NCBI GenBank assembly: GCA_049322915.1 | Contig: JBMOPW010000033.1 | Location: forward strand, 1-62,369 | Source of the DNA: Candidatus Zhuqueibacterota bacterium | GTDB lineage: Bacteria > Zhuqueibacterota > Zhuqueibacteria > Thermofontimicrobiales > Thermofontimicrobiaceae | Length of the DNA: 62,369 nucleotides | Direction of reading: 5' to 3' | Shown here: positions 1 through 62,369 of the stretch, in pieces | Layout of the letters: the number at the start of each line of letters is the position of its first letter | Position numbering within the stretch: the first letter of the stretch is position 1 | Made by a program: the position numbers and the translations under genes | Notes under the pieces: model-generated | Database searches by the model: none | What the model saw: the letters and a program-made list of their open reading frames with translations, nothing else | What the model was told of the DNA's origin: nothing

Positions 1-66
1 TTGAACAAAGATCACTTGACTATCAGACCCGTGCCTTGATCAACGAGACAAAAACCTAGATCAATT

Positions 67-100
67 ATCATGTCCATCCTTAACATCCTGTTATCCTGTC
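67..100. repeat. Degenerate 8-9-nt tandem array (ATCCTGTy-type)
   Basis: atcatgtcc-atccttaac-atcctgtt-atcctgtc; any partner arm would lie upstream of the window. Confidence 0.5.
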
Positions 101-187
101 AGCTTTTGCATCCCTGTGATCGGTTACGAATAATTCGCATCATCGCTCTCCGAATTGCCGGGGAGCCGATGGCATTTTGAGGCAGCC

Positions 188-2842
188 ATGTCCGATGTAA
201 CCAATTCCACACCATTGATGGAACAATATCTGGCTATCAAGGCCAGGCATAAAAACGCCATCCTGTTTTACCGCATGGGCGATTTTTATGAGATGTTCTA
301 CGAAGACGCCCGGGTGGGCGCCGAGGTGCTGGGAATTACGCTCACATCGCGGGCGCACGGCAAAGCGGCCAGCGTGCCATTGGCCGGCTTTCCGTACCAC
401 GCGCTGGATACCTACCTGACGAAGATGATCAAAGCCGGCTATCGGGTGGCCATTTGCGAACAGGTGGAAGATCCCAAAAAAGCCAAAAAGCTGGTCAAGC
501 GCGATGTGGTGGAAATTGTCACCCCGGGAACCACGTTCTCGGAGGAGCTGCTCGTCTCCAATCGGAACAACTATCTGGCGGCGATCTTTCTGAAAAAGGA
601 CGTGTGCGGATTGGCCGCTGCGGACGTGACCACCGGCGAATTCTTTGTCGCGGAATCCCCGCGGGACAAACTGCGGGAGCAGGTGCTGGCCCTGGCGCCA
701 TCGGAAATCATAGTCGCTGAGACGCAATTGCCCTATGTTCAGGAGCATCTGGGCCCGTTGCAGGAAACGTACATCTCCAGCCGGGAAGATTGGATTTTCA
801 ATCGCGATTATGGCTATGAAATTCTCATCGAACATTTCGAAACCGCCTCGCTGAAAGGCTTTGGCTGCGAAGACCTGGACGCCGGCATTGCCGCGGCCGG
901 TGCCGTGTTGAATTATCTCAAAGAGAATCAGAAAAATGAACTGCGGCATATCAATCAGCTCAAACGGAATTACGAAGCTGATTATATGACGGTGGATCCA
1001 ACCACTCAGAAAAATCTGGAATTGATACAGTCGCTCTCCCAGCGCGATAACCGCGGCACGCTCATTTCGGTGCTGGATCAGACGCAGACGGCCATGGGCG
1101 GTAGACGGCTGGTCAATTGGGTGCTGCGTCCGTTGAATAAAGAAGAGCCGATCAAAATGCGGCTCGATGCGGTGGAAGAGTTTTTTCAAAACGATTCCAT
1201 GCGGAACGATGTGCGAATTTTGCTGCGGCCGATTGGCGACCTGGAGCGGCTGATTTCCAAAATAGCCACCATGCGCGCCAACGCCCGCGACCTCATTGCG
1301 CTCAAATCAGCGCTGAAACTGATTCCGGAACTTCGCGCGAAATTGTCAACGGCCGAAGCGGCCTATGCCGTGAAAATTCAGCAGAATCTTCATGAACTCT
1401 CCGAGGTGGTCGCCGAAATCGAGAAAGCCATTGTGGATGAGCCGCCGTTAGCCACCACCGAAGGCGGACTGATTCGCCGCGGATTTGACGAAGAGCTGGA
1501 TCATCTTCGGGAGATCGCCTATTCCGGCAAGGATTGGATCGCGCGGCTGCAGAAGACCGAACGCGAACGGACCGGCATTCCGTCGCTCAAGGTCAACTAT
1601 AATAAAGTATTTGGTTACTATATTGAAGTGACAAATCCGCATCTGGCCAAAGTGCCGGACGATTATATCCGCAAGCAGACGCTCGTCAATGCCGAACGCT
1701 TCATCACGCCGCAGTTGAAAGAGTACGAGGAGCAGGTGCTGGGCGCGCAGGAGAAAATTGTGGCGCTGGAGTACGAGCTGTTCGACATGGTTCGCAATAT
1801 CGCGGCGCGTCATGTGCGGGAGATTCAGCAAAACGCTTCGCTGATTGGAGAACTGGATTGCCTGCTCAATTTCTCTCACATTGCTTTCGAAAACAATTAC
1901 ACAAAACCGGTCATCACCACGACCGATGAGATTAAAATTACAGACAGCCGCCATCCGGTGGTCGAAAAGTTATTGCCGGCCGGCGAGACGTTTGTCCCGA
2001 ACGATGTGTATCTAAATAACAGCAGCGAGCAAATTTCCATCATCACCGGGCCCAACATGGCCGGGAAATCCACGTATTTGCGCCAGGTGGGACTGGTGAC
2101 CCTCATGGCGCAGATTGGCAGTTTTGTGCCGGCGAAATCGGCGCAGATCGGGCTGGTGGATAAAATCTTCACGCGCGTTGGCGCGTCCGATAATCTGGCC
2201 GGCGGCGAGAGCACGTTCCTGATGGAAATGCACGAGACCGCCAATATTCTGAACAATGCCACGCCGAAAAGTCTGATCCTGCTGGATGAAATTGGTCGCG
2301 GCACCAGCACATTCGACGGCCTGTCCATTGCCTGGTCAGTGGCCGAGTATTTGCACAACGCCTCGCACGTGGCGGCTAAAACGTTGTTCGCGACACATTA
2401 TCATGAATTAACGGAACTTGCTTTGATACTGCCTCGTGTAAAAAACTACAATGTGGCGGTGAAAGAGTGGGGCGATAAAGTGATTTTCCTGCGCAAGATT
2501 GTGCCGGGCGGTTGCGACCATAGCTACGGCATTCAGGTGGCGCAGTTGGCCGGGCTGCCGCGGCTGGTGATTACCCGGGCAAAGGAAGTGCTGTCCAATC
2601 TGGAAGCGGATGAACTCACTCCCAACGACATTCCGCGATTGGCGCGGCACGAGGAAAATGCCCGAAAGGCCAAGAACTCGCAGCTTGATTTTTTTGCGGA
2701 ACAGGAAAATAAACTGAGGGAGGCGCTTTCGAAAATTGATATCGATTCGATAACGCCCATCGAGGCGATGAATAAATTGTATGAGTTGAAAAAACTGATC
2801 GAAGACGGACAACGTACATCATCAAAAAGAGACCTGTTATGA
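188..2842 (+). CDS. mutS: DNA mismatch repair protein MutS
   Basis: TPLMEQY and FYRMGDFYEMF N-terminus, Walker A GPNMAGKST, DEIGRGTST, FATHYHEL; ATG 188 preferred over TTG 155. Confidence 0.98.
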   Translation: MSDVTNSTPLMEQYLAIKARHKNAILFYRMGDFYEMFYEDARVGAEVLGITLTSRAHGKAASVPLAGFPYHALDTYLTKMIKAGYRVAICEQVEDPKKAKKLVKRDVVEIVTPGTTFSEELLVSNRNNYLAAIFLKKDVCGLAAADVTTGEFFVAESPRDKLREQVLALAPSEIIVAETQLPYVQEHLGPLQETYISSREDWIFNRDYGYEILIEHFETASLKGFGCEDLDAGIAAAGAVLNYLKENQKNELRHINQLKRNYEADYMTVDPTTQKNLELIQSLSQRDNRGTLISVLDQTQTAMGGRRLVNWVLRPLNKEEPIKMRLDAVEEFFQNDSMRNDVRILLRPIGDLERLISKIATMRANARDLIALKSALKLIPELRAKLSTAEAAYAVKIQQNLHELSEVVAEIEKAIVDEPPLATTEGGLIRRGFDEELDHLREIAYSGKDWIARLQKTERERTGIPSLKVNYNKVFGYYIEVTNPHLAKVPDDYIRKQTLVNAERFITPQLKEYEEQVLGAQEKIVALEYELFDMVRNIAARHVREIQQNASLIGELDCLLNFSHIAFENNYTKPVITTTDEIKITDSRHPVVEKLLPAGETFVPNDVYLNNSSEQISIITGPNMAGKSTYLRQVGLVTLMAQIGSFVPAKSAQIGLVDKIFTRVGASDNLAGGESTFLMEMHETANILNNATPKSLILLDEIGRGTSTFDGLSIAWSVAEYLHNASHVAAKTLFATHYHELTELALILPRVKNYNVAVKEWGDKVIFLRKIVPGGCDHSYGIQVAQLAGLPRLVITRAKEVLSNLEADELTPNDIPRLARHEENARKAKNSQLDFFAEQENKLREALSKIDIDSITPIEAMNKLYELKKLIEDGQRTSSKRDLL

Positions 2843-3903
2843 ATCTGAACCTGAAACTGTTGGGCCTGGCGCTGATCGGGTTGAGTGCGGCAAGCCCGTC
2901 CCTTGCCGGATCCATTGTCAAAGCAAAATATGCGGGCGAATTTATGGCGACCGGGGTTGGCGCGCGGGCATTGGGAATGGGCGGCGCTTACGTGGCGATA
3001 TCACAGGATGTCACGGCCGGATATTGGAATCCGGCCTGCCTGAGCGCCATTGAGTATCCCCAGATCAGCGGCATGTACGCCCAGCAATTTGCCAATATTG
3101 TCAATTATAATTATGCGGCAGCAGCCGTTCCCTTCGGCGCGCGGAGCGGATTCGCGCTTTCGATGGCCCGGCTCGGCACAGACGACATTCCGGATACGCG
3201 CAATGCCCTGCTGGATTACGGCATGGATGGAATTCCTAATACCGGCGATGAGGGCGAAGGCGATGGAGAGATTAATGCTGGCGAGCGATTGGATCCCAAT
3301 CAGGTGATTTATTTCAATTCCGCCTACTACGCATTCTACCTCAGCTATGGCAATCGGCAGAGTGAGCGATTCTCCTACGGCGGCAATGTGAAAATCATCC
3401 ACGAAGGTATCGGCGAGAATTCTGCAGTGGGCATTGGATTCGATCTGGCCTGTCTTTGGGAGCCGCATCCGCGCATGAATATCGGCGTCAATTTACAGGA
3501 TATCACCACGACCCTGCTGATCTGGGACACGGGTCGGCAGGAAGCCATCACGCCGACGTCCAAATTGGGCGTGGCGTATTTCTGGGAATCGTCGATCATC
3601 GCCGGGCAGCTTATTCCCACGGCCGATGTGGACATCCGCTTCGAAAACAGGCAGAGTGCGTCTCAGGCGCACATGGGTCCGGTCAGTTTCGATTTTCATG
3701 CCGGCCTGGAATATCAGTTCAGGAAATTGCTGGCGTTGCGATTGGGTTCGGATACCGGCCGATTCAGCGCCGGCGTGGGTGTGAAATTGCCCAAACTGAA
3801 TGTCGACTACGCCTTCCTGAGCCATGATGAACTGGGCGATACGCATCGCATCTCGTTGATTCTGACCATTGAAGAGCAGCGATTCCGGCGTCGTCATCCG
3901 TAA
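2839..3903 (+). CDS. PorV/UPF0164-like outer-membrane beta-barrel protein
   Basis: Signal peptide; GVGARALGMGGAYVA..D..A.YWNPA motif; C-terminal DYAF...LGDTHRISL; start overlaps mutS stop (ATGA). Confidence 0.8.
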   Translation: MNLNLKLLGLALIGLSAASPSLAGSIVKAKYAGEFMATGVGARALGMGGAYVAISQDVTAGYWNPACLSAIEYPQISGMYAQQFANIVNYNYAAAAVPFGARSGFALSMARLGTDDIPDTRNALLDYGMDGIPNTGDEGEGDGEINAGERLDPNQVIYFNSAYYAFYLSYGNRQSERFSYGGNVKIIHEGIGENSAVGIGFDLACLWEPHPRMNIGVNLQDITTTLLIWDTGRQEAITPTSKLGVAYFWESSIIAGQLIPTADVDIRFENRQSASQAHMGPVSFDFHAGLEYQFRKLLALRLGSDTGRFSAGVGVKLPKLNVDYAFLSHDELGDTHRISLILTIEEQRFRRRHP

Positions 3904-4088
3904 ATTTCAGATGACCGGGCAGTCGTGAGGGTGAATGCGAGCGACTGGAAAAGAAATGCGCTTGTGTGGAATTACGTTGGCTGCGGGAGTATGCTGCGAC
4001 GCGCCAGAGCCTGTCGTGTGGGCGCTGTAACGGTGAAAAATGACAACCCGTGGTCCTCGACTATTTTTAATCACAGGAACTGTTACAA

Positions 4089-4120
4089 AGACAAAGGCCT
4101 TTCCAAAGGCCTTTTTGTCT
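4089..4120 (+). terminator. Probable intrinsic terminator
   Basis: aaaggcctt-tcca-aaggccttt stem followed by a T run; extends as agacaaa/tttgtct. Confidence 0.6.
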
Positions 4121-4172
4121 ATCAGGAGGCGGGTAACTAATTAAAAAAAAAGAAAAAAAACAAAAATAATGT

Positions 4173-4201
4173 TTGACAAAATCAAAAAAATTTTGTATAA
4201 T
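4173..4201 (+). promoter_or_regulatory. Consensus sigma70 promoter of the yicC operon
   Basis: TTGACA (4173-4178), 17-bp spacer, TATAAT (4196-4201); A-tract UP-like region at 4143-4169. Confidence 0.85.
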
Positions 4202-4253
4202 TCAAATCGACTTTAATTTCTTATTTATTATTGATTACTGGTAATGGCTAAAA

Positions 4254-5135
4254 ATGATAAGAAGCATGACAGGATTCGGACGCGGAGAAGTGAGGAAAAA
4301 TGGATATGAAATTCTTACTGAAGTCAGGTCTGTGAATAATCGCTTCCTGGATATTCAGGTGAAATTGCCGAAGAATTTCTATCACTTTGAACATGAGGCA
4401 AAAGCTCTGGTTCGCGACTATATTTCGCGCGGCCGGCTGAACCTCATTGTCAGTCTCAATGGCTACACGGATCAAAATAATTACGGGTTGATGATCAATA
4501 GCGCCCTGGCGACGTCGTACGTGAAGCTGATTCGCCAGTTGAAGAGAGACCTGAAAATTTCCGGCAAAGTCAGATTGGAGCATGTGCTCAGTTTCCCAGA
4601 AATCATTTCGTACGAAGATGATTCTCACGGTTCCGATGAAGTGTGGTCGGCCATCGAGGAGGCGATAAAAAGCTCGCTGGAAAATCTTCAGCAGATGCGA
4701 TCGAAAGAGGGGGACGAGTTAGCCAACGATCTGATTCAACGCATTAATATGCTCGATCAGGAAATAGGTCTGATTGAGCAGATTTCTGAACAACGATTTG
4801 AAGAGGAGTTGACAAAGCTTCGAAAACGCATTCAGGAAATCACAGAGAACCATGAACTGGATGAGACGCGACTGGAGACAGAAGTTGCCTTGATTATCAA
4901 TCGCATGGATGTGACCGAAGAATGCGTGCGATTCAAAAGCCACAATAAGCTGTTTCTGAAGACGCTGGAAGCGGAAGACGCAGTGGGCAGAAAATTGAAT
5001 TTTCTGTTGCAGGAAATGACCCGGGAGGCAAATACCATCGGAGCCAAAGTGAACAATGCGGAAATTGCCCATCTTGTCGTGGAGATCAAGGAAGAAGTAG
5101 AGAAGATTAGAGAGCAGGTTCAAAATATTGAGTGA
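4254..5135 (+). CDS. yicC: YicC/YloC family endoribonuclease
   Basis: MIRSMTGFGRG, EVRSVNNRFLD, GRKLNFLLQEMTREANTIGAK, KIREQVQNIE. Confidence 0.95.
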   Translation: MIRSMTGFGRGEVRKNGYEILTEVRSVNNRFLDIQVKLPKNFYHFEHEAKALVRDYISRGRLNLIVSLNGYTDQNNYGLMINSALATSYVKLIRQLKRDLKISGKVRLEHVLSFPEIISYEDDSHGSDEVWSAIEEAIKSSLENLQQMRSKEGDELANDLIQRINMLDQEIGLIEQISEQRFEEELTKLRKRIQEITENHELDETRLETEVALIINRMDVTEECVRFKSHNKLFLKTLEAEDAVGRKLNFLLQEMTREANTIGAKVNNAEIAHLVVEIKEEVEKIREQVQNIE

Positions 5136-5206
5136 AAATTCACCTGGCCGGAAACGAGGGAACGATCCTGGCCGGAAAATTTATGGACCAAAGCAGGAGG
5201 GCACTT

Positions 5207-5476
5207 ATGATGATGATCAGCATAGGCTACAGAAATTATATTTCAATGGAGCGAATTGTCTCCGTTATTTCTCCGGATTCCCGTCCTACTAAAAATTTAG
5301 TGAATGGCGCCCGGGAAAAAGGGAAACTCGTCGATGCGACCATGGGGAAAAAGACGAAATCGGTTATTGTCACCAATAGCAATCATGTGGTGTTATCGGC
5401 CAATTCGCCGGATACCATTGTCCATCGAACTCAGGCATTGGGGAAAAAAGCTTACCTGGTTGAAGAGGGTGAATAG
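5207..5476 (+). CDS. remA: DUF370/RemA family protein
   Basis: ISIGYRNYI...RIVSVISPDSRP...LVDATMGKKTKSVIVT; AGGAGG RBS at 5195-5200; canonical position between yicC and gmk. Confidence 0.85.
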   Translation: MMMISIGYRNYISMERIVSVISPDSRPTKNLVNGAREKGKLVDATMGKKTKSVIVTNSNHVVLSANSPDTIVHRTQALGKKAYLVEEGE

Positions 5477-5483
5477 AAATTAA

Positions 5484-6095
5484 ATGGGCGGTTTACTAGC
5501 GATTATGTCTTCTCCCTCCGGAGGCGGTAAAACAACGATCATTCAGAAAATACTCTCTCAGTATCCAGAAAAATTCACCTATTCCATCTCGGCCACGACC
5601 CGAAAAATGCGGCCGGGTGAGAAAGATGGGATTGATTATTTTTTCCTTTCAGAACAGGAATTTCAGGAAGGCATTGAGAATTCCAGATTCCTGGAATGGG
5701 AGGAGGTCCACGGATATCACTATGGAACGCCGCTTGCGCCCATTGAGAAATTGGCAGCGTCTGGAAAACATATCTTTCTGGACATTGACGTCAATGGCGC
5801 CTTGCAGGTGAAAAAAAAATACCCGGGCCAGGCGGTCACCATTTTCATTGCGCCGCCCAGTACGGAAGAGTTGGTCAGACGATTGAAAAACAGAAAGTCG
5901 GAATCCGAGGAGGAGATCCATCGGCGATTGGCGCGATTACCCATGGAAATGGAGAAGTCGGCGCTATTTGATTTCAGGATAATCAACGAGGATGCTGACC
6001 AGTCCGCGCACGAGGTGCTCACTATTCTGGGCCAGTACGACCCCTCTCTTGTCGCGCCGGAGTTGGGGAATCCTGTTTCATCAGCGAGAAATTAA
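5484..6095 (+). CDS. gmk: Guanylate kinase
   Basis: SSPSGGGKTT P-loop, SISATTRKMRPGEKDGIDYFF, YHYGT, LDIDVNGA. Confidence 0.97.
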   Translation: MGGLLAIMSSPSGGGKTTIIQKILSQYPEKFTYSISATTRKMRPGEKDGIDYFFLSEQEFQEGIENSRFLEWEEVHGYHYGTPLAPIEKLAASGKHIFLDIDVNGALQVKKKYPGQAVTIFIAPPSTEELVRRLKNRKSESEEEIHRRLARLPMEMEKSALFDFRIINEDADQSAHEVLTILGQYDPSLVAPELGNPVSSARN

Positions 6096-6347
6096 AAGGA
6101 CTGGCAGCAGCTTTCACTGCTTTCGACGGGAGCGCCATCCGCAGGTAGCGCGGCGCGGTCATTGATCGTTCGGGCTATTTATCCCGAATGTCCCAGTCGT
6201 TGGATACATATCCAGCGCGATTGGAGACATGACATCCGTTGTGATTTGTATTTTGGAATTTTCTTCAATTCAGAAATTCTGGTTTTAAATAGACGCCTTT
6301 GCAATTCGCAGGCGGAAAGTACACTTTATATGTGGAGGTTATACGGT

Positions 6348-6656
6348 ATGACGAGCACGATCGACCTGGATGTACTGTTGAAATATTCAGATAATTTGTA
6401 TGAAGCAATTATCGTTATTGCCAAACGTGCAAAACAAATAAATGATGAGCAGAAACGGTTCATTGAGCAGGAAACTGGCGTGGACGACTCGATGGATAAC
6501 TATGACGATGATGAAGATCTTGACCCACAGATTGAAGAAGAACCTAAAATTATCAAATTGCCCAAACCCACGGAAGTGGCCATCATGGAAATGCTGGGAG
6601 GCAAGATCAACTACGACTATGGGATGACCGAAGCCGAAGCAAAAGACGAAAAATGA
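6348..6656 (+). CDS. rpoZ: RNA polymerase omega subunit (Bacteroidota/FCB-like)
   Basis: NLYEAIIVIAKRAKQIN and LPKPTEVA motifs; GGAGGT RBS at 6334-6339; gmk-rpoZ-coaBC synteny. Confidence 0.85.
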   Translation: MTSTIDLDVLLKYSDNLYEAIIVIAKRAKQINDEQKRFIEQETGVDDSMDNYDDDEDLDPQIEEEPKIIKLPKPTEVAIMEMLGGKINYDYGMTEAEAKDEK

Positions 6657-7861
6657 CCATGTTTGATGGGAAAAAAATAGTCGTCGGCGTGACGGGCGGA
6701 ATTGCCGCCTACAAAACATGTGAGCTGGTTCGCGAACTGAAGAAAAACAATGCCCAGGTACAGGTGGTGATGACGGAGGCTGCGACGCGGTTCATCACGC
6801 CGCTGACGTTGGCGACGCTTTCTGAAAAGCCTGTGCTGCTGGATCTGTTCGCCGACCGCATCTCGAATCCCACGGTCCACATCGATGTGGCGCGGTGGGC
6901 TGACGCCATCCTGGTCTGCCCGGCAACGGCCAATACCATTGGCAAAGTGGCCGCGGGGCTTGCGGATAATCTGCTGACAACGCTCATCCTGGCGACGACG
7001 GCGCCGGTCATTTTCTGCCCGGCGATGAACAAAGAGATGTACCGGAACGCGATCTGCCAGAAAAACATGGACCAGCTTTCCCAACAGGGTCACCATTTTG
7101 TCAAATCCGACGAGGGGGAATTAGCGTGCGGCGAGTACGGCTGGGGCCGACTGGCTGAGCTGGTTTCAATCCTCAATCGGTTGAAAAAAGTTTTATTGGG
7201 AACGAATGCGCTCAGCGGCAAGCGAGTGCTCATCACCGCGGGAAGGACTGAAGAGCCGCTGGATCCGGTGAGAATTTTCACCAATTATTCCAGCGGGAAA
7301 ATGGGGTTTGCCCTGGCTGAGGCCGCTGCGTTGAAAGGCGCGGACGTGACATTGATCAGCGGTCCCAACGATCTGTCCCCGTTCGATGGCGTGCGACTGA
7401 TTCGCATTCAGACGAGCGAGCAGATGGCGGACGCGGTTCAGCAGGAAATTGAGCGCCAGGACATCGTCATCATGTCCGCTGCTGTGGCGGATTTTGCGCC
7501 GGCGACATTTTCGGACCAGAAACTGAAAAAGGCAGAAGCGACCGCTTCGTTTGAATTCAAGCGGACGAAAGATATTTTGAAGACAGTGGGGCAGAGTAAA
7601 GGCAACATGATTCTCGTCGGCTTTGCGGTTGAAACAGAGAACGAGCGTGAAAATTCTCTGAAGAAGTTGCGGGAAAAGAATCTCGACCTGATTGTCACCA
7701 ACAACCCGAAAGTCGAAGGCGCCGCGTTCGCCGTGGATACGAACATCGTCACGCTGATGACGAGGGACGGCCAGGTGGAAGCAGTGCCCATGATGACCAA
7801 AAAGTTGTTGGCTCATAAGATTATGGATAGAATAATTGCGTTAACTCCCAATGGCAGGTGA
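6653..7861 (+). CDS. coaBC: Phosphopantothenoylcysteine decarboxylase/ligase CoaBC
   Basis: GVTGGIAAYK, PATANTIGK, PAMN, LACGEYGWGRL, TNYSSGKMG, VGFAVET. Confidence 0.97.
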   Translation: MTMFDGKKIVVGVTGGIAAYKTCELVRELKKNNAQVQVVMTEAATRFITPLTLATLSEKPVLLDLFADRISNPTVHIDVARWADAILVCPATANTIGKVAAGLADNLLTTLILATTAPVIFCPAMNKEMYRNAICQKNMDQLSQQGHHFVKSDEGELACGEYGWGRLAELVSILNRLKKVLLGTNALSGKRVLITAGRTEEPLDPVRIFTNYSSGKMGFALAEAAALKGADVTLISGPNDLSPFDGVRLIRIQTSEQMADAVQQEIERQDIVIMSAAVADFAPATFSDQKLKKAEATASFEFKRTKDILKTVGQSKGNMILVGFAVETENERENSLKKLREKNLDLIVTNNPKVEGAAFAVDTNIVTLMTRDGQVEAVPMMTKKLLAHKIMDRIIALTPNGR

Positions 7862-7921
7862 TTGCAGCATTACGGACATCTGCCGGAGAGACATTCAAAT
7901 CATGAGTAAAGGACGAATCCA

Positions 7922-8701
7922 ATTCAGACCCACGAAGACATAAAGAGCCTCGTTCATGATATCAGAATTTATTTCGAGAGCCAGCAACAGTTGTACGGGG
8001 ATGATGTTTTTATGGATAGAACCGCGATGGTCGAGCCTGTACCTGTGCTTGCAACGCCGGCAAAAAAGGAGTCGCCGGTTTCTGTTGATGCGCCGGCTGA
8101 GAAGGCAAACGCTGCTGTCCCTTCTGCGCCTGTGGTGCAGGATAATCGTACGCGGCTCAATCAGCTTTATCTGAAAGTGCGTCAGTGTCAGCGTTGCGGA
8201 CTTTCCAGACAGCGGACGAAACTGGTCTTCGGGTCAGGGAATCCCAACGCGACCATCATGTTGGTCGGAGAAGCGCCCGGCTTTCACGAAGATCAGAATG
8301 GCAAGCCGTTTGTGGGCGATGCCGGCCGGCTACTTGATAAAATCTTGAGCGCCATTCAATTGAATCGCGACCAGGTATTTATCACCAATGTTGTGAAATG
8401 TCGTCCGCCGGACAATCGCGATCCATTGCCGGAAGAAACCGACGCCTGTTTTTTCATGCTGCAGCAGCAGATTGACATTGTGAAGCCGAAGTATATTTTG
8501 ATCCTGGGAAGAATTGCAGCCCACGTTGTGCTGAAAACGGACAAGACGCTGGCTCAATTGCGGGGACAGGTTTTCGATGCGTTCGGCGCCAAAAGCATCG
8601 TCACGTACCATCCCGCGGCGCTGTTGCGGAATGAATCGCTGAAGCGTGACGCCTGGGCGGATGTGCAGCTTTTTCAGAAATTGTTCAAGGCGAACGGGTG
8701 A
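7922..8701 (+). CDS. Family-4 (Fe-S) uracil-DNA glycosylase; start uncertain (ATT 7922 or TTG 7991)
   Basis: CQRCGL, GEAPG, GKPFVG, NVVKCRPP.NRDP, TYHPAALLRN. Confidence 0.9.
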   Translation: MQTHEDIKSLVHDIRIYFESQQQLYGDDVFMDRTAMVEPVPVLATPAKKESPVSVDAPAEKANAAVPSAPVVQDNRTRLNQLYLKVRQCQRCGLSRQRTKLVFGSGNPNATIMLVGEAPGFHEDQNGKPFVGDAGRLLDKILSAIQLNRDQVFITNVVKCRPPDNRDPLPEETDACFFMLQQQIDIVKPKYILILGRIAAHVVLKTDKTLAQLRGQVFDAFGAKSIVTYHPAALLRNESLKRDAWADVQLFQKLFKANG

Positions 8702-8807
8702 AGCGGACGGTGCTGCCGCATTTGATGCGCCGAATTCAGTAAATCGATTTGCATGGAGATGGTCAGCGGCCAGGCCCGGCGTGGGGGAAACGAGGTTTTA
8801 AAATAGA

Positions 8808-10187
8808 ATGATGGAATCAACTCAAACAGAATCAACGAAAATGCAGCGAGTCCCACCGCAGGATATTGATGCGGAAATGGCAGTGCTGGGAGCCATGTTC
8901 ATTGAAGCGGAAGCAGTCGGCAAAGCGGTAGAAATTCTGGATGAAAGCAGTTTTTATAAAACAGCGCATCAGAAAATATTCCGGGCTGCTGTTGAGCTTT
9001 ACGATCGTCAGGAGCCGATCGACGTCATCACCATTGCCAGCGCGCTCAGTAAAAAGGGACATCTGGAAAGTGTCGGAGGCAATTACTATCTCATCCAGCT
9101 TTCGGAGCTGGTGCCCTCGGCGGCCAATGTTGAATATTATGCCAAGATCGTTTTGGAGAAAGCGCTGTTGCGCCAGTTGATCAATGTGAGCACAGATATT
9201 GCCAGCCGCGCCTATGACCACAAGGGCGATGTCTATACCCTGCTGGACAGCATTGAAAAAGAGGTGTTCGTGCTGTCCGACCGAAAGCTGAAAAAGGGCT
9301 TCACTTCGATCAATGCAACCATGCACGAGACGTTTGAGAAGATCGAGAGTTTTCACGGGATGAAAGGCGGCGTCACAGGGGTGGCGTCTGGCTTCGCCGA
9401 TCTGGACCAAATGACGTCCGGCTTTCAGAATTCGGATCTGGTTATTGTCGCAGGCAGGCCGTCCATGGGCAAGACGGCGTTCTGCTTGAATATCTGCCGC
9501 AATGCAGCGGTGGATTATGGGGTGCCCGTGGGAATTTTCAGCCTGGAAATGGCGTCGTATCAGTTGGCCATGCGCATGCTCTGCAGCGAAGCGCGTGTGG
9601 ATTCGCACGCAGTGAGGACAGGCCGATTGCCAATGGATGATTGGCAGAAGCTGAGCATGAGCGTGGGCGTTTTGGCGGCGGCGCCGATTTACATCGATGA
9701 TGCGCCGGCACAGAACATTCTGGAAATCAAGGCCAAAGCGCGGCGGTTGAAATACGAAAAAAACGTCGGACTTCTGGTTGTCGACTACATGCAGTTGGTT
9801 CAGGGCCCGGCCGGCGTTGAAAGTCGCCAGCAGGAAATATCATCCATCTCCCAGTCGTTCAAGGCATTGGCCAAAGAGTTGAATATTCCTGTCATTGCGC
9901 TGTCGCAGTTATCCCGCGCTGTGGAATCCCGAGGCGGCGATCATCGCCCTCTGCTGTCGGACTTGCGTGAATCCGGGGCCATTGAACAGGATGCGGATGT
10001 AGTAATTTTCATTTATCGGCCGGAGGTATATGGCCGGACGGATGAAGAGGGGATTGCTGAAATAATCATTGGCAAACAACGAAGCGGCCCCATTGGGAGT
10101 GTGAAATTGGCTTTTGTGAAACAGTATGTTTTATTTGCAAACCTGAGTGTCAATTATAATGAGATGGTACGTACCCATCCATTTTAG
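8808..10187 (+). CDS. dnaB: Replicative DNA helicase
   Basis: PPQDIDAEMAVLG, AGRPSMGKT, VVDYMQL, LSQLSRAVE, DLRESGAIEQDAD; no intein-sized insertion. Confidence 0.98.
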   Translation: MMESTQTESTKMQRVPPQDIDAEMAVLGAMFIEAEAVGKAVEILDESSFYKTAHQKIFRAAVELYDRQEPIDVITIASALSKKGHLESVGGNYYLIQLSELVPSAANVEYYAKIVLEKALLRQLINVSTDIASRAYDHKGDVYTLLDSIEKEVFVLSDRKLKKGFTSINATMHETFEKIESFHGMKGGVTGVASGFADLDQMTSGFQNSDLVIVAGRPSMGKTAFCLNICRNAAVDYGVPVGIFSLEMASYQLAMRMLCSEARVDSHAVRTGRLPMDDWQKLSMSVGVLAAAPIYIDDAPAQNILEIKAKARRLKYEKNVGLLVVDYMQLVQGPAGVESRQQEISSISQSFKALAKELNIPVIALSQLSRAVESRGGDHRPLLSDLRESGAIEQDADVVIFIYRPEVYGRTDEEGIAEIIIGKQRSGPIGSVKLAFVKQYVLFANLSVNYNEMVRTHPF

Positions 10188-10233
10188 CCAGACTCAGCTT
10201 GATAGTTCAACTTCGAAATTGGCTGGATTGGCG

Positions 10234-12429
10234 ATGGAAGAAAAATATGAAAAAGCGCTGGAAGAGTTGGTCGGCGAAATAATACAGTACAACGCTAATT
10301 TTGATGTTGAATTGTTGAAGAAGGCCTATCGATTCGCCTTCGAAGCGCATCGTGACCAGCTTCGTAAATCCGGCGAGCTGTTTTTTGAACATCCGTTAGC
10401 TGTGGCCCGCATCCTGGTGGAGCTGAAAATGGATGTCGGGACGATATGCGGCGGTCTGTTGCATGATGTTGCTGAAGATACCGGTGTGACGCTCGAAGAG
10501 GTCAGGGATAAGTTTGGCCCGGAGATCACCACGCTGGTGGACGGAGTGACAAAAATCAGCGAGTTGAAACTGGATACCGTGGAGAAGCGGCAGGCGGAGA
10601 ATTTCCGCAAAATGATTATTTCCATGGTGGAAGACATCCGGGTGATCCTGATTAAATTTGCCGACCGGCTGCACAACATGCGCACCATAGAATTCCTGCC
10701 GGAGCGAAAACGAGTTCGGATCGCGCGGGAGACTCGCGACGTGTATGCGCCCCTGGCCCATCGTCTGGGCATTGCCCGGGTGAAATGGGAACTGGAAGAC
10801 CTTGTCCTGAAAACGCTGAATCCTAAGGTCTATGAAGACCTCGTTCGCAAGATAACAGAAAAACGAGATGAACGCGAGAAATACATCGAGCGGGTGGCCA
10901 CGCCGATCAAGCGCGAATTGAAGAAAGTCAAAATTGATGCGACCATCACCGGCCGGCCCAAGCATTTTTACAGCATCTATCAGAAGATGCTCCGGCGCCA
11001 GCTTCCGTTCGAAGAGATCTACGACCTGCTGGCGATCCGCGTGATTGTTAAAAAATTGGAGGATTGTTATTTTGTTCTGGGTGTGGTGCACAGCCTGTTC
11101 ACTCCGGTGCACGAAAAATTCAACGATTATATCGCCACGCCCAAATCGAATATGTACCAATCCCTGCACACGAAAGTGATTGGCCCGGAAGGCCGCATGG
11201 TCGAAATTCAGATTCGCACCGAAGAGATGCATCGGACCGCTGAAGAAGGGATTGCCGCTCATTGGAAATATAAAGAGAGTCGATCGAAAGATGATGACCT
11301 GGACAAATACCTGGTCTGGCTGCGCCGCGTGCTGGAATGGCAGCAGGACGTGCCCGATTCCACGGAATTCATGGAAAATCTGAAAATCGATTTGTTCCAT
11401 GATGAAGTATTTGTCTTCACGCCCAGAGGGGATTTGTTCCGATTGCCAACAGGCGCCACGCCGGTCGACTTTGCTTTTGCGGTGCACACGGATGTCGGTT
11501 TCCATTGTCTCGGCGCGAAAGTCAACAGCAAAATTGTGCCTCTTTCGTATCACCTGCGCAGCGGCGATACAGTGGAAATTATCACATCCAATAACCAGCA
11601 TCCCAATCGCGATTGGATAAAATTTGTAAAAACGTCCAAAGCCCGGACGAAAATCAAACGATGGATTCGCGATTCCATGTTCGAGCAGAGTCTGAAATTG
11701 GGCGAGGAGATGCTGGCCAAAGAGTTGAAGAAGTTTGGCCTGAAAAAGGACGTGGAAGAGCTCACAGAGGTGGCTCAGAGTTACGGCTTTTCTGATTTAA
11801 ATCAATTCTATGCTGCGATCGGACATGGCGATATTCCCACATTGCGGGTCATTCACAAGATAGCGCCAGAGAAAGCAGAGCAGCCAAAAGAAGAAACGTT
11901 GCTCCGGCGATTCATCCGAAGGACAAAGAGTTCAGACAAAGGAGTGCGAGTACAGGGCATCGATAACATGCTCATCACATTCGGCAAATGTTGTCAGCCC
12001 GTACCGGGAGATCGAATCATCGGATTCATAACCAAAGGAAGGGGGGTGGTTGTTCACCGGACCGATTGCAAAAATATTGTTCAACTGATGAAAAACCCGG
12101 ATTTGAATATCGATGTGGAATGGGATGTCGACAGGGATAAACGATTCCTTGTCCGATTGTATATGGTAGCTCACGATCGGAGGGATTTTTTGCGGGATGT
12201 CACCGAAGCGATTTCTTCGGCAGAAACCAATATCGTCAATGTCTCTCTGCAGACCGAAGAATCGTTTGTACACAACAACATGCTCATCGAAGTGCGCAAC
12301 CTCAACCATCTGACGCGCATCATTAGTAAGATCAGGAAAATAAAGGGCATTATCAACGTGGAGCGTTTGGATGGTGACAGCCCCGGATTCATAAGATTTG
12401 ATCAAATGAATATGAATAACGAAACATAA
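10234..12429 (+). CDS. relA: Bifunctional (p)ppGpp synthetase/hydrolase (long RSH)
   Basis: HD motif LLHDVAED, KFADRLHNMRT, YQSLHT, EIQIRT, TGS domain (PVDFAFAVHT), KCCQPVPGD, C-terminal ACT; start inferred. Confidence 0.96.
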   Translation: MEEKYEKALEELVGEIIQYNANFDVELLKKAYRFAFEAHRDQLRKSGELFFEHPLAVARILVELKMDVGTICGGLLHDVAEDTGVTLEEVRDKFGPEITTLVDGVTKISELKLDTVEKRQAENFRKMIISMVEDIRVILIKFADRLHNMRTIEFLPERKRVRIARETRDVYAPLAHRLGIARVKWELEDLVLKTLNPKVYEDLVRKITEKRDEREKYIERVATPIKRELKKVKIDATITGRPKHFYSIYQKMLRRQLPFEEIYDLLAIRVIVKKLEDCYFVLGVVHSLFTPVHEKFNDYIATPKSNMYQSLHTKVIGPEGRMVEIQIRTEEMHRTAEEGIAAHWKYKESRSKDDDLDKYLVWLRRVLEWQQDVPDSTEFMENLKIDLFHDEVFVFTPRGDLFRLPTGATPVDFAFAVHTDVGFHCLGAKVNSKIVPLSYHLRSGDTVEIITSNNQHPNRDWIKFVKTSKARTKIKRWIRDSMFEQSLKLGEEMLAKELKKFGLKKDVEELTEVAQSYGFSDLNQFYAAIGHGDIPTLRVIHKIAPEKAEQPKEETLLRRFIRRTKSSDKGVRVQGIDNMLITFGKCCQPVPGDRIIGFITKGRGVVVHRTDCKNIVQLMKNPDLNIDVEWDVDRDKRFLVRLYMVAHDRRDFLRDVTEAISSAETNIVNVSLQTEESFVHNNMLIEVRNLNHLTRIISKIRKIKGIINVERLDGDSPGFIRFDQMNMNNET

Positions 12430-12488
12430 AACATATCAAGAGATTAATTATTAATCATTCATCGCAACAAAAATAAGGAGCTGAATCG

Positions 12489-12794
12489 ATGAAACGAACG
12501 ATAACCAAGAAGGATGTCGCAAAAAGAACAGCCAAATTGGTGGGGGAGAAAATCTATCTTACTGAGAAAGTCGTTGACGGCGTATTTACTACCTTGCGCG
12601 AATTCATGGCGGAAGCTGAACCGGAAGTTCGAATTGAGATTCGTGACTTTGGCGTATTCGAAGTGAAGACAACGAAACCCAAACCAAAAGCGAGAAATCC
12701 CAAAACCGGGGAAATTATTTATGTGCCAGCCCGGCGTAAGACCCATTTCAAAGCCGGTAAACTTTTAAAAGAAGTCTTGAAACAACCGCTATGA
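12489..12794 (+). CDS. HU/IHF family DNA-binding protein
   Basis: IEIRDFGVFEVK...ARNPKTGE...HFKAGKLLKE; AAGGAG RBS. Confidence 0.92.
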   Translation: MKRTITKKDVAKRTAKLVGEKIYLTEKVVDGVFTTLREFMAEAEPEVRIEIRDFGVFEVKTTKPKPKARNPKTGEIIYVPARRKTHFKAGKLLKEVLKQPL

Positions 12795-12877
12795 TAATAA
12801 ACCATAAAATATAACCGTCAGTGGTCCGTATGTCGGCTGACGGTTTATTACCTGGTGAAGAGAATAGGCGTTTAGAT

Positions 12878-13312
12878 GTGACAGAAGGTAGAATTTTAGG
12901 TCTGGATTATGGGCGGAAGCGCATTGGCATAGCCATCAGCGACCCACTCAGAATCACCGCACAGTCCCTGCCAACGATAATCGTCACAACATGGGAGAAG
13001 GTTCTATCTGATATTTTGGCCATCGTTCAGGAGCGTTCTGTGTCCCACATTATTGTTGGAATGCCCTTGCATCTCAAAGGTGAAAAGGGCTCAACAGCGC
13101 TGGAAGTGGAGAAATTCATCGCACAGATGAATACAGCGATTTCTGTTCCTGTGACGACCTGGGACGAACGATGGACAAGCCTGGTTGCCCAGCAGACTCT
13201 TATTGAAATGGGAAAGTCGCCCAGTCGTCATCGGGGAAGAGTTGATCAGATTGCCGCTCAGTTGATTTTACAGAATTATCTCGATTATTTGAGCTTGCAG
13301 CGGAGGACATAA
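12878..13312 (+). CDS. ruvX: YqgF/RuvX family nuclease
   Basis: RILGLDYGRKRIGIAISD, IIVGMP, WDERWTS, VDQIAAQLILQNYLD; GTG start inferred. Confidence 0.93.
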   Translation: MTEGRILGLDYGRKRIGIAISDPLRITAQSLPTIIVTTWEKVLSDILAIVQERSVSHIIVGMPLHLKGEKGSTALEVEKFIAQMNTAISVPVTTWDERWTSLVAQQTLIEMGKSPSRHRGRVDQIAAQLILQNYLDYLSLQRRT

Positions 13313-13334
13313 GTCCCCGGGTTCTCCCGGGGAC
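13313..13334. other. Perfect 9-bp hairpin immediately after the ruvX stop
   Basis: gtccccggg-ttct-cccggggac; no U-tract. Confidence 0.6.
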
Positions 13335-13752
13335 CGCATCACTGAGGATGCCGTTTGGGCTTTGGCATGGTTACTTTCAGATGATTGTCAAACCGGGCAA
13401 GCGAGTTCAATGTGACTGAGCCTGGGTGATCGATGATTTGGGCGATTTGGGATGGAACCACTTTCCGATCAGTCTGTCCGAAATTATCGGTCAGCCGCCG
13501 TTGGCTATTACAACAGCATTTCAGGGCGACACGCTGCTCAGGAATGAAATGTGAGTTAGAGAGATTTAGTTCATTCGTCACATTGAATCGGTTTCTTTCA
13601 GTGCTCAAAATGACGTGCTGGCGTTGCATTCACGACAGATACCCAGGTGGCGTGCGGACGAGCGTCAGCGCCGGCCAACTGCGCCTGATGCTGCATGTGT
13701 AAAAGAAGCTGATTCCATTTAAGGCAGCCGTCGACGCAGAACGACCTTCTTT

Positions 13753-13956
13753 TCATACGTTTTTGAGATCGGGCTGAAGTTCCGCCTTTGGCGATATTTC
13801 ATTTCCTGATTCTTCTTCAGTGGTTACAACCTGAAGTAAGTGATAGTATTCAAAAACCTTCCGAACCGTCCGCACCAAATTATCTTGCGTAACTGCCACC
13901 AATCCATGCAACTGCACGTTCCGCAGTAAGCGTTTAAAATAATCACACAGCATCAT
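13753..13956 (-). CDS. Small hypothetical protein (67 aa)
   Basis: On the minus strand GGAGGT lies a few nt upstream of ATGATG; MMLCDYFKRLLRNVQLHG...; no recognisable motif. Confidence 0.4.
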   Translation of the reverse strand: MMLCDYFKRLLRNVQLHGLVAVTQDNLVRTVRKVFEYYHLLQVVTTEEESGNEISPKAELQPDLKNV

Positions 13957-14311
13957 GACACACCTCCCTGGTAATTGGCAAATTATTGACAACTTCATCT
14001 TTCGAGGAGGCGCGGCAGAATCAGACTAAAAATTGGAATCCCGATGTCGCAGGCAGCCTGGTTCGACAAAATTTTCTACGTCACTGAAAGTGCAATATTT
14101 CAAGCCGACCGTTCGTAAGTCGCATCGTATTCATTCAAACTCAAAATGTCATTGCTCCGCGACCTTGCAGCAGTTGTGAACTGTTCAATGATTCATCATA
14201 CTGGCTTCTCAATGCTTCAATGAATTAATCCCGGGCAGGCGCTAAAAGCGATATTTTTGGGTTCGCCTGATGATAACAGTCAAATCACAGTAACCACAGC
14301 AGTAGTCTTTT

Positions 14312-15106
14312 ATGGAACAAAGCGCTCATTGTAGAATTACACATATCGGGACAGCGACGGTCATCATAGAAATCGGATCGCTTCGGATTTTGACCGATCC
14401 GGTGTTCGATCCTGCGGGAGGGCGCTATTCATTCGGTTGGAGAACTGGTTCAACCAAGCTCACGAGTCCCACGGTGGCAGTTGAATCATTGGGGCATATT
14501 GATCTTGTGCTGTTGAGTCACGAGCACCATGGGGATAATCTGGATCGAGCGGGACGAGCCTGGTTGCCTGATGCCGGTCAAGTTATCACGACAGTTTCAG
14601 GGGAACGTCGTTTACGGGGTAATGCCGTTGGTCTGAGCAAATGGGCATCTGTTGAAGTAGGTTCACGTGAGGGTTTGCGGGTGAAAGTGATCGCTACTCC
14701 GGCGCGCCATGGGCCTCTTTGGACTCGTCCCTTTGTTGGTGAAGTGATTGGATTCATTGTGGAGTGGGATGGACAACGACACGGTGCATTATATATCTCC
14801 GGGGATACGGTTTGGTTTCGAGGTATCGTCGAAGTAGGGCGTCGTTATAGAATCAGTACGGCAGTATTGCATCTGGGCGGTGTGCGGTTTCCACTCTACG
14901 GACCGATTCGTTTCACTTTCACTGGCGCGGAAGCAGCCCGCGCCGCTCAGGCTCTCAATGCCAGAACGATAGTGCCCATTCACTATGAAGGCTGGACGCA
15001 TTTCCGCGAATCACGTGCTGAAAGCGAACAGGCATTTATAGCAGCAGGGCTCGGGGACCGAGTCTTATGGTTGCCTCCGGGTGTGACATCGGAAATTGAA
15101 GTCTAG
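14312..15106 (+). CDS. MBL-fold metallo-hydrolase
   Basis: HIGTAT, ILTDPVF, LLSHEHHGDNLD, PARHGP, YISGDT, PIHYEGW. Confidence 0.9.
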   Translation: MEQSAHCRITHIGTATVIIEIGSLRILTDPVFDPAGGRYSFGWRTGSTKLTSPTVAVESLGHIDLVLLSHEHHGDNLDRAGRAWLPDAGQVITTVSGERRLRGNAVGLSKWASVEVGSREGLRVKVIATPARHGPLWTRPFVGEVIGFIVEWDGQRHGALYISGDTVWFRGIVEVGRRYRISTAVLHLGGVRFPLYGPIRFTFTGAEAARAAQALNARTIVPIHYEGWTHFRESRAESEQAFIAAGLGDRVLWLPPGVTSEIEV

Positions 15107-15255
15107 GTATCTCTCTGTGAAGGCTGTCACTGTGGATTCAAGTAGAAAGTACAACATTTCAATCATCTGTGAAATTTAAAAAATCAGTCGCTTGTTTGCA
15201 GGATAAAAACCAACACACATATTTCGATAAAAAACCAATGATTTAGGAGGATGAT

Positions 15256-15906
15256 ATGAGAACTTACATTATCTTCTTGACTGCTTTAATTACTTTTATT
15301 GGAAGCGCGGCTTATTCACAAATTGAAAAAGGGACGATTGAATTATCTGTGTCTGGTACGGCTGGCTCGTATAAGTACACGGAAGAATACACTGAAGTGA
15401 CAACCGACCCAATTTATGGTTCTCAAACACTCACTCACGGGCATAGCCAGGGCCCGGAGAAATATCTCATGATGTTTATCCGTCCGGGTTATTATATCAT
15501 CGATCGTTTGGCAATTGAACCAGAATTTATGTGGACAACAATGGATGGAACAGAGCCAAGTTTAAGTGTTAGTGGCAACGTTTCCTATAACCTTGCCATT
15601 CCAAACTCTTCGCTGACGTCTTTTTTATTTGCTGGCTATGGGATAGGAAATTCAATTCCATTCAATTACACATTGATTTTCAGAATGACCGATGATATGG
15701 ATGTCAAATTGATTAATCTCGGCGCCGGACTGAAAGCGCATTTAACCGAACGAGTTGTCTTTCGGGTGGAATACCGATACCAGATGTATTCAATGGAGAG
15801 TGAATATTCTTACAGCTATTATTCTTCTTCTTATAAACGAACTACCAAAACGGATTTTGATTTTCATAATCTCTTTTTTGGATTCTCATACATTATTCGG
15901 AAATAA
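15256..15906 (+). CDS. Outer-membrane beta-barrel protein
   Basis: Signal peptide, QIEKG, NLGAGLK..L.....FRVEYRY, C-terminal FGFSY; AGGAGG RBS. Confidence 0.75.
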   Translation: MRTYIIFLTALITFIGSAAYSQIEKGTIELSVSGTAGSYKYTEEYTEVTTDPIYGSQTLTHGHSQGPEKYLMMFIRPGYYIIDRLAIEPEFMWTTMDGTEPSLSVSGNVSYNLAIPNSSLTSFLFAGYGIGNSIPFNYTLIFRMTDDMDVKLINLGAGLKAHLTERVVFRVEYRYQMYSMESEYSYSYYSSSYKRTTKTDFDFHNLFFGFSYIIRK

Positions 15907-16029
15907 CGCTGTATCCTCTTCATATTCTATTTCGTGTGTGGGTGAAACAGGTAAGAACCGCATTGTAATGACATTTTGCCTGAGCATAGCCGGTTCTCGC
16001 CTGCGCCATCGACATACTCGGAGAGGATT

Positions 16030-16252
16030 TCTTCTTTTCGCTGCCCCGGTTCTTCGTGAGAGCCGGCTGGTGACGTGGATTCGTGCAGTGATGATCCTCT
16101 CCGGGACACTCGCGCTGGTTGGACTGAACTGCGTCGTGTTCAGCGAAATGCAACTTTGCACCAGTGGCATGGTCGGCTATGTCGGAGTGTTCCTCGTCGT
16201 CGTTGGGCTGCTGGCCGTTCTGCTCCATCGAAAGGCGCTCAGGGAGGCTTAA
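16030..16252 (+). pseudogene. 3' remnant of a membrane-protein gene
   Basis: Strongly hydrophobic LFAAPVLRESRLVTWIRAVMILSGTLALVGL...GYVGVFLVVVGLLAVLL with no plausible start; left boundary approximate. Confidence 0.45.
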
Positions 16253-16322
16253 CATGCATTGGAATTGCCGTTCAGTTTCAATCGGAATAACCCTTAAAAC
16301 CTTCATCAAATCGAGAGTCATT

Positions 16323-17027
16323 ATGTCAAAAAAACAAAGCCATTTCGCTTCGCGTCAATTCTTCTATTTGCTCTTCATAACTATTCTTCTATTCCAGTGT
16401 GTAGCGGGATTGAACGCCCAGACTCCGGCGCCCGACCACGATCGTTTTAGCCAGGAGATAAATGCGTTCATTCAATGGGACAGGAAAAACAGCTTTCCCG
16501 AACATGCAGTTCTTTTTGTCGGCAGCTCGAGCATCCGACTCTGGAATACTGCGTCATCTTTTCCAAAGCTAACAGTGATCAACCGTGGATTTGGTGGATC
16601 CGAGATTTCTGATGTCAATCACTATTACGATCACGTTGTAAAACGGTATAATCCGGCCAGGATTGTTTTTTACGCCGGGGATAATGATATAGCAGCAGGG
16701 AAATCAGCGAATCAGGTTATTGGGGATTTCCAGCTTTTCATTGAAAAGGTGGAACACGACTTTCCCAAAACCGAGGTATTTTATCTTCCAATTAAACCGA
16801 GCATTAGTCGCTGGAAATTGTGGCCGGAAATGGTGATTGCCAACGGGAAAATAAAGGCGTTCATCGAGACCAAGCCGAACTTGTTTTATGTCGATACGGC
16901 AACTCCCATGCTCGATGAATCAACCAGGCCCCGGCCCGAGCTTTTCATGGACGATGGCTTACATTTGAATGAGCGGGGTTATCAGTTGTGGAACGGGATT
17001 TTATCATCGTATCTCGAAAATAACTGA
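16323..17027 (+). CDS. SGNH/GDSL family hydrolase, secreted
   Basis: Signal peptide, FVGSSSIRLW, NRGFGGS, YAGDND, DGLHLN. Confidence 0.9.
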   Translation: MSKKQSHFASRQFFYLLFITILLFQCVAGLNAQTPAPDHDRFSQEINAFIQWDRKNSFPEHAVLFVGSSSIRLWNTASSFPKLTVINRGFGGSEISDVNHYYDHVVKRYNPARIVFYAGDNDIAAGKSANQVIGDFQLFIEKVEHDFPKTEVFYLPIKPSISRWKLWPEMVIANGKIKAFIETKPNLFYVDTATPMLDESTRPRPELFMDDGLHLNERGYQLWNGILSSYLENN

Positions 17028-17090
17028 CAGCCGTGCATCGATTGTCAGGGAAGGATGTTGTATTTTGCTGCACGATTAAAGAAAAAATAA

Positions 17091-17119
17091 TTGATTATTG
17101 GAATAGAAATCATTATCAT
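17091..17119 (+). promoter_or_regulatory. Candidate sigma70 promoter
   Basis: TTGATT, 17 bp, TATCAT, preceded by an A-tract. Confidence 0.45.
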
Positions 17120-17128
17120 TAATATACT

Positions 17129-17190
17129 GCTCGCAGGGGATTGCAAATCCCCTGCGAGCGGGAGGGATAGCAAATCCCCTGCGAGCGAAG
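17129..17190. repeat. REP-like palindrome doublet, left (collapsed)
   Basis: gctcgcaggggatt-gca-aatcccctgcgagc (perfect 14-bp stem) plus gggag, then a partial copy ending gcgagcgaag. Confidence 0.85.
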
Positions 17191-17256
17191 CGGGGCTCCC
17201 GGCCAACACGATCGCGGGTCGGAGCCGCGATTAAGATTCTTACTTTTTAAAGGAAG

Positions 17257-18033
17257 GTGGAAATGAAGAAACAGCTATACAAAATAAAATTTCCAGTAAC
17301 AGTACCTCATCAACTTGGACAGGATGAGGCGTTTTTCTACTTTATTGAGAACGGGAAAGAAATCAAACTCCGCTTTCACGATTATGCCGAGCTCTTTAAA
17401 CGACCTGGTCTATATGAGCAACTCTATTATCAACGTTTAAAATGCAATTCACCCAAAAAGGTAGTGGAGATATTGATCAAGGTTCTTCAAGAAAATCACG
17501 TTGAAATGTCTGAGTTACGAGTACTTGATCTTGGAGCAGGAAATGGGATGGTCGGCGAACTTCTTCATGTCGCACGAGTGGTAGGAGTTGACATCAGTCA
17601 GGAAGCGTATGTCGCTTGTGATCGTGATCGTCCGGGGGAGTATGATGCCTATTATGTGACGGACCTATGTAACCTGGACGTTGCCGCGAAAGAGGAATTG
17701 AATGATTGGCAGCTTGATTGTTTGACCTGCGTGGCCGCACTTGGTTTTAGCGATATCCCTACAAAGGCTTTCGCTACTGCGTTCAATCTTATCAAAGTCG
17801 GCGGATGGGTAGCCTTCAATATTAAAGAGACTTTTTTACAGGAAAGCGATCAATCTGGATTTGCGCGACTCACTAAATACCTTCTGACGAGTGACACCTT
17901 GGAGGTACATCATCTGGAGAGATATCGACATCGTATTTCCATTGATGGGCGTCCGATTTTCTATCACGCACTTGTCGGGAAAAAAGAATTTGACATTCCT
18001 TCAAACATATTAAGTGAGCTTGAAGGTGTTTGA
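17257..18033 (+). CDS. Class I SAM-dependent methyltransferase
   Basis: VLDLGAGNGMVGE, VGVDISQEA; start GTG 17257 or ATG 17263. Confidence 0.88.
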   Translation: MEMKKQLYKIKFPVTVPHQLGQDEAFFYFIENGKEIKLRFHDYAELFKRPGLYEQLYYQRLKCNSPKKVVEILIKVLQENHVEMSELRVLDLGAGNGMVGELLHVARVVGVDISQEAYVACDRDRPGEYDAYYVTDLCNLDVAAKEELNDWQLDCLTCVAALGFSDIPTKAFATAFNLIKVGGWVAFNIKETFLQESDQSGFARLTKYLLTSDTLEVHHLERYRHRISIDGRPIFYHALVGKKEFDIPSNILSELEGV

Positions 18034-18107
18034 TAGTGGGTTCTCATTCGTAATACGAATGAAGCCGAACAAGCGCATGTAGCTGACTTGCAGGGCGTTC
18101 TTTTAAT

Positions 18108-18267
18108 GCTCGCAGGGATTAGCAAATCCCCTGCGAGCGGGAGCGGACGAGCGGAGAAGTTGAGCAACAGGGAATGGTAGGCCGCAGAATTAGCGGCTGA
18201 GTTGCCCAGGGAATAAAATTCCGAGTTCATTGTACCGCAGGGGATTGCAAATCCCCTGCGAGCGAAG
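18108..18267. repeat. REP-like palindrome doublet, right
   Basis: gctcgcagggattagcaaatcccctgcgagcgggag (18108-18143) and cgcaggggattgcaaatcccctgcgagcgaag (18236-18267). Confidence 0.85.
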
Positions 18268-18343
18268 ATTGAATGGATTTCGATGGCGAGCCGGAATATG
18301 GCAGCATTGATCACGATTATTTGAAGGAACAGGTCAATCAAAA

Positions 18344-19351
18344 ATGGAAACGACGAAATTTAGAATTGGGATTGTAGGGGTGACCGGGATTGCCCAGATC
18401 GCGCATCTCCCTATTTTGAAAGGGATGAAGAATGTTGAAGTAGTCGCCCTCTGCGATTCCAACGTTGACCATGCCCATCGCATTGCCAACAAATTCAACG
18501 TGCCCCGGGTTTATTCCGATATCGAAGAGATGCTGCAATTCTCAGAAATAGACCTGGTGGACGTGTGTACGCCGGTGCAGTTTCACGTGCCCAATGCCCT
18601 GGCTGCCCTTGAAAATGGAAAACATGTCCTCATCGAAAAGCCGTTCGCTGATAACTATTCCGATGCCGAGGAAATAGTGCGGGCTGCGACCCGATGTGAT
18701 CGAAACATCCTGTCCGTTCAAAATCTCCGCTATCGACCTGACGCCATCATTTTGAGAAATATTATCGACCACAAATTATTGGGGAATATCCGTTATGCAA
18801 AGTCGGGCTGGCTGCGCCGCAATGAAAGATGGCGCATGCCCGCAACCGAAGAATTCGAGGAGGCGGATGTCCTGAAGCTGTTGGGGCTTCAACTGCTTGA
18901 TCTGGATTTATGGTTGCTGGGTAATCCCGGTATACGATCTGTCAAGGCTACCACATTTCAGTTATCCCCGGATGAGAAAGAAGATTCGGCTTTTGTCCAG
19001 GTGCAGCTTGAAAACGAAGTCATGTTAACCGCCGAGATCGGCTGGAATATGAAATGCGGGAAAGACTTTCGGTTCGTGAACCTGGTCGGGGACAATGGCG
19101 TGGCCCGATTGAATCCTTTGACAATCTTTCGCGATCAAAATGGCAAGTTGGTGGACATCACGCCATCCCAGCGTATCGTGCAGGATAAGTCCTTCCAGCG
19201 ATCGTATGAGAACGAGCTCTCTCATTATGTATTCTGTCTGTCGCATCATCAGAAAATCGAATCGCACAGGCAAGAGATAATCCAACGCTTCCGACTGCTT
19301 GATGCGATTAAAAAATCAGTTTCCACAAGAAAAGAGATAGAGGTGGAATGA
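18344..19351 (+). CDS. Gfo/Idh/MocA family oxidoreductase
   Basis: RIGIVGVTGIAQIAH Rossmann fold, GKHVLIEKP. Confidence 0.9.
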   Translation: METTKFRIGIVGVTGIAQIAHLPILKGMKNVEVVALCDSNVDHAHRIANKFNVPRVYSDIEEMLQFSEIDLVDVCTPVQFHVPNALAALENGKHVLIEKPFADNYSDAEEIVRAATRCDRNILSVQNLRYRPDAIILRNIIDHKLLGNIRYAKSGWLRRNERWRMPATEEFEEADVLKLLGLQLLDLDLWLLGNPGIRSVKATTFQLSPDEKEDSAFVQVQLENEVMLTAEIGWNMKCGKDFRFVNLVGDNGVARLNPLTIFRDQNGKLVDITPSQRIVQDKSFQRSYENELSHYVFCLSHHQKIESHRQEIIQRFRLLDAIKKSVSTRKEIEVE

Positions 19352-20916
19352 AAAAAAAATTGTTCTGTTCATTGTTGACCGGTGTGCTGCTATCGTTTGC
19401 GTTTCCGCCTTTCCGAATGGGATTTTTAGCCTATTTCGCGCTGATCCCATTCTTATTCGTGCTGGAGGAGGTCGATTATAAAGAGTCGATCCGGTGGGGT
19501 TTCCTGTTCGGATTGTTTGTGAATATCGGAACGCTCTACTGGATTAATTGGGTGACCGTGCCGGGCGCAATCGGCGCGATTTTATATCTGCCTGTCTATT
19601 TTGTTATATATAGTGTGCTGCATACATTCATTCGAAAAAGACTGGGCAATGGCCAGATTTATATGTGGGTCCCGTTTTTATGGACCGGCATGGAATACTT
19701 TCGATCCCTCGGTGTGCTCGGTTTCCCGTGGAATTCGCTGGCGTACACGCAATCCTACTACCTGTCTTTAATTCAATACGTCAGCTACACAAGCGTCTAT
19801 GGCGTCACATTCTGGGTTGTGCTGATCAATGTGATCATTCTCATGCTGATAAAAAACATTGCCGGCAATTATCGCCGAACGATTGTCTATTTCATTGTCC
19901 TGATTCTCCTGTTCATTCTTCCGTGGCTGTATGGCAAAATGGTCATTCCCGACGATGAGGCCGTTCCTGATGAGGATATCCGGGTTGCGTTGATCCAGGG
20001 GAATATCGATCCGTACCTGAAATGGGACGATGCCTTTCTCCAGGAAAACCTGAAAATCTATGACAAACTCACTCGCCAGAGCGCGGCGCTGTCCCCGCAA
20101 CTCATCATCTGGCCTGAAACTGCCATCCCGGATTATTTCCGAAGCTCCAAGCTGTATCTCAATGGCGTGAAGTCACTCCTGGCCGACATCAATGTGCCGC
20201 TCATTACCGGCGCTCCTGACTATCGGTTCAAGGAGAATAATGAGTACATCACGTTCAACGCGGTATTTCTGGTCCGACCCAACCGCAGCGATTTACAAAT
20301 CTATCACAAAATTCATCTGGTTCCGTTTGGAGAGCGGGTCCCGTTCACGGAGAGATTCCAACTGCTCAAAGCATTTCTGGAGCGATTCGAAATGGGGGAG
20401 GGCAATTTTTCCGAAGGTGATGAAATTGTCTCTTTCAAAGTGCCTCTGGTACCGAGCGATTCATTATCTCAAAAAGAACCAGGGCGGGAGTTTATCATGG
20501 CGCCGGCGGTTGTGTGCTTCGAATCTGTTTTTCCCGAATTGGTCAGAAAATTTATCCTGAACGGTTCGGATATTCTCATCGTCATAACAAACGACGCATG
20601 GTTCGAACGAAGTTCCGCGCCGTACCAGCACGCCCGGATGGCCGTCTTTCGAGCGATTGAAAATAGGGTCAGCATTGCTCGCTGCGCCAACACCGGCGTC
20701 TCAATGTTCATCGATCCCTACGGCCGAACGCTCTCGGCCACACCAATTTTCGAGGAAAAAGTTCTGGTGGACACTATTCCGCTCAGAACACAAACCACTT
20801 TTTTCACGCGTTTTGGCAATGTTTTCACCATCGCTGTTTCATTGATCAATCTCGCCCCGTTGTTAGCCGCCTTGTTCAATGTCAGAAAACACGGCAAGAT
20901 TGCTGGCTCCATGTGA
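19348..20916 (+). CDS. lnt: Apolipoprotein N-acyltransferase
   Basis: TM N-terminus, GFPW, IQGNI, E-K-C triad in WPE / YHKIHLVPFGE / VCFES, TNDAWF, ANTGVS. Confidence 0.96.
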   Translation: MKKKLFCSLLTGVLLSFAFPPFRMGFLAYFALIPFLFVLEEVDYKESIRWGFLFGLFVNIGTLYWINWVTVPGAIGAILYLPVYFVIYSVLHTFIRKRLGNGQIYMWVPFLWTGMEYFRSLGVLGFPWNSLAYTQSYYLSLIQYVSYTSVYGVTFWVVLINVIILMLIKNIAGNYRRTIVYFIVLILLFILPWLYGKMVIPDDEAVPDEDIRVALIQGNIDPYLKWDDAFLQENLKIYDKLTRQSAALSPQLIIWPETAIPDYFRSSKLYLNGVKSLLADINVPLITGAPDYRFKENNEYITFNAVFLVRPNRSDLQIYHKIHLVPFGERVPFTERFQLLKAFLERFEMGEGNFSEGDEIVSFKVPLVPSDSLSQKEPGREFIMAPAVVCFESVFPELVRKFILNGSDILIVITNDAWFERSSAPYQHARMAVFRAIENRVSIARCANTGVSMFIDPYGRTLSATPIFEEKVLVDTIPLRTQTTFFTRFGNVFTIAVSLINLAPLLAALFNVRKHGKIAGSM

Positions 20917-21081
20917 TGGGCTGTCGATGTTTTTATTTTTTGTCGATGAACGGCTAAAAAGCATTCGCCTTTATGCAATCGACGTTCGTATTGTATAAAG
21001 GCGTTTTAAATAGATTATACCTGGAAATTTGAATCACCAGTAAAATTTCTGTACCTATATTATTATTAGACGTACGCGTTG

Positions 21082-21105
21082 TGGATGGTCGCGACCGTCC
21101 ACTAC
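21082..21105 (-). repeat. Solitary GTAG-type REP-like palindrome
   Basis: Minus strand reads GTAG-tggacggtc-gc-gaccatcca; GC-rich patch in an AT-rich spacer. Confidence 0.5.
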
Positions 21106-21276
21106 AGATACAAAAAAGTATCGAAAGTATTGCACATGCTTTCGACTGGTCATTCAAAGTATAATTCTTAAATTGTGTTTTAAATTTACTGTATTTCAAT
21201 TAAGAAATTCAGGTATCAAGTAATGATGGGTTTATGATCTTTTGATAATTCTTTACCGGTGAAGGAGCACCATTCG

Positions 21277-22305
21277 ATGCGTTTTATTTTCAAGGTGATG
21301 TTACTCATTCTGCTCTCTGTTCGCTTCGGCGCTGCCCAGGAAATGTCGTTTCTGACGTTCAGTACGACAAAGGCGAGGCCACTGGCAATGGGGAGCGCGT
21401 ACACGGCTGTCGAAGACGATATTTTTTCAGCATCCTATAACCCGGCGACATTGAGTTTTTACCGCTATGAAAAAGAGCATCGCCTCACATTGTACGTGAA
21501 TCCCATGGCGCCGGCAGCAGCGCTGCAGCGCGATTACCGGATTTGGCAGGGCGATGGAACGGCACGCGTTTCCGCGTTTGATATGCTGAAGTCAATGGTG
21601 CTATTGGTCAAAAGTATCGCGTTCACCGGCAAGTATCTGGACCTGGCGCTGGTATTTCACGAGCAGATACTCGATGAACAGGCGTTAGCGCTGCAGAAGA
21701 AAATGTTCGAGGACTGCGATATCTGGAAGAACAGCTACCATTCGTTTTTAACGCGAATCAAGTTGGCGGAACGCGTATCGCTCGGATTCTCCGGCAGTCT
21801 TTACGTGAATGAAATCGACAATCACGCGCAGCAGGGCATGGGATTCAGCTACGGCATTTTATTGAAGCCATCGACCCGCATGAACGTCGGCCTGGCTTAC
21901 GTGGATTTTCCCAAGAATGCGCCGGATATTCGCATGCCTCTGGAACGGCTATCCGACGAAACCATGAATATTGGCGTGACCTATCGGCCAACGTCTTCAA
22001 CGCTGTTGGCATTTGATTTCCGAAATCTGACCGAGGATAGCAGGAAAACCGTGCGCGAGGCTCACTTCGGTTTTGAACAGAATATCTTTTCGATCATCGC
22101 CCTGCGCGGTGGTTATTATAAAGAAAGATTTTCGAACAATCATGTTTTTTCCGGAGGCGTTGGAATCGTGGATTCGAATTTGTTCTTTAACAAGCAGAAC
22201 CGATTCAACCATGCCCAATTTCTTCTGAACTATTCATTCGTTTTTCAGAAAAAAGAAAATGATGATATGAACTGGCATGTCCTTTCCCTGTACATTCGAC
22301 TGTAA
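21277..22305 (+). CDS. PorV/UPF0164-like outer-membrane protein
   Basis: Signal peptide, ARPLAMGSAYTAVEDD....YNPA, alternating beta-strand pattern; AAGGAG RBS. Confidence 0.7.
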   Translation: MRFIFKVMLLILLSVRFGAAQEMSFLTFSTTKARPLAMGSAYTAVEDDIFSASYNPATLSFYRYEKEHRLTLYVNPMAPAAALQRDYRIWQGDGTARVSAFDMLKSMVLLVKSIAFTGKYLDLALVFHEQILDEQALALQKKMFEDCDIWKNSYHSFLTRIKLAERVSLGFSGSLYVNEIDNHAQQGMGFSYGILLKPSTRMNVGLAYVDFPKNAPDIRMPLERLSDETMNIGVTYRPTSSTLLAFDFRNLTEDSRKTVREAHFGFEQNIFSIIALRGGYYKERFSNNHVFSGGVGIVDSNLFFNKQNRFNHAQFLLNYSFVFQKKENDDMNWHVLSLYIRL

Positions 22306-22413
22306 TTTTAATGTGGGGCGATGAGTGGGATTTATCCGGAACAATGACCTGCCGCGTGTCCACGGTGGGGGAACTTTATTCGACGAGCATCAGTATTAAA
22401 GGTTGATTCTTTT

Positions 22414-23052
22414 ATGACGAGACAAATCCAATCGTTTTTTACCCGACTTCCAATTCTCATTCTTCTGTCGTGCTCGACCGTTTTGAGCGCCAGCCAGCAG
22501 CCGCTGGACAATGTGTCGATTTTTAACGCGCTGGCGTCGAAGACGGCGGATGTGCTGTTACATCAGGCGCCTCTGGATTCGACAATGACCATTTCCATTA
22601 CGCCCCTGAATCGACAGACCGAGGGGAATTGGCTGTTGGAAAGCGCGCTCATGCAGGGCCTGTCGCGGAACGGGATTCGGCGGATCCAGTTGTATCAGAC
22701 AGCCGATTCGACGAACAGCGACTATCGGATTGAATTTCAGATTACCCGGCTTCACTTGCATTACGAATCCCAGTCCGATAATAAGATGATCGCACGGCAC
22801 ATGGAATTGCACGTCACTGCCAGAATTGTCGAGCCAGGGAGCGGCCTGGTGAAATATTCGGACGCCTTGACCGAGACCTATGCTGATTCCGTTCAGGCGA
22901 ATCAAATCGAAATTCTGGAGAATCGAAATTTCAGCTTCACGCACGCAGCGCCTCCGCAACGCCCGGGGCTGCGAAAGTATATTGAACCATCCCTGATAAT
23001 AATAACCACGTTTGGCATTGTCTATCTCTTTTTTAGTTTGCGCAGTAGTTAA
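22414..23052 (+). CDS. Hypothetical exported protein with C-terminal membrane anchor
   Basis: N-terminal hydrophobic segment; C-terminal IEPSLIIITTFGIVYLFFSLRS. Confidence 0.7.
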   Translation: MTRQIQSFFTRLPILILLSCSTVLSASQQPLDNVSIFNALASKTADVLLHQAPLDSTMTISITPLNRQTEGNWLLESALMQGLSRNGIRRIQLYQTADSTNSDYRIEFQITRLHLHYESQSDNKMIARHMELHVTARIVEPGSGLVKYSDALTETYADSVQANQIEILENRNFSFTHAAPPQRPGLRKYIEPSLIIITTFGIVYLFFSLRSS

Positions 23053-23063
23053 AGGAATAAGGT

Positions 23064-23837
23064 ATGAGACTTGTGATGAAAAATAAGTATCTGTTGCTGA
23101 TTGCTCTGGTGTTGGTGTTCGTTTCCTCGTGCGGAAGAAAAAATCTCCGGGCGACTTTGACGGCGGAAGAGCGGCTGAAAATTGCTGAAAAGATGTACGG
23201 GGATGGCGATTATTTGGATGCAAAGACTGAATTCAAAATCATTACGTTGAACTTTCCGGGCAGCACGGTCAGCGATCGCGCCCAGTTTTTTTTAGGCGAA
23301 TGTCATTTTCAATTGAAAGAGTACATCCTTGCCAATGCGGAGTACGAGAAATTGACGCGGATATTTCCCAACAGCGATTTCGTCGATGATGCCCAGTATA
23401 AAATTGCTCTGAGCAACTATAAATTATCCCCAAAGTATTCCCTCGATCAAACCAATACGCTCAAGGCTATCGAAGAATTTCAGCGATTCCTTGAAGATTA
23501 TCCAGGGAGCGACCTGTTGCCGGAGGCCAATAAGTACATGAAATTGTGTCGGGAGAAACTGGCGCGGAAGGACTACGAAAATGCTGAGTCCTATCGGAAA
23601 CGGACATTGTATGAAGCGGCTATCAAATACTACGATCATGTGCTGGATAATTATTACGATACAGATTATGCAGAAAAAGCGCTGTTCGGCAAGGCGGAGG
23701 CCTATCGAAAATCCGGAGACATGGACCAGGCGAAGCGATTTTATCAGCTCTATTTAGAAAAATTCCCTGACGGTTCCAAAAACTCCCGCATCAAAAGCCT
23801 TTTGTCCAAAATGCAAACGGAGGAACAGGAAGGGTAA
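23064..23837 (+). CDS. bamD: Outer-membrane protein assembly lipoprotein BamD
   Basis: Lipobox VSSC, TPR pattern, DQTNTLKAIEEFQRFLEDYPGS. Confidence 0.88.
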   Translation: MRLVMKNKYLLLIALVLVFVSSCGRKNLRATLTAEERLKIAEKMYGDGDYLDAKTEFKIITLNFPGSTVSDRAQFFLGECHFQLKEYILANAEYEKLTRIFPNSDFVDDAQYKIALSNYKLSPKYSLDQTNTLKAIEEFQRFLEDYPGSDLLPEANKYMKLCREKLARKDYENAESYRKRTLYEAAIKYYDHVLDNYYDTDYAEKALFGKAEAYRKSGDMDQAKRFYQLYLEKFPDGSKNSRIKSLLSKMQTEEQEG

Positions 23838-23888
23838 GCACCCGTTCACGGCTACTTTTGAGAAAAACAGGGCTGCTTCTTTTTAAGA

Positions 23889-24494
23889 ATGAAAGATGGA
23901 TTGACGAAAATCGGCCTCTTTGGGGGATCATTCGATCCGATTCACTACGGTCATTTGCAGATTGCAGATTGGACCAGACAACATTTAGCTTTAGAAAAAA
24001 TCATTTTTATTCCAGCGGCAATTCCACCCCATAAACTTCACTCGATCATTGCCAGTGCGGAGCATCGCTATACGATGATTCAACTGGCAATTGCCCAATA
24101 TCCCCATTTTGAAATTTCCGATGTCGAGTTGAATCGGACAGGAATTTCGTACACGATCGATACGGTCAACTATTATCGCGACATGTACTCGCTGCAACGC
24201 GAGGAGCTTTTTTTACTGATCGGCGGCGACAGTCTGATGGATCTGCCATCGTGGCGATTCCCGGATAAAATTCTCAGCAACTGCACCGTCGTTGTGTATC
24301 AGCGACGCGGGACAAATCCGGCATCGTTGCCGGACGACATCGCCCGGCAGGTGCGCATCCTGGACACACCGATCATCGATATTTCATCCACCATGATTCG
24401 CGAGAAGATAGCTGCCGGGGAGTCAATCACAAACCTGACTTCGCCCCATGTTGCTGAATACATTAGCGTGCATCATTTGTATGGCTGCAAATAG
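23889..24494 (+). CDS. nadD: Nicotinate-nucleotide adenylyltransferase
   Basis: GLFGGSFDPIHYGH, PPHK, SYTIDT, ISSTMIRE. Confidence 0.96.
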   Translation: MKDGLTKIGLFGGSFDPIHYGHLQIADWTRQHLALEKIIFIPAAIPPHKLHSIIASAEHRYTMIQLAIAQYPHFEISDVELNRTGISYTIDTVNYYRDMYSLQREELFLLIGGDSLMDLPSWRFPDKILSNCTVVVYQRRGTNPASLPDDIARQVRILDTPIIDISSTMIREKIAAGESITNLTSPHVAEYISVHHLYGCK

Positions 24495-24669
24495 GGCATT
24501 CTTTATCTCATTGTCTTCAGGAAGTGTCACCGGCTTTCAGCGAATCTCCGGTATTTACACATGCTGTACAATTTTTACCTCACTGAAAAATATTCTTGAT
24601 TTTATTATTCTAAAATCGTAATTTGGGCGCGGAGGAAGATCGACTCAGGATTTATTAGCGAGGGAAAAA

Positions 24670-25293
24670 ATGGTGTTCTGGATTTCTCGAGTGATTCTAC
24701 TCGTTTTTACTAAACTGTACCTGCGCGGCAAGGTCTATGGAAAAGAGAATCTGCCTGAAAATGGCCCATACATCGGTGTGATCAACCACAACAGCAATAT
24801 GGATGTAGTGGCCATGTCGCTGGTGGCCACCCGCAAAGCATATACCATGGCCAAAGATTCTCTCTTTCGCGTCCCGGTACTCAAATGGTGGCTGAAGGCG
24901 GTGGGGATGTTCCCTGTAGTTCGCGATGCATCGGACCATAAGGCTTTCAATTATGCAGTGGATCTGCTTCGGCAGGGCAAGATTCTGTACATCGCCCCGG
25001 AGGGCACCCGTAAAAAACAAAATGGCCAGCGCAATCGTCCCAGAACCGGATTTGTGCGAATGGCGCAATTGGCCGATTGTCCTATTGTGCCTATCGCCAT
25101 GAGCGGTACGGATAAAGTATTACCGCCCTGCGCCTGGTTTCCACGCAGGGTCAAGGTGAGCGCAATAGTCGGAAAGCCATTCAAGCTGGAACCATTAGCT
25201 TTGAAAAAAGAATGCAAGGATGAACTTCAATCCCAGGCAGATTGGGTGATGGATAAAGTCTATGAAATGGTCGCCGAATTGGAGACCAGATAG
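24670..25293 (+). CDS. plsC: 1-acyl-sn-glycerol-3-phosphate acyltransferase
   Basis: NHNSNMD (HX4D), APEGTR, PIVPI. Confidence 0.9.
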   Translation: MVFWISRVILLVFTKLYLRGKVYGKENLPENGPYIGVINHNSNMDVVAMSLVATRKAYTMAKDSLFRVPVLKWWLKAVGMFPVVRDASDHKAFNYAVDLLRQGKILYIAPEGTRKKQNGQRNRPRTGFVRMAQLADCPIVPIAMSGTDKVLPPCAWFPRRVKVSAIVGKPFKLEPLALKKECKDELQSQADWVMDKVYEMVAELETR

Positions 25294-25489
25294 CAAGCCC
25301 ATTTGTTCATACCAATCACCTTCTCTGCACGGCTGGCAGGGTCACCGGCAGCTATTGTCCCTCCGTCGCTGCGGGCGTCCGTGGCGCCGGCGCGGGGGAA
25401 ATGTAACTCCCACAGTTCGAATGACTCGAATTACGTTTGTGGCACTTAAGTAGGGACAATGAAAATCATTTTATTTTAGGGGAGGTCCC

Positions 25490-26167
25490 ATGGAAATTAA
25501 TCTACTGAAACGAGTACCTATTTTTTCACAGCTTAATGACGACGAACTGGAGAAGATCCGGATGCTATGCGTCACTCAGCATTATGAGAAAGACCGTATC
25601 ATTCTCATCGAAGAGGAAAGCGGGAATACGCTTTTCATCATTCAGAAAGGGAGAGTGAAGGTTTCGCGGATGAGCGACGATGGCCGGGAAGTGATCCTTT
25701 CCATCCTGGAGCGCGGCGAGTTCTTCGGCGAGCTATCGCTGATTGACGGTAAAGCCCGTTCTGCCAGCGTCACAGCCATCGAAGACTCGGAAGTCCTGAT
25801 GCTGCGGCGCGGCGATTTTATGGGGCTTCTGGAAGAACATCCCCAGATCGCCATCAGTCTGCTGAAAGAATTGGCCGGGAGAATTCGAAAGAGTGATACG
25901 CAGATCAAAAGCCTTTCGCTGCAGGATGCCATGGGCCGCGTCGCTTCCGCGCTGCTTCTGCTGGCTGAAGATGCCGGCGTGATCAAGCAGGGGCGAGTGG
26001 TGATCCACAAAATACCGCTGCAACAGGATCTGGCCAACATGGCTGGCACCTCCCGCGAGACGATCTCTCGCGTGTTCCGTCATCTGGAGGATGAAAAATT
26101 GATGGAACGGGAAGGCCGAAAAGTGATCATCCCGGATTATGCCCGATTCAAAAAAATGTTCGGTTAA
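25490..26167 (+). CDS. Crp/Fnr family transcriptional regulator
   Basis: FFGELSLID..ARSA cNMP pocket; QQDLANMAGTSRETISR HTH. Confidence 0.94.
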   Translation: MEINLLKRVPIFSQLNDDELEKIRMLCVTQHYEKDRIILIEEESGNTLFIIQKGRVKVSRMSDDGREVILSILERGEFFGELSLIDGKARSASVTAIEDSEVLMLRRGDFMGLLEEHPQIAISLLKELAGRIRKSDTQIKSLSLQDAMGRVASALLLLAEDAGVIKQGRVVIHKIPLQQDLANMAGTSRETISRVFRHLEDEKLMEREGRKVIIPDYARFKKMFG

Positions 26168-26196
26168 ACCCAGACGGGGCAACAAATGGAGGCTGA

Positions 26197-26643
26197 ATGA
26201 CGCGGACCTATCCCACAGCGCCACTGATTGGAGTGGGCGTGGTGTTGTTCAATGAAAACAAGCAGGTGTTGCTGGTGAAACGGGGTCACGAACCCAGCAA
26301 GAATTTATGGTCGGTCCCCGGGGGATTGGTCGAATTGGGCGAGCGGGTGAGTGAAGCCGCGCGCCGGGAAGTCCTCGAGGAATGCAATCTGCGCGTGGAA
26401 CCGCGGGATGTGCTGGCCGTTGTCGACCTCATTTTACGGGACGAATCGGATAGCGTTAAATATCATTACGTGATCATCGATTATCTGGCGGACTACGTGG
26501 ATGGGGAATTGCAGCCCCAATCCGATGTGAGCGACGCCGGCTGGTTCTCCGAGTCGGACATTTGCAATCTCGATATTCCGGAAATCACGCTGGACTTGCT
26601 CAAAAAGGCGTTCCAGCTCCATCACCAGAAACCTGGTGTATAG
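26197..26643 (+). CDS. NUDIX hydrolase
   Basis: Nudix box GGLVELGERVSEAARREVLEECNL. Confidence 0.93.
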   Translation: MTRTYPTAPLIGVGVVLFNENKQVLLVKRGHEPSKNLWSVPGGLVELGERVSEAARREVLEECNLRVEPRDVLAVVDLILRDESDSVKYHYVIIDYLADYVDGELQPQSDVSDAGWFSESDICNLDIPEITLDLLKKAFQLHHQKPGV

Positions 26644-26669
26644 CGTTCGCTGCGTTTCAATCAAAATTT

Positions 26670-26694
26670 AGCCACTCGTGGAGTGGCTTTTTTT
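26670..26694 (+). terminator. Intrinsic terminator
   Basis: agccactc-gtg-gagtggct followed by a T run. Confidence 0.8.
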
Positions 26695-26828
26695 CATTCC
26701 CGGAGGCATGAAATTTTTCATGATGGGCTCCCACATGCTCTGAAGCACGAGCAAAAAAGCGAACGTCCTTTTCCTCGGTCATGAAGGCAGAGGTAAGGTA
26801 TCAGCTACGAAACGATTCACTTGATTCA

Positions 26829-26927
26829 TGCATGGGTCGACTCTGAATAGCCCTGGCTTTTAAGTGGGGGAACAGAAATCACCGCTGGTTTCAGGGCTTC
26901 AGCCCCTTTTTAGAGTGGGCTCATACA
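26829..26927. mobile_element. MITE family A, internally deleted copy (about 99 bp)
   Basis: Left end tgcatgggtcgactct joined directly to gaatagccc...; right end tttttagagtgggctcataca; homologous to 33021-33209. Confidence 0.75.
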
Positions 26928-27046
26928 TACTGAAAATAAAAGAATTTTTCTGAATTCGGCCCCGATGCATGGCGGTCCGGAAACCGCGAGGCAACCATGC
27001 CTATGGACTTTTAACGAACGAATCACCCTCAGAAAGACTGATCCCG

Positions 27047-29296
27047 ATGTTCCCTGAAAACGATTATACTCCATTTGGCTATCTCGATAATCCTTTTCAC
27101 ACCTGGAAACTGAACCGCAGCGGAATTTTTCGGGTGTCCCCTCCGGTCGGATTTGAATGGTTATTTCCCAATGCGTACAAGCCATTCCTCAGCGCAGCGC
27201 TCAACATCGGCCTGCTCATCGACAGCCGGATTCTGTTGCTCCCGTCCGACTGGCAGAATTTTTCCATCTCACCCCGTTCTCCCTATCATAGCAAAAATGT
27301 CTTTCGCTTCACCTGGCAATGGCAACAATTCAATGTTGAGTGCGATTTTTTTCTGGCGGATGAAAAAGGGCTGGCAGCTCAATTGCGCGTGACCCGGGCG
27401 AGCGCCTCCGCAGGCGCAGCATCCGTGTTGTTGCTGTCTTCGGTGCAGTTGAAATACCGGCAGACCGGACTGTGGGATTTTGGATTGACCGGCTCTGTGA
27501 AAGACGACCATTCCACTGCTGTGTTGAAAAGCTTTGCCGAAGGCTACTGTTTCACGCTGAAATTTTCTGAGGAATGCGACCAGTACAGCTTCGGCGACGA
27601 GGCGAATGCTGTGTGCAGAAATCTATCCGGAGATGCCCGGCCGGCGCGTTTTTTTTCAACAACGAAAGAGAAAATCTATTCGCTGATCCGAATCCCTATT
27701 GATTTCAGTCACGGCGACGACTTCGAGCTCAACTGTCTGGTGACGCGGGGCGTGAGTGAGCACGAGACAGGGACGCTGTCCCACCAGCTTTTTCCGCAAC
27801 TGAATGCAATGCGCAATAACCATGTCTCCGACGATGCCGCGTTTTGGGATATCTGCCCGCAACTGTCCGGCGATTGGCCCGGCCACTGGCAACGCGGATG
27901 GGTGTATGACTGGGAGACGCTTCGCATGAATGTACGCCGGCCGACCGGCATTTTCACCACCGAATGGGATGCGATGCAAATTCAGAAACCGCGGGTTGTC
28001 CTCGCCGAGACAGCGCTGGACATGCTGATGTTGAGCTACGCCGATCCCGAGCGCAGCCAGCGCGTCATCCTGGGATTGTTCCGCGATGCGCCGGGCCCGC
28101 AGGTGCCCTGCGCCCGTGAGGATGGCTCGCTGAACATGATCTCCGAGGACGGCAGCGAATGTGGCACGTCGCCGGCCTGGTGCTGGCCGTTCTACTGCTT
28201 CCAGTCGATTTATGACCGCCAGGGGGATCGCGACTGGCTGGAGGCGCTTTTTCCCCATCTCGAACTTTATCTGAACTGGTGGCTGCAACACAGGACGGAC
28301 GACGAAGGCTGGGCTGTGTACAATTGCAGTTGGGAGAGCGGTCAGGATGATTCCACCAAGTTTTTGATTCAACAACCGACCGGCGGGGAAGTGGTCAGCC
28401 ATCTGCGCGCGGTCGACTTACAGGCAGCCATGGCTCAGGCCGCGGCGGTGATGAGCGGTTTCAGCAAAGTCCTCGGGAGAGAGCCGGATAAATGGGATGC
28501 AGTTCATCAGCAATTCCGCGACCGCACGCTGACTCTGTGGCGGAAGGACTGGTTCTGCGATTTCGACCGACGGACCAATTCCTGGGTGTACAAAGAAGAG
28601 TACCGCGACATTACCAATCTGGCGCCGTTCTTTGTCGGGGTGTATTCAGAGAGCCATCTCCGGCATGTCGAACCCTGGTTCGCTCATTTTAAAACAAACC
28701 GAAAATTGTGGCTGGAATGGGCGTCGTTCTTTTTCATGTACCTGGAAGCAATCTGGCGAACCGGCTTCCGGCAATTGGCTTCGGACGTGTTGTACGAGAC
28801 CGCGGATCGCGTGTATCGAAATTGGGACCGGCGGCACTGGTCGCCGGAGGAGGCCATGCCGGGCGTTTCCATCGAGTGCTGGGGCTACGATAAACCCTAT
28901 GGCTCCGAGGGCTATGGCTGGGGCGCAACCATGCCGATTCACATCATTCGCAGCCTCATCGGCTTTCGCGAGGAGAACAATCCCGACGTCTCTGGCTTTT
29001 CGCTGTGTCCCAATCTGCCGGCTGAATTTTTATCGCCGGGCAAACGGTACGGCATCGGCCGGCTCAAGTTCATCACCTGTCAGATGGAACTGTCTTACAT
29101 TGTCCAGGCCGATCTGCGGCTGGAGTGCCGCTTCACCATCGCCGGCCCCAATCTCGCGCCAATCGTTGTCGTTCGGGAGAATGGACAGATGGCCTATCAA
29201 TCCCGCGGGACGATGGAGCAGCAGGAGGGGAGCATCGCGCTCACCAATCGCGAGAAACTGATGTTTCAATTTTATCCGGCCCGGGCTGAATTCTAA
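27047..29296 (+). CDS. GH63/MGH1-like (alpha/alpha)6 glycoside hydrolase
   Basis: SWESGQDDS (WESGxDxS-type motif), AVDLQA, GYGWGA; ATG 27047 assumed (ORF opens at 26969). Confidence 0.65.
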   Translation: MFPENDYTPFGYLDNPFHTWKLNRSGIFRVSPPVGFEWLFPNAYKPFLSAALNIGLLIDSRILLLPSDWQNFSISPRSPYHSKNVFRFTWQWQQFNVECDFFLADEKGLAAQLRVTRASASAGAASVLLLSSVQLKYRQTGLWDFGLTGSVKDDHSTAVLKSFAEGYCFTLKFSEECDQYSFGDEANAVCRNLSGDARPARFFSTTKEKIYSLIRIPIDFSHGDDFELNCLVTRGVSEHETGTLSHQLFPQLNAMRNNHVSDDAAFWDICPQLSGDWPGHWQRGWVYDWETLRMNVRRPTGIFTTEWDAMQIQKPRVVLAETALDMLMLSYADPERSQRVILGLFRDAPGPQVPCAREDGSLNMISEDGSECGTSPAWCWPFYCFQSIYDRQGDRDWLEALFPHLELYLNWWLQHRTDDEGWAVYNCSWESGQDDSTKFLIQQPTGGEVVSHLRAVDLQAAMAQAAAVMSGFSKVLGREPDKWDAVHQQFRDRTLTLWRKDWFCDFDRRTNSWVYKEEYRDITNLAPFFVGVYSESHLRHVEPWFAHFKTNRKLWLEWASFFFMYLEAIWRTGFRQLASDVLYETADRVYRNWDRRHWSPEEAMPGVSIECWGYDKPYGSEGYGWGATMPIHIIRSLIGFREENNPDVSGFSLCPNLPAEFLSPGKRYGIGRLKFITCQMELSYIVQADLRLECRFTIAGPNLAPIVVVRENGQMAYQSRGTMEQQEGSIALTNREKLMFQFYPARAEF

Positions 29297-29483
29297 TTCA
29301 CGACGGGACGCCCGATTCGATTGAGACACAAAAGACGTGCAGGTCTTTATTCCCAGAACCGAGTCAGTGGTTTTAAATTTGAATAAAAATCAAGTGGCCG
29401 AGAGCGCCGGCTGTGTCCGAATATCTAAGGAATCTTCGAATCCAATTACATACAACCATTGACCAAATGCAGTGGAGTTGAAA

Positions 29484-30914
29484 ATGAGCAGCGTGTTTGA
29501 AATGAATCCGGAGCACATACTGAAACTGGCGCCCAAAGATCGTTCGCTCGATCTGGCGGTCATTCATATCACATTCGAGGGAATTCAAATACTCGGCGGC
29601 GGCGTGTGCACAGTGACGCGCGGCCATCTGGAAGCGCTGAAGAGTTTGCAGCGGCACCTGAAAAATTTCAATGTGACGCTCACGCCCTATTTTGCTGAAA
29701 TTGGCTATGCGGACAATCATCCGCGGCGCGATGTAAATTATGAAAAGTACGCGGTGGAGTCCGTGAAAAGCATGGGCGGCGATGTGGCTTATCTGGCCAA
29801 TTACAGTTGGGGGGAGCAACCCCACACGGCCTGGGGCGAAGAAGACCTGGGGCCGGTGGATAAATGGAAAGCGGCGTGCGCATCCGCTGCCACTGTGGCT
29901 CTGAATTACGCGCGGCGACATCAGGCCGCGGTGATTTATTGTCACGACTGCGTCTTTGCGCTGACCGCGCTGTACGCGTCGCTGCAGGCCAATGCGTTCG
30001 GCGCAGACATTCGCGCAATCTATGTGGTTCATTCCACAGCCCTCACCCATGAACTGCCGCTGCCAAATCCGGACCGGCTGATGGCAGAATGCGCCACGAT
30101 TCAATGGGGCAAAATCAATCCGGCCGTGAAAATCGGGTACATCAGTGAATTCATTCGTGGGCATCTGGTTCAGGATTACAGCGCCCGGCTTTCGGATACT
30201 GTGCCCACCGGCAATGGCCTCAATCCGGCGGACAAGTATTTTCGGGTGCGAACCCGGGATGAAATCGTCGGGAAGCTGAATCAGTACAATATCCCGCTCG
30301 ATAAAAAATTGATCTTTTCGTGGGGCCGTTCAGTGGCGTACAAGCGATTTGACATGGTCATCAAAGCCGGCGCATTGTTAAAGACCGAATTGTACACGGT
30401 GGTGATGGTGTCCCCGGCGTCTGACGATTTGAAAAAGCTGCAACAGGAATTGAATCCGGGCATGTCGCTCATCTTCGCCTTTGATTCCGAATTGGCCGCC
30501 TGCCTGCTCCAGTGGGAAAATACGGCGGTGACTCCAGTGCTCGCGTATCTCGAGCCGTGCGGACTGACGCCCATGGAAATCCGGATGCACGCCCGCAACA
30601 GCGGCCCGATTCTCGTCGTCTCCGACACCGGCGGATTGCCGGAGCAGGTGGAGGATGGTGTGGATGGATTCATCACCCGGCAGGACGATGTGGCCGATGT
30701 CGTTAAAACCATTCGGAACATTCTCGCATTCAGCCCGGAAAAGCGACAGCAAATCCGCGCCAATGGCTTAAAGAAAATCCTGGGTCAGTACACCTGGACG
30801 AGCCAGATTCTGAAAACGCTGGCTTCTGTCAACCCACACATCGCGCTGATAAAAGAGGACGTCATAAAAGAAATTGTGCAGGAAGATCGCGACGCTCTGA
30901 AATTGCCGAAGTGA
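29484..30914 (+). CDS. GT4 (GT-B) glycosyltransferase
   Basis: GGGV N-terminal loop, HD, WGR....K, EPCGLTPME (EX7E), SDTGGLPEQVEDGVDG; GGAG RBS. Confidence 0.85.
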   Translation: MSSVFEMNPEHILKLAPKDRSLDLAVIHITFEGIQILGGGVCTVTRGHLEALKSLQRHLKNFNVTLTPYFAEIGYADNHPRRDVNYEKYAVESVKSMGGDVAYLANYSWGEQPHTAWGEEDLGPVDKWKAACASAATVALNYARRHQAAVIYCHDCVFALTALYASLQANAFGADIRAIYVVHSTALTHELPLPNPDRLMAECATIQWGKINPAVKIGYISEFIRGHLVQDYSARLSDTVPTGNGLNPADKYFRVRTRDEIVGKLNQYNIPLDKKLIFSWGRSVAYKRFDMVIKAGALLKTELYTVVMVSPASDDLKKLQQELNPGMSLIFAFDSELAACLLQWENTAVTPVLAYLEPCGLTPMEIRMHARNSGPILVVSDTGGLPEQVEDGVDGFITRQDDVADVVKTIRNILAFSPEKRQQIRANGLKKILGQYTWTSQILKTLASVNPHIALIKEDVIKEIVQEDRDALKLPK

Positions 30915-31097
30915 TGCAGCCTGCGCCGGGAGCAACTGGCAGAACGACTGTTCCTCCGAAGAGAGCGCCGGCGGAATTATCTTCGCCAATGAATTTTATC
31001 ATTTATGTTTTGGGAATTAAAAATTGACAGGATTTCAAGTTAGAAATTCAGGCAAAAAATTACCTTGAATATCGATTAAATATTTTGTACTTTTTCG

Positions 31098-32156
31098 ATG
31101 CTAAAAAATATTCACAGGATACTGATAATTAAATTGCAGGCCATTGGCGATGTCGTGATGTCCACGGCGGTGATTCCCAATGTGCGACAGGCGTTTCCCG
31201 ATGCGGCCATTGATTTTTTGACGATGAAATATTGCGCGCCGGCAGTGGACGGTCACCCGGACATTCGCGAGGTGATCTGGATTCAGCCGAAGGGAGCGCA
31301 TCGGCTGCAATCGCTGGCAGGCATCAGAGCGACCTATCACTACCTGAAACGGCTGATGACCGCGCGCTACGATCTGGTGTTCGATCTGTATGGCAACGCC
31401 CGTTCCGCGTTTTTGACCACCGTCACCGGCAGTCGCTATCGCGTGGGATTCGACTTTCGGGGACGAAGGCATTTTTACACGCATCAGGTCGTTCACCGCA
31501 GCAATGATGTGCACGAAGTGGAATTCAATCTGGACGCGCTGATTCGCGTCGGCATTCCCATCGTGAGCAAAGACCTGTTCTTCCCACTGGCTGACAGCGA
31601 TCTGGCCTACATCGATGCGTATCTGAAATCCAGTGGCCTGGAGCGTTCGCTGCTCGTGGGCATAAACGGTTGCGCCAGTTATAAAGCCAAGAGCTGGCCG
31701 CTGGAAAAATACGCCAGTCTGGCGGATCGTTTAGTCGGGCAATTCGGCGCTACCATCGTGTGCGTCTGGGGACCGGGCGAGAAGTCCATCGCCGAGTCGA
31801 TTTGCCGGCAGATGAAACAGCCGGGAATCGTGGCGCCTGCCACAACGCTCAAACAACTTGGCGCGCTGCTCAAACGCTGTCGCATGGTCGTCAGCAACGA
31901 TACCAGCCCCATGCACATTGCCGCCGCCGTGGGCACGCCGACGGTCGGCATTTTCGGCCCGACAAAGCCGCATTTGCAGGGACCCTGGGGGCCGCAGCAC
32001 GAGACGGTTCAAAAGAAAGAATTGCCCTGTCTCGGCTGCCGAAAGACGAACTGCGAGGATTTGCAGTGCATGGAAAAGCTGTCCGTGGATGAAGTCTGGG
32101 AAAGGGTGCTGGCGTGCATGGCCAAAAACAGGATTCAACCGGCGGATTTCTCATGA
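31098..32156 (+). CDS. GT9 LPS heptosyltransferase (WaaF-like)
   Basis: ILIIKLQAIGDVV, KSWP, SNDTSPMHIAAAVGTPTVGIFGPT. Confidence 0.92.
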   Translation: MLKNIHRILIIKLQAIGDVVMSTAVIPNVRQAFPDAAIDFLTMKYCAPAVDGHPDIREVIWIQPKGAHRLQSLAGIRATYHYLKRLMTARYDLVFDLYGNARSAFLTTVTGSRYRVGFDFRGRRHFYTHQVVHRSNDVHEVEFNLDALIRVGIPIVSKDLFFPLADSDLAYIDAYLKSSGLERSLLVGINGCASYKAKSWPLEKYASLADRLVGQFGATIVCVWGPGEKSIAESICRQMKQPGIVAPATTLKQLGALLKRCRMVVSNDTSPMHIAAAVGTPTVGIFGPTKPHLQGPWGPQHETVQKKELPCLGCRKTNCEDLQCMEKLSVDEVWERVLACMAKNRIQPADFS

Positions 32157-32911
32157 AAAAATTATCGGTCATTGTCATTACCCGGAATGAAGAAAAGAAC
32201 ATCCGCGATTGCCTGGAAAGCGTGCGCTGGGCCGACGAAATCATCGTGGTCGATGCGCGCAGCAGCGATGCCACCGCAGAGCTATGCAAAGAATTCACGG
32301 AGCGCATTTTCGTTCGGGACTGGCCCGGGTTCGCCGCGCAGAAGCAGTTCGCTCTGGATCAGGCGAAGTTCGACTGGGTGCTGAGCATCGACGCGGACGA
32401 GCGGGCGACGCCGGCGTTGCAGCGGGATATCCGAACCGTTTTATCGGATGAAAATGAAGCGCCCGATGGTTATTACATCCCGCGGCTGAGCTATTTTCTC
32501 GGAAAAAAGATAATGCACTCCGGTTGGTACCCCGGGTATCAACTGCGGCTGTTCAGACGGGATCGGACGAAAGTCAGCGCGTCGCGCGTGCATGAGGGAT
32601 TTCTGGTGGATGGCCGCGTCGGTTATTTGCAGAACGATCTGCTCCATTTCACCCACCCATCGGTCGAAGAAAGCCTGAATCGCATGAACCGCTATTCCAG
32701 TCTTGAGGCCCTGGATCGGTTCGAGCGGAAGAAGACGAAGCAGGTGCGCTGGTACGATTTTATCATCCATCCCTTTTCCGCGTTCGCACGGCAATTTTTC
32801 GTGCATCAGGGTTTTCGCGATGGCATTCAGGGATTCATTCTGGCGCTCATCTCCGGAACTGTGAAAATGGCCTTGTACATGAAATTGTGGGAATTGCAGC
32901 GAAAGCGCTGA
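32153..32911 (+). CDS. GT2 LPS glycosyltransferase (WaaE/KdtX-like)
   Basis: SVIVITRNEEKNIRDCL, WVLSIDADE, VHE, GFRDG; ATGA overlap with GT9. Confidence 0.92.
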   Translation: MKKLSVIVITRNEEKNIRDCLESVRWADEIIVVDARSSDATAELCKEFTERIFVRDWPGFAAQKQFALDQAKFDWVLSIDADERATPALQRDIRTVLSDENEAPDGYYIPRLSYFLGKKIMHSGWYPGYQLRLFRRDRTKVSASRVHEGFLVDGRVGYLQNDLLHFTHPSVEESLNRMNRYSSLEALDRFERKKTKQVRWYDFIIHPFSAFARQFFVHQGFRDGIQGFILALISGTVKMALYMKLWELQRKR

Positions 32912-33020
32912 GAGTGATGATTGCAGTCAACCCGAATGCCGGCAGCAGAAATCACTCCCGAACGATGGGTTGGTAGTCTTTGTTGCACAAAGCATGACGA
33001 TTCAGTTATGATTTTTTTTA

Positions 33021-33209
33021 TGAATGGGTCGACTCTAAAAAGCCTTAAAAGTCTTTGAGACGTTGGTTATCCACGTCATAAATGACGTGGCAATTCATTG
33101 AAAGAGTTAAAAGTCAGACACCTTGAATAGCCCCGACTTTTAAGTCGGGGAACAGAAAGTCACCTCTGATTTTGGGGCTTCAGTTCCTTTTTTAGAGTGG
33201 ACTCATTCA
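33021..33209. mobile_element. MITE family A, full copy (189 bp)
   Basis: TIRs TGAATGGGTCGACTCTAAAAA / TTTTTAGAGTGGACTCATTCA (19/21); internal hairpins ccacgtcat-aa-atgacgtgg and ccccgactt-tt-aagtcgggg. Confidence 0.85.
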
Positions 33210-33307
33210 CTCATTGTGAAAAATGCTTGTATTCCGTTCTGGTCTCGCATGCCAATATTTTAATTTGGTATTCCGTTAATTAGCTATTCGAATTCATCGA
33301 CAATGGT

Positions 33308-35215
33308 ATGAAACTCTATTTTCGACTTCTCTGCTATATCAAACCGTACGCCAGTTGGCTGATCGTCTCCATCTTCTGCATGGTCATCTTCGCCGTGCTC
33401 AGCAGCGTGTCGATCTGGATGCTGGCGCCGTTCCTGGGCACGCTTTTTTCTGTGGAGATGCCTCAAATGAACCCTGCGGCAGGGCACGCGCCGGCCGATA
33501 GCACCGCTGCTGTCTCTGGCATGAAAACTGCTGATGAGGCAGTTGAATCCGCCAGCGACGTCCCTCGGCAAATCGATCTGTTGCAGCGGCTGCGCGGGGG
33601 ACTGCAGGAAAAGGTGGATACGTATCTGCTGGCCGGCTCGAAGACGGCGTCGTTGCGCCGGATCGTCATCGTCTTTTTCCTGCTATTCCTGCTGAAGAAT
33701 ATTTTCGGGTATGCCCAGGCGTTCACTATGGCGTACATCGAGCGCCGCGTGATGAAAGATATTCGCGATGATTTGTTCAGCCACTTCCAGCGATTGCCGC
33801 TGAGCTATTTTCACAAGCGCCGCGCGGGTCAGCTCATTTCGCGGGTGACCAATGACGTCGAGGTGGCGAACAAGGGCATCAATGTCAGTTTCACCAATCT
33901 CTCGCGCGATCCGATTTTAATTTTGATGTACCTGGGCATGGCGCTGGTGATTAGCTGGAAGCTGACCATCATCGCTTTTACAGTGCTGCCGTTGAGCATG
34001 CTGGTGATCATCCGCATCGGGAAAAAGCTGCGCAAATACAGCGCGCGCCAGCAGGAGAAAATGGCGGTGCTCACGTCCATTTTGCAGGAGACGGTGAGCG
34101 GCATTCGCGTGGTCAAAGCGTTTGCCATGGAAAAGTTTGAAATCGATCGGTTCAAGCGCGAATCGGAGCGGTGGTTCAGAGATGTTTTCAAAATAGCCGC
34201 CATTCAAAAGCTATCCTCTCCGCTGACGGAACAGCTCTCAGTGCTGGTGGGACTGGTCATTCTCTGGTACGGCGGCATCCAGGTTTTGGGCGGACACGGA
34301 TTGAACGCCGAATATTTCATCCTGTTTCTGGTGTGCATTTTTTCATTGGTACAGCCCATCAAAGCGCTGAGCGGCGTGAGCAACAGCATACAGGAAGGGC
34401 TGGCGGCTGCCGAGCGCATTTTTCGCGTGCTGGATAGTCCCATCGAGCAGATTGAAAACAAGGGCAACCTGCATTTGTCCAACACGCGGGGGAGCATTGA
34501 ATTCAACACGGTTTCGTTCGCGTACGACGAAGGTGAATGGGTGCTGCAGGATATCAATTTCAAAGTGAAACCGGGAGAGATTGTGGCGCTGGTCGGTCCG
34601 AGCGGCGCCGGCAAATCGACGCTCGTGGACTTGATCCCGCGTTTTTACGAACCCTCGAAGGGCAGCATCACCATCGACGGCGTGGATATTTCGCAGGTGG
34701 ATCTGAATTCGCTGCGGAGCCAGATGGGCATTGTGACGCAGGAGATCATCCTGTTCAACGACACAGTGCGGAATAACATTGCCTACGGCATGTCCCATAT
34801 TTCCGACGACGTGTTATTTGAAGCCACGAAAGCGGCCAATGCTCACCAGTTCATTCTGGACATGCCGGAGGGATACAATACAATCATCGGCGACCGCGGC
34901 GTCAAATTATCCGGCGGTCAGCGGCAGCGTATTTCCATCGCGCGCGCCATTTTGAAAAATCCGCCAATCCTGATTTTCGATGAAGCGACCTCCTCGCTGG
35001 ACACTGAATCGGAATTGCTGGTGCAGGAAGCCATTGAAAATCTCATGAAAAACCGTACGACCATTGTCATCGCCCATCGTCTTTCCACGGTTCAACATGT
35101 GGATCGCATTTTGGTGTTGAAAGAAGGAAGAATCGTCCAGGTAGGAACCCACGAACAGTTGCTCAATGAGCAGGGAATCTACAAAATGCTATATGACCTC
35201 CAATTCCGTCGGTAA
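33308..35215 (+). CDS. msbA: MsbA-like lipid A/LPS ABC exporter
   Basis: TM domain, GPSGAGKST, LSGGQRQR, ILIFDEATS, IAHRLST; located in an LPS cluster. Confidence 0.85.
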   Translation: MKLYFRLLCYIKPYASWLIVSIFCMVIFAVLSSVSIWMLAPFLGTLFSVEMPQMNPAAGHAPADSTAAVSGMKTADEAVESASDVPRQIDLLQRLRGGLQEKVDTYLLAGSKTASLRRIVIVFFLLFLLKNIFGYAQAFTMAYIERRVMKDIRDDLFSHFQRLPLSYFHKRRAGQLISRVTNDVEVANKGINVSFTNLSRDPILILMYLGMALVISWKLTIIAFTVLPLSMLVIIRIGKKLRKYSARQQEKMAVLTSILQETVSGIRVVKAFAMEKFEIDRFKRESERWFRDVFKIAAIQKLSSPLTEQLSVLVGLVILWYGGIQVLGGHGLNAEYFILFLVCIFSLVQPIKALSGVSNSIQEGLAAAERIFRVLDSPIEQIENKGNLHLSNTRGSIEFNTVSFAYDEGEWVLQDINFKVKPGEIVALVGPSGAGKSTLVDLIPRFYEPSKGSITIDGVDISQVDLNSLRSQMGIVTQEIILFNDTVRNNIAYGMSHISDDVLFEATKAANAHQFILDMPEGYNTIIGDRGVKLSGGQRQRISIARAILKNPPILIFDEATSSLDTESELLVQEAIENLMKNRTTIVIAHRLSTVQHVDRILVLKEGRIVQVGTHEQLLNEQGIYKMLYDLQFRR

Positions 35216-35217
35216 TT

Positions 35218-36342
35218 ATGAAGCTGAATATCCTGTTTATCAATTCGGTGCAGATGTACGGTGGTGGCGAAGTATGGATGGTGACGGCGCTCTCTGAATT
35301 AAAACGTCGGGAACATCGGGTGACGCTGGTGTGCCGGCCGGATGCTCACATCATTCCCCATGCGCGCGAGCAGGGAATCGATGTTGTCCCCATGCGCATC
35401 CGCGGCGATTTTGATCCGTGGACAATTTTTCAAATGGCCAAACTAATGCGCAGCCGCAACATCCATGTCGTGCTGACAAACATGGACAAGGAGCTGCGCA
35501 TCAGCGGGGTCGCCGCCTGGTTCGGCGGCAGACCGTTTGTGCTATCGCGGCGCGGCATCGATGCCCCGCTGAAAAATAAATGGCGCTATCGATTCACGTA
35601 CAACACGCTGGCCGATCTGATCGTCGCCAATTCCGAGGCCACCAAAAATACACTGCTCGCCAACGCGCCGTGGCTTGAACCGGATCGGATCGCCGTCATT
35701 TACAATGGCATTGAATCGGATTGGTTTCAGAAACATCGGACGCGCGATCTGCGCAGGTCGCTTCAAATCCCGGATCATGCGGCTATCATCGGATTTGTTG
35801 GCCGGTTGAACGTGCAGAAAGGGGTTGTTCATCTGCTCGAAGCGTTCAAAAAAGTCGCTGCCCGCGTGGAGAATGCCCATTTGCTCATCACCGGCGAGGG
35901 CGATCTGGAACCCACGATTCGCGCATTTGCCGGGACACATCAACTGGCGCATCGGATTCATCTGTTGGGATTCCGAAACGATGCGCCCAACATCATGCGC
36001 ACCATCGACATGCTGGTGCTGCCGTCGCTCTGGGAGGGCTTCGGCATTGTTCTCATCGAAGCCATGGCCGCCGGGAAGCCGTGCGTGACCACGCAGGTGA
36101 GCAGCATGCCCGAGATTGTCGTCGACGGCGAGACGGGCATCGTCGTTCCGGCCAAAGATGACGAGCGGTTGGCTGACGCGATGGAAACATTGCTGCGCGA
36201 TCCGGCCATGGCGAAACGACTGGGCGAATGCGGCAAAAAGCGCGTCGATGATAAATTCACGCTCAACAGAATGATTGATAATTACGAATCCCTGTTTTTT
36301 CAGCATGTCGTTAACCACCGAAAGGACAAGCAGCGCCAATGA
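35218..36342 (+). CDS. GT4 glycosyltransferase
   Basis: GGGE, FVGRL...KG, EGFGIVLIEAMA. Confidence 0.93.
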   Translation: MKLNILFINSVQMYGGGEVWMVTALSELKRREHRVTLVCRPDAHIIPHAREQGIDVVPMRIRGDFDPWTIFQMAKLMRSRNIHVVLTNMDKELRISGVAAWFGGRPFVLSRRGIDAPLKNKWRYRFTYNTLADLIVANSEATKNTLLANAPWLEPDRIAVIYNGIESDWFQKHRTRDLRRSLQIPDHAAIIGFVGRLNVQKGVVHLLEAFKKVAARVENAHLLITGEGDLEPTIRAFAGTHQLAHRIHLLGFRNDAPNIMRTIDMLVLPSLWEGFGIVLIEAMAAGKPCVTTQVSSMPEIVVDGETGIVVPAKDDERLADAMETLLRDPAMAKRLGECGKKRVDDKFTLNRMIDNYESLFFQHVVNHRKDKQRQ

Positions 36343-37454
36343 GTCTCCGAATTCCTCAGTGCCGGACATTCACCGGCTATAGCCCGTGCGAACCCGGAAA
36401 AAAGTGCCTCGAGTGCCATGATGAGCGGCCCATTGGCACGAAAATCCTCATCATCAATCTGGATGCTATGGGCGATGTGATTATGACCACGGCTCAGTTG
36501 CCGGCGTTGAAAAGAAAATACCCGCTCAGCCACATCAGTTGGATCACCTTGCCCAATGCCTATCCGCTGCTGCTGCACAATCCGCTCATTGACAAAATTT
36601 ACCGTTGGGATGATGAATCCCGGCTCATCCTCGAAGCGATGCACTTCGATGTCGCGCTCAATGCGGATAAGAATCAGAATTCCGGGGCGTTCATCCATCG
36701 GCTGCATGCTGCATCAAAACTCGGATTCGGGATCAATCAGCACGGCGCTGTTGTCCCGCTGAACGAGGGTGCGTATTATAATTACCGTCTGGGGCTGGAT
36801 GACCACATGAAATTTTTCGAAAATCAACGCACCGGTCAGGATATTCTGGCTGAGACATTTGAACTGGATTATCAGCGCGATGAATATATTTTGAATCTCT
36901 CCCCGGCGGAGAAGGTCTTCTGTGAGAAGTACCGGAACGAGTATCACCTCTCGAACAGCGATTTTGTGGTTGGATTCAATACCGGCTGTTCCGCGAAGTG
37001 GCCCCAAAAAAAGTTGAAAATCGACCAGCACATCGGGTTGATTCAGCGCATCGGCGCGGAACTGCCCGGGACTAAAGTCCTGTTGCTGGGCGGCAAAGAA
37101 GACACGGAGCGGAATGAGCGCATCGCTGCCGGCGTCGGCGTCGATACCGTCATCAGCACGCCGACAACCCAGGGGTTGCGCAGCGGACTTTGTTTCATCA
37201 ATCTGGCGGATCTGGTTGTCACCGGCGATACGTTTGGCATGCACGCTGCCATCGCATTGAAAAAACACGTGATTGCCTGGTTCGGCATGAGTTGTCACCA
37301 GGAAATCGATCTGTACGACCGCGGTGTGAAGATCATTTCCCGCGTGGAATGCGCGCCCTGCTGGAACGCGAAATGCGGCTATTTTCGCTGCATCGACGAA
37401 TTGGACATGGATGAGTTTTTCGCGCACATTAAATTTTATTATGACAAATTGTAA
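36339..37454 (+). CDS. GT9 glycosyltransferase with N-terminal Cys cluster
   Basis: CRTFTGYSPC.....CLEC, LDAMGDVI, TGDTFGMHAAIAL. Confidence 0.88.
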   Translation: MSLRIPQCRTFTGYSPCEPGKKCLECHDERPIGTKILIINLDAMGDVIMTTAQLPALKRKYPLSHISWITLPNAYPLLLHNPLIDKIYRWDDESRLILEAMHFDVALNADKNQNSGAFIHRLHAASKLGFGINQHGAVVPLNEGAYYNYRLGLDDHMKFFENQRTGQDILAETFELDYQRDEYILNLSPAEKVFCEKYRNEYHLSNSDFVVGFNTGCSAKWPQKKLKIDQHIGLIQRIGAELPGTKVLLLGGKEDTERNERIAAGVGVDTVISTPTTQGLRSGLCFINLADLVVTGDTFGMHAAIALKKHVIAWFGMSCHQEIDLYDRGVKIISRVECAPCWNAKCGYFRCIDELDMDEFFAHIKFYYDKL

Positions 37455-37458
37455 CTTT

Positions 37459-37820
37459 CAGGCTTGTATTCTTGCCTCAAAGTCACCAAGTCACGAAGTT
37501 ACAAGAAGATGCCAATTTCATTTTCATTCCCGGGCCGACTCTAAAAAGCCTTAAAAGGCGTTGATGCATTGGTTATGATATCGTTTCCACGTTATAAATG
37601 ACGTGGCAATTCATTGAAAAAATTGAAAGTCAGACACCTTGAATAGCCCCGACTTTTAAGTCGGGGAACAGAAATTCACCTTTGATTTTTGGGCTTTAGC
37701 CCCTTTTTAGAGGGGACTCATTCATAAACAGTGAAATTCAATTTTATTTTTTAAACCAAATTCAGCTTTTCAGAATCGATCATTTTGGCCATTTCTTTTT
37801 CTTCGAGACTCTGAGGCTGA
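37459..37820 (+). mobile_element. Repeat element family B, copy interrupted by MITE A
   Basis: Both flanks align in inverted orientation to 39818-39992; the left 53 bp match 47/53. Confidence 0.75.
37532..37724. mobile_element. MITE family A copy nested in element B
   Basis: gggccgactctaaaaagcc...tttttagaggggactcattca; shares both hairpins with the 33021 copy and has gggctttagccc. Confidence 0.85.
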
Positions 37821-37866
37821 ATAGTGACGACAAATTTAAAGCCGGTCAATTCAAACGGGAGTTGGT

Positions 37867-38631
37867 TTGAATCGTGTTTCCGTGATATTAATTACGCTCA
37901 ATGAAGAGCGCAATATCGTCGCATGCCTGGAATCGGTCAAGTGGGCCGATGAGATCATCATCGTGGATTCCCACAGTATTGACCGGACGCGCGAACTGGC
38001 AGCGGCATACACCGGGAACATTTTTGACATGGATTGGGAGGGCTATTCGGCGGCGAAAAATTTCGCCCTGGCTCGCGCGAACGGCGACTGGGTGCTGTGG
38101 ATCGATGCCGATGAGCGCGTGACACCTGAACTGCGGCAAGAAATTCAACAGGCTATTCGGGAAAAATCCGAAATTGCCGGCTACGAAATTCCCCGCAAAG
38201 CGTATTTCCTGGGCCGCTGGATTAAGCATTGCGGCTGGTATCCCGGTTATGTGCTGCGATTGTTCAAACGGGGAAGCGCGTTTTTCAATGCCTCCCACGT
38301 TCATGAAGGGCTGGAGTTAAGCGGCCGGCGCGGACGGTTGCGCCATCCGCTCCTGCATTACACCGATCGGGACATTGACCATTATTACACGAAATTTAAC
38401 CGATACACCTCGCTGGCCATCGACGACCTGATGGCGCGGAATAAAAAATTCACCCGCAGCGATTTGATTTTCAGACCTTTGTATGCTTTCTTCAAAATGT
38501 ATATTCTGAAGCAGGGTTTTCTCGACGGCATGCAGGGGTTTCTGCTCTGTGTATTCTCTGCCAATTATGTTTTCACAAAATATGCCAAACTGTGGGAACG
38601 CGAAATTTTAGCGAATGAACAAAACGCCTGA
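37867..38631 (+). CDS. GT2 LPS glycosyltransferase (paralog of 32153-32911)
   Basis: SVILITLNEERNI, WVLWIDADE, GWYPGY, GFLDG; TTG start with GGGAG RBS. Confidence 0.92.
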   Translation: MNRVSVILITLNEERNIVACLESVKWADEIIIVDSHSIDRTRELAAAYTGNIFDMDWEGYSAAKNFALARANGDWVLWIDADERVTPELRQEIQQAIREKSEIAGYEIPRKAYFLGRWIKHCGWYPGYVLRLFKRGSAFFNASHVHEGLELSGRRGRLRHPLLHYTDRDIDHYYTKFNRYTSLAIDDLMARNKKFTRSDLIFRPLYAFFKMYILKQGFLDGMQGFLLCVFSANYVFTKYAKLWEREILANEQNA

Positions 38632-39595
38632 TGAGTTGGAATTTTTCATGGAAGACCTGATCAAACGATTTTTATCCGGCGACCGGCGAGCGCTGGCCCG
38701 CCTCATCTCGCTCATCGAAAATGAAGCGGATGGCGCCATCAAATTGCTGGACAAAGTCTATTACCGAACTGGCAACGGATATCGCATCGGCATCACCGGC
38801 CCGCCGGGCGCCGGCAAGAGCACGCTGGTCAATCAGTTGACCAAAATCTATCGGCAGGAAAAAAGGACGGTCGGGATCATTGCTGTGGACCCCACCAGTC
38901 CGTTCACCGGCGGCGCGCTGCTGGGCGATCGAATCCGCATGAGCGACCTGGCCACAGACCCCGGCGTGTTCATCCGAAGCATGGCGACGCGCGGCAGCCT
39001 GGGTGGTCTGGCGCAGCGCGCGCAGGAGGCCGCGGATTTGCTGGACGCGTTCGGTCTGGACATCATCATTTTTGAAACAGTGGGCGTGGGCCAATCGGAA
39101 TTGGATATCGTGGAGGCGGCCGATTCGACGGTCGTCGTGCTCGTCCCTGAGTCCGGCGATTCCATTCAGGCGATGAAAGCCGGGCTGATGGAGATCGCCG
39201 ATGTATTTGCAGTCAATAAATCGGATCGCGAGGGCGCGGACCGCGTGCTGATGGAATTGAATTACGTCCTGGATCTGGGCAAACACAAACGAGCCTGGAA
39301 TCCTCCCATCGTCAAGACCGTTGCCAATTCCGGCGAGGGCATGGCTGCGCTCGCGGCTGAGATTCAGAACCATATTAATTTTCAGGATAAAACGCGCAGT
39401 TGGGCGGAAAAGCGCCGCAAGCGGATTGAAAATTATGTGCGGCAAATAATAAAAGCGCGCCTGCTGGAAAAATTCTGGCAGCCCCAGTTGGAGGCCCACC
39501 TGCTGGAACGGATCCGGCTGATCATCGATAAAAAAATATCACCCTATTCCGTCAGCGAAGAACTGTTGGATAGCTTCCGGAATAATTGGATATGA
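38615..39595 (+). CDS. meaB: MeaB/ArgK G3E GTPase
   Basis: GITGPPGAGKST, AVDPTSPFTGGALLGDRIRM, ETVGVGQSE, NKSD; alternative start 38648. Confidence 0.95.
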   Translation: MNKTPDELEFFMEDLIKRFLSGDRRALARLISLIENEADGAIKLLDKVYYRTGNGYRIGITGPPGAGKSTLVNQLTKIYRQEKRTVGIIAVDPTSPFTGGALLGDRIRMSDLATDPGVFIRSMATRGSLGGLAQRAQEAADLLDAFGLDIIIFETVGVGQSELDIVEAADSTVVVLVPESGDSIQAMKAGLMEIADVFAVNKSDREGADRVLMELNYVLDLGKHKRAWNPPIVKTVANSGEGMAALAAEIQNHINFQDKTRSWAEKRRKRIENYVRQIIKARLLEKFWQPQLEAHLLERIRLIIDKKISPYSVSEELLDSFRNNWI

Positions 39596-39817
39596 CGTTC
39601 ACCCGGGCGCCCATCGATGCCACCCGTTCGCTGGTATGGTCGGTGCAGCCGCGCAGCCCTTCGACCTCCGCATTCGATTTCACCATTCAACCTCCCCCGA
39701 ATTTCAAAGCGCTGTTCACTCTCCCATCGGAACTTGCTCTTCCTTTTGCCAGCGAAATGGCCGGTGACAATGGCTTCTGCTCGCTCGTGTTTTATGGCTA
39801 AAGCAAGATCTGAGTAA

Positions 39818-39992
39818 TCAGCCACTAAGCCACGATGTACAAAGATTAAGAAATATCAAAAATAATCGAGTCTGAGAAGTTGAATTTGGTTTGAAAAAAT
39901 TATTGAATCTTGCATCAAAAGAGTGAATAAGAACATGGACATCTTCTTGTAACTTCGTGACTTGCTCTCCTTGAGGCAATAATACAGGCCTG
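39818..39992 (-). mobile_element. Repeat element family B, uninterrupted copy (about 175 bp)
   Basis: Inverted homolog of 37459-37530 plus 37730-37820; 8-nt periodic terminal arrays. Confidence 0.75.
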
Positions 39993-40031
39993 TGAAGCAA
40001 TAGTTAAATTAAAGTAACAACATGTTTTTTC

Positions 40032-40060
40032 TTGAAAATACGATGCAGAATTTATATATT
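40032..40060 (+). promoter_or_regulatory. Candidate sigma70 promoter
   Basis: TTGAAA, 17 bp, TATATT upstream of the kinase. Confidence 0.55.
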
Positions 40061-40132
40061 ACGGCCGCATTGTCCTGAGTATGGCGTAGTTACGAACAGT
40101 GCAACAGAGAACGAGAAGAAGAGGAGTTAACA

Positions 40133-43100
40133 GTGAGGCAGGATACCTCGCGGGATCAGTTACTTTCAGAAATAGAACAACTGAAAGGCGAACTTGAGAA
40201 GTATAAAATCCTGGATTCGCACCATGAGTTGGAAAAAGCCAAGTATCAGCACCAACTCATGGCCATGGATGCAAGCCAGGACGGCATTGCGATTTTGGAC
40301 GAGAACGAAAAGTACATCTATTTGAACAAAGCGCATGCTCTGGTCTATGGCTACGACAACGCTGATGACCTGTTGGGCAAACCGTGGCGCATCCTTTATT
40401 ATCCTCAGGAAATCGAGAAGTTTGAAAAAATATACATGCCCATTCTGATGAAGAAGGGTCATTGGTTCGGGATTTCAATCGGCAAAAGACGCGACGGTAG
40501 CCGATTCGATCAGGAGGTTTCGCTGACAGTTATTAAGCGCGGCGGTTTGATTTGCGTGGTTCGGGACATTACCGAGCGCAGGCAGATCGAGGAATCCCTG
40601 GTCGAATCGGAAGATAAATACCGAACCCTCATCGAAAACATACAGGATGGCCTTTTTCTTATCCGGGATCGAAAGATTATCTTTGCGAATGAAGCCGCTG
40701 CACGGATGATCGGCTACCAGGCTGGGGACTTACTGGGAATGAGTTTTGAAGATCTGATTTTTCCGGAGGATCTCCGGTTCGTGCTCAATCGGTATGAAAA
40801 CCGGATTCAGGGACACAATGTGCCGAATGAGTATGAATTCCGGCTGAAATATAAGGATTCCGATAAAATTGTCTACGTAAATATGAACGTGGGTTTGATC
40901 AATTATCGCGGCACTCTGGTCAGTCTTGGAACAATAAAAGACATCACCGACCGGAGACAAAAGGAACAGATTGAACAACGCCGGATCGACCGAATCATCC
41001 GGCAGCAGCACGCCATTGTTGGTCTGGCAAAGGAGAATTTTTCGGACCTCGACAACGCATTGGGCAAAATCGCCGAGGTCGCCGCAACCACTTTGGAAAT
41101 CGAGCGCGTGAGCATCTGGAAATTTAACGATGATCATACTGCATTAAAGTGCCTTAAAATCACCTCTCGCAGCCACGGGGAACTGGCGCCATCCGAGCCA
41201 ATGCCTGTAGCGCACTATCCGAATTACTTCAGCAAGCTGGAAGTGAGTCGCACCATCGCAGCAAACGATGCAATCGCCGATCCGGCGACGAGCGAATTTG
41301 GAGCAAGCTATCTCTCCGCGCTGGGAATATCGTCGCTGTTGGATGCGCCCATCCGAATTCACGGACGAACCATCGGCGTTGTGTGCCATGAGCATGTCGG
41401 GCCGAAACGGCAGTGGACGTCGGAGGAACAGGATTTTGCCGGCTCCATTGCGGATATGGTGTCGCTCATCCTGGAGACGTGGGAACGAAAACGGACAGAA
41501 AACGAACGCGAAGCGCTCTATAAAATCGGGGAAGCTGTCAGCACCACTGAAAACCTCGATGCACTGCTGGTGACAATTTATCGGAATATCGAAAAAGTGA
41601 TGTATGCGAAAAATTGCTACATCGCTCTGTACAATCCCCAATCCGAGATTGTCTCCTTCCCGCTGTTTATCGATATCTACGATCCCACACCGGCGCCGCG
41701 CCGCAAGAAGCGCGGTCTCACCGAGTATGTGCTCCGCATTGGCAAATCTGTCTTGCTCACCCCGACGATTTTTAATGAATTGATGGATCAGGGTGAAGTG
41801 GAGCGAATTGGCACGCTGCCGGAGTCCTGGCTGGGAGTGCCGCTGTATGTCCGCTACAAAGTGATGGGCGTGCTGGTGGTTCAAAGCTACGATTCGAGCC
41901 AAACGTACACCGAGCGCGACAAGGAATTGTTGCTCGCCATTGGCAATCAGGCGGCAGTGGCCATCGATAGAAAACTGGGGGAGGAAGCGCTGCGCGAGAG
42001 CGAGGAGCGATTCCGCGCTCTGTTTGAAACCGCACGGGACATTATATTTATTAAAAATCAGCAATTGCAATATGTGAGCATCAATCCTGCCACGGCGAGC
42101 TTTTTCAAAATGGATCCTGTGAGTTCTGTTGGGTCGACGGACAGAGAGATATTCGGGGACGAGGTAGCTCGTTTCAGTGAGACGATTGAAAGGCGCGTGC
42201 TGGATGGGGACATTGTGGAAATTGAGCAGGCCGGGCCGATTAACGGCTCTGAAAAAATATTTCATGTCATTCGCGCGCCCATGAGAAACAGCCACGGCGA
42301 TATCATTGGACTTTTCGGCATCGCCCGGGATATAACCGAGCTGAAGCTTTCGCGAACCATTCTGGCAGAAGAAAAGGAGCGGCTCGCCGTCACATTGCGA
42401 AGCATTGCCGATGGCGTGATTACCACAGATGTTCATGGTCGCGTCCTCCTCATCAATAAAGTCGCAGAGGGGCTGACCGGCTGGAGCCAGAAAGAAGCCG
42501 AGGGTAAGAAAATTTCGGCCGTTTTCCATTTTGTCGACCGCCGCAATAAACCTCCCAGAAAACTTCCGGTCGACCGGGTACTGCAGACAGGCCGCGTTTT
42601 CAGCATTGAAAACAACACCACGCTCGTTGCCCGCGATGGGAGCGAAAAGATGATCGCGCAGAGTTGGGCGCCGATAAAGGATGAACAGAATAAAGTAGTC
42701 GGCGCCGTTCTGGTATTTCGCGATATTACCGAACGCCGGAAAATCGAACTGGAGCTTCAGAAAGCCAATAAACTGGAATCGGTGGGCATGTTGGCCGGCG
42801 GAATTGCCCATGATTTCAATAATATCCTCACGGCAATTTTGGGCAATGTCACGCTGGCGAAACTGGATGTGCCGGAGAGATCCGAAATATTCGAAATCCT
42901 GTCCGAAGTGGAAAAGGCATCCATGCGCGCCAAAGACCTCACCCAGCAGTTGCTGACGTTCTCCATTGGCGGCGCGCCCATCCGGAAGACAGCCACCATC
43001 AATGAGCTCATCAAAGAATCCACGGCCTTTGCCCTTCGCGGCTCCAACGTCCGATTTGAATTCAACATCCCGGACGATTTATGGACTGTGGAAGTGGACA

Positions 43101-43888
43101 TTGGCCAGATGAACCAGGTGATTCAGAATCTGGTGATCAATGCGGATCAGGCCATGCCTGAGGGCGGATTGATCAAAATTCACTGCCGGAATGTGAAGCT
43201 GCCGTCGGACGAGACGATCAATGGTCAGTCCCGGGCGCGCGGCAATTTCGTGAAAATTTCCATTCAGGATCAGGGGCACGGAATTCCGAGCGAACACCTT
43301 GCCAGGGTTTTCGACCCCTATTTCACTACCAAGCAAAAAGGCAGCGGGTTGGGTTTGGCCACTGTGTATTCCATCATCAGAAAACATGAGGGATACATCG
43401 CCGTCGAGTCCACATTGGGCAAAGGGGCGACATTCCATCTCTACCTGCCGGCTTCGGAGAAGAAAGCCACTCCGAAAATCAGCCACGAAAAACTCCTGGT
43501 AACGGGCAAGGGATCAGTTCTGGTGATGGATGATGAGGAGATCATTCGCAACTCATTCGCGCGGATGATCAGGATGCTTGGCTACCAAATCCGGACCGTG
43601 GCGGATGGCGCTGAGATGATCGAAGAATACCGGCGCGCTCAGAAAAGCGGGCAGCGCTACGACGCCGTCATCATGGATCTGACGGTCCCCGGCGGAATGG
43701 GTGGCAAAGAAGCGATCCAGCATTTGAAGCAGATCGATCCGGATGTGAAGGGTATCGTGTCCAGCGGCTATTCCAATGCCCCGGTGCTGTCCAGTTACGA
43801 GGACTATGGCTTTTGTGGCTTCCTGACCAAGCCGTTCAAAATCGAGGAACTGAGCGCCGTTCTTTATAAGGCCATGGCCAGAACATAA
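40133..43888 (+). CDS. Cytoplasmic hybrid histidine kinase (PAS-PAS-GAF-GAF-PAS-PAS-HisKA-HATPase-REC)
   Basis: Repeated RDITER PAS ends, AHDFNN H-box, NADQA, DQGHG, FTTK..GSGLGL, receiver MDDE/MDL/KPF; no TM segment seen. Confidence 0.95.
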   Translation: MRQDTSRDQLLSEIEQLKGELEKYKILDSHHELEKAKYQHQLMAMDASQDGIAILDENEKYIYLNKAHALVYGYDNADDLLGKPWRILYYPQEIEKFEKIYMPILMKKGHWFGISIGKRRDGSRFDQEVSLTVIKRGGLICVVRDITERRQIEESLVESEDKYRTLIENIQDGLFLIRDRKIIFANEAAARMIGYQAGDLLGMSFEDLIFPEDLRFVLNRYENRIQGHNVPNEYEFRLKYKDSDKIVYVNMNVGLINYRGTLVSLGTIKDITDRRQKEQIEQRRIDRIIRQQHAIVGLAKENFSDLDNALGKIAEVAATTLEIERVSIWKFNDDHTALKCLKITSRSHGELAPSEPMPVAHYPNYFSKLEVSRTIAANDAIADPATSEFGASYLSALGISSLLDAPIRIHGRTIGVVCHEHVGPKRQWTSEEQDFAGSIADMVSLILETWERKRTENEREALYKIGEAVSTTENLDALLVTIYRNIEKVMYAKNCYIALYNPQSEIVSFPLFIDIYDPTPAPRRKKRGLTEYVLRIGKSVLLTPTIFNELMDQGEVERIGTLPESWLGVPLYVRYKVMGVLVVQSYDSSQTYTERDKELLLAIGNQAAVAIDRKLGEEALRESEERFRALFETARDIIFIKNQQLQYVSINPATASFFKMDPVSSVGSTDREIFGDEVARFSETIERRVLDGDIVEIEQAGPINGSEKIFHVIRAPMRNSHGDIIGLFGIARDITELKLSRTILAEEKERLAVTLRSIADGVITTDVHGRVLLINKVAEGLTGWSQKEAEGKKISAVFHFVDRRNKPPRKLPVDRVLQTGRVFSIENNTTLVARDGSEKMIAQSWAPIKDEQNKVVGAVLVFRDITERRKIELELQKANKLESVGMLAGGIAHDFNNILTAILGNVTLAKLDVPERSEIFEILSEVEKASMRAKDLTQQLLTFSIGGAPIRKTATINELIKESTAFALRGSNVRFEFNIPDDLWTVEVDIGQMNQVIQNLVINADQAMPEGGLIKIHCRNVKLPSDETINGQSRARGNFVKISIQDQGHGIPSEHLARVFDPYFTTKQKGSGLGLATVYSIIRKHEGYIAVESTLGKGATFHLYLPASEKKATPKISHEKLLVTGKGSVLVMDDEEIIRNSFARMIRMLGYQIRTVADGAEMIEEYRRAQKSGQRYDAVIMDLTVPGGMGGKEAIQHLKQIDPDVKGIVSSGYSNAPVLSSYEDYGFCGFLTKPFKIEELSAVLYKAMART

Positions 43889-44048
43889 TCGTCCCTGTGG
43901 AACATCTTTTTCAGAATAAATTCCGAAGAGCCGAACATCGATCCGCCCGAAGTCACAGCGAAATTTCCTGTTTAAGAATGACAGGACGCGCGATGGCCGG
44001 CTGTTTCGAAAATCCGCAGTCTTTCCGAACCAACATGAAAGGAGCCGA

Positions 44049-44708
44049 ATGGATCTTACATGTGTTGCTATCGGCCTGCTTCTTCTTTTAGTGACACTGC
44101 TGCTTCGCGCTGAATTTGCGCAGCCCAACCATTTCATCTATTTTCTCAAACCTGCCTCAACCGTGCTCGTCATTTTCATCGCGCTGTACCCTGTTGTTCA
44201 CGGCGACATTGCTACATCACGATATTTTTTCCTCATTGCGACCGGGCTGGTCTTTTCTCTCGCGGGCGATGTTGCGCTCATGGGCAAATCCGGCCGCTCA
44301 TTTAAGCTGGGATTGATTTTCTTTCTCATGGCTCATATTTTCTATTCGTGGGCTTTCTCGATTCCTGCGGATTTTAGTGCGACGGACGGCTTTGTCGCGC
44401 TTGGACTGCTATGCATGGCCGGCCTGATTTATCGGTATCTGTACCCTGGGCTCGGTCCGATGAAACTACCGGTGCTGATCTATGTTCTGATCATCACTGT
44501 CATGATGGAAAGAGCGATTTCCAGGCTGTACGCCGGCAATTTTCCTCAACAGCGAGCCATGCTCATCGCCATCGGCGCCGGCCTTTTTTATATCTCGGAT
44601 CTGATTCTGGCTATCAACAAATTCCGACGACCGATGCGGTATCATCGAATCAGCCTTGCCTTCTATTATGCAGGTCAACTGCTCATTGCTTTGAGCGTCA
44701 GACCGTAA
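44049..44708 (+). CDS. YhhN/lysoplasmalogenase family membrane protein
   Basis: LKP, SLAGDVAL, FFLMAHIFY, FYISDLILA, YYAGQ. Confidence 0.9.
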   Translation: MDLTCVAIGLLLLLVTLLLRAEFAQPNHFIYFLKPASTVLVIFIALYPVVHGDIATSRYFFLIATGLVFSLAGDVALMGKSGRSFKLGLIFFLMAHIFYSWAFSIPADFSATDGFVALGLLCMAGLIYRYLYPGLGPMKLPVLIYVLIITVMMERAISRLYAGNFPQQRAMLIAIGAGLFYISDLILAINKFRRPMRYHRISLAFYYAGQLLIALSVRP

Positions 44709-44731
44709 CTGCCATCGTTGAAATTTTCTGC

Positions 44732-44760
44732 TTGATATTATTCGGGAAGTCGAGTATATT
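44732..44760 (+). promoter_or_regulatory. Candidate sigma70 promoter
   Basis: TTGATA, 17 bp, TATATT, followed by GGAG RBS. Confidence 0.6.
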
Positions 44761-44786
44761 ATTCTCTTTTAAAACTGGAGCAATAC

Positions 44787-45662
44787 ATGAAAATCACCAA
44801 AGCGGTCATCACCGCAGCCGGAAAAAATCAGCGCACATTGCCGTTGCAGACGCTCATCGACCGGGATGGCACGGAAAAGTCCGTGCTTTGCATTATTGTG
44901 GAAGAAGCGCTGCGAGCGGGGGTAGAAGAGATATGCGTCATCACTCAGCCCGGGGATGACAGCGCCTACCGCCAGGTTGTCGGCGACCATGCCGGGCGTC
45001 TCCATTTTGAATTTCAACACGAGCCGCGGGGTTATGGCCATGCGGTGTATTGCGCGAAGAATTTTGTCGGTAATGATTCGTTCCTGCACCTGGTGGGTGA
45101 CCACCTGTACGTGAGCCGGCACGATGAAGGATGCGCCCAGCATCTAGTTCGCGTGGCCGAGACAAAGGAATGCGCTGTGTCCGCGGTGCAGGCGTCGCGC
45201 GAAAACCTGCTTCCCTTCTATGGCGCTGTGGGCGGCGGTCGCATTCAGGGTCAACCTGATTTGTACCGCATTGAACTGGTGATCGAAAAAGCCACGCCCA
45301 CTGAAGCGGAGCAGCGATTGATCGTGCCGGGACTGCGCGCCGGCCATTATCTCTGTTTCTTCGGAATGCACGTGCTTACGCCATCGGTGATTCACATTTT
45401 AGAGCAGCGAATTCAACGCGCGGAAGGCAATGCGACGATCACCCTGTCCGAAGCCCTGTCGGATTTGGCGAAGCGGGAGCAGTATCTGGCCGTCGAAAAG
45501 GACGACTGGCGCTACGATGTCGGTGTGAAATATGGTCTGCTCATGGCGCAATTGGCGCTGGCATTGAGCGGCAATGACCGCGACGAGGTGCTGTCCAAAT
45601 TTGTTGAGATTCTGGCCTCGCGCGAAATGGCGTCGAAATGGAGGCGCGGTCGACATGAGTGA
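44787..45662 (+). CDS. GalU-like sugar-phosphate nucleotidyltransferase (divergent)
   Basis: [35 protein letters not shown]. Confidence 0.8.
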
Positions 45663-48600
45663 TCTCATCCGATTGATCACCTCGCCGGATCCGTCCGTTC
45701 GCGACTTGCCCCTGGAATCGCTATGTCGGGATGCGTCGCTCGCGGACTTGCTGAAGGAGGCTGAGGCGCTGGAACAGTTCCGGCTTCGCAGTGAAAATCT
45801 TTACGAACGCGTGCGGGCGCTTTTCTTTCTCTATGCCATCCACCGTTTTTACCTGCCCGAGAAAAGCGGGATGAAAACCAGCGGGCTCATCCCCTTCGAA
45901 GGCTATGCCAATTTGCTCAACCGCCGATTCGAGGAAGCCATTGAAATTTTTTTGAAAGCGCAGCGCAGCGACGGGCCAAGCGATGGCATTTCCAGCGCGC
46001 TGGCAGCAGCCTACCAGCGATTGGGATTCCAGACGCTGGCGGATCAGGTGCGGCGCAGCGTCCGTTCGGTGAGCGGCAATCAATGGATGTTCCGAATCGG
46101 GCATCCGGAAGATCACCCGCTGCGGGTGCGGCCGGAACTCTATCAACACAAGAACCAGTCAGGAATTTTCCCAATCATTCGCGAAGCCACCCCGGTTCGG
46201 ATGGATCTGAGCCACAGCGGCTGGAGCGATATTTTTTTTCTGGGCATGGATTTTCCGGAGGGCGCGCGCGTGCTCAACGTGTCCATTGACCTCTGCGTTC
46301 GCAATGGCGCCAATGCGCCGCGGCCGCCGGTGGAAGCCTATTTCCGCATCATCGACCAGCCAATTCTGCGGTTGACCAGCGTGGATTTGGAAGCCACTGC
46401 GGAAATTTCTGATCTGACCGAGGTGTTCGATTTTGCCAAAGACTATTTAGGGCTGCTGAAAGCGGCCGTCATTGCGTCCGGGCTGGTGCCGTCCGGCATG
46501 GAGGGCGCGGTTCAGCCCTTGTCGGATTTATTGGCCCGGCTGGTGAAACCGGGCTATGGCATCGAAATTGTCAGCCGCGTCAACGACATTCCCAAAGGCT
46601 CGCGATTGGCAGTGTCCACGACGTTGCTGGCGAGCCTCATCACCGCGTGCATGCGCGCCACCGGACAGATCAAAAATCTCACCGGCTATTTGACGGAAGA
46701 CGAGCGCCGGCTGGTTGCGGCCCGGGCCATTCTGGGCGAATGGTTGGGCGGATCCGGCGGAGGCTGGCAGGATTCCGGCGGCGTCTGGCCGGGCATGAAA
46801 TTGATACAGGGGGTGCGCGCTGCTGAGGGCGATCCGGAATTCGGGATCAGTCGCGGACGGCTGTTGCCCGGCCATCGCATTCTGACCGGGAGCGATGCGA
46901 GCGAAAGAACGCGTCGCATGTTGCAGGACAGCCTGATCCTGATCCACGGCGGGATGGCCCAGGATGTGGGGCCGATTCTGGAGATGGTCACGGAAAAATA
47001 TTTGCTGCGTTCGGCGACGGAATGGATGGGGAGAAAGCAGGCGATTTCCCTGCTGGATGCGATTCTGGAGCAGTTGCGCCTGGGCGATGTGCGCGCCATC
47101 GGCGGACTGACGCATCAGAATTTCCACGGGCCCATCCAGTCGATAATCCCCTGGGCGAGCAATTTGTACACAGAATCGCTGATTGAACAGGTCACCCGCG
47201 AATTCGACCATAAATTCTGGGGATTCTGGATGCTGGGCGGCATGTCCGGAGGCGGCATGGGTTTCATCTTTGATCCTGCCGCAATAGACACTGCCCGGGA
47301 TAGCTTGCAGGCTATCATGACGCGACTCAAAAAAAATCTGGAATATGCGGTGCCGTTTGCCATGGAGCCTGTGGTGTACGATTTTGCGATCAACGAGCGC
47401 GGCACCTGGGCGGATCTTTTGAAGGGCGATGACGCGTTGATGCCGCCTGGCTATTACACATTATCCATTCCCAGTCTGCTCAGGCTTGAAGCGAGAAATC
47501 TGACGATGTTCCGCCGCGCCGAGCTCAATCGATTTGGCGAAGCCTGTCGTACCCAGTCGGCGCTTTCCGGCATGGTGCAAAATTTATTCGATCGGCTATT
47601 GCCGACTTCCATGCCGGAAAAAGATGGCGCGCGCACGTTGGACGAATTGTTAAAACAATTCGGATTTGACCGCGTGCAGCACGAGCAGATACGCGCCGAT
47701 TTGCGGAGCGGTCGCATTGGACTGGCGCAAAACCGATTGCCTGTGCGCAGCAAAATCGAAGATGTCCAGCCGGGGGATGTTTTCGACGCCGCTGAGGCGT
47801 TGCCCGATACATATCATCGGCTGGGCCTGGATGCGCTCGCCGCCGGCGCGGTGGCAGTGGTGTCCCTGGCTGGCGGCGCAGGGAGTCGCTGGACCAAAGG
47901 CGCTGGCGTGGTCAAAGCGCTGAATCCATTCTGCAAACTGAGCGGCCGGCATCGCACGTTCATTGAAGTGCACCTGGCGAAGAGCCGGCGCATCGGGAAA
48001 CAGGTCGGTCGCTATCTCCCGCATGTCATTACCACTAGTTTTTTGACCCACGAGCCCATTGCCGCTTTTCTGGAGCGAGAAGGAAATTATGGCTATCCCG
48101 GGCAATTGCTGCTGTCGCCGGGCATGAGCGTCGGTTTGAGGCTTGTGCCCATGGCGCGCGATCTCCGCTTTGCCTGGGAAGAATTGCCCCAGCAACTGCT
48201 GGATAAACAGGCGCAAAAGGTGCGGGAGAGCCTGCACAACGCGCTGATCGACTGGGCGCGAACCCTGGGCGAAGGCAGCGATTATGTCGATAATCTTCCC
48301 ATGCAATGTCTTCACCCGGTGGGGCACTGGTACGAAGTGCCAAATCTGCTGCTCAACGGCCTGCTGCAGCGCATGCTCGGGGATCACCCCAACCTGCGAT
48401 ACCTGATGGTGCACAATATCGACACGCTCGGAGCCAATGTGAATCCTGCTCTTTTGGGCTATCACATGCACGAGGATGCCGCAATGACCACGGAGGTGAT
48501 CACGCGGCGTCTCGAAGATCGCGGCGGCGGATTGGCGCGAGTCGATGGGCAATTGCGGCTCATCGAAGGGCTGGCTTTTCCGCGCGAGGAACTGGAATTC

Positions 48601-48999
48601 AGCCTGTCCTATTACAACACCAGCACCACCTGGATCGATGTGCTCCAACTCCTCCATCTGTTCGGACTGACGAAGGATGATTTTTCCGACAAAACCCGGG
48701 TCGCGGACTCCGTGCGCAATCTCGCCATGCGAATGCCGACGTACATTACGTTGAAGGATGTCAAGAAACGCTGGGGCAAGGGTCAGGAAGATATTTTCCC
48801 GGTCACCCAGTTCGAAAAACTCTGGGGCGATATGACCGCCCTGTCCGAGTTGAAGCATCGCTTCGTTGTGGTGCCGCGCAGGCGGGGGCAGCAGTTGAAG
48901 GAGCCGGCGCAACTGGATGGCTGGCTCAGGGATGGGTCTGCTGCCTACGTGGAATCTTTATGCGATTGGAATGACCAGAAAGAAGCAATCCGCTTATAG
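45655..48999 (+). CDS. Fusion: GHMP/fucokinase-like kinase plus UDPGP-type nucleotidyltransferase
   Basis: [38 protein letters not shown]-terminal [32 protein letters not shown]; start overlaps upstream gene. Confidence 0.75.
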
Positions 49000-49134
49000 C
49001 GATCAGCATTCAGCTCGGGAAAAAAATTTATTCCCGGCTGGAATTATTGGATCGCTTAATTGATGAACTGCCTTTTTATTTCAAACGCTCGTTTGTTTTA
49101 AAAGCTGACAACTGAAAGCTGATCGCTGATCGCT
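48984..49134. repeat. Inverted heptamer arrays
   Basis: agcaatc-cgcttat-agcgatc-agcattc-agc ... gctgaca-actgaaa-gctgatc-gctgatc-gct. Confidence 0.7.
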
Positions 49135-49191
49135 CAATGCAGGAATAAATAATTTACAGTGATAATTTAACTAACTCAGGAGAAGGAAACG

Positions 49192-49680
49192 ATGAATATT
49201 TTTGAATTCGCGATGAAAATGGAAAAAGACGGTGAGGCCTATTACCGGGAATTGGCTGAGAAAACAACCCATACCGGTCTGAAGAATATTTTGAATCTTC
49301 TGGCCAATGAAGAAGTGAAGCATTATGAAGTCCTCAACAAGCTTAGCAAGCAGGAATCAAATCTGAAGATGGCGGAAACGCATATTCTGGCGGATGCTAA
49401 AAATGTCTTTGTGCAGATGAAAGAGCAGGGCAGCACGTTCGATCTGAAAATGCCTCAGCCTGAATTCTATGAAAAGGCCAGAGAGATAGAAGAAAAGAGC
49501 TATCAGTTTTATCTGGAAAAAGCCCGTGAGGTCGAGGACGAAAGCGCCAGGAAAGTGCTTTTGAAAATCGCGGATGAAGAGAAGAAGCATATTTTCCTCA
49601 TGGAAAATTTAGTGGAGTACCTGTCGCGACCGGGCACGTGGGTGGAAAATGCTGAATTTCATAAACTGGATGAATTTTGA
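49192..49680 (+). CDS. Rubrerythrin/ferritin-like protein
   Basis: Two E..YY/FY and EE.KH motifs (EEVKH, EEKKH); CAGGAG RBS. Confidence 0.9.
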   Translation: MNIFEFAMKMEKDGEAYYRELAEKTTHTGLKNILNLLANEEVKHYEVLNKLSKQESNLKMAETHILADAKNVFVQMKEQGSTFDLKMPQPEFYEKAREIEEKSYQFYLEKAREVEDESARKVLLKIADEEKKHIFLMENLVEYLSRPGTWVENAEFHKLDEF

Positions 49681-49831
49681 TGTGAATGTCTGGGACTGCC
49701 TGAACCGGGAAACCGACTTCGTCTCTTTTCGGATGATACTGGCGAAGCCAATGCTATCTGCGGCGTGGTTGGGCAAAACCTTGTCCGGCACGACGGCCAG
49801 GGCAGGGTGCAGGCCGAATAATTCTTGACTC

Positions 49832-50473
49832 TTGGAGTACTGTGTGCTGCAACAACTGGATGAGAAAACATTCCTGACAGGGTGCCGCTTTCTGGAAAAA
49901 CGGGACCCTGTTTTTTTGACCATCGTAGGGCAGTTCGGCTATCCCCGCATCTGGTTTCGGGAGCCGGGATTCGCCACGTTGCTCCACATCATTCTGGAGC
50001 AGCAGGTTTCGCTGGCATCCGCGAGAGCGACCTTCCAGCGGCTGCTCGATTCAGTTCCATCGCTCACCCCGGCAAATTTCCTTCGCTTCGATGAAGTCGG
50101 TTTGAAGGGCATCGGATTCAGCCGACAAAAGGCGCGGTACTGCCAGGACTTGGCCGGGCGAATCGAACGCGGCGAGTTGAACCTGGACCAGTTAACCGCT
50201 CTGTCCGACGAAACTGTGCGCACTGAATTGATGGTGGTCAAAGGTGTCGGGCCATGGACCGCAAATATTTACCTCATGATTGCACTGCGCCGGCCGGATG
50301 TGTGGCCCGGCAGCGACCTGGCGCTGATCCAGACAATCCAGGAGTTGAAAGCGCTGAAGCAGCGTCCCACGCCGGCCGAAGCGCAGCAATTCGCCGAAGC
50401 CTGGAAACCCTGGCGCTCCGTGGCCACGCGGCTTCTGTGGCACTATTATCTCAGCCCTAAAACCAATCGTTGA
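49832..50473 (+). CDS. DNA-3-methyladenine glycosylase II (AlkA family, HhH-GPD)
   Basis: ILEQQVSLASA, KGVGPWTA, DVWPGSDLAL, WKPWRS. Confidence 0.9.
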   Translation: MEYCVLQQLDEKTFLTGCRFLEKRDPVFLTIVGQFGYPRIWFREPGFATLLHIILEQQVSLASARATFQRLLDSVPSLTPANFLRFDEVGLKGIGFSRQKARYCQDLAGRIERGELNLDQLTALSDETVRTELMVVKGVGPWTANIYLMIALRRPDVWPGSDLALIQTIQELKALKQRPTPAEAQQFAEAWKPWRSVATRLLWHYYLSPKTNR

Positions 50474-50587
50474 ACAAACCCGTTTTTCCTGCTATCCATC
50501 TCCCAGGCATACCCTTGGCCGTATTAGCCACCGGGACAGGCAATCGCCGGGTCAATGCCCGATGATTTGCTGAGTAAAATTTTTTAC

Positions 50588-50615
50588 TTGACATTTTAAT
50601 AGTTTCTACTAAATT
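50588..50615 (+). promoter_or_regulatory. Candidate sigma70 promoter
   Basis: TTGACA, 16 bp, TAAATT in an AT-rich patch. Confidence 0.5.
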
Positions 50616-50698
50616 ATTACTTCACTCCACAAAGAGTTGATGCCTTCAAAATTCGATATTCGTCCTTCTCCGTCAGCATGGGAGAATCGCACTATTTC

Positions 50699-50900
50699 TA
50701 ATGAACGACCACAGCGAAGCTGGCGGGGGTTCACTGAAAGAAAATGCGCTGCGCGAAGCTGTTGACGGCAATTGGAAAAGATTCATCATTCCTGAATTGA
50801 CGCCTGATCCCGATACGCGGGTGTAGTCGGTTTGAACCTGAACGAAGCGCCGCATATCCGGCGGAGTCAGTCTTCAGGTGAAACCGGGTCATGTTCATTA
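50699..50900 (+). ncRNA. Candidate structured RNA/leader, unassigned
   Basis: Closing helix taatgaac-gacc / ggtc-at-gttcatta; nested ttcac-tgaa / ttca-g-gtgaa and atgcg / cgcat; overlaps a 41-aa ORF (50701-50826). Confidence 0.25.
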
Positions 50901-50973
50901 CCAGTAATCCAGCGTGAATGACTGTGTGCATTTTTACCGAGCACAGGATACGAACGAAACGTCACGGACACTC

Positions 50974-51696
50974 ATGAAAAGACATATCCTGATAATCGCC
51001 TTGATCTTTCTCAGTAGTTGTGCCCCGAATTTTACACATATTAAACGAGGAGAAACGGAATACATGTTGGAAAAAGAAATTCGCGGCGATGTTGTGATCA
51101 AATACCTGCTCTACCTGCCGGATAACTATGAAACCTCCGAAACAGACTGGCCGATGATTTTGTTCCTGCACGGCGCTGGCGAACGCGGGGCAAATCTCAA
51201 AAAAGTGAAGCTGCACGGCCCACCGAAACGCATCGAAGAAGGCAAAAAAATTCCATTCATCATCGTTGCACCCCAATGTCCATCAAACCAGCGGTGGTCA
51301 GTCAGCAATCTGGACAAACTGCTGGGCGTCATCACTGAAAATTATCGCGTCGATGAAAATCGTATCTATCTCACCGGGTTGAGCATGGGCGGCTATGGCA
51401 CCTGGGACCTGGCCATGGAGTATCCCAATCGGTTTGCGGCGATCGCTCCGATTTGCGGCGCCGGCGACACGTCGCGCGCGCACGTGTTGAAAGACATGCC
51501 GATCTGGGTGTTCCACGGCGCCAAAGACGATATTGTGCCACTTCAAAAATCCCAGGATATGGTCGACGCGCTGAAGACAGTCGGTTCTGACGTAAAGTTC
51601 ACCATCTATCGCACGGCCGGACATGATTCATGGACCAGGACATACAAGAGTTCCGCCCTGTACAAATGGTTTTTGGAGCATTCGCTGAACAAATGA
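50974..51696 (+). CDS. Alpha/beta-hydrolase lipoprotein (esterase/peptidase-like)
   Basis: Lipobox LSSC, FLHGAGERG, GLSMGG nucleophile, FHGAKDD, GHDSW. Confidence 0.9.
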   Translation: MKRHILIIALIFLSSCAPNFTHIKRGETEYMLEKEIRGDVVIKYLLYLPDNYETSETDWPMILFLHGAGERGANLKKVKLHGPPKRIEEGKKIPFIIVAPQCPSNQRWSVSNLDKLLGVITENYRVDENRIYLTGLSMGGYGTWDLAMEYPNRFAAIAPICGAGDTSRAHVLKDMPIWVFHGAKDDIVPLQKSQDMVDALKTVGSDVKFTIYRTAGHDSWTRTYKSSALYKWFLEHSLNK

Positions 51697-51836
51697 ATGC
51701 GCTCCTTCCTGATGGCGGGCTGTTTCAGCCGGGAAGCGGGCCATTTGTCGTTACGAAAAAAAATTGAATTTAACACATCTCCGACATTGCATCCGCGGGA
51801 GTCGTCATCGAATAAATGAACGAGGAGAAAAGATAT

Positions 51837-52910
51837 ATGCAGTTACCGGGAAAATTTATGGCCACTGGCATCGGCAGCATGCCGTTCACCGATGTGGACC
51901 ATGCGATTGATGTGTCGCTGACTCGATTCCCTGAAGCGCCATTCTGGCCGCAACTGCCCAGGCTGGATCTGAACGAGCAGATGGAAATTCAGTATTCCGA
52001 AGGGATGCCGTGCGTCGTCATTGACAGGGAAAAGCGGCGCATGAATTTCGATACCTCCGGCGATTATTCCGACGCCTTCGCTGCATTTTATGAAGCGTAT
52101 ATTCTGGCCATGGATGCCGATGAAGGCAGCGGCGATTGTTCCGCGCTGGCGATTCGCCCTGAGTTTTCGAAAGGCATCTACGCCTTTGAGAAGAAGCTGA
52201 GCGCGCGGGGAGGGAAGCTGCCGTTCGTCAAAGTGCAAACGACCGGGCCGTGCAGTTTTGCGCTGACCATTGTCGATGAGAATAAGCGCGCTATTTATTA
52301 CAACGAAGAATTTCGCGATGTGGTCATCAAAGCGCTGGCCATGAAATGCCGCTGGCAGATACAAAAATTCCAGCCATTTGCGGACAGGGTCATTTGTTTC
52401 ATCGACGAGCCGATTCTGTCCGGCTTCGGCAGTTCCACCTACGTCTCTGTGAAGCGGGAGAACGTTGTAGCCCATCTGGCCGAGGTCATCGACGCGGTGC
52501 ACGCGGATCATGGCATGGCCGGCATTCACTGCTGCGGCAACACCGAGTGGAGCATCCTCATCGACGCCGGGGTGGATATTGTCAATTTCGATGCGTTCGA
52601 ATTCGGCGAGACCATTGCCATGTACCCGGACGCGGTGAAGCGGCATCTCAATCGCGGCGGGTTTCTGGCCTGGGGCATTGTCCCAACCTCGGCGGCGATT
52701 CGGCAGCAGTCCGTGGAGACTCTGTCTGTTTTATTCGAAAAGATGATGGATCATCTGGCTGCAAAGGGGATAAGCAAAGAGCTCATTGTAGAGCATGCGC
52801 TCATCACTCCATCCTGCGGCACCGGCTCTTTGGAACCGGCCGATGCGGAGAAGGTGTTCGAGTTGACTCAGGGGTTGTCCGCGTTCATGCGCAAGAAGTA
52901 CGCTTTTTAA
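51837..52910 (+). CDS. Core-MetE-type (MesB-like) methionine synthase
   Basis: TGIGSMP, FWPQLP, VKVQTTGP, IDEP, Zn ligands in IHCCG and TPSCG; single-barrel length; GAGGAG RBS. Confidence 0.78.
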   Translation: MQLPGKFMATGIGSMPFTDVDHAIDVSLTRFPEAPFWPQLPRLDLNEQMEIQYSEGMPCVVIDREKRRMNFDTSGDYSDAFAAFYEAYILAMDADEGSGDCSALAIRPEFSKGIYAFEKKLSARGGKLPFVKVQTTGPCSFALTIVDENKRAIYYNEEFRDVVIKALAMKCRWQIQKFQPFADRVICFIDEPILSGFGSSTYVSVKRENVVAHLAEVIDAVHADHGMAGIHCCGNTEWSILIDAGVDIVNFDAFEFGETIAMYPDAVKRHLNRGGFLAWGIVPTSAAIRQQSVETLSVLFEKMMDHLAAKGISKELIVEHALITPSCGTGSLEPADAEKVFELTQGLSAFMRKKYAF

Positions 52911-52913
52911 TGC

Positions 52914-52962
52914 GCCACGTCGCCTGGCCGAACCTTCGGCGGTGACGTGGTTGGCTTTTTTT
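52914..52962 (+). terminator. Probable intrinsic terminator
   Basis: gccacgtcgcc / ggtgacgtggt stem with inner gccgaa-cc-ttcggc, then a T7 run. Confidence 0.6.
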
Positions 52963-53011
52963 CATACAGGATTAAAGATAATTTTCATCACAACGAAACC
53001 AATCCCAATCA

Positions 53012-53803
53012 ATGAAACTGGCAATTTCTGGAAAAGGCGGTGTTGGCAAAACCACGCTGGCAGCGGCGCTGTCGCTCCTGTTAGTCCGGCGCGGTCATAA
53101 AGTGCTGGCGCTGGACGCGGACCCTGATGCAAATTTGGCCTCGGCGCTGGGCCTGTCGGCGGAACAACAGGCGCAAATCGTCCCCATCTCCCGGCAGGTG
53201 GCGCTCATCGAAGCGCGCACCGGCGCCAAAGTGAAACAATACGGTCAGATTTTCAAGCTGAACCCGGAGGTGTCCGACATTGCCGGCAGCTATGCTGTGA
53301 CCCATCGCGGAGTGAATCTGTTAGTCCTGGGCGCTGTGCAACAGGGCGGCGGCGGTTGCGCCTGTCCGGAGAATATCCTGATCAAAGCGCTTGTGACCGA
53401 TCTGGTGCTTTTTAAAAATGAAACCCTGATCATGGACATGGAAGCCGGCATCGAGCATCTGGGCCGGGGAACAGCGCGCGGCGTGGATTCCCTGCTCATT
53501 GTGCTGGAGCCTGGTCTCAGTTCTGTGGAAAGCACGCGGCGCATCATGAATCTGGCCGCCGAGATCGGATTGAAGGACATTCGGCTCGTCGCCAACAAAG
53601 TCGCCGGCCAGCGCGACGAGGAGTTCATTCGGCGCGCTTTTCCGGACGCATCCATCCTGGGCTTCATTCCCTACACATCTGAAATTCGCGAGGCAGACCG
53701 GCCCGGGGCCACGCTGCTGGATTCCATCCGCCCCGAACTGCTATCGATTTTCGAAACCATCCTCAATCGGCTGGACTCCTCCGAAAAGGTCGGGAATCCA
53801 TGA
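53012..53803 (+). CDS. cooC: CooC/AcsF nickel-insertion ATPase
   Basis: SGKGGVGKTT, DADPDANL, GCAC (CxC), DMEAGIEHLGRG. Confidence 0.9.
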   Translation: MKLAISGKGGVGKTTLAAALSLLLVRRGHKVLALDADPDANLASALGLSAEQQAQIVPISRQVALIEARTGAKVKQYGQIFKLNPEVSDIAGSYAVTHRGVNLLVLGAVQQGGGGCACPENILIKALVTDLVLFKNETLIMDMEAGIEHLGRGTARGVDSLLIVLEPGLSSVESTRRIMNLAAEIGLKDIRLVANKVAGQRDEEFIRRAFPDASILGFIPYTSEIREADRPGATLLDSIRPELLSIFETILNRLDSSEKVGNP

Positions 53804-54564
53804 GCTACCTGATCGCAGTCACCGGCAAAGGCGGCGCCGGAAAGACAACGCTGTCGGCCCTGCTCATCTGGCGGCTTGCCGTCCGGGGCAAAGCTCCTGT
53901 CCTGGCTGTGGATGCTGACCCCAATACCTGTCTGGATGCCGCTCTGGGATTGCGCGTTGAAAAGACTGTGGGTCGTATCCGCGAGGAAGCGCGGGAGGCA
54001 AGCCGCAAAGGCCTCTCCAGCGGCATCTCCAAACAGCAATTGCTGGAATTGAAGATTGCGGAGAGCCTGGTCGAGGCGGACAATTTTGACCTCATCGCCA
54101 TGGGCCGTCCCGAAGGACCGGGCTGCTATTGCTACGCCAATAACGTATTGAGTTCAATTCTGCGGCAGATTTCAGCCGAATACCCCTACGTCGTCCTCGA
54201 TAATGAAGCCGGCCTGGAAAACCTGTCCCGCCGAATCGTGCAAAAAGTTGATCTGCTGATACTTGTGACCGATCCATCGCAGCGCGGGCTGGAAACAGTG
54301 GTTCGGCTTCATGCGCTGGCGAATGAAATGAAAATCGTATATGCCCGGTTGGCCATTGTCGTGAATCGGCTGCGCCATCACAGCGCTGTGCCGGAGGTCC
54401 TTCATCAGCTCAGGCAAAAGGTGTCGGCGGATTTTGTGGTGCCGCTGGCTGAGGACGATCAGCTTGCCGCGTTCGGTGAATCGGGCGCGAATCTCATGAA
54501 ACTGCCGACGGACAACGCAGTGGTCGCGCGTATCGATGAATTCCTGCTGCAATTAGGGTTATGA
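53800..54564 (+). CDS. Second CooC/AcsF nickel-insertion ATPase
   Basis: TGKGGAGKTT, DADPN, GRPEGPGCYC, DNEAGLENLSR. Confidence 0.9.
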   Translation: MSYLIAVTGKGGAGKTTLSALLIWRLAVRGKAPVLAVDADPNTCLDAALGLRVEKTVGRIREEAREASRKGLSSGISKQQLLELKIAESLVEADNFDLIAMGRPEGPGCYCYANNVLSSILRQISAEYPYVVLDNEAGLENLSRRIVQKVDLLILVTDPSQRGLETVVRLHALANEMKIVYARLAIVVNRLRHHSAVPEVLHQLRQKVSADFVVPLAEDDQLAAFGESGANLMKLPTDNAVVARIDEFLLQLGL

Positions 54565-54614
54565 ATCTGTCGCTGCCGTAGAAAAAAGGCAACCACCAGA
54601 ACTGGAGAATCACA

Positions 54615-56564
54615 ATGCCCCACGTACCGAAACCCATCGAAGAAAAGGTATGGGATGCTGCATCGGTTGAAATTCTGAAAAAAGCCGACCGTGAAAACAT
54701 CAGCACATGCTTCACCCGCATGGAAGCGCATCAGGCCCGGTGCGCTTTTGGGGTGAATGGCGTCTGCTGTCGGATTTGTCACATGGGCCCGTGCCGTATC
54801 AGCAAAAAAGCGCCGCGCGGCGTCTGCGGCGCAGATGCGGACACCATCGTCGCCCGAAACTTCCTGCGCGAGGTGGTCGGCGGCGCAGCAGCCCATTCGG
54901 ATCACGGCCGGCATCTTGTGTTGCTGCTGAAAAAAGCGGCCCGGGGCCATGGCGGCGATTATCGGATTCGGGACGAAAAGGCGCTGCGTCGCATCGCGCT
55001 TCAGTATGACATCGAACTGGATGGAAAGTCCACTGAACAGATCGCGCTGGAACTTGCGCAATTATTTCTGAATGAATTCACCGTGCAGGAAGAACCGCTG
55101 CTCACCCTGCGACTGTCGCCGGTGAAGCAACAAAGTCTCTGGAAAAGTCACAGCGTGGAACCGACCGGCATCGACCGCATGATTGTGGAGTCCATGCACC
55201 GCACGCACATGGGCGTGGATCACGACTACCGCAACCTGCTGCTGCAATCGTTTCGCACGTCTCTTTCCGACGGCTGGGGCGGTTCGCGCATTGCCTCGGC
55301 TGTCTCGGATATCCTTTTCGGCACACCCTCGCCGGTGCGCAGCCAGGCCAATCTTGGTGTGCTGGGCGAAAAGACGGTCAACATTGTGGTGCACGGCCAC
55401 GAGCCGGAACTTTCCGAGATGTTGGCCATTGCGGTTCAAATGCCGGAAATCAGGGACTATGCACAAAGCGCCGGCGCCGAGGGCGTCACCCTGGCCGGAA
55501 TTTGCTGCACTGCAAATGAAATTCTCATGCGCCACGGCATTCCCATTGCCGGCAATTTTCTGCAACAGGAACTGGCCGTGATCACCGGCGCTGTGGAAAT
55601 GATGCTCATCGATGTGCAATGCTGCATGCCCAGCCTGCCCGAGGTTGCATCCGCGTATCACACTGAAATTGTTTCGACAACGGATATTGCCAAAACCATT
55701 GGCGCCACGCATATTTCATTCGACGAAAATCACGCCCTGCAATCCGCAAAAAATCTCATCTTACGAGCCATTGATAATTTCAAAAATCGCGATCCCAAAA
55801 AAGTCGCCATTCCCTCAGCCAAAAATCCCATGGTCGCCGGCTTCAGCGTGGAGGCCATCAAATACATGCTGGGCGGCAGTTTTCGGGCGTCGTTCCGGCC
55901 GCTCAACGATGCGATCATCCAGGGCCGCATTCAGGGAGTGGTGGGAATCGTTGGCTGCAACAATCCCCGTAGCCGACTGGACGCCTACATCAACGTGCTG
56001 ACGCGCGAGCTGATCCAAAATAATATTCTTGTACTGAAAACCGGCTGCGCCGCCATCGCTTCGGCCAAAGAGGGCATGCTGACGCCGGAGGCTGCGCTGG
56101 AAGTGGCCGGGCACGGGCTGCGCGAAGTCTGCGAGGCCGTCGGTATTCCGCCGATCCTGCACATGGGCAGTTGCGTGGACAACTCGCGAATTCTGGAAGC
56201 CGGTGCCGAGATTGTGATGGAAGGCGGTCTGGGCGATGACCTGTCCCAGATTCCGGCTGTGGGCGTTGCGCCTGAATGGATGAGCGAGAAGGCCGTCTCC
56301 ATTGGGTGCTATTTTGTCGCTTCCGGCATCGATGTGATTCTGGGACATCCGTTTCACATCGCCGGATCGGAGAACGTCACGCGATTTTTGAACGAAGAAG
56401 CGAAAGAGATTTTCGGCGGCTCATTTCACGTGTGCGAAGATCCTCAGACTGCTGCCCTGAAAATTTTGGAACTGATTCACGGGAAACGCGAACGGTTGGG
56501 AATCAACAAAAAGACGGAGCGGAAACTGTACGATATGAAGGACAGGAGAGAACTGGTTGTCTAA
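54615..56564 (+). CDS. cooS: Anaerobic Ni-CO dehydrogenase catalytic subunit
   Basis: D/B-cluster CAFGVNGVCCRICHMGPC...VCG; C-cluster motifs HGHEP, CCTANE, DVQC, GCNN, TGCA, GSCVDN; SEKA. Confidence 0.97.
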   Translation: MPHVPKPIEEKVWDAASVEILKKADRENISTCFTRMEAHQARCAFGVNGVCCRICHMGPCRISKKAPRGVCGADADTIVARNFLREVVGGAAAHSDHGRHLVLLLKKAARGHGGDYRIRDEKALRRIALQYDIELDGKSTEQIALELAQLFLNEFTVQEEPLLTLRLSPVKQQSLWKSHSVEPTGIDRMIVESMHRTHMGVDHDYRNLLLQSFRTSLSDGWGGSRIASAVSDILFGTPSPVRSQANLGVLGEKTVNIVVHGHEPELSEMLAIAVQMPEIRDYAQSAGAEGVTLAGICCTANEILMRHGIPIAGNFLQQELAVITGAVEMMLIDVQCCMPSLPEVASAYHTEIVSTTDIAKTIGATHISFDENHALQSAKNLILRAIDNFKNRDPKKVAIPSAKNPMVAGFSVEAIKYMLGGSFRASFRPLNDAIIQGRIQGVVGIVGCNNPRSRLDAYINVLTRELIQNNILVLKTGCAAIASAKEGMLTPEAALEVAGHGLREVCEAVGIPPILHMGSCVDNSRILEAGAEIVMEGGLGDDLSQIPAVGVAPEWMSEKAVSIGCYFVASGIDVILGHPFHIAGSENVTRFLNEEAKEIFGGSFHVCEDPQTAALKILELIHGKRERLGINKKTERKLYDMKDRRELVV

Positions 56565-59500
56565 GATCATTTGCAGCAACGCCATCGACGGCGCTGTGAA
56601 CTGGGTCGCCCGCGCCGAGGCCAAGCTGAACGAGGCGATTCAACTCAACGGGGAGACCTCAGAAGTCGGTTTTCCGGATACGGCCTATTACCTGCCTATC
56701 ATCTATTCGTTCACCGGGGAGAAAGTGCATCACCTGGGTGACCTGCGCGCGATTCTCAGACGCGCCAAAGAATTACTGCCGTCGCGGCCTTCGGAGTCCG
56801 TCTGGCTGCCGTATCTGGGCAACACGCTGGACGCCGGAGTGGCTGCGCTGTTCGCCTGCGAAATCATCGAAGCCTGCAAATACGTCATCGGCCCGACGCC
56901 TGTGGATGGCATCTGGCTGGGCGCTGCCAGCGATGTGATCATGCGCGAGCGGGGCATCGAGTTCGTCGATGGCACTGCGCCGGGATTCGCCGCCATCACC
57001 GGGGCCGCGCCTGACAGCGACGTCGCTGTGAAAATCGCGCGCGAATTGCAGGAGAAGAATCTCTACGTGTTCATGGCTGGAACCACGGACGGCACGCAGT
57101 TCGCTGAGCAGTTGTCCGGGAAGGGCGTACAGCTCGGTTGGGAGACGCGGCTGGTGCCATTCGGCCGGGACGTGTCCGCGCTGGTCTACGCGCTGGGATT
57201 CGCCAATCGCGCTGCTCTCTCGTTCGGCGGCGTCAAGCCGGGGGACTATGCCGCGAATCTGCGCTACAACAAAAACCGGATTTTCGCCTTTGTGCTGGCC
57301 TTCGGCGAAGTGACGCCGGAGAAATATGCTGCTGCTGCCGGGGCGATCAATTACGGATTCCCGGTCCTGGCCGATACCGACATTCCCCAGATTTTACCCA
57401 CCGGCGTGTGCACCTACGAGCATGTGGTCTCCCAGGTGCCCTATGAAACCATGGTCGAAAAAGCGCTGGAAGTGCGCGGCTGCAAAGTGAAAATCACGCG
57501 CGTGCCCATCCCTGTGGCTTACGGCCCGGCGTTCGAAGGGGAGCGCATTCGCAAGGCAGATACCCACGTGGAATTCGGCGGCAACATCACCACAGCGTTC
57601 GAATTTGTCACCACGGCGGAACTGGATCAGATCAATGACGGCGACATTCAGATCATCGGGCCGGACATCGATACGGTAGCGCCGGGGAGCGCGCTGCCTC
57701 TTGCCATCTGGGTCGAGGTGGCTGGCAGAAAAATGCAGACCGATTTCGAACCGATACTGGAACGGCAGATTCATCATTTGATCAATGGCGCCGAAGGCAT
57801 CTGGCACATGGGCCAGCGCGATATTGTATGGACGCGCGTTTCAAAAAGCGGGTTCGACCGGGGACTTCGGCTCAGGCATTACGGCGAAATTCTTCACGCC
57901 AAATTGCTTTCCGATTACCCGGCCATTGTTGATAAGGTCAAAGTCACCCTCATCACCGAGAAGGCCGAAGTCGACGCCCGCGTGAAAATCGCCCGCAAAG
58001 TGTACGATGAGCGCAACCGCCGGCTGGAGGCCATGACCGATGAATCGGTGGAGACGTTCTATTCCTGCCTGCTCTGCCAATCCTTCGCGCCAAATCATGT
58101 CTGCATCATCACACCGGAGCGGCTGGGACTCTGCGGCGCGTACAACTGGCTGGACGGCAAGGCCGCCTACGAAATCGACGAGACCGGTCCCAATCAGCCG
58201 GTGAAGAAGGGCGAGTGCATCGATCCGGTCAAAGGCGTGTGGCAGGGAATTGACGATTACGTCTATCTCAACAGCCACAAGACGGTGACCAGTTTCAGCG
58301 CCTATTCCATCATGGATCGGCCCATGACCAGTTGCGGCTGTTTTGAAGTCATCTGCGCCTACGTGCCGGAATGCAACGGCATCATGGCCGTGAACCGCGA
58401 ATTTTTGGGGGACACGCCGGTGGGAATGACCTTTTCCACCCTGGCCGGCAGTGTTGGCGGCGGGCAGCAGACGCCCGGTTTTATGGGCTGCGGCAAAGTA
58501 TTCCTCACGTCGCGGAAATTTCTCTTCGCCGAGGGCGGTTACCGACGGTTGGTCTGGATGACGAAAGATTTGAAAATCCTTCTGGCCGACGATCTCAACA
58601 AGCGCTTTGCTGAACAGGGCGTCCCTGATCTGCTGGAAAAAATCTGCGATGAGACCATCGCCACGGAGGGTCACGCCATTCTCGAACATCTGAAAAAGGT
58701 CGCGCACCCGGCGCTGGAGATGGAGGACATGGGCCATTTCGCTGAATCGGGCCGCGTCGCTCCGCCAGATGCGCCGACGGCTCAGACTGTGGTCGCGGGG
58801 ATTCCGCCGGCGAAGGAAGAAGTGGCGTCGGGCAATGGAAGAGGCAGCGCCATTGTCGCGGCTGATGTGATCGAAAAAATGAAGCGCGAGGTGACGGCTG
58901 AAATTACGAAGGAGCTGAAGGCGACCATCACGCGGGACGTGGTCCAGGAGATCATCCGCACGTTGAGCCATAAATTTTTGGGCGAAGACATCGCCAGTGT
59001 CAAACAGGCTGAATCGGAACCGGATGGTGCAGCGCTTGTTGTTCCCGGCAGGGCATCTGTCGAAGAAAAACCTGTTGCGCCGGCGCCGGCCCGGCCAACA
59101 GCAGCGGATCGACTTGCCGGCATCACGACGTTCGAAATCCGCAAAGAACGCTGCGAAGTCCCAATCTGGTCGGTGAAGCTGGGCGCGACAAAAGCCGAAG
59201 GTGGAACGCGGGGGCGCACCTGCGTGGTCGGAGGCGCAACGTGCATGCCATTCCATCTCTGGGAGGGCGCCATGCCCCACCGGCCGGTCGTGGCCATGGA
59301 AGTGTTCGACGTGGTGAGCGAAAAATACCCGGCTGCTCTCCGAAAAATCTATGGCGCCGTGCTGAATCACCCGGCAGAGATGGCAAAAGCCTGCGTTGAA
59401 AAGTTTGGCGCTGATCTCATCAGCGTCCGGTTGGAGGCCACGCATCCGGAAAAGGGCAATCGCTCGCCGGAACAGGCGGTGCAGGTGGTGAAATCGGTGC

Positions 59501-60093
59501 TGGCCGCTGTGGATGTGCCGCTCATCGTGACCGGCCACAGCCATTTTGATCGCAACAACGATGTCATGAAGGCCGTGGCGCAGGCCTGCGCCGGAGAGAA
59601 TTTACTACTCAACTGGGTGGAGCAGGATAATTACCGAACTATTGCCGGGGCGGCGCTGGCCTATGGCCACGCCATTGTCGCGCAGAGTCCCATCGATGTG
59701 AACATTGCCAAACAGATGAATATTTTGCTGACGAATATGGATGTGAAGCCGGTGCACATTGTGATGGACCCCATGACCGGGGCCATGGGCTATGGGATTG
59801 AATACACGTATTCGGTGATGGAGCGCATCCGGCTGACTGCGCTCAACGGGGACGCCATGCTGGCCGGGCCGTTGATTGTTTCCCCGGGACAGGAATGCGC
59901 CAAGATCAAAGAGCTGAAGGCGGGCGAGGCGGAATTCCCGGCATGGGGCGACCTGGATAAACGGGCAGCGCTGTGGGAACTGGCCACAGCGGTAAATTTG
60001 CTCTACGCCGGCGCGGATATTCTGATCCTCTATCACCCGGAAGCGGTCAAAGCGTTGAAGCGGACAATCGATCAATTGATGGGAGGCAGCTAA
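56557..60093 (+). CDS. acsB: Acetyl-CoA synthase (AcsB) fused to corrinoid Fe-S protein small subunit (AcsD)
   Basis: FPDTAYYLP, A-cluster CLLCQSFAPNHVC...LCG and TSCGCFE; after about aa 859 AcsD motifs LGATKAEGGTR, SPIDVNIAKQ, MDP...GYGIEY.YSVMERIR; TTG start with AGGAG RBS. Confidence 0.93.
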   Translation: MSKIICSNAIDGAVNWVARAEAKLNEAIQLNGETSEVGFPDTAYYLPIIYSFTGEKVHHLGDLRAILRRAKELLPSRPSESVWLPYLGNTLDAGVAALFACEIIEACKYVIGPTPVDGIWLGAASDVIMRERGIEFVDGTAPGFAAITGAAPDSDVAVKIARELQEKNLYVFMAGTTDGTQFAEQLSGKGVQLGWETRLVPFGRDVSALVYALGFANRAALSFGGVKPGDYAANLRYNKNRIFAFVLAFGEVTPEKYAAAAGAINYGFPVLADTDIPQILPTGVCTYEHVVSQVPYETMVEKALEVRGCKVKITRVPIPVAYGPAFEGERIRKADTHVEFGGNITTAFEFVTTAELDQINDGDIQIIGPDIDTVAPGSALPLAIWVEVAGRKMQTDFEPILERQIHHLINGAEGIWHMGQRDIVWTRVSKSGFDRGLRLRHYGEILHAKLLSDYPAIVDKVKVTLITEKAEVDARVKIARKVYDERNRRLEAMTDESVETFYSCLLCQSFAPNHVCIITPERLGLCGAYNWLDGKAAYEIDETGPNQPVKKGECIDPVKGVWQGIDDYVYLNSHKTVTSFSAYSIMDRPMTSCGCFEVICAYVPECNGIMAVNREFLGDTPVGMTFSTLAGSVGGGQQTPGFMGCGKVFLTSRKFLFAEGGYRRLVWMTKDLKILLADDLNKRFAEQGVPDLLEKICDETIATEGHAILEHLKKVAHPALEMEDMGHFAESGRVAPPDAPTAQTVVAGIPPAKEEVASGNGRGSAIVAADVIEKMKREVTAEITKELKATITRDVVQEIIRTLSHKFLGEDIASVKQAESEPDGAALVVPGRASVEEKPVAPAPARPTAADRLAGITTFEIRKERCEVPIWSVKLGATKAEGGTRGRTCVVGGATCMPFHLWEGAMPHRPVVAMEVFDVVSEKYPAALRKIYGAVLNHPAEMAKACVEKFGADLISVRLEATHPEKGNRSPEQAVQVVKSVLAAVDVPLIVTGHSHFDRNNDVMKAVAQACAGENLLLNWVEQDNYRTIAGAALAYGHAIVAQSPIDVNIAKQMNILLTNMDVKPVHIVMDPMTGAMGYGIEYTYSVMERIRLTALNGDAMLAGPLIVSPGQECAKIKELKAGEAEFPAWGDLDKRAALWELATAVNLLYAGADILILYHPEAVKALKRTIDQLMGGS

Positions 60094-60111
60094 CAGCTAA
60101 CAGCTTTCAGC
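60088..60111. repeat. Heptamer array (single arm)
   Basis: agctaac-agctaac-agctttc-agc; contains the acsB-D stop codon. Confidence 0.6.
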
Positions 60112-60222
60112 GAAAAGAATAACACTAAATTAAGATGGATACCGTTCGTTCGGGATATTCAACCCGAAGAAGTGAATTTGGCAACAAGAACAAAGAGAAA
60201 ATATTCGTGGGAGAAAACTGAA

Positions 60223-60822
60223 ATGAAAAAATCAGGCTTAACCCATAGCGCTGTTTTTAATGATGAGCATTTCGCGCTGAATTACGCCCGGAAGCATCAG
60301 AGCATGGCCGTCAAGTTCAGTCGTGATTACGCGAAGAAATTGACTGAGCGCGGTTTCACCGGCGGCCGAATTCTGGATGACGGCTGCGGTTTCGGGCGCA
60401 CGGCCGTGAACCTCGCGGCATCATTTCCGGAGAGTCAGGTGTACGGCATCGATCTGTCGGACATCCTTTTGAATCTGGCGCGACAGTCAGCCAGTGCGGA
60501 GCATCTCGCGGATCGCGTCACATTCACCAAGGCTGACGTGCTGGCCATTCCGTTCGAAGATCGCTATTTCGATGCCGTGCTGAATGTGAACATGCTGCAT
60601 CTGGTGAATGATCCGGTGAAAATGCTGAATGAAATCCAACGCGTCACCAAACCCGGCGGCGCTATTTTCATCGCTGATCTGAAGCGTTCCTGGTTAGGCT
60701 TGCTGGAAGCGGAGATAAAATCGGCATGGACTCCGGAGGAGGCAAAGGGGTTTTTCTCAAAATCAAAAATCCGGCCGGGCACGTTATCAACCGATATGCT
60801 GTGGTGGCGATTTGAGGCGTGA
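60223..60822 (+). CDS. Class I SAM-dependent methyltransferase (UbiE/Methyltransf_11-like)
   Basis: ILDDGCGFG, GIDLS, ADVLAIPFEDRYFD, RVTKPGG; GGAGA RBS. Confidence 0.88.
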   Translation: MKKSGLTHSAVFNDEHFALNYARKHQSMAVKFSRDYAKKLTERGFTGGRILDDGCGFGRTAVNLAASFPESQVYGIDLSDILLNLARQSASAEHLADRVTFTKADVLAIPFEDRYFDAVLNVNMLHLVNDPVKMLNEIQRVTKPGGAIFIADLKRSWLGLLEAEIKSAWTPEEAKGFFSKSKIRPGTLSTDMLWWRFEA

Positions 60823-60884
60823 CGCTCGCGGAATCACTGGCCTCGTGTAACAATCGATTGGACAAAATTTAAGGAAGGCGTGGT

Positions 60885-62219
60885 ATGGCGCTCACCGGTT
60901 TACAGATACAGAAATTGCTCCCCAAAACGAATTGCAAGGAATGCGGCTCCAATACCTGTCTCGCGTTTGCCATGAAACTGGCGGCGAAAAAAGCAGACCT
61001 GTCCCTCTGCCCGTACGCTTCGGAAGAGGCGAAACAGGTGCTGGGCGCGGCCAGCGAACCGCCTGTCAAAGGCATCGCGCTGGGCGCGGATAAATCGCTG
61101 TGGATTGGCGAAGAGACTGTGCTCTATCGCCACGAGAAGACCTTCGTGCATCAAACCGCGCTGGCGATCAATATCGACGACACGGATTCCCCGGACTCCA
61201 TCGCTGCGACATTGGCTGCGATCAAAGAGTATCAACTGGAACGCGTCGGGGAGACGCTGACGATCGACATGGTGGCCATCACCAACAGGAGCGGCGACGC
61301 AGATAAATTTGCAGAAGTGGCTGATCAGGCGTGGCGCAGCGTGCAAAAACCGCTGGTGCTTCGCAGCGCCGATGCTGCGTCACTGACCCGAGCGGCCCGG
61401 GCAGTGAAAGGCTCGCACAGCGTTCTGGCGTCTGCAACAGTGGAAACGGCGGAGATATTGAGTCAGGTCGCCGCCGAAACCGAACATGCGCTGGCAGTCA
61501 CGGCTCCGAATTTGAATGGCCTGGTCGAGCTGACGTCGAAACTCAAGGAGTCAGGGTTCACGGATTTGATCCTGCTGTATGAGACATTCTCGCTGGCAGA
61601 GCAATTCCAGATGAATTCCATTGCCCGGCGCGCGGCATTGAAGGATAATTTCAAATCGCTGGGTTACCCCAGTCTGCGTTTCATCGGAGAGGCCGATGCG
61701 CTGGAAACCACCGTGGCCGCTGTGAACGAAATCAGCAAGTACGGCGGGATTTGCGTGCTGCCGTCGTTCGATCCGGCGCAGCTTGCCGCGTTGATGACGC
61801 TCCGCCTCAATATTTACACGGATCCCCAGAAACCGATTCAGGTGGAGCCACGGGTCTATCCCATTGGTGAGCCGAACGAAAACTCGCCGATCTTCATCAC
61901 CACCAATTTTTCGCTGACCTATTTCATCGTCTCCGGCGAAATAGAAAACAGCGGCATCAGCGCGTGGCTTGTTGTGCCGGAGTGCGAAGGCATGAGCGTG
62001 CTCACGGCGTGGGCAGCCGGTAAATTTTCAGGCGCGTCCATCGCCAAATTCATCAAAGAAGTGGGGCTGGAATCGCTGGTGGCCACGCGGCAGGTGATCA
62101 TCCCCGGGTATGTCGCGCAAATCAGCGGCGAGCTGGAGGAAGGCCTGCCCGGCTGGAAAGTGCTTGTTGGTCCGCAGGAGGCCGGCGATCTCGAAAGTTA
62201 CATCAAGGCGCGGCTGTAA
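60885..62219 (+). CDS. acsC: Corrinoid Fe-S protein large subunit
   Basis: LPKTNCKECGSNTCLAFAM...CPY Fe-S motif, ETVLYRHEKTF, IYTDPQKP, TTNFSLTYF, SVLTAWAAGKF. Confidence 0.96.
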   Translation: MALTGLQIQKLLPKTNCKECGSNTCLAFAMKLAAKKADLSLCPYASEEAKQVLGAASEPPVKGIALGADKSLWIGEETVLYRHEKTFVHQTALAINIDDTDSPDSIAATLAAIKEYQLERVGETLTIDMVAITNRSGDADKFAEVADQAWRSVQKPLVLRSADAASLTRAARAVKGSHSVLASATVETAEILSQVAAETEHALAVTAPNLNGLVELTSKLKESGFTDLILLYETFSLAEQFQMNSIARRAALKDNFKSLGYPSLRFIGEADALETTVAAVNEISKYGGICVLPSFDPAQLAALMTLRLNIYTDPQKPIQVEPRVYPIGEPNENSPIFITTNFSLTYFIVSGEIENSGISAWLVVPECEGMSVLTAWAAGKFSGASIAKFIKEVGLESLVATRQVIIPGYVAQISGELEEGLPGWKVLVGPQEAGDLESYIKARL

Positions 62220-62319
62220 CAATCCTGATCGCGCATCATTCGGGATGAATGACCGGAACGATGGGTAATAAAAATTAAGACGCTCTGCCATAACATCATC
62301 AAAATATAAAAACTATAAA

Positions 62320-62346
62320 CGCAGAGTGCGCTGAGAACGCAGAGGA
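62320..62346. repeat. 9-nt tandem array (CGCAGAG-type)
   Basis: cgcagagtg-cgctgagaa-cgcagagga; any partner arm would lie beyond the window. Confidence 0.5.
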
Positions 62347-62369
62347 AAAAAAGAATAATTTTAAATGAT

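Follow-up and report, generated by a model that had tools for sequence, protein, structure and literature searches.

In research on the Wood-Ljungdahl pathway, an active structural question is how the corrinoid protein moves back and forth between the donor of its methyl group and the A-cluster of acetyl-CoA synthase (ACS). Bacterial CODH/ACS working with a free corrinoid protein (CFeSP) is represented by the systems of Moorella thermoacetica, Carboxydothermus hydrogenoformans and Clostridium autoethanogenum, and PDB entries 1oao, 1mjg, 1ru3, 6ytt, 9fzy-9g03, 4djd and 2h9a served as our references. In the PDB, every solved ACS (708-734 aa) and every solved CFeSP small subunit (309-323 aa) is a separate chain, in agreement with an earlier sequence-only reading of the DNA described below, according to which AcsB and AcsD are separate polypeptides in the systems studied.

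The incomplete Wood-Ljungdahl pathway of Dehalococcoides mccartyi is reportedly the matter on which Price and colleagues, writing in 2021, cite Deobald 2020. According to the accessible part of Price et al. 2021 (PMC7857596), this bacterium is without MetF and AcsE, and MesB is predicted to take a methyl group from CoFeSP. A different arrangement is found in the Methanosarcina ACDS complex (CdhABCDE), where ACS and CoFeSP are permanently held through disordered regions at the C-terminus of CdhC and the N-terminus of CdhD, as stated in the available portion of a preprint (bioRxiv 10.64898/2026.07.07.736967). The same portion reports that archaeal CdhC is without the A1 domain, that a coiled coil occupies residues 45-68 of archaeal CdhD, and that this N-terminal region has no conserved counterpart in bacterial AcsD. 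Going by these sources, bacterial ACS-CFeSP complexes and the archaeal supercomplex were resolved only in 2025-2026 (PDB 9fzy-9g03; bioRxiv 10.64898/2026.07.07.736967).

The window (the whole stretch of DNA that was analysed, 62,369 nucleotides from a Candidatus Zhuqueibacterota bacterium) carries an acsB~acsD fusion gene on the forward strand, at 56557..60093, encoding 1,178 aa from a TTG start. The start codon is preceded by AGGAGA, the protein lines up at its N-terminus with 111 homologues that begin M-S-K, and the gene runs in a single reading frame throughout, with no internal stop. An AcsB part made of A1, A2 and A3 domains (aa 1-725; 56557..58731, +) is followed by a linker of 121 aa (aa 726-846) and by an AcsD part that corresponds to the CFeSP small-subunit TIM barrel (aa 847-1178; 59095..60090, +). 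Conservation of AcsD resumes at P847, which opens a conserved P-T-A-A-E/D-R. The boundaries proposed from the letters alone (AcsB at about 1-725, some 135 aa of linker, AcsD at about 859-1178) were thus right within a few residues, with the start of AcsD now set at P847.

Pfam places CODH_A_N (PF18537) at aa 21-110, CdhC at 318-472, ACS_CODH_B_C at 483-725 and CdhD at 883-1159, confirming the CdhC and CdhD domains; CdhC models cover only aa 318-727 of the fusion. The ACS alpha/beta model NF040764 (CODH_ACS_al_bet) matches aa 10-725 over profile positions 1-704 of 705 with 1041.2 bits (curated cut-off, 800 bits), and the delta-subunit model NF003376 matches aa 859-1175 over positions 3-312 of 313 with 377.5 bits (curated cut-off, 280 bits). 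The AcsD part scores 261.9 bits with the acetogen subtype NF040759 (WLP_AcsD), below the cut-off of 430, and appears to belong to an AcsD subfamily other than the Moorella type. Against solved structures, the AcsB part aligns end to end with ACS chains at 670-723 bits and near full length (for instance, query 8-725 on 23-727 of 732), while the AcsD part aligns with residues 4-318 of the 323 in 4djd_D.

Residues C504, C507, C516 and C526, together with C593-G594-C595, are present here and invariant across 112 aligned fusions. We take the four cysteines (504, 507, 516, 526) to be the ligands of the [4Fe-4S] cube of the A-cluster, and the Cys-Gly-Cys (593-595) those of its Ni-Ni site. The claim of one 1,178-aa frame with a full AcsB and the A-cluster cysteine motifs is upheld by the profile matches and by these invariant cysteines, and the fusion can be read as a complete bacterial AcsB plus a complete AcsD, both above curated cut-offs. 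That no separate acsD exists, as the sequence-only reading had it for this DNA, holds for the whole of the 96%-complete own genome, in which PF03599 had no matches beyond AcsC, the fusion and one weak frame of MetH-like type. An AF2 model of the full-length fusion was only moderate (pLDDT 70.8, pTM 0.42) and yields no domain arrangement.

An assembly error can be dismissed as the source of the fusion. A Logan contig of 9,744 nt (depth 74.8), made with a second assembler and probably derived from the source sample, covers 58300-59500 and agrees with the window there, with 0 differences and 0 gaps. A second contig, of 1,361 nt and belonging to a relative in another study, joins 58575 to 59152 through 555 letters where 576 stand here; the two differ by 21, which leaves the linker in frame. 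Neither contig shows a break in the frame that might have betrayed an artefact in the linker; in runs X3 and X5, coverage was of the conserved flanks only and not of the linker.

The linker has three segments. Segment 1 (aa 726-766; 58732..58854, +) is disordered and variable, with column identity mostly at 0.1-0.3, many gaps, a length of 34-85 aa (median 44) among 112 fusions, and AF2 pLDDT below 50 at aa 730-768. Segment 2 (aa 811-846; 58987..59094, +) is likewise disordered and variable, with weak conservation and gaps, a length of 12-71 aa (median 26), and pLDDT below 50 at aa 808-841; pooled, the two floppy segments are rich in Ala, Glu and Pro. Between them lies a conserved stretch of 44 aa (aa 767-810; 58855..58986, +), predicted by AF2 as one helix at 769-807 (pLDDT about 65). 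This helix is amphipathic, with hydrophobic positions 796, 799, 800, 803, 807 and 808 on one face, and ends in the motif V-x-E-I-I-x-x-L-S-x-K-F-L-G. The floppy-helix-floppy anatomy is common to the 112 fusions, and the AF2 prediction is concordant with it.

Eight helix positions (K776, E782, V796, I799, I800, L803, L808 and G809) are conserved in at least 90% of 112 sequences, whereas identity in the surrounding linker is only about 20-40%, a difference that argues for selection on the helix itself. When a 48-position helix profile was run against 1.84 billion representative proteins, 26 matches were obtained at E<=1e-3: 17 adjoin AcsB and/or AcsD, one is a 79-aa fragment, and eight are repetitive charged proteins. 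As far as such matches tell, the helix is private to the ACS-CFeSP linker. It is undetectable in four nested fused lineages (L011, L017, L020 and L024), which retain the fusion.

Two candidates considered in connection with the linker were set aside. The cooC gene that stands between the two genes in the split sister group was considered as a possible origin of the linker, but inspection of the sequences showed no similarity. DUF3786 had been considered as a partner of the helix: among fused loci that include RACo and have at least 1 kb of downstream sequence, it lies downstream in 9/13 helix-bearing and 0/8 helix-less loci, and L019 has it as a fusion with RACo. Searches of whole genomes, however, found it elsewhere in two of five helix-less genomes, and it was absent from four of five helix-bearing genomes without a local copy. 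It was dropped as evidence after these searches and remains a weak lead; the literature gave a single match to DUF3786, which was unrelated.

The same fusion occurs in related genomes. A search returned 1,252 related protein clusters; 112 of the 120 relatives listed from them share the same four domains at roughly 1,160-1,270 aa (all at least 1,100 aa), and the remaining eight, of 666-932 aa, still have ACS_CODH_B_C joined to CdhD. Among the best 80 species-genome loci, where split and fused forms both occur, 29 are fused in one frame and two more are of the fused type with a frameshift, and 13 or more phylum labels are represented among the fused loci. Within the class to which the window belongs, AcsD is fused in four of the five AcsD-bearing genomes. 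The fusion is widespread and common in uncultured anaerobes, and so no peculiarity of its own genome.

In a quick AcsD tree, from which L040 was left out as its AcsD is cut at the contig end, four split loci (L041, L042, L043 and L053) share an AcsD clade with the fusions, with a support of 99. These closest split relatives, which together with L040 are labelled Aminicenantes, Desulfaltia and Eubacteriales, have the order acsB-cooC-acsD-acsC; their AcsB stops where the linker would start, and they have neither linker nor helix.

The sequence-only reading had allowed that the fusion might prove widespread and already described. Widespread it is, yet no description of an ACS-CFeSP fusion was found in full-text literature searches. 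The fusion goes unmentioned in the accessible parts of papers on Elusimicrobia, NPL-UPA2 and Desulfobacterota, and the term 'Wood-Ljungdahl' has 0 occurrences in the Zhuqueibacterota paper. The tethered form, apparently a natural variant of known enzymes, is one that we could not find described in print.

The neighbourhood of the fusion, all on the forward strand, is that of a CODH/ACS cluster. Two genes for CooC/AcsF-type P-loop ATPases, with nickel insertion as the function predicted from their family, lie at 53012..53803 (CbiA/ParA/MinD-family matches) and 53800..54564 (CbiA and AAA_31 matches), and their position is conserved in fused loci. The AcsA/CooS Ni-CODH catalytic subunit follows at 54615..56564 (TIGR01702, 638.6 bits, cut-off 478; Prismane, 554.5 bits), and the 3' end of acsA overlaps the 5' end of the fusion by 8 nt. 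AcsC, the CFeSP large subunit with Fe-S, TIM and B12 domains, is encoded at 60885..62219 (NF003195, 515.4 bits, cut-off 306; PF04060 FeS and PF03599 matches), separate and downstream as the sequence-only reading had it. That reading passed over the intervening gene for a 216-aa class I SAM-dependent methyltransferase (60172..60822; Methyltransf_11/25/31), a lineage-specific insertion: in other fused loci acsC directly follows the fusion, no orthologue was found in 83 other loci, and the sole match outside the window's DNA has 29% identity (L045). The order MesB-like methyltransferase, two cooC, acsA, acsB~D, acsC and RACo is conserved, and these genes, the fusion included, make up a transferable module. 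The GC content of the cluster, 0.56-0.59 compared with 0.49-0.59 in flanking bins, is not decisive for a foreign origin.

The first gene of the module, at 51816..52910 (+), encodes a 364-aa methyltransferase (here X355) assigned by fold match to the MetE/MtaA fold, MesB-like and with predicted zinc. Sequence comparison gave no Pfam family at E<=1e-3, only chance matches in the PDB, and a weak match to the 'methionine synthase' model NF002119 (27.6 bits, far below the cut-off of 258). The AF2 model has a pLDDT of 92.2, and its Foldseek matches were chains of URO-D, of MetE and of the M. mazei MtaA type (E about 1e-7, TM 0.5-0.6). Four residues (H229, H238, C240 and C334) do not vary among 24 orthologues, and H238, C240 and C334 are the putative zinc ligands, in an H-x-C...C set. 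Orthologues of this enzyme occur in 22/29 fused versus 3/35 split loci; the split loci L041, L043 and L053 carry one upstream, and a homocysteine S-methyltransferase accompanies the enzyme in most relatives.

A search for AcsE (NF005719) above its cut-off gave 0/10 fused genomes, an 8.6-Mb chromosome included, versus 4/5 split genomes; the genomes searched were mostly MAGs of unestablished completeness. Neither AcsE nor formyl-THF synthetase (FTHFS) was found in the window's own genome, where the pterin-binding matches are FolP and MetH only. This context, with a MesB-like methyltransferase and without detectable AcsE or FTHFS, was overlooked in the sequence-only reading, and it alters how the function is read. 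Since the same genome also encodes MetH and an HcyMT-MTHFR-type gene, its methionine does not depend on the module. FTHFS adjoins the fused cluster in L035, so the module is not folate-free everywhere.

The idea of a tether, put forward in the sequence-only reading, follows naturally from the fusion. Taking these data together, we consider it probable that ACS retains CFeSP through the covalent link, whose linker contains a conserved helix, as part of a methyl-exchange module that works independently of folate. The C-terminus of the AcsB A3 domain would be covalently joined to AcsD in one polypeptide of about 130 kDa, and AcsD would bind the separately encoded AcsC, the B12 carrier, so that the whole methyl carrier would be leashed at ACS, the latter acting as either consumer or producer of the carrier's methyl group. 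The leash would be long enough for the carrier to quit the A-cluster and meet other partners without diffusing off. Such partners, here and in the relatives of the module, are probably not AcsE and methyl-tetrahydrofolate; likelier ones are the MesB-like zinc methyltransferase, the homocysteine S-methyltransferase found in most relatives, and the reductive activator RACo. Tethering would be expected to raise local concentration and to fix a 1:1 stoichiometry, the linker helix is a putative docking element, and the methyl group may be exchanged with homocysteine/methionine. A kinetic gain from tethering is an argument and not a result.

The variable length of the floppy segments (96-200 aa in total), the lineages that stay fused with no detectable helix, and the coexistence of split and fused forms in nature are what one would expect if the fusion were a neutral or merely regulatory merger that provides equal synthesis and co-assembly and leaves catalysis unaffected, the linker serving as a spacer and its helix being inherited as a structural accident. 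We regard this as fairly unlikely, as it fits poorly with the eight conserved positions in an otherwise divergent linker and with retention of the main fused clade across at least 13 phylum labels. The same conserved positions bear on whether the polypeptide is a precursor, cut in its disordered linker to release AcsB and AcsD, or whether AcsD is also made from an internal start. Long disordered linkers are accessible to proteases; however, a conserved helix in a discarded segment would be hard to account for, no conserved motif resembling a cleavage site lies by the helix (the helix itself and P-T-A-A-E-R apart), and none of the start codons ATG, GTG and TTG occurs in frame between aa 809 and aa 872, with the first candidates after that (V873 and M897) already inside the barrel. 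We find this explanation scarcely credible.

The helix might instead oligomerise, so that bundled helices from several fusions cross-link CODH/ACS-CFeSP units into a higher-order assembly. Its hydrophobic positions share one face, and it lies about 40 residues ahead of the AcsD barrel, while the archaeal CdhD coiled coil, going by the available part of the preprint, precedes the AcsD-aligning region by a few tens of residues (NF003375 match from profile position 96). Yet the conserved residues cluster in a short C-terminal motif whose polar T, S, K and G are fixed, which resembles a docking motif more than a zipper, and the reported lack of conservation of that N-terminal region in bacterial AcsD also speaks against it; we hold oligomerisation to be decidedly improbable. 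A bolder version of the tether reading would make AcsB~AcsD the core of a self-contained, folate-independent machine coupling CODH, ACS and CFeSP. In such a machine the helix would recruit the MesB-like enzyme and HcyMT, or the activator, or would bundle units, and methyl groups would pass between acetyl-CoA and methionine (or another thiol/thioether) inside the complex; bacteria would then have a covalent equivalent of the ACDS supercomplex, spread by gene transfer through more than 12 phyla. As a whole, this picture is speculative and, in our opinion, quite unlikely.

A natural, conserved, tethered ACS-CFeSP would supply cryo-EM and kinetic studies with a complex already fixed at 1:1, and is itself a natural experiment that asks if methyl transfer is limited by proximity. 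The AcsE-less, MesB-linked module also provides a way to test the published, unproven idea that methionine synthesis is supplied directly by CoFeSP. On the practical side, pathway callers that need separate matches to AcsB, AcsD and AcsE will mis-score hundreds of module-bearing genomes.

Compared with bacterial CODH/ACS, the fusion has the CODH-docking A1 domain, all A-cluster ligands and the same AcsD barrel, with AcsA upstream and AcsC, CooC and RACo within the module; it differs in that AcsB and AcsD are joined through a 121-aa linker with a private helix, and in that AcsE was not found. With its closest split relatives (L041, L042, L043 and L053) it shares an AcsD clade and, in L041, L043 and L053, the MesB-like gene upstream; unlike the fusions, the split relatives L040-L043 and L053 have cooC between acsB and acsD, and no linker or helix. 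As far as the accessible part of the D. mccartyi study goes, both systems combine ACS and CFeSP without AcsE with a core-MetE-type methyltransferase proposed to draw methyl groups from CoFeSP, but the fusion module includes CODH and the window's genome has MetH. The likeness to archaeal ACDS put forward in the sequence-only reading stands as an analogy, with a helix ahead of the delta-subunit barrel and no AcsE in either case. It does not extend to the A1 domain or to the nature of the link: in ACDS, according to the available portion of the preprint, the tether is non-covalent and CdhC is without A1, whereas here the A1 domain is kept and ACS is joined to the CFeSP small subunit by a peptide bond.

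The fused gene acsB~acsD occupies positions 56557..60093 of the forward strand as a single open reading frame of 1,178 codons, with a TTG start and no internal stops. An AGGAGA motif lies immediately 5' of the start, the last 8 nt of the CODH gene are shared with the frame, and the N-terminus aligns with the M-S-K start of 111 homologues. Pfam domains CODH_A_N (aa 21-110), CdhC (aa 318-472), ACS_CODH_B_C (aa 483-725) and CdhD (aa 883-1159) are detected in this order. Among the NCBIfam models, that of bacterial ACS (NF040764) scores 1041 bits on aa 10-725 (cut-off 800) and that of the delta subunit (NF003376) 377.5 bits on aa 859-1175 (cut-off 280); the acetogen-type WLP_AcsD model gives 261.9 bits, under its cut-off of 430. 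The A-cluster cysteines C504, C507, C516, C526 and C593-G-C595 are present and invariant across 112 aligned fusions. In comparisons with the PDB, solved ACS chains (708-734 aa) align with the AcsB part over almost their whole length, and the AcsD part matches the Moorella small subunit (323 aa) from residue 4 to residue 318; aa 726-859 are covered by no solved structure. Each half on its own is an ordinary family member, and the domain matches bear out the uninterrupted frame with complete AcsB and AcsD proposed in the sequence-only reading. The absence of a separate acsD was likewise upheld: in the genome of origin (6.25 Mb in 45 contigs, 96% complete), a search with the PF03599 profile retrieved AcsC, the fusion and, weakly, a MetH-like frame, and no second AcsD.

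Continuity of the linker was confirmed in independent assemblies. A contig of 9,744 nt produced by a different assembler (depth 74.8), probably from the source sample, covers 58300-59500 with neither differences nor gaps. A contig of 1,361 nt, recovered in another study, matches both flanks of the linker and has 555 letters against 576 in the window; as the difference is 21, the linker is in frame there too. A chimeric join is untenable because the same architecture is conserved elsewhere.

To establish how widely it is conserved, aa 700-1178 were used as query against 5.8 billion clustered proteins, and 1,252 matches were found among 8,000 scored candidates. Of the 120 matches listed, 112 (the protein of the window included) are at least 1,100 aa long and carry all four Pfam domains, while ACS_CODH_B_C is still joined to CdhD in the other eight (666-932 aa). 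A scan of one genome per species detected at least 591 relatives. HMMs built from the alignment sorted the best 80 loci as follows: AcsB and AcsD share one frame in 29, are encoded by separate genes in 35 (including two loci, L026 and L034, that are fused-type genes with a frameshift), and AcsB stands alone within the locus in 16. Among these best 80 loci, at least 13 phyla are named in the labels of the fused ones: Lentisphaerota, Planctomycetota, Bacteroidota, Bacillota, Synergistota, Thermodesulfobacteriota, Spirochaetota, Verrucomicrobiota, Hydrogenedentota, Methylomirabilota and Acidobacteriota, the remaining records carrying the names Deltaproteobacteria/Myxococcota and Bacteriovoracaceae. 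Several of the fused loci are part of contigs 0.5-8.6 Mb long. Within the class of the host bacterium, AcsD is found in only 5 of 41 genomes (its own included), fused in four (frames of 1,180-1,193 aa) and split in one (325 aa, 56% identity); it is absent from a genome of the same genus that is 94% complete. The same fusion, sought in related genomes, is thus found both within the class and far beyond it. Public annotation describes the relatives as acetyl-CoA synthase or its subunit beta, and nothing more.

In a quick maximum-likelihood tree of 58 AcsD domains, all fused AcsD and four split ones form one clade (support 99). Three lineages form a three-way fork inside it: a fused Acidobacteriota/NC10 clade that lacks the linker helix described below (4 rows, support 100), a split lineage of 4 rows (support 99) and the main fused clade, with 25 rows and support 81. 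The AcsD of the window falls in a subclade of 23 rows (support 99) where phyla are thoroughly mixed. On these grounds, the history may have involved either one fusion followed by re-splitting or two independent fusions, and the whole module would have been extensively transferred thereafter. In the split sister group the gene order is acsB-cooC-acsD-acsC, and the end of AcsB coincides with the position at which the linker begins in the fusions; sequence inspection found both linker and helix to be absent from this group. Altogether, the fusion is real, ancient and widespread.

The linker anticipated between AcsB (ending at about aa 725) and AcsD is present at aa 726-846, and its plan is fixed in the 112 aligned fusions: a variable segment (aa 726-766; 34-85 residues across the set), a conserved helix (aa 767-810), and a second variable segment (aa 811-846; 12-71 residues), after which the AcsD part opens with a conserved P-T-A-A-E/D-R motif. 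Ala, Glu and Pro are abundant in the two variable segments taken together. In the helix, K776, E782, V796, I799, I800, L803, L808 and G809 are each at least 90% conserved, hydrophobic positions 796, 799, 800, 803, 807 and 808 fall on one face, and conservation peaks in the last 18 residues. AlphaFold2 with the full alignment (mean pLDDT 70.8, pTM 0.42; the domain arrangement is not reliable) predicts a single linker helix at 769-807 (pLDDT ~65), with pLDDT below 50 for residues 730-768 and 808-841. A 48-position profile of the helix, run against 1.84 billion representative proteins at E ≤ 1e-3, yielded 26 matches: 17 flanked by AcsB C-terminal and/or AcsD N-terminal sequence (fragments or full fusions), one 79-aa fragment, and eight repetitive charged proteins with several weak stretches. 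Because the matches are of these kinds, the helix is private to the AcsB-AcsD linker.

The surroundings of the fusion change its functional reading. Fused loci are ordered as PF02574 homocysteine S-methyltransferase, X355 (a MesB-like protein of roughly 355 aa), CooC, CooC, AcsA, AcsB~D, AcsC, RACo and often DUF3786. In the window, X355 is followed by two CooC, AcsA, the fusion, an additional SAM methyltransferase and AcsC, after which the contig stops; acsC is therefore separate and 3' of the fusion, as first read, with one gene between. This gene (60172-60822, forward strand) encodes a class I SAM-dependent methyltransferase of 216 aa with no orthologue in 83 other loci examined; acsC lies directly 3' of the fusion in the other fused loci. 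Its product shows weak, sub-cut-off similarity to the NCBIfam models DVU_1556 and 'corrinoid protein-associated methyltransferase CpaM'. RACo and DUF3786 are found in the same genome at the end of a 29-kb contig, C5 (~25.8-28.5 kb, locus L090), which plausibly continues the window past acsC. No sequence overlap was found between the end of C5 and that of the window (62220-62369), and an assembly break probably lies between acsC and RACo; the terminal 250 bases of C5 look like a stretch of the coding sequence of a small repeated gene. The best orthologue of the PF02574 enzyme in this genome is away from the acs cluster, on contig C26 (92745-95533), and is immediately followed by a second RACo paralogue (629 aa).

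Other observations concern neighbouring genes. In a Phycisphaerae MAG (L019, 11239-13926), RACo and DUF3786 share one 893-aa ORF, and the uncharacterised DUF3786 is thereby linked with the CFeSP activator. In an uncultured bacterium with separate AcsB (L074, 4188-7691), an AcsD-like domain (aa 861-1164) is C-terminal in a 1,168-aa ORF that overlaps a RACo match; this may represent another kind of fusion, RACo~AcsD. Immediately 5' of the acs module, the window encodes a rubrerythrin/ferritin-like protein (49192-49680) and an alpha/beta-hydrolase esterase (50914-51696); an esterase resembling the latter lies after RACo in locus L024 of Hydrogenedentota.

X355 (51816-52910, forward strand) heads the acs cluster and belongs to no Pfam family. 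An orthologue is present in 22 of 29 fused loci against 3 of 35 split loci, all three in the sister group, and most relatives (loci L008-L046) also have the PF02574 enzyme. Its fold, predicted with a pLDDT of 92.2, is a barrel that matches uroporphyrinogen decarboxylases, MetE and a corrinoid methyltransferase of Methanosarcina mazei in Foldseek (E ~1e-7, TM 0.5-0.6, 11-16% identity). Since H238, C240 and C334 are invariant, a zinc thiol-methyltransferase pattern is suggested. For MesB itself, Price et al. (PMC7857596) predict that CoFeSP is the methyl donor. AcsE was not found in the genome of origin, where the PF00809 matches are confined to dihydropteroate synthase and MetH. None of 10 fusion genomes, one 8.6-Mb chromosome included, yields a match above the cut-off of the AcsE model NF005719, against four of five ordinary split-cluster genomes; the fifth is an X355-bearing MAG of the sister group. 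Formyl-THF synthetase was also not found in the genome of origin, which does have MetH and a gene of the HcyMT-MTHFR type. In one fused locus (L035) formyl-THF synthetase adjoins the cluster, so the module is not always folate-free.

ACS and the CFeSP small subunit are thus parts of one conserved polypeptide, in which a long arm, disordered for the most part but including one conserved helix, connects the C-terminus of the former with the N-terminus of the latter. As AcsD would bind AcsC, the whole corrinoid protein would be leashed to ACS at 1:1, and its local concentration at the A-cluster would be raised. The arm, with a median of ~70 disordered residues plus a helix of an estimated ~65 Å, would let the B12 domain swing to other partners; in an AcsE-less module, the likeliest of these are the MesB-like enzyme, the PF02574 enzyme and RACo. 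With such partners, the exchange of methyl groups with acetyl-CoA would involve homocysteine/methionine, or another thiol compound, and not methyl-THF.

Other explanations were weighed against this tether. One is that acsB and acsD merged neutrally, which we consider improbable, though it is the likeliest of the alternatives. The helix itself, short and with a strongly conserved amphipathic end, is most simply read as a putative docking site; that it drives oligomerisation in the manner of archaeal CdhD seems a still poorer prospect. Very unlikely is that the product is a precursor to be cleaved, or that AcsD is also made from an internal start: the sequence offers no in-frame start codon between aa 809 and 872, and separately initiated AcsD is hence unsupported.

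By itself the fusion is of moderate interest, which increases within a folate-independent module and also for structural work, where the fusion would serve as a natural tethered complex. The reservation that it might be both widespread and already described held in its first half only: a full-text literature search, with most subscription journals outside its scope, found no description of an AcsB~AcsD fusion. A survey of ACS variants in a 2026 preprint reports other fusions and not this one (bioRxiv 10.64898/2026.07.07.736967), and in Price et al. (PMC7857596) the words 'fused' and 'fusion' do not occur. The novelty lies in the covalent join, the private helix and the surrounding module, which lacks AcsE. 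In every PDB entry, solved ACS and CFeSP small subunit are separate chains, whereas here they are one polypeptide. The nearest functional analogy is the archaeal ACDS, where, according to the same preprint, ACS is held by a CoFeSP scaffold through disordered termini and a coiled coil precedes the CdhD barrel (bioRxiv 10.64898/2026.07.07.736967). The likeness to ACDS drawn at the outset stands as a functional analogy but goes no further, as the fused protein is a bacterial AcsB with the A1 domain present.
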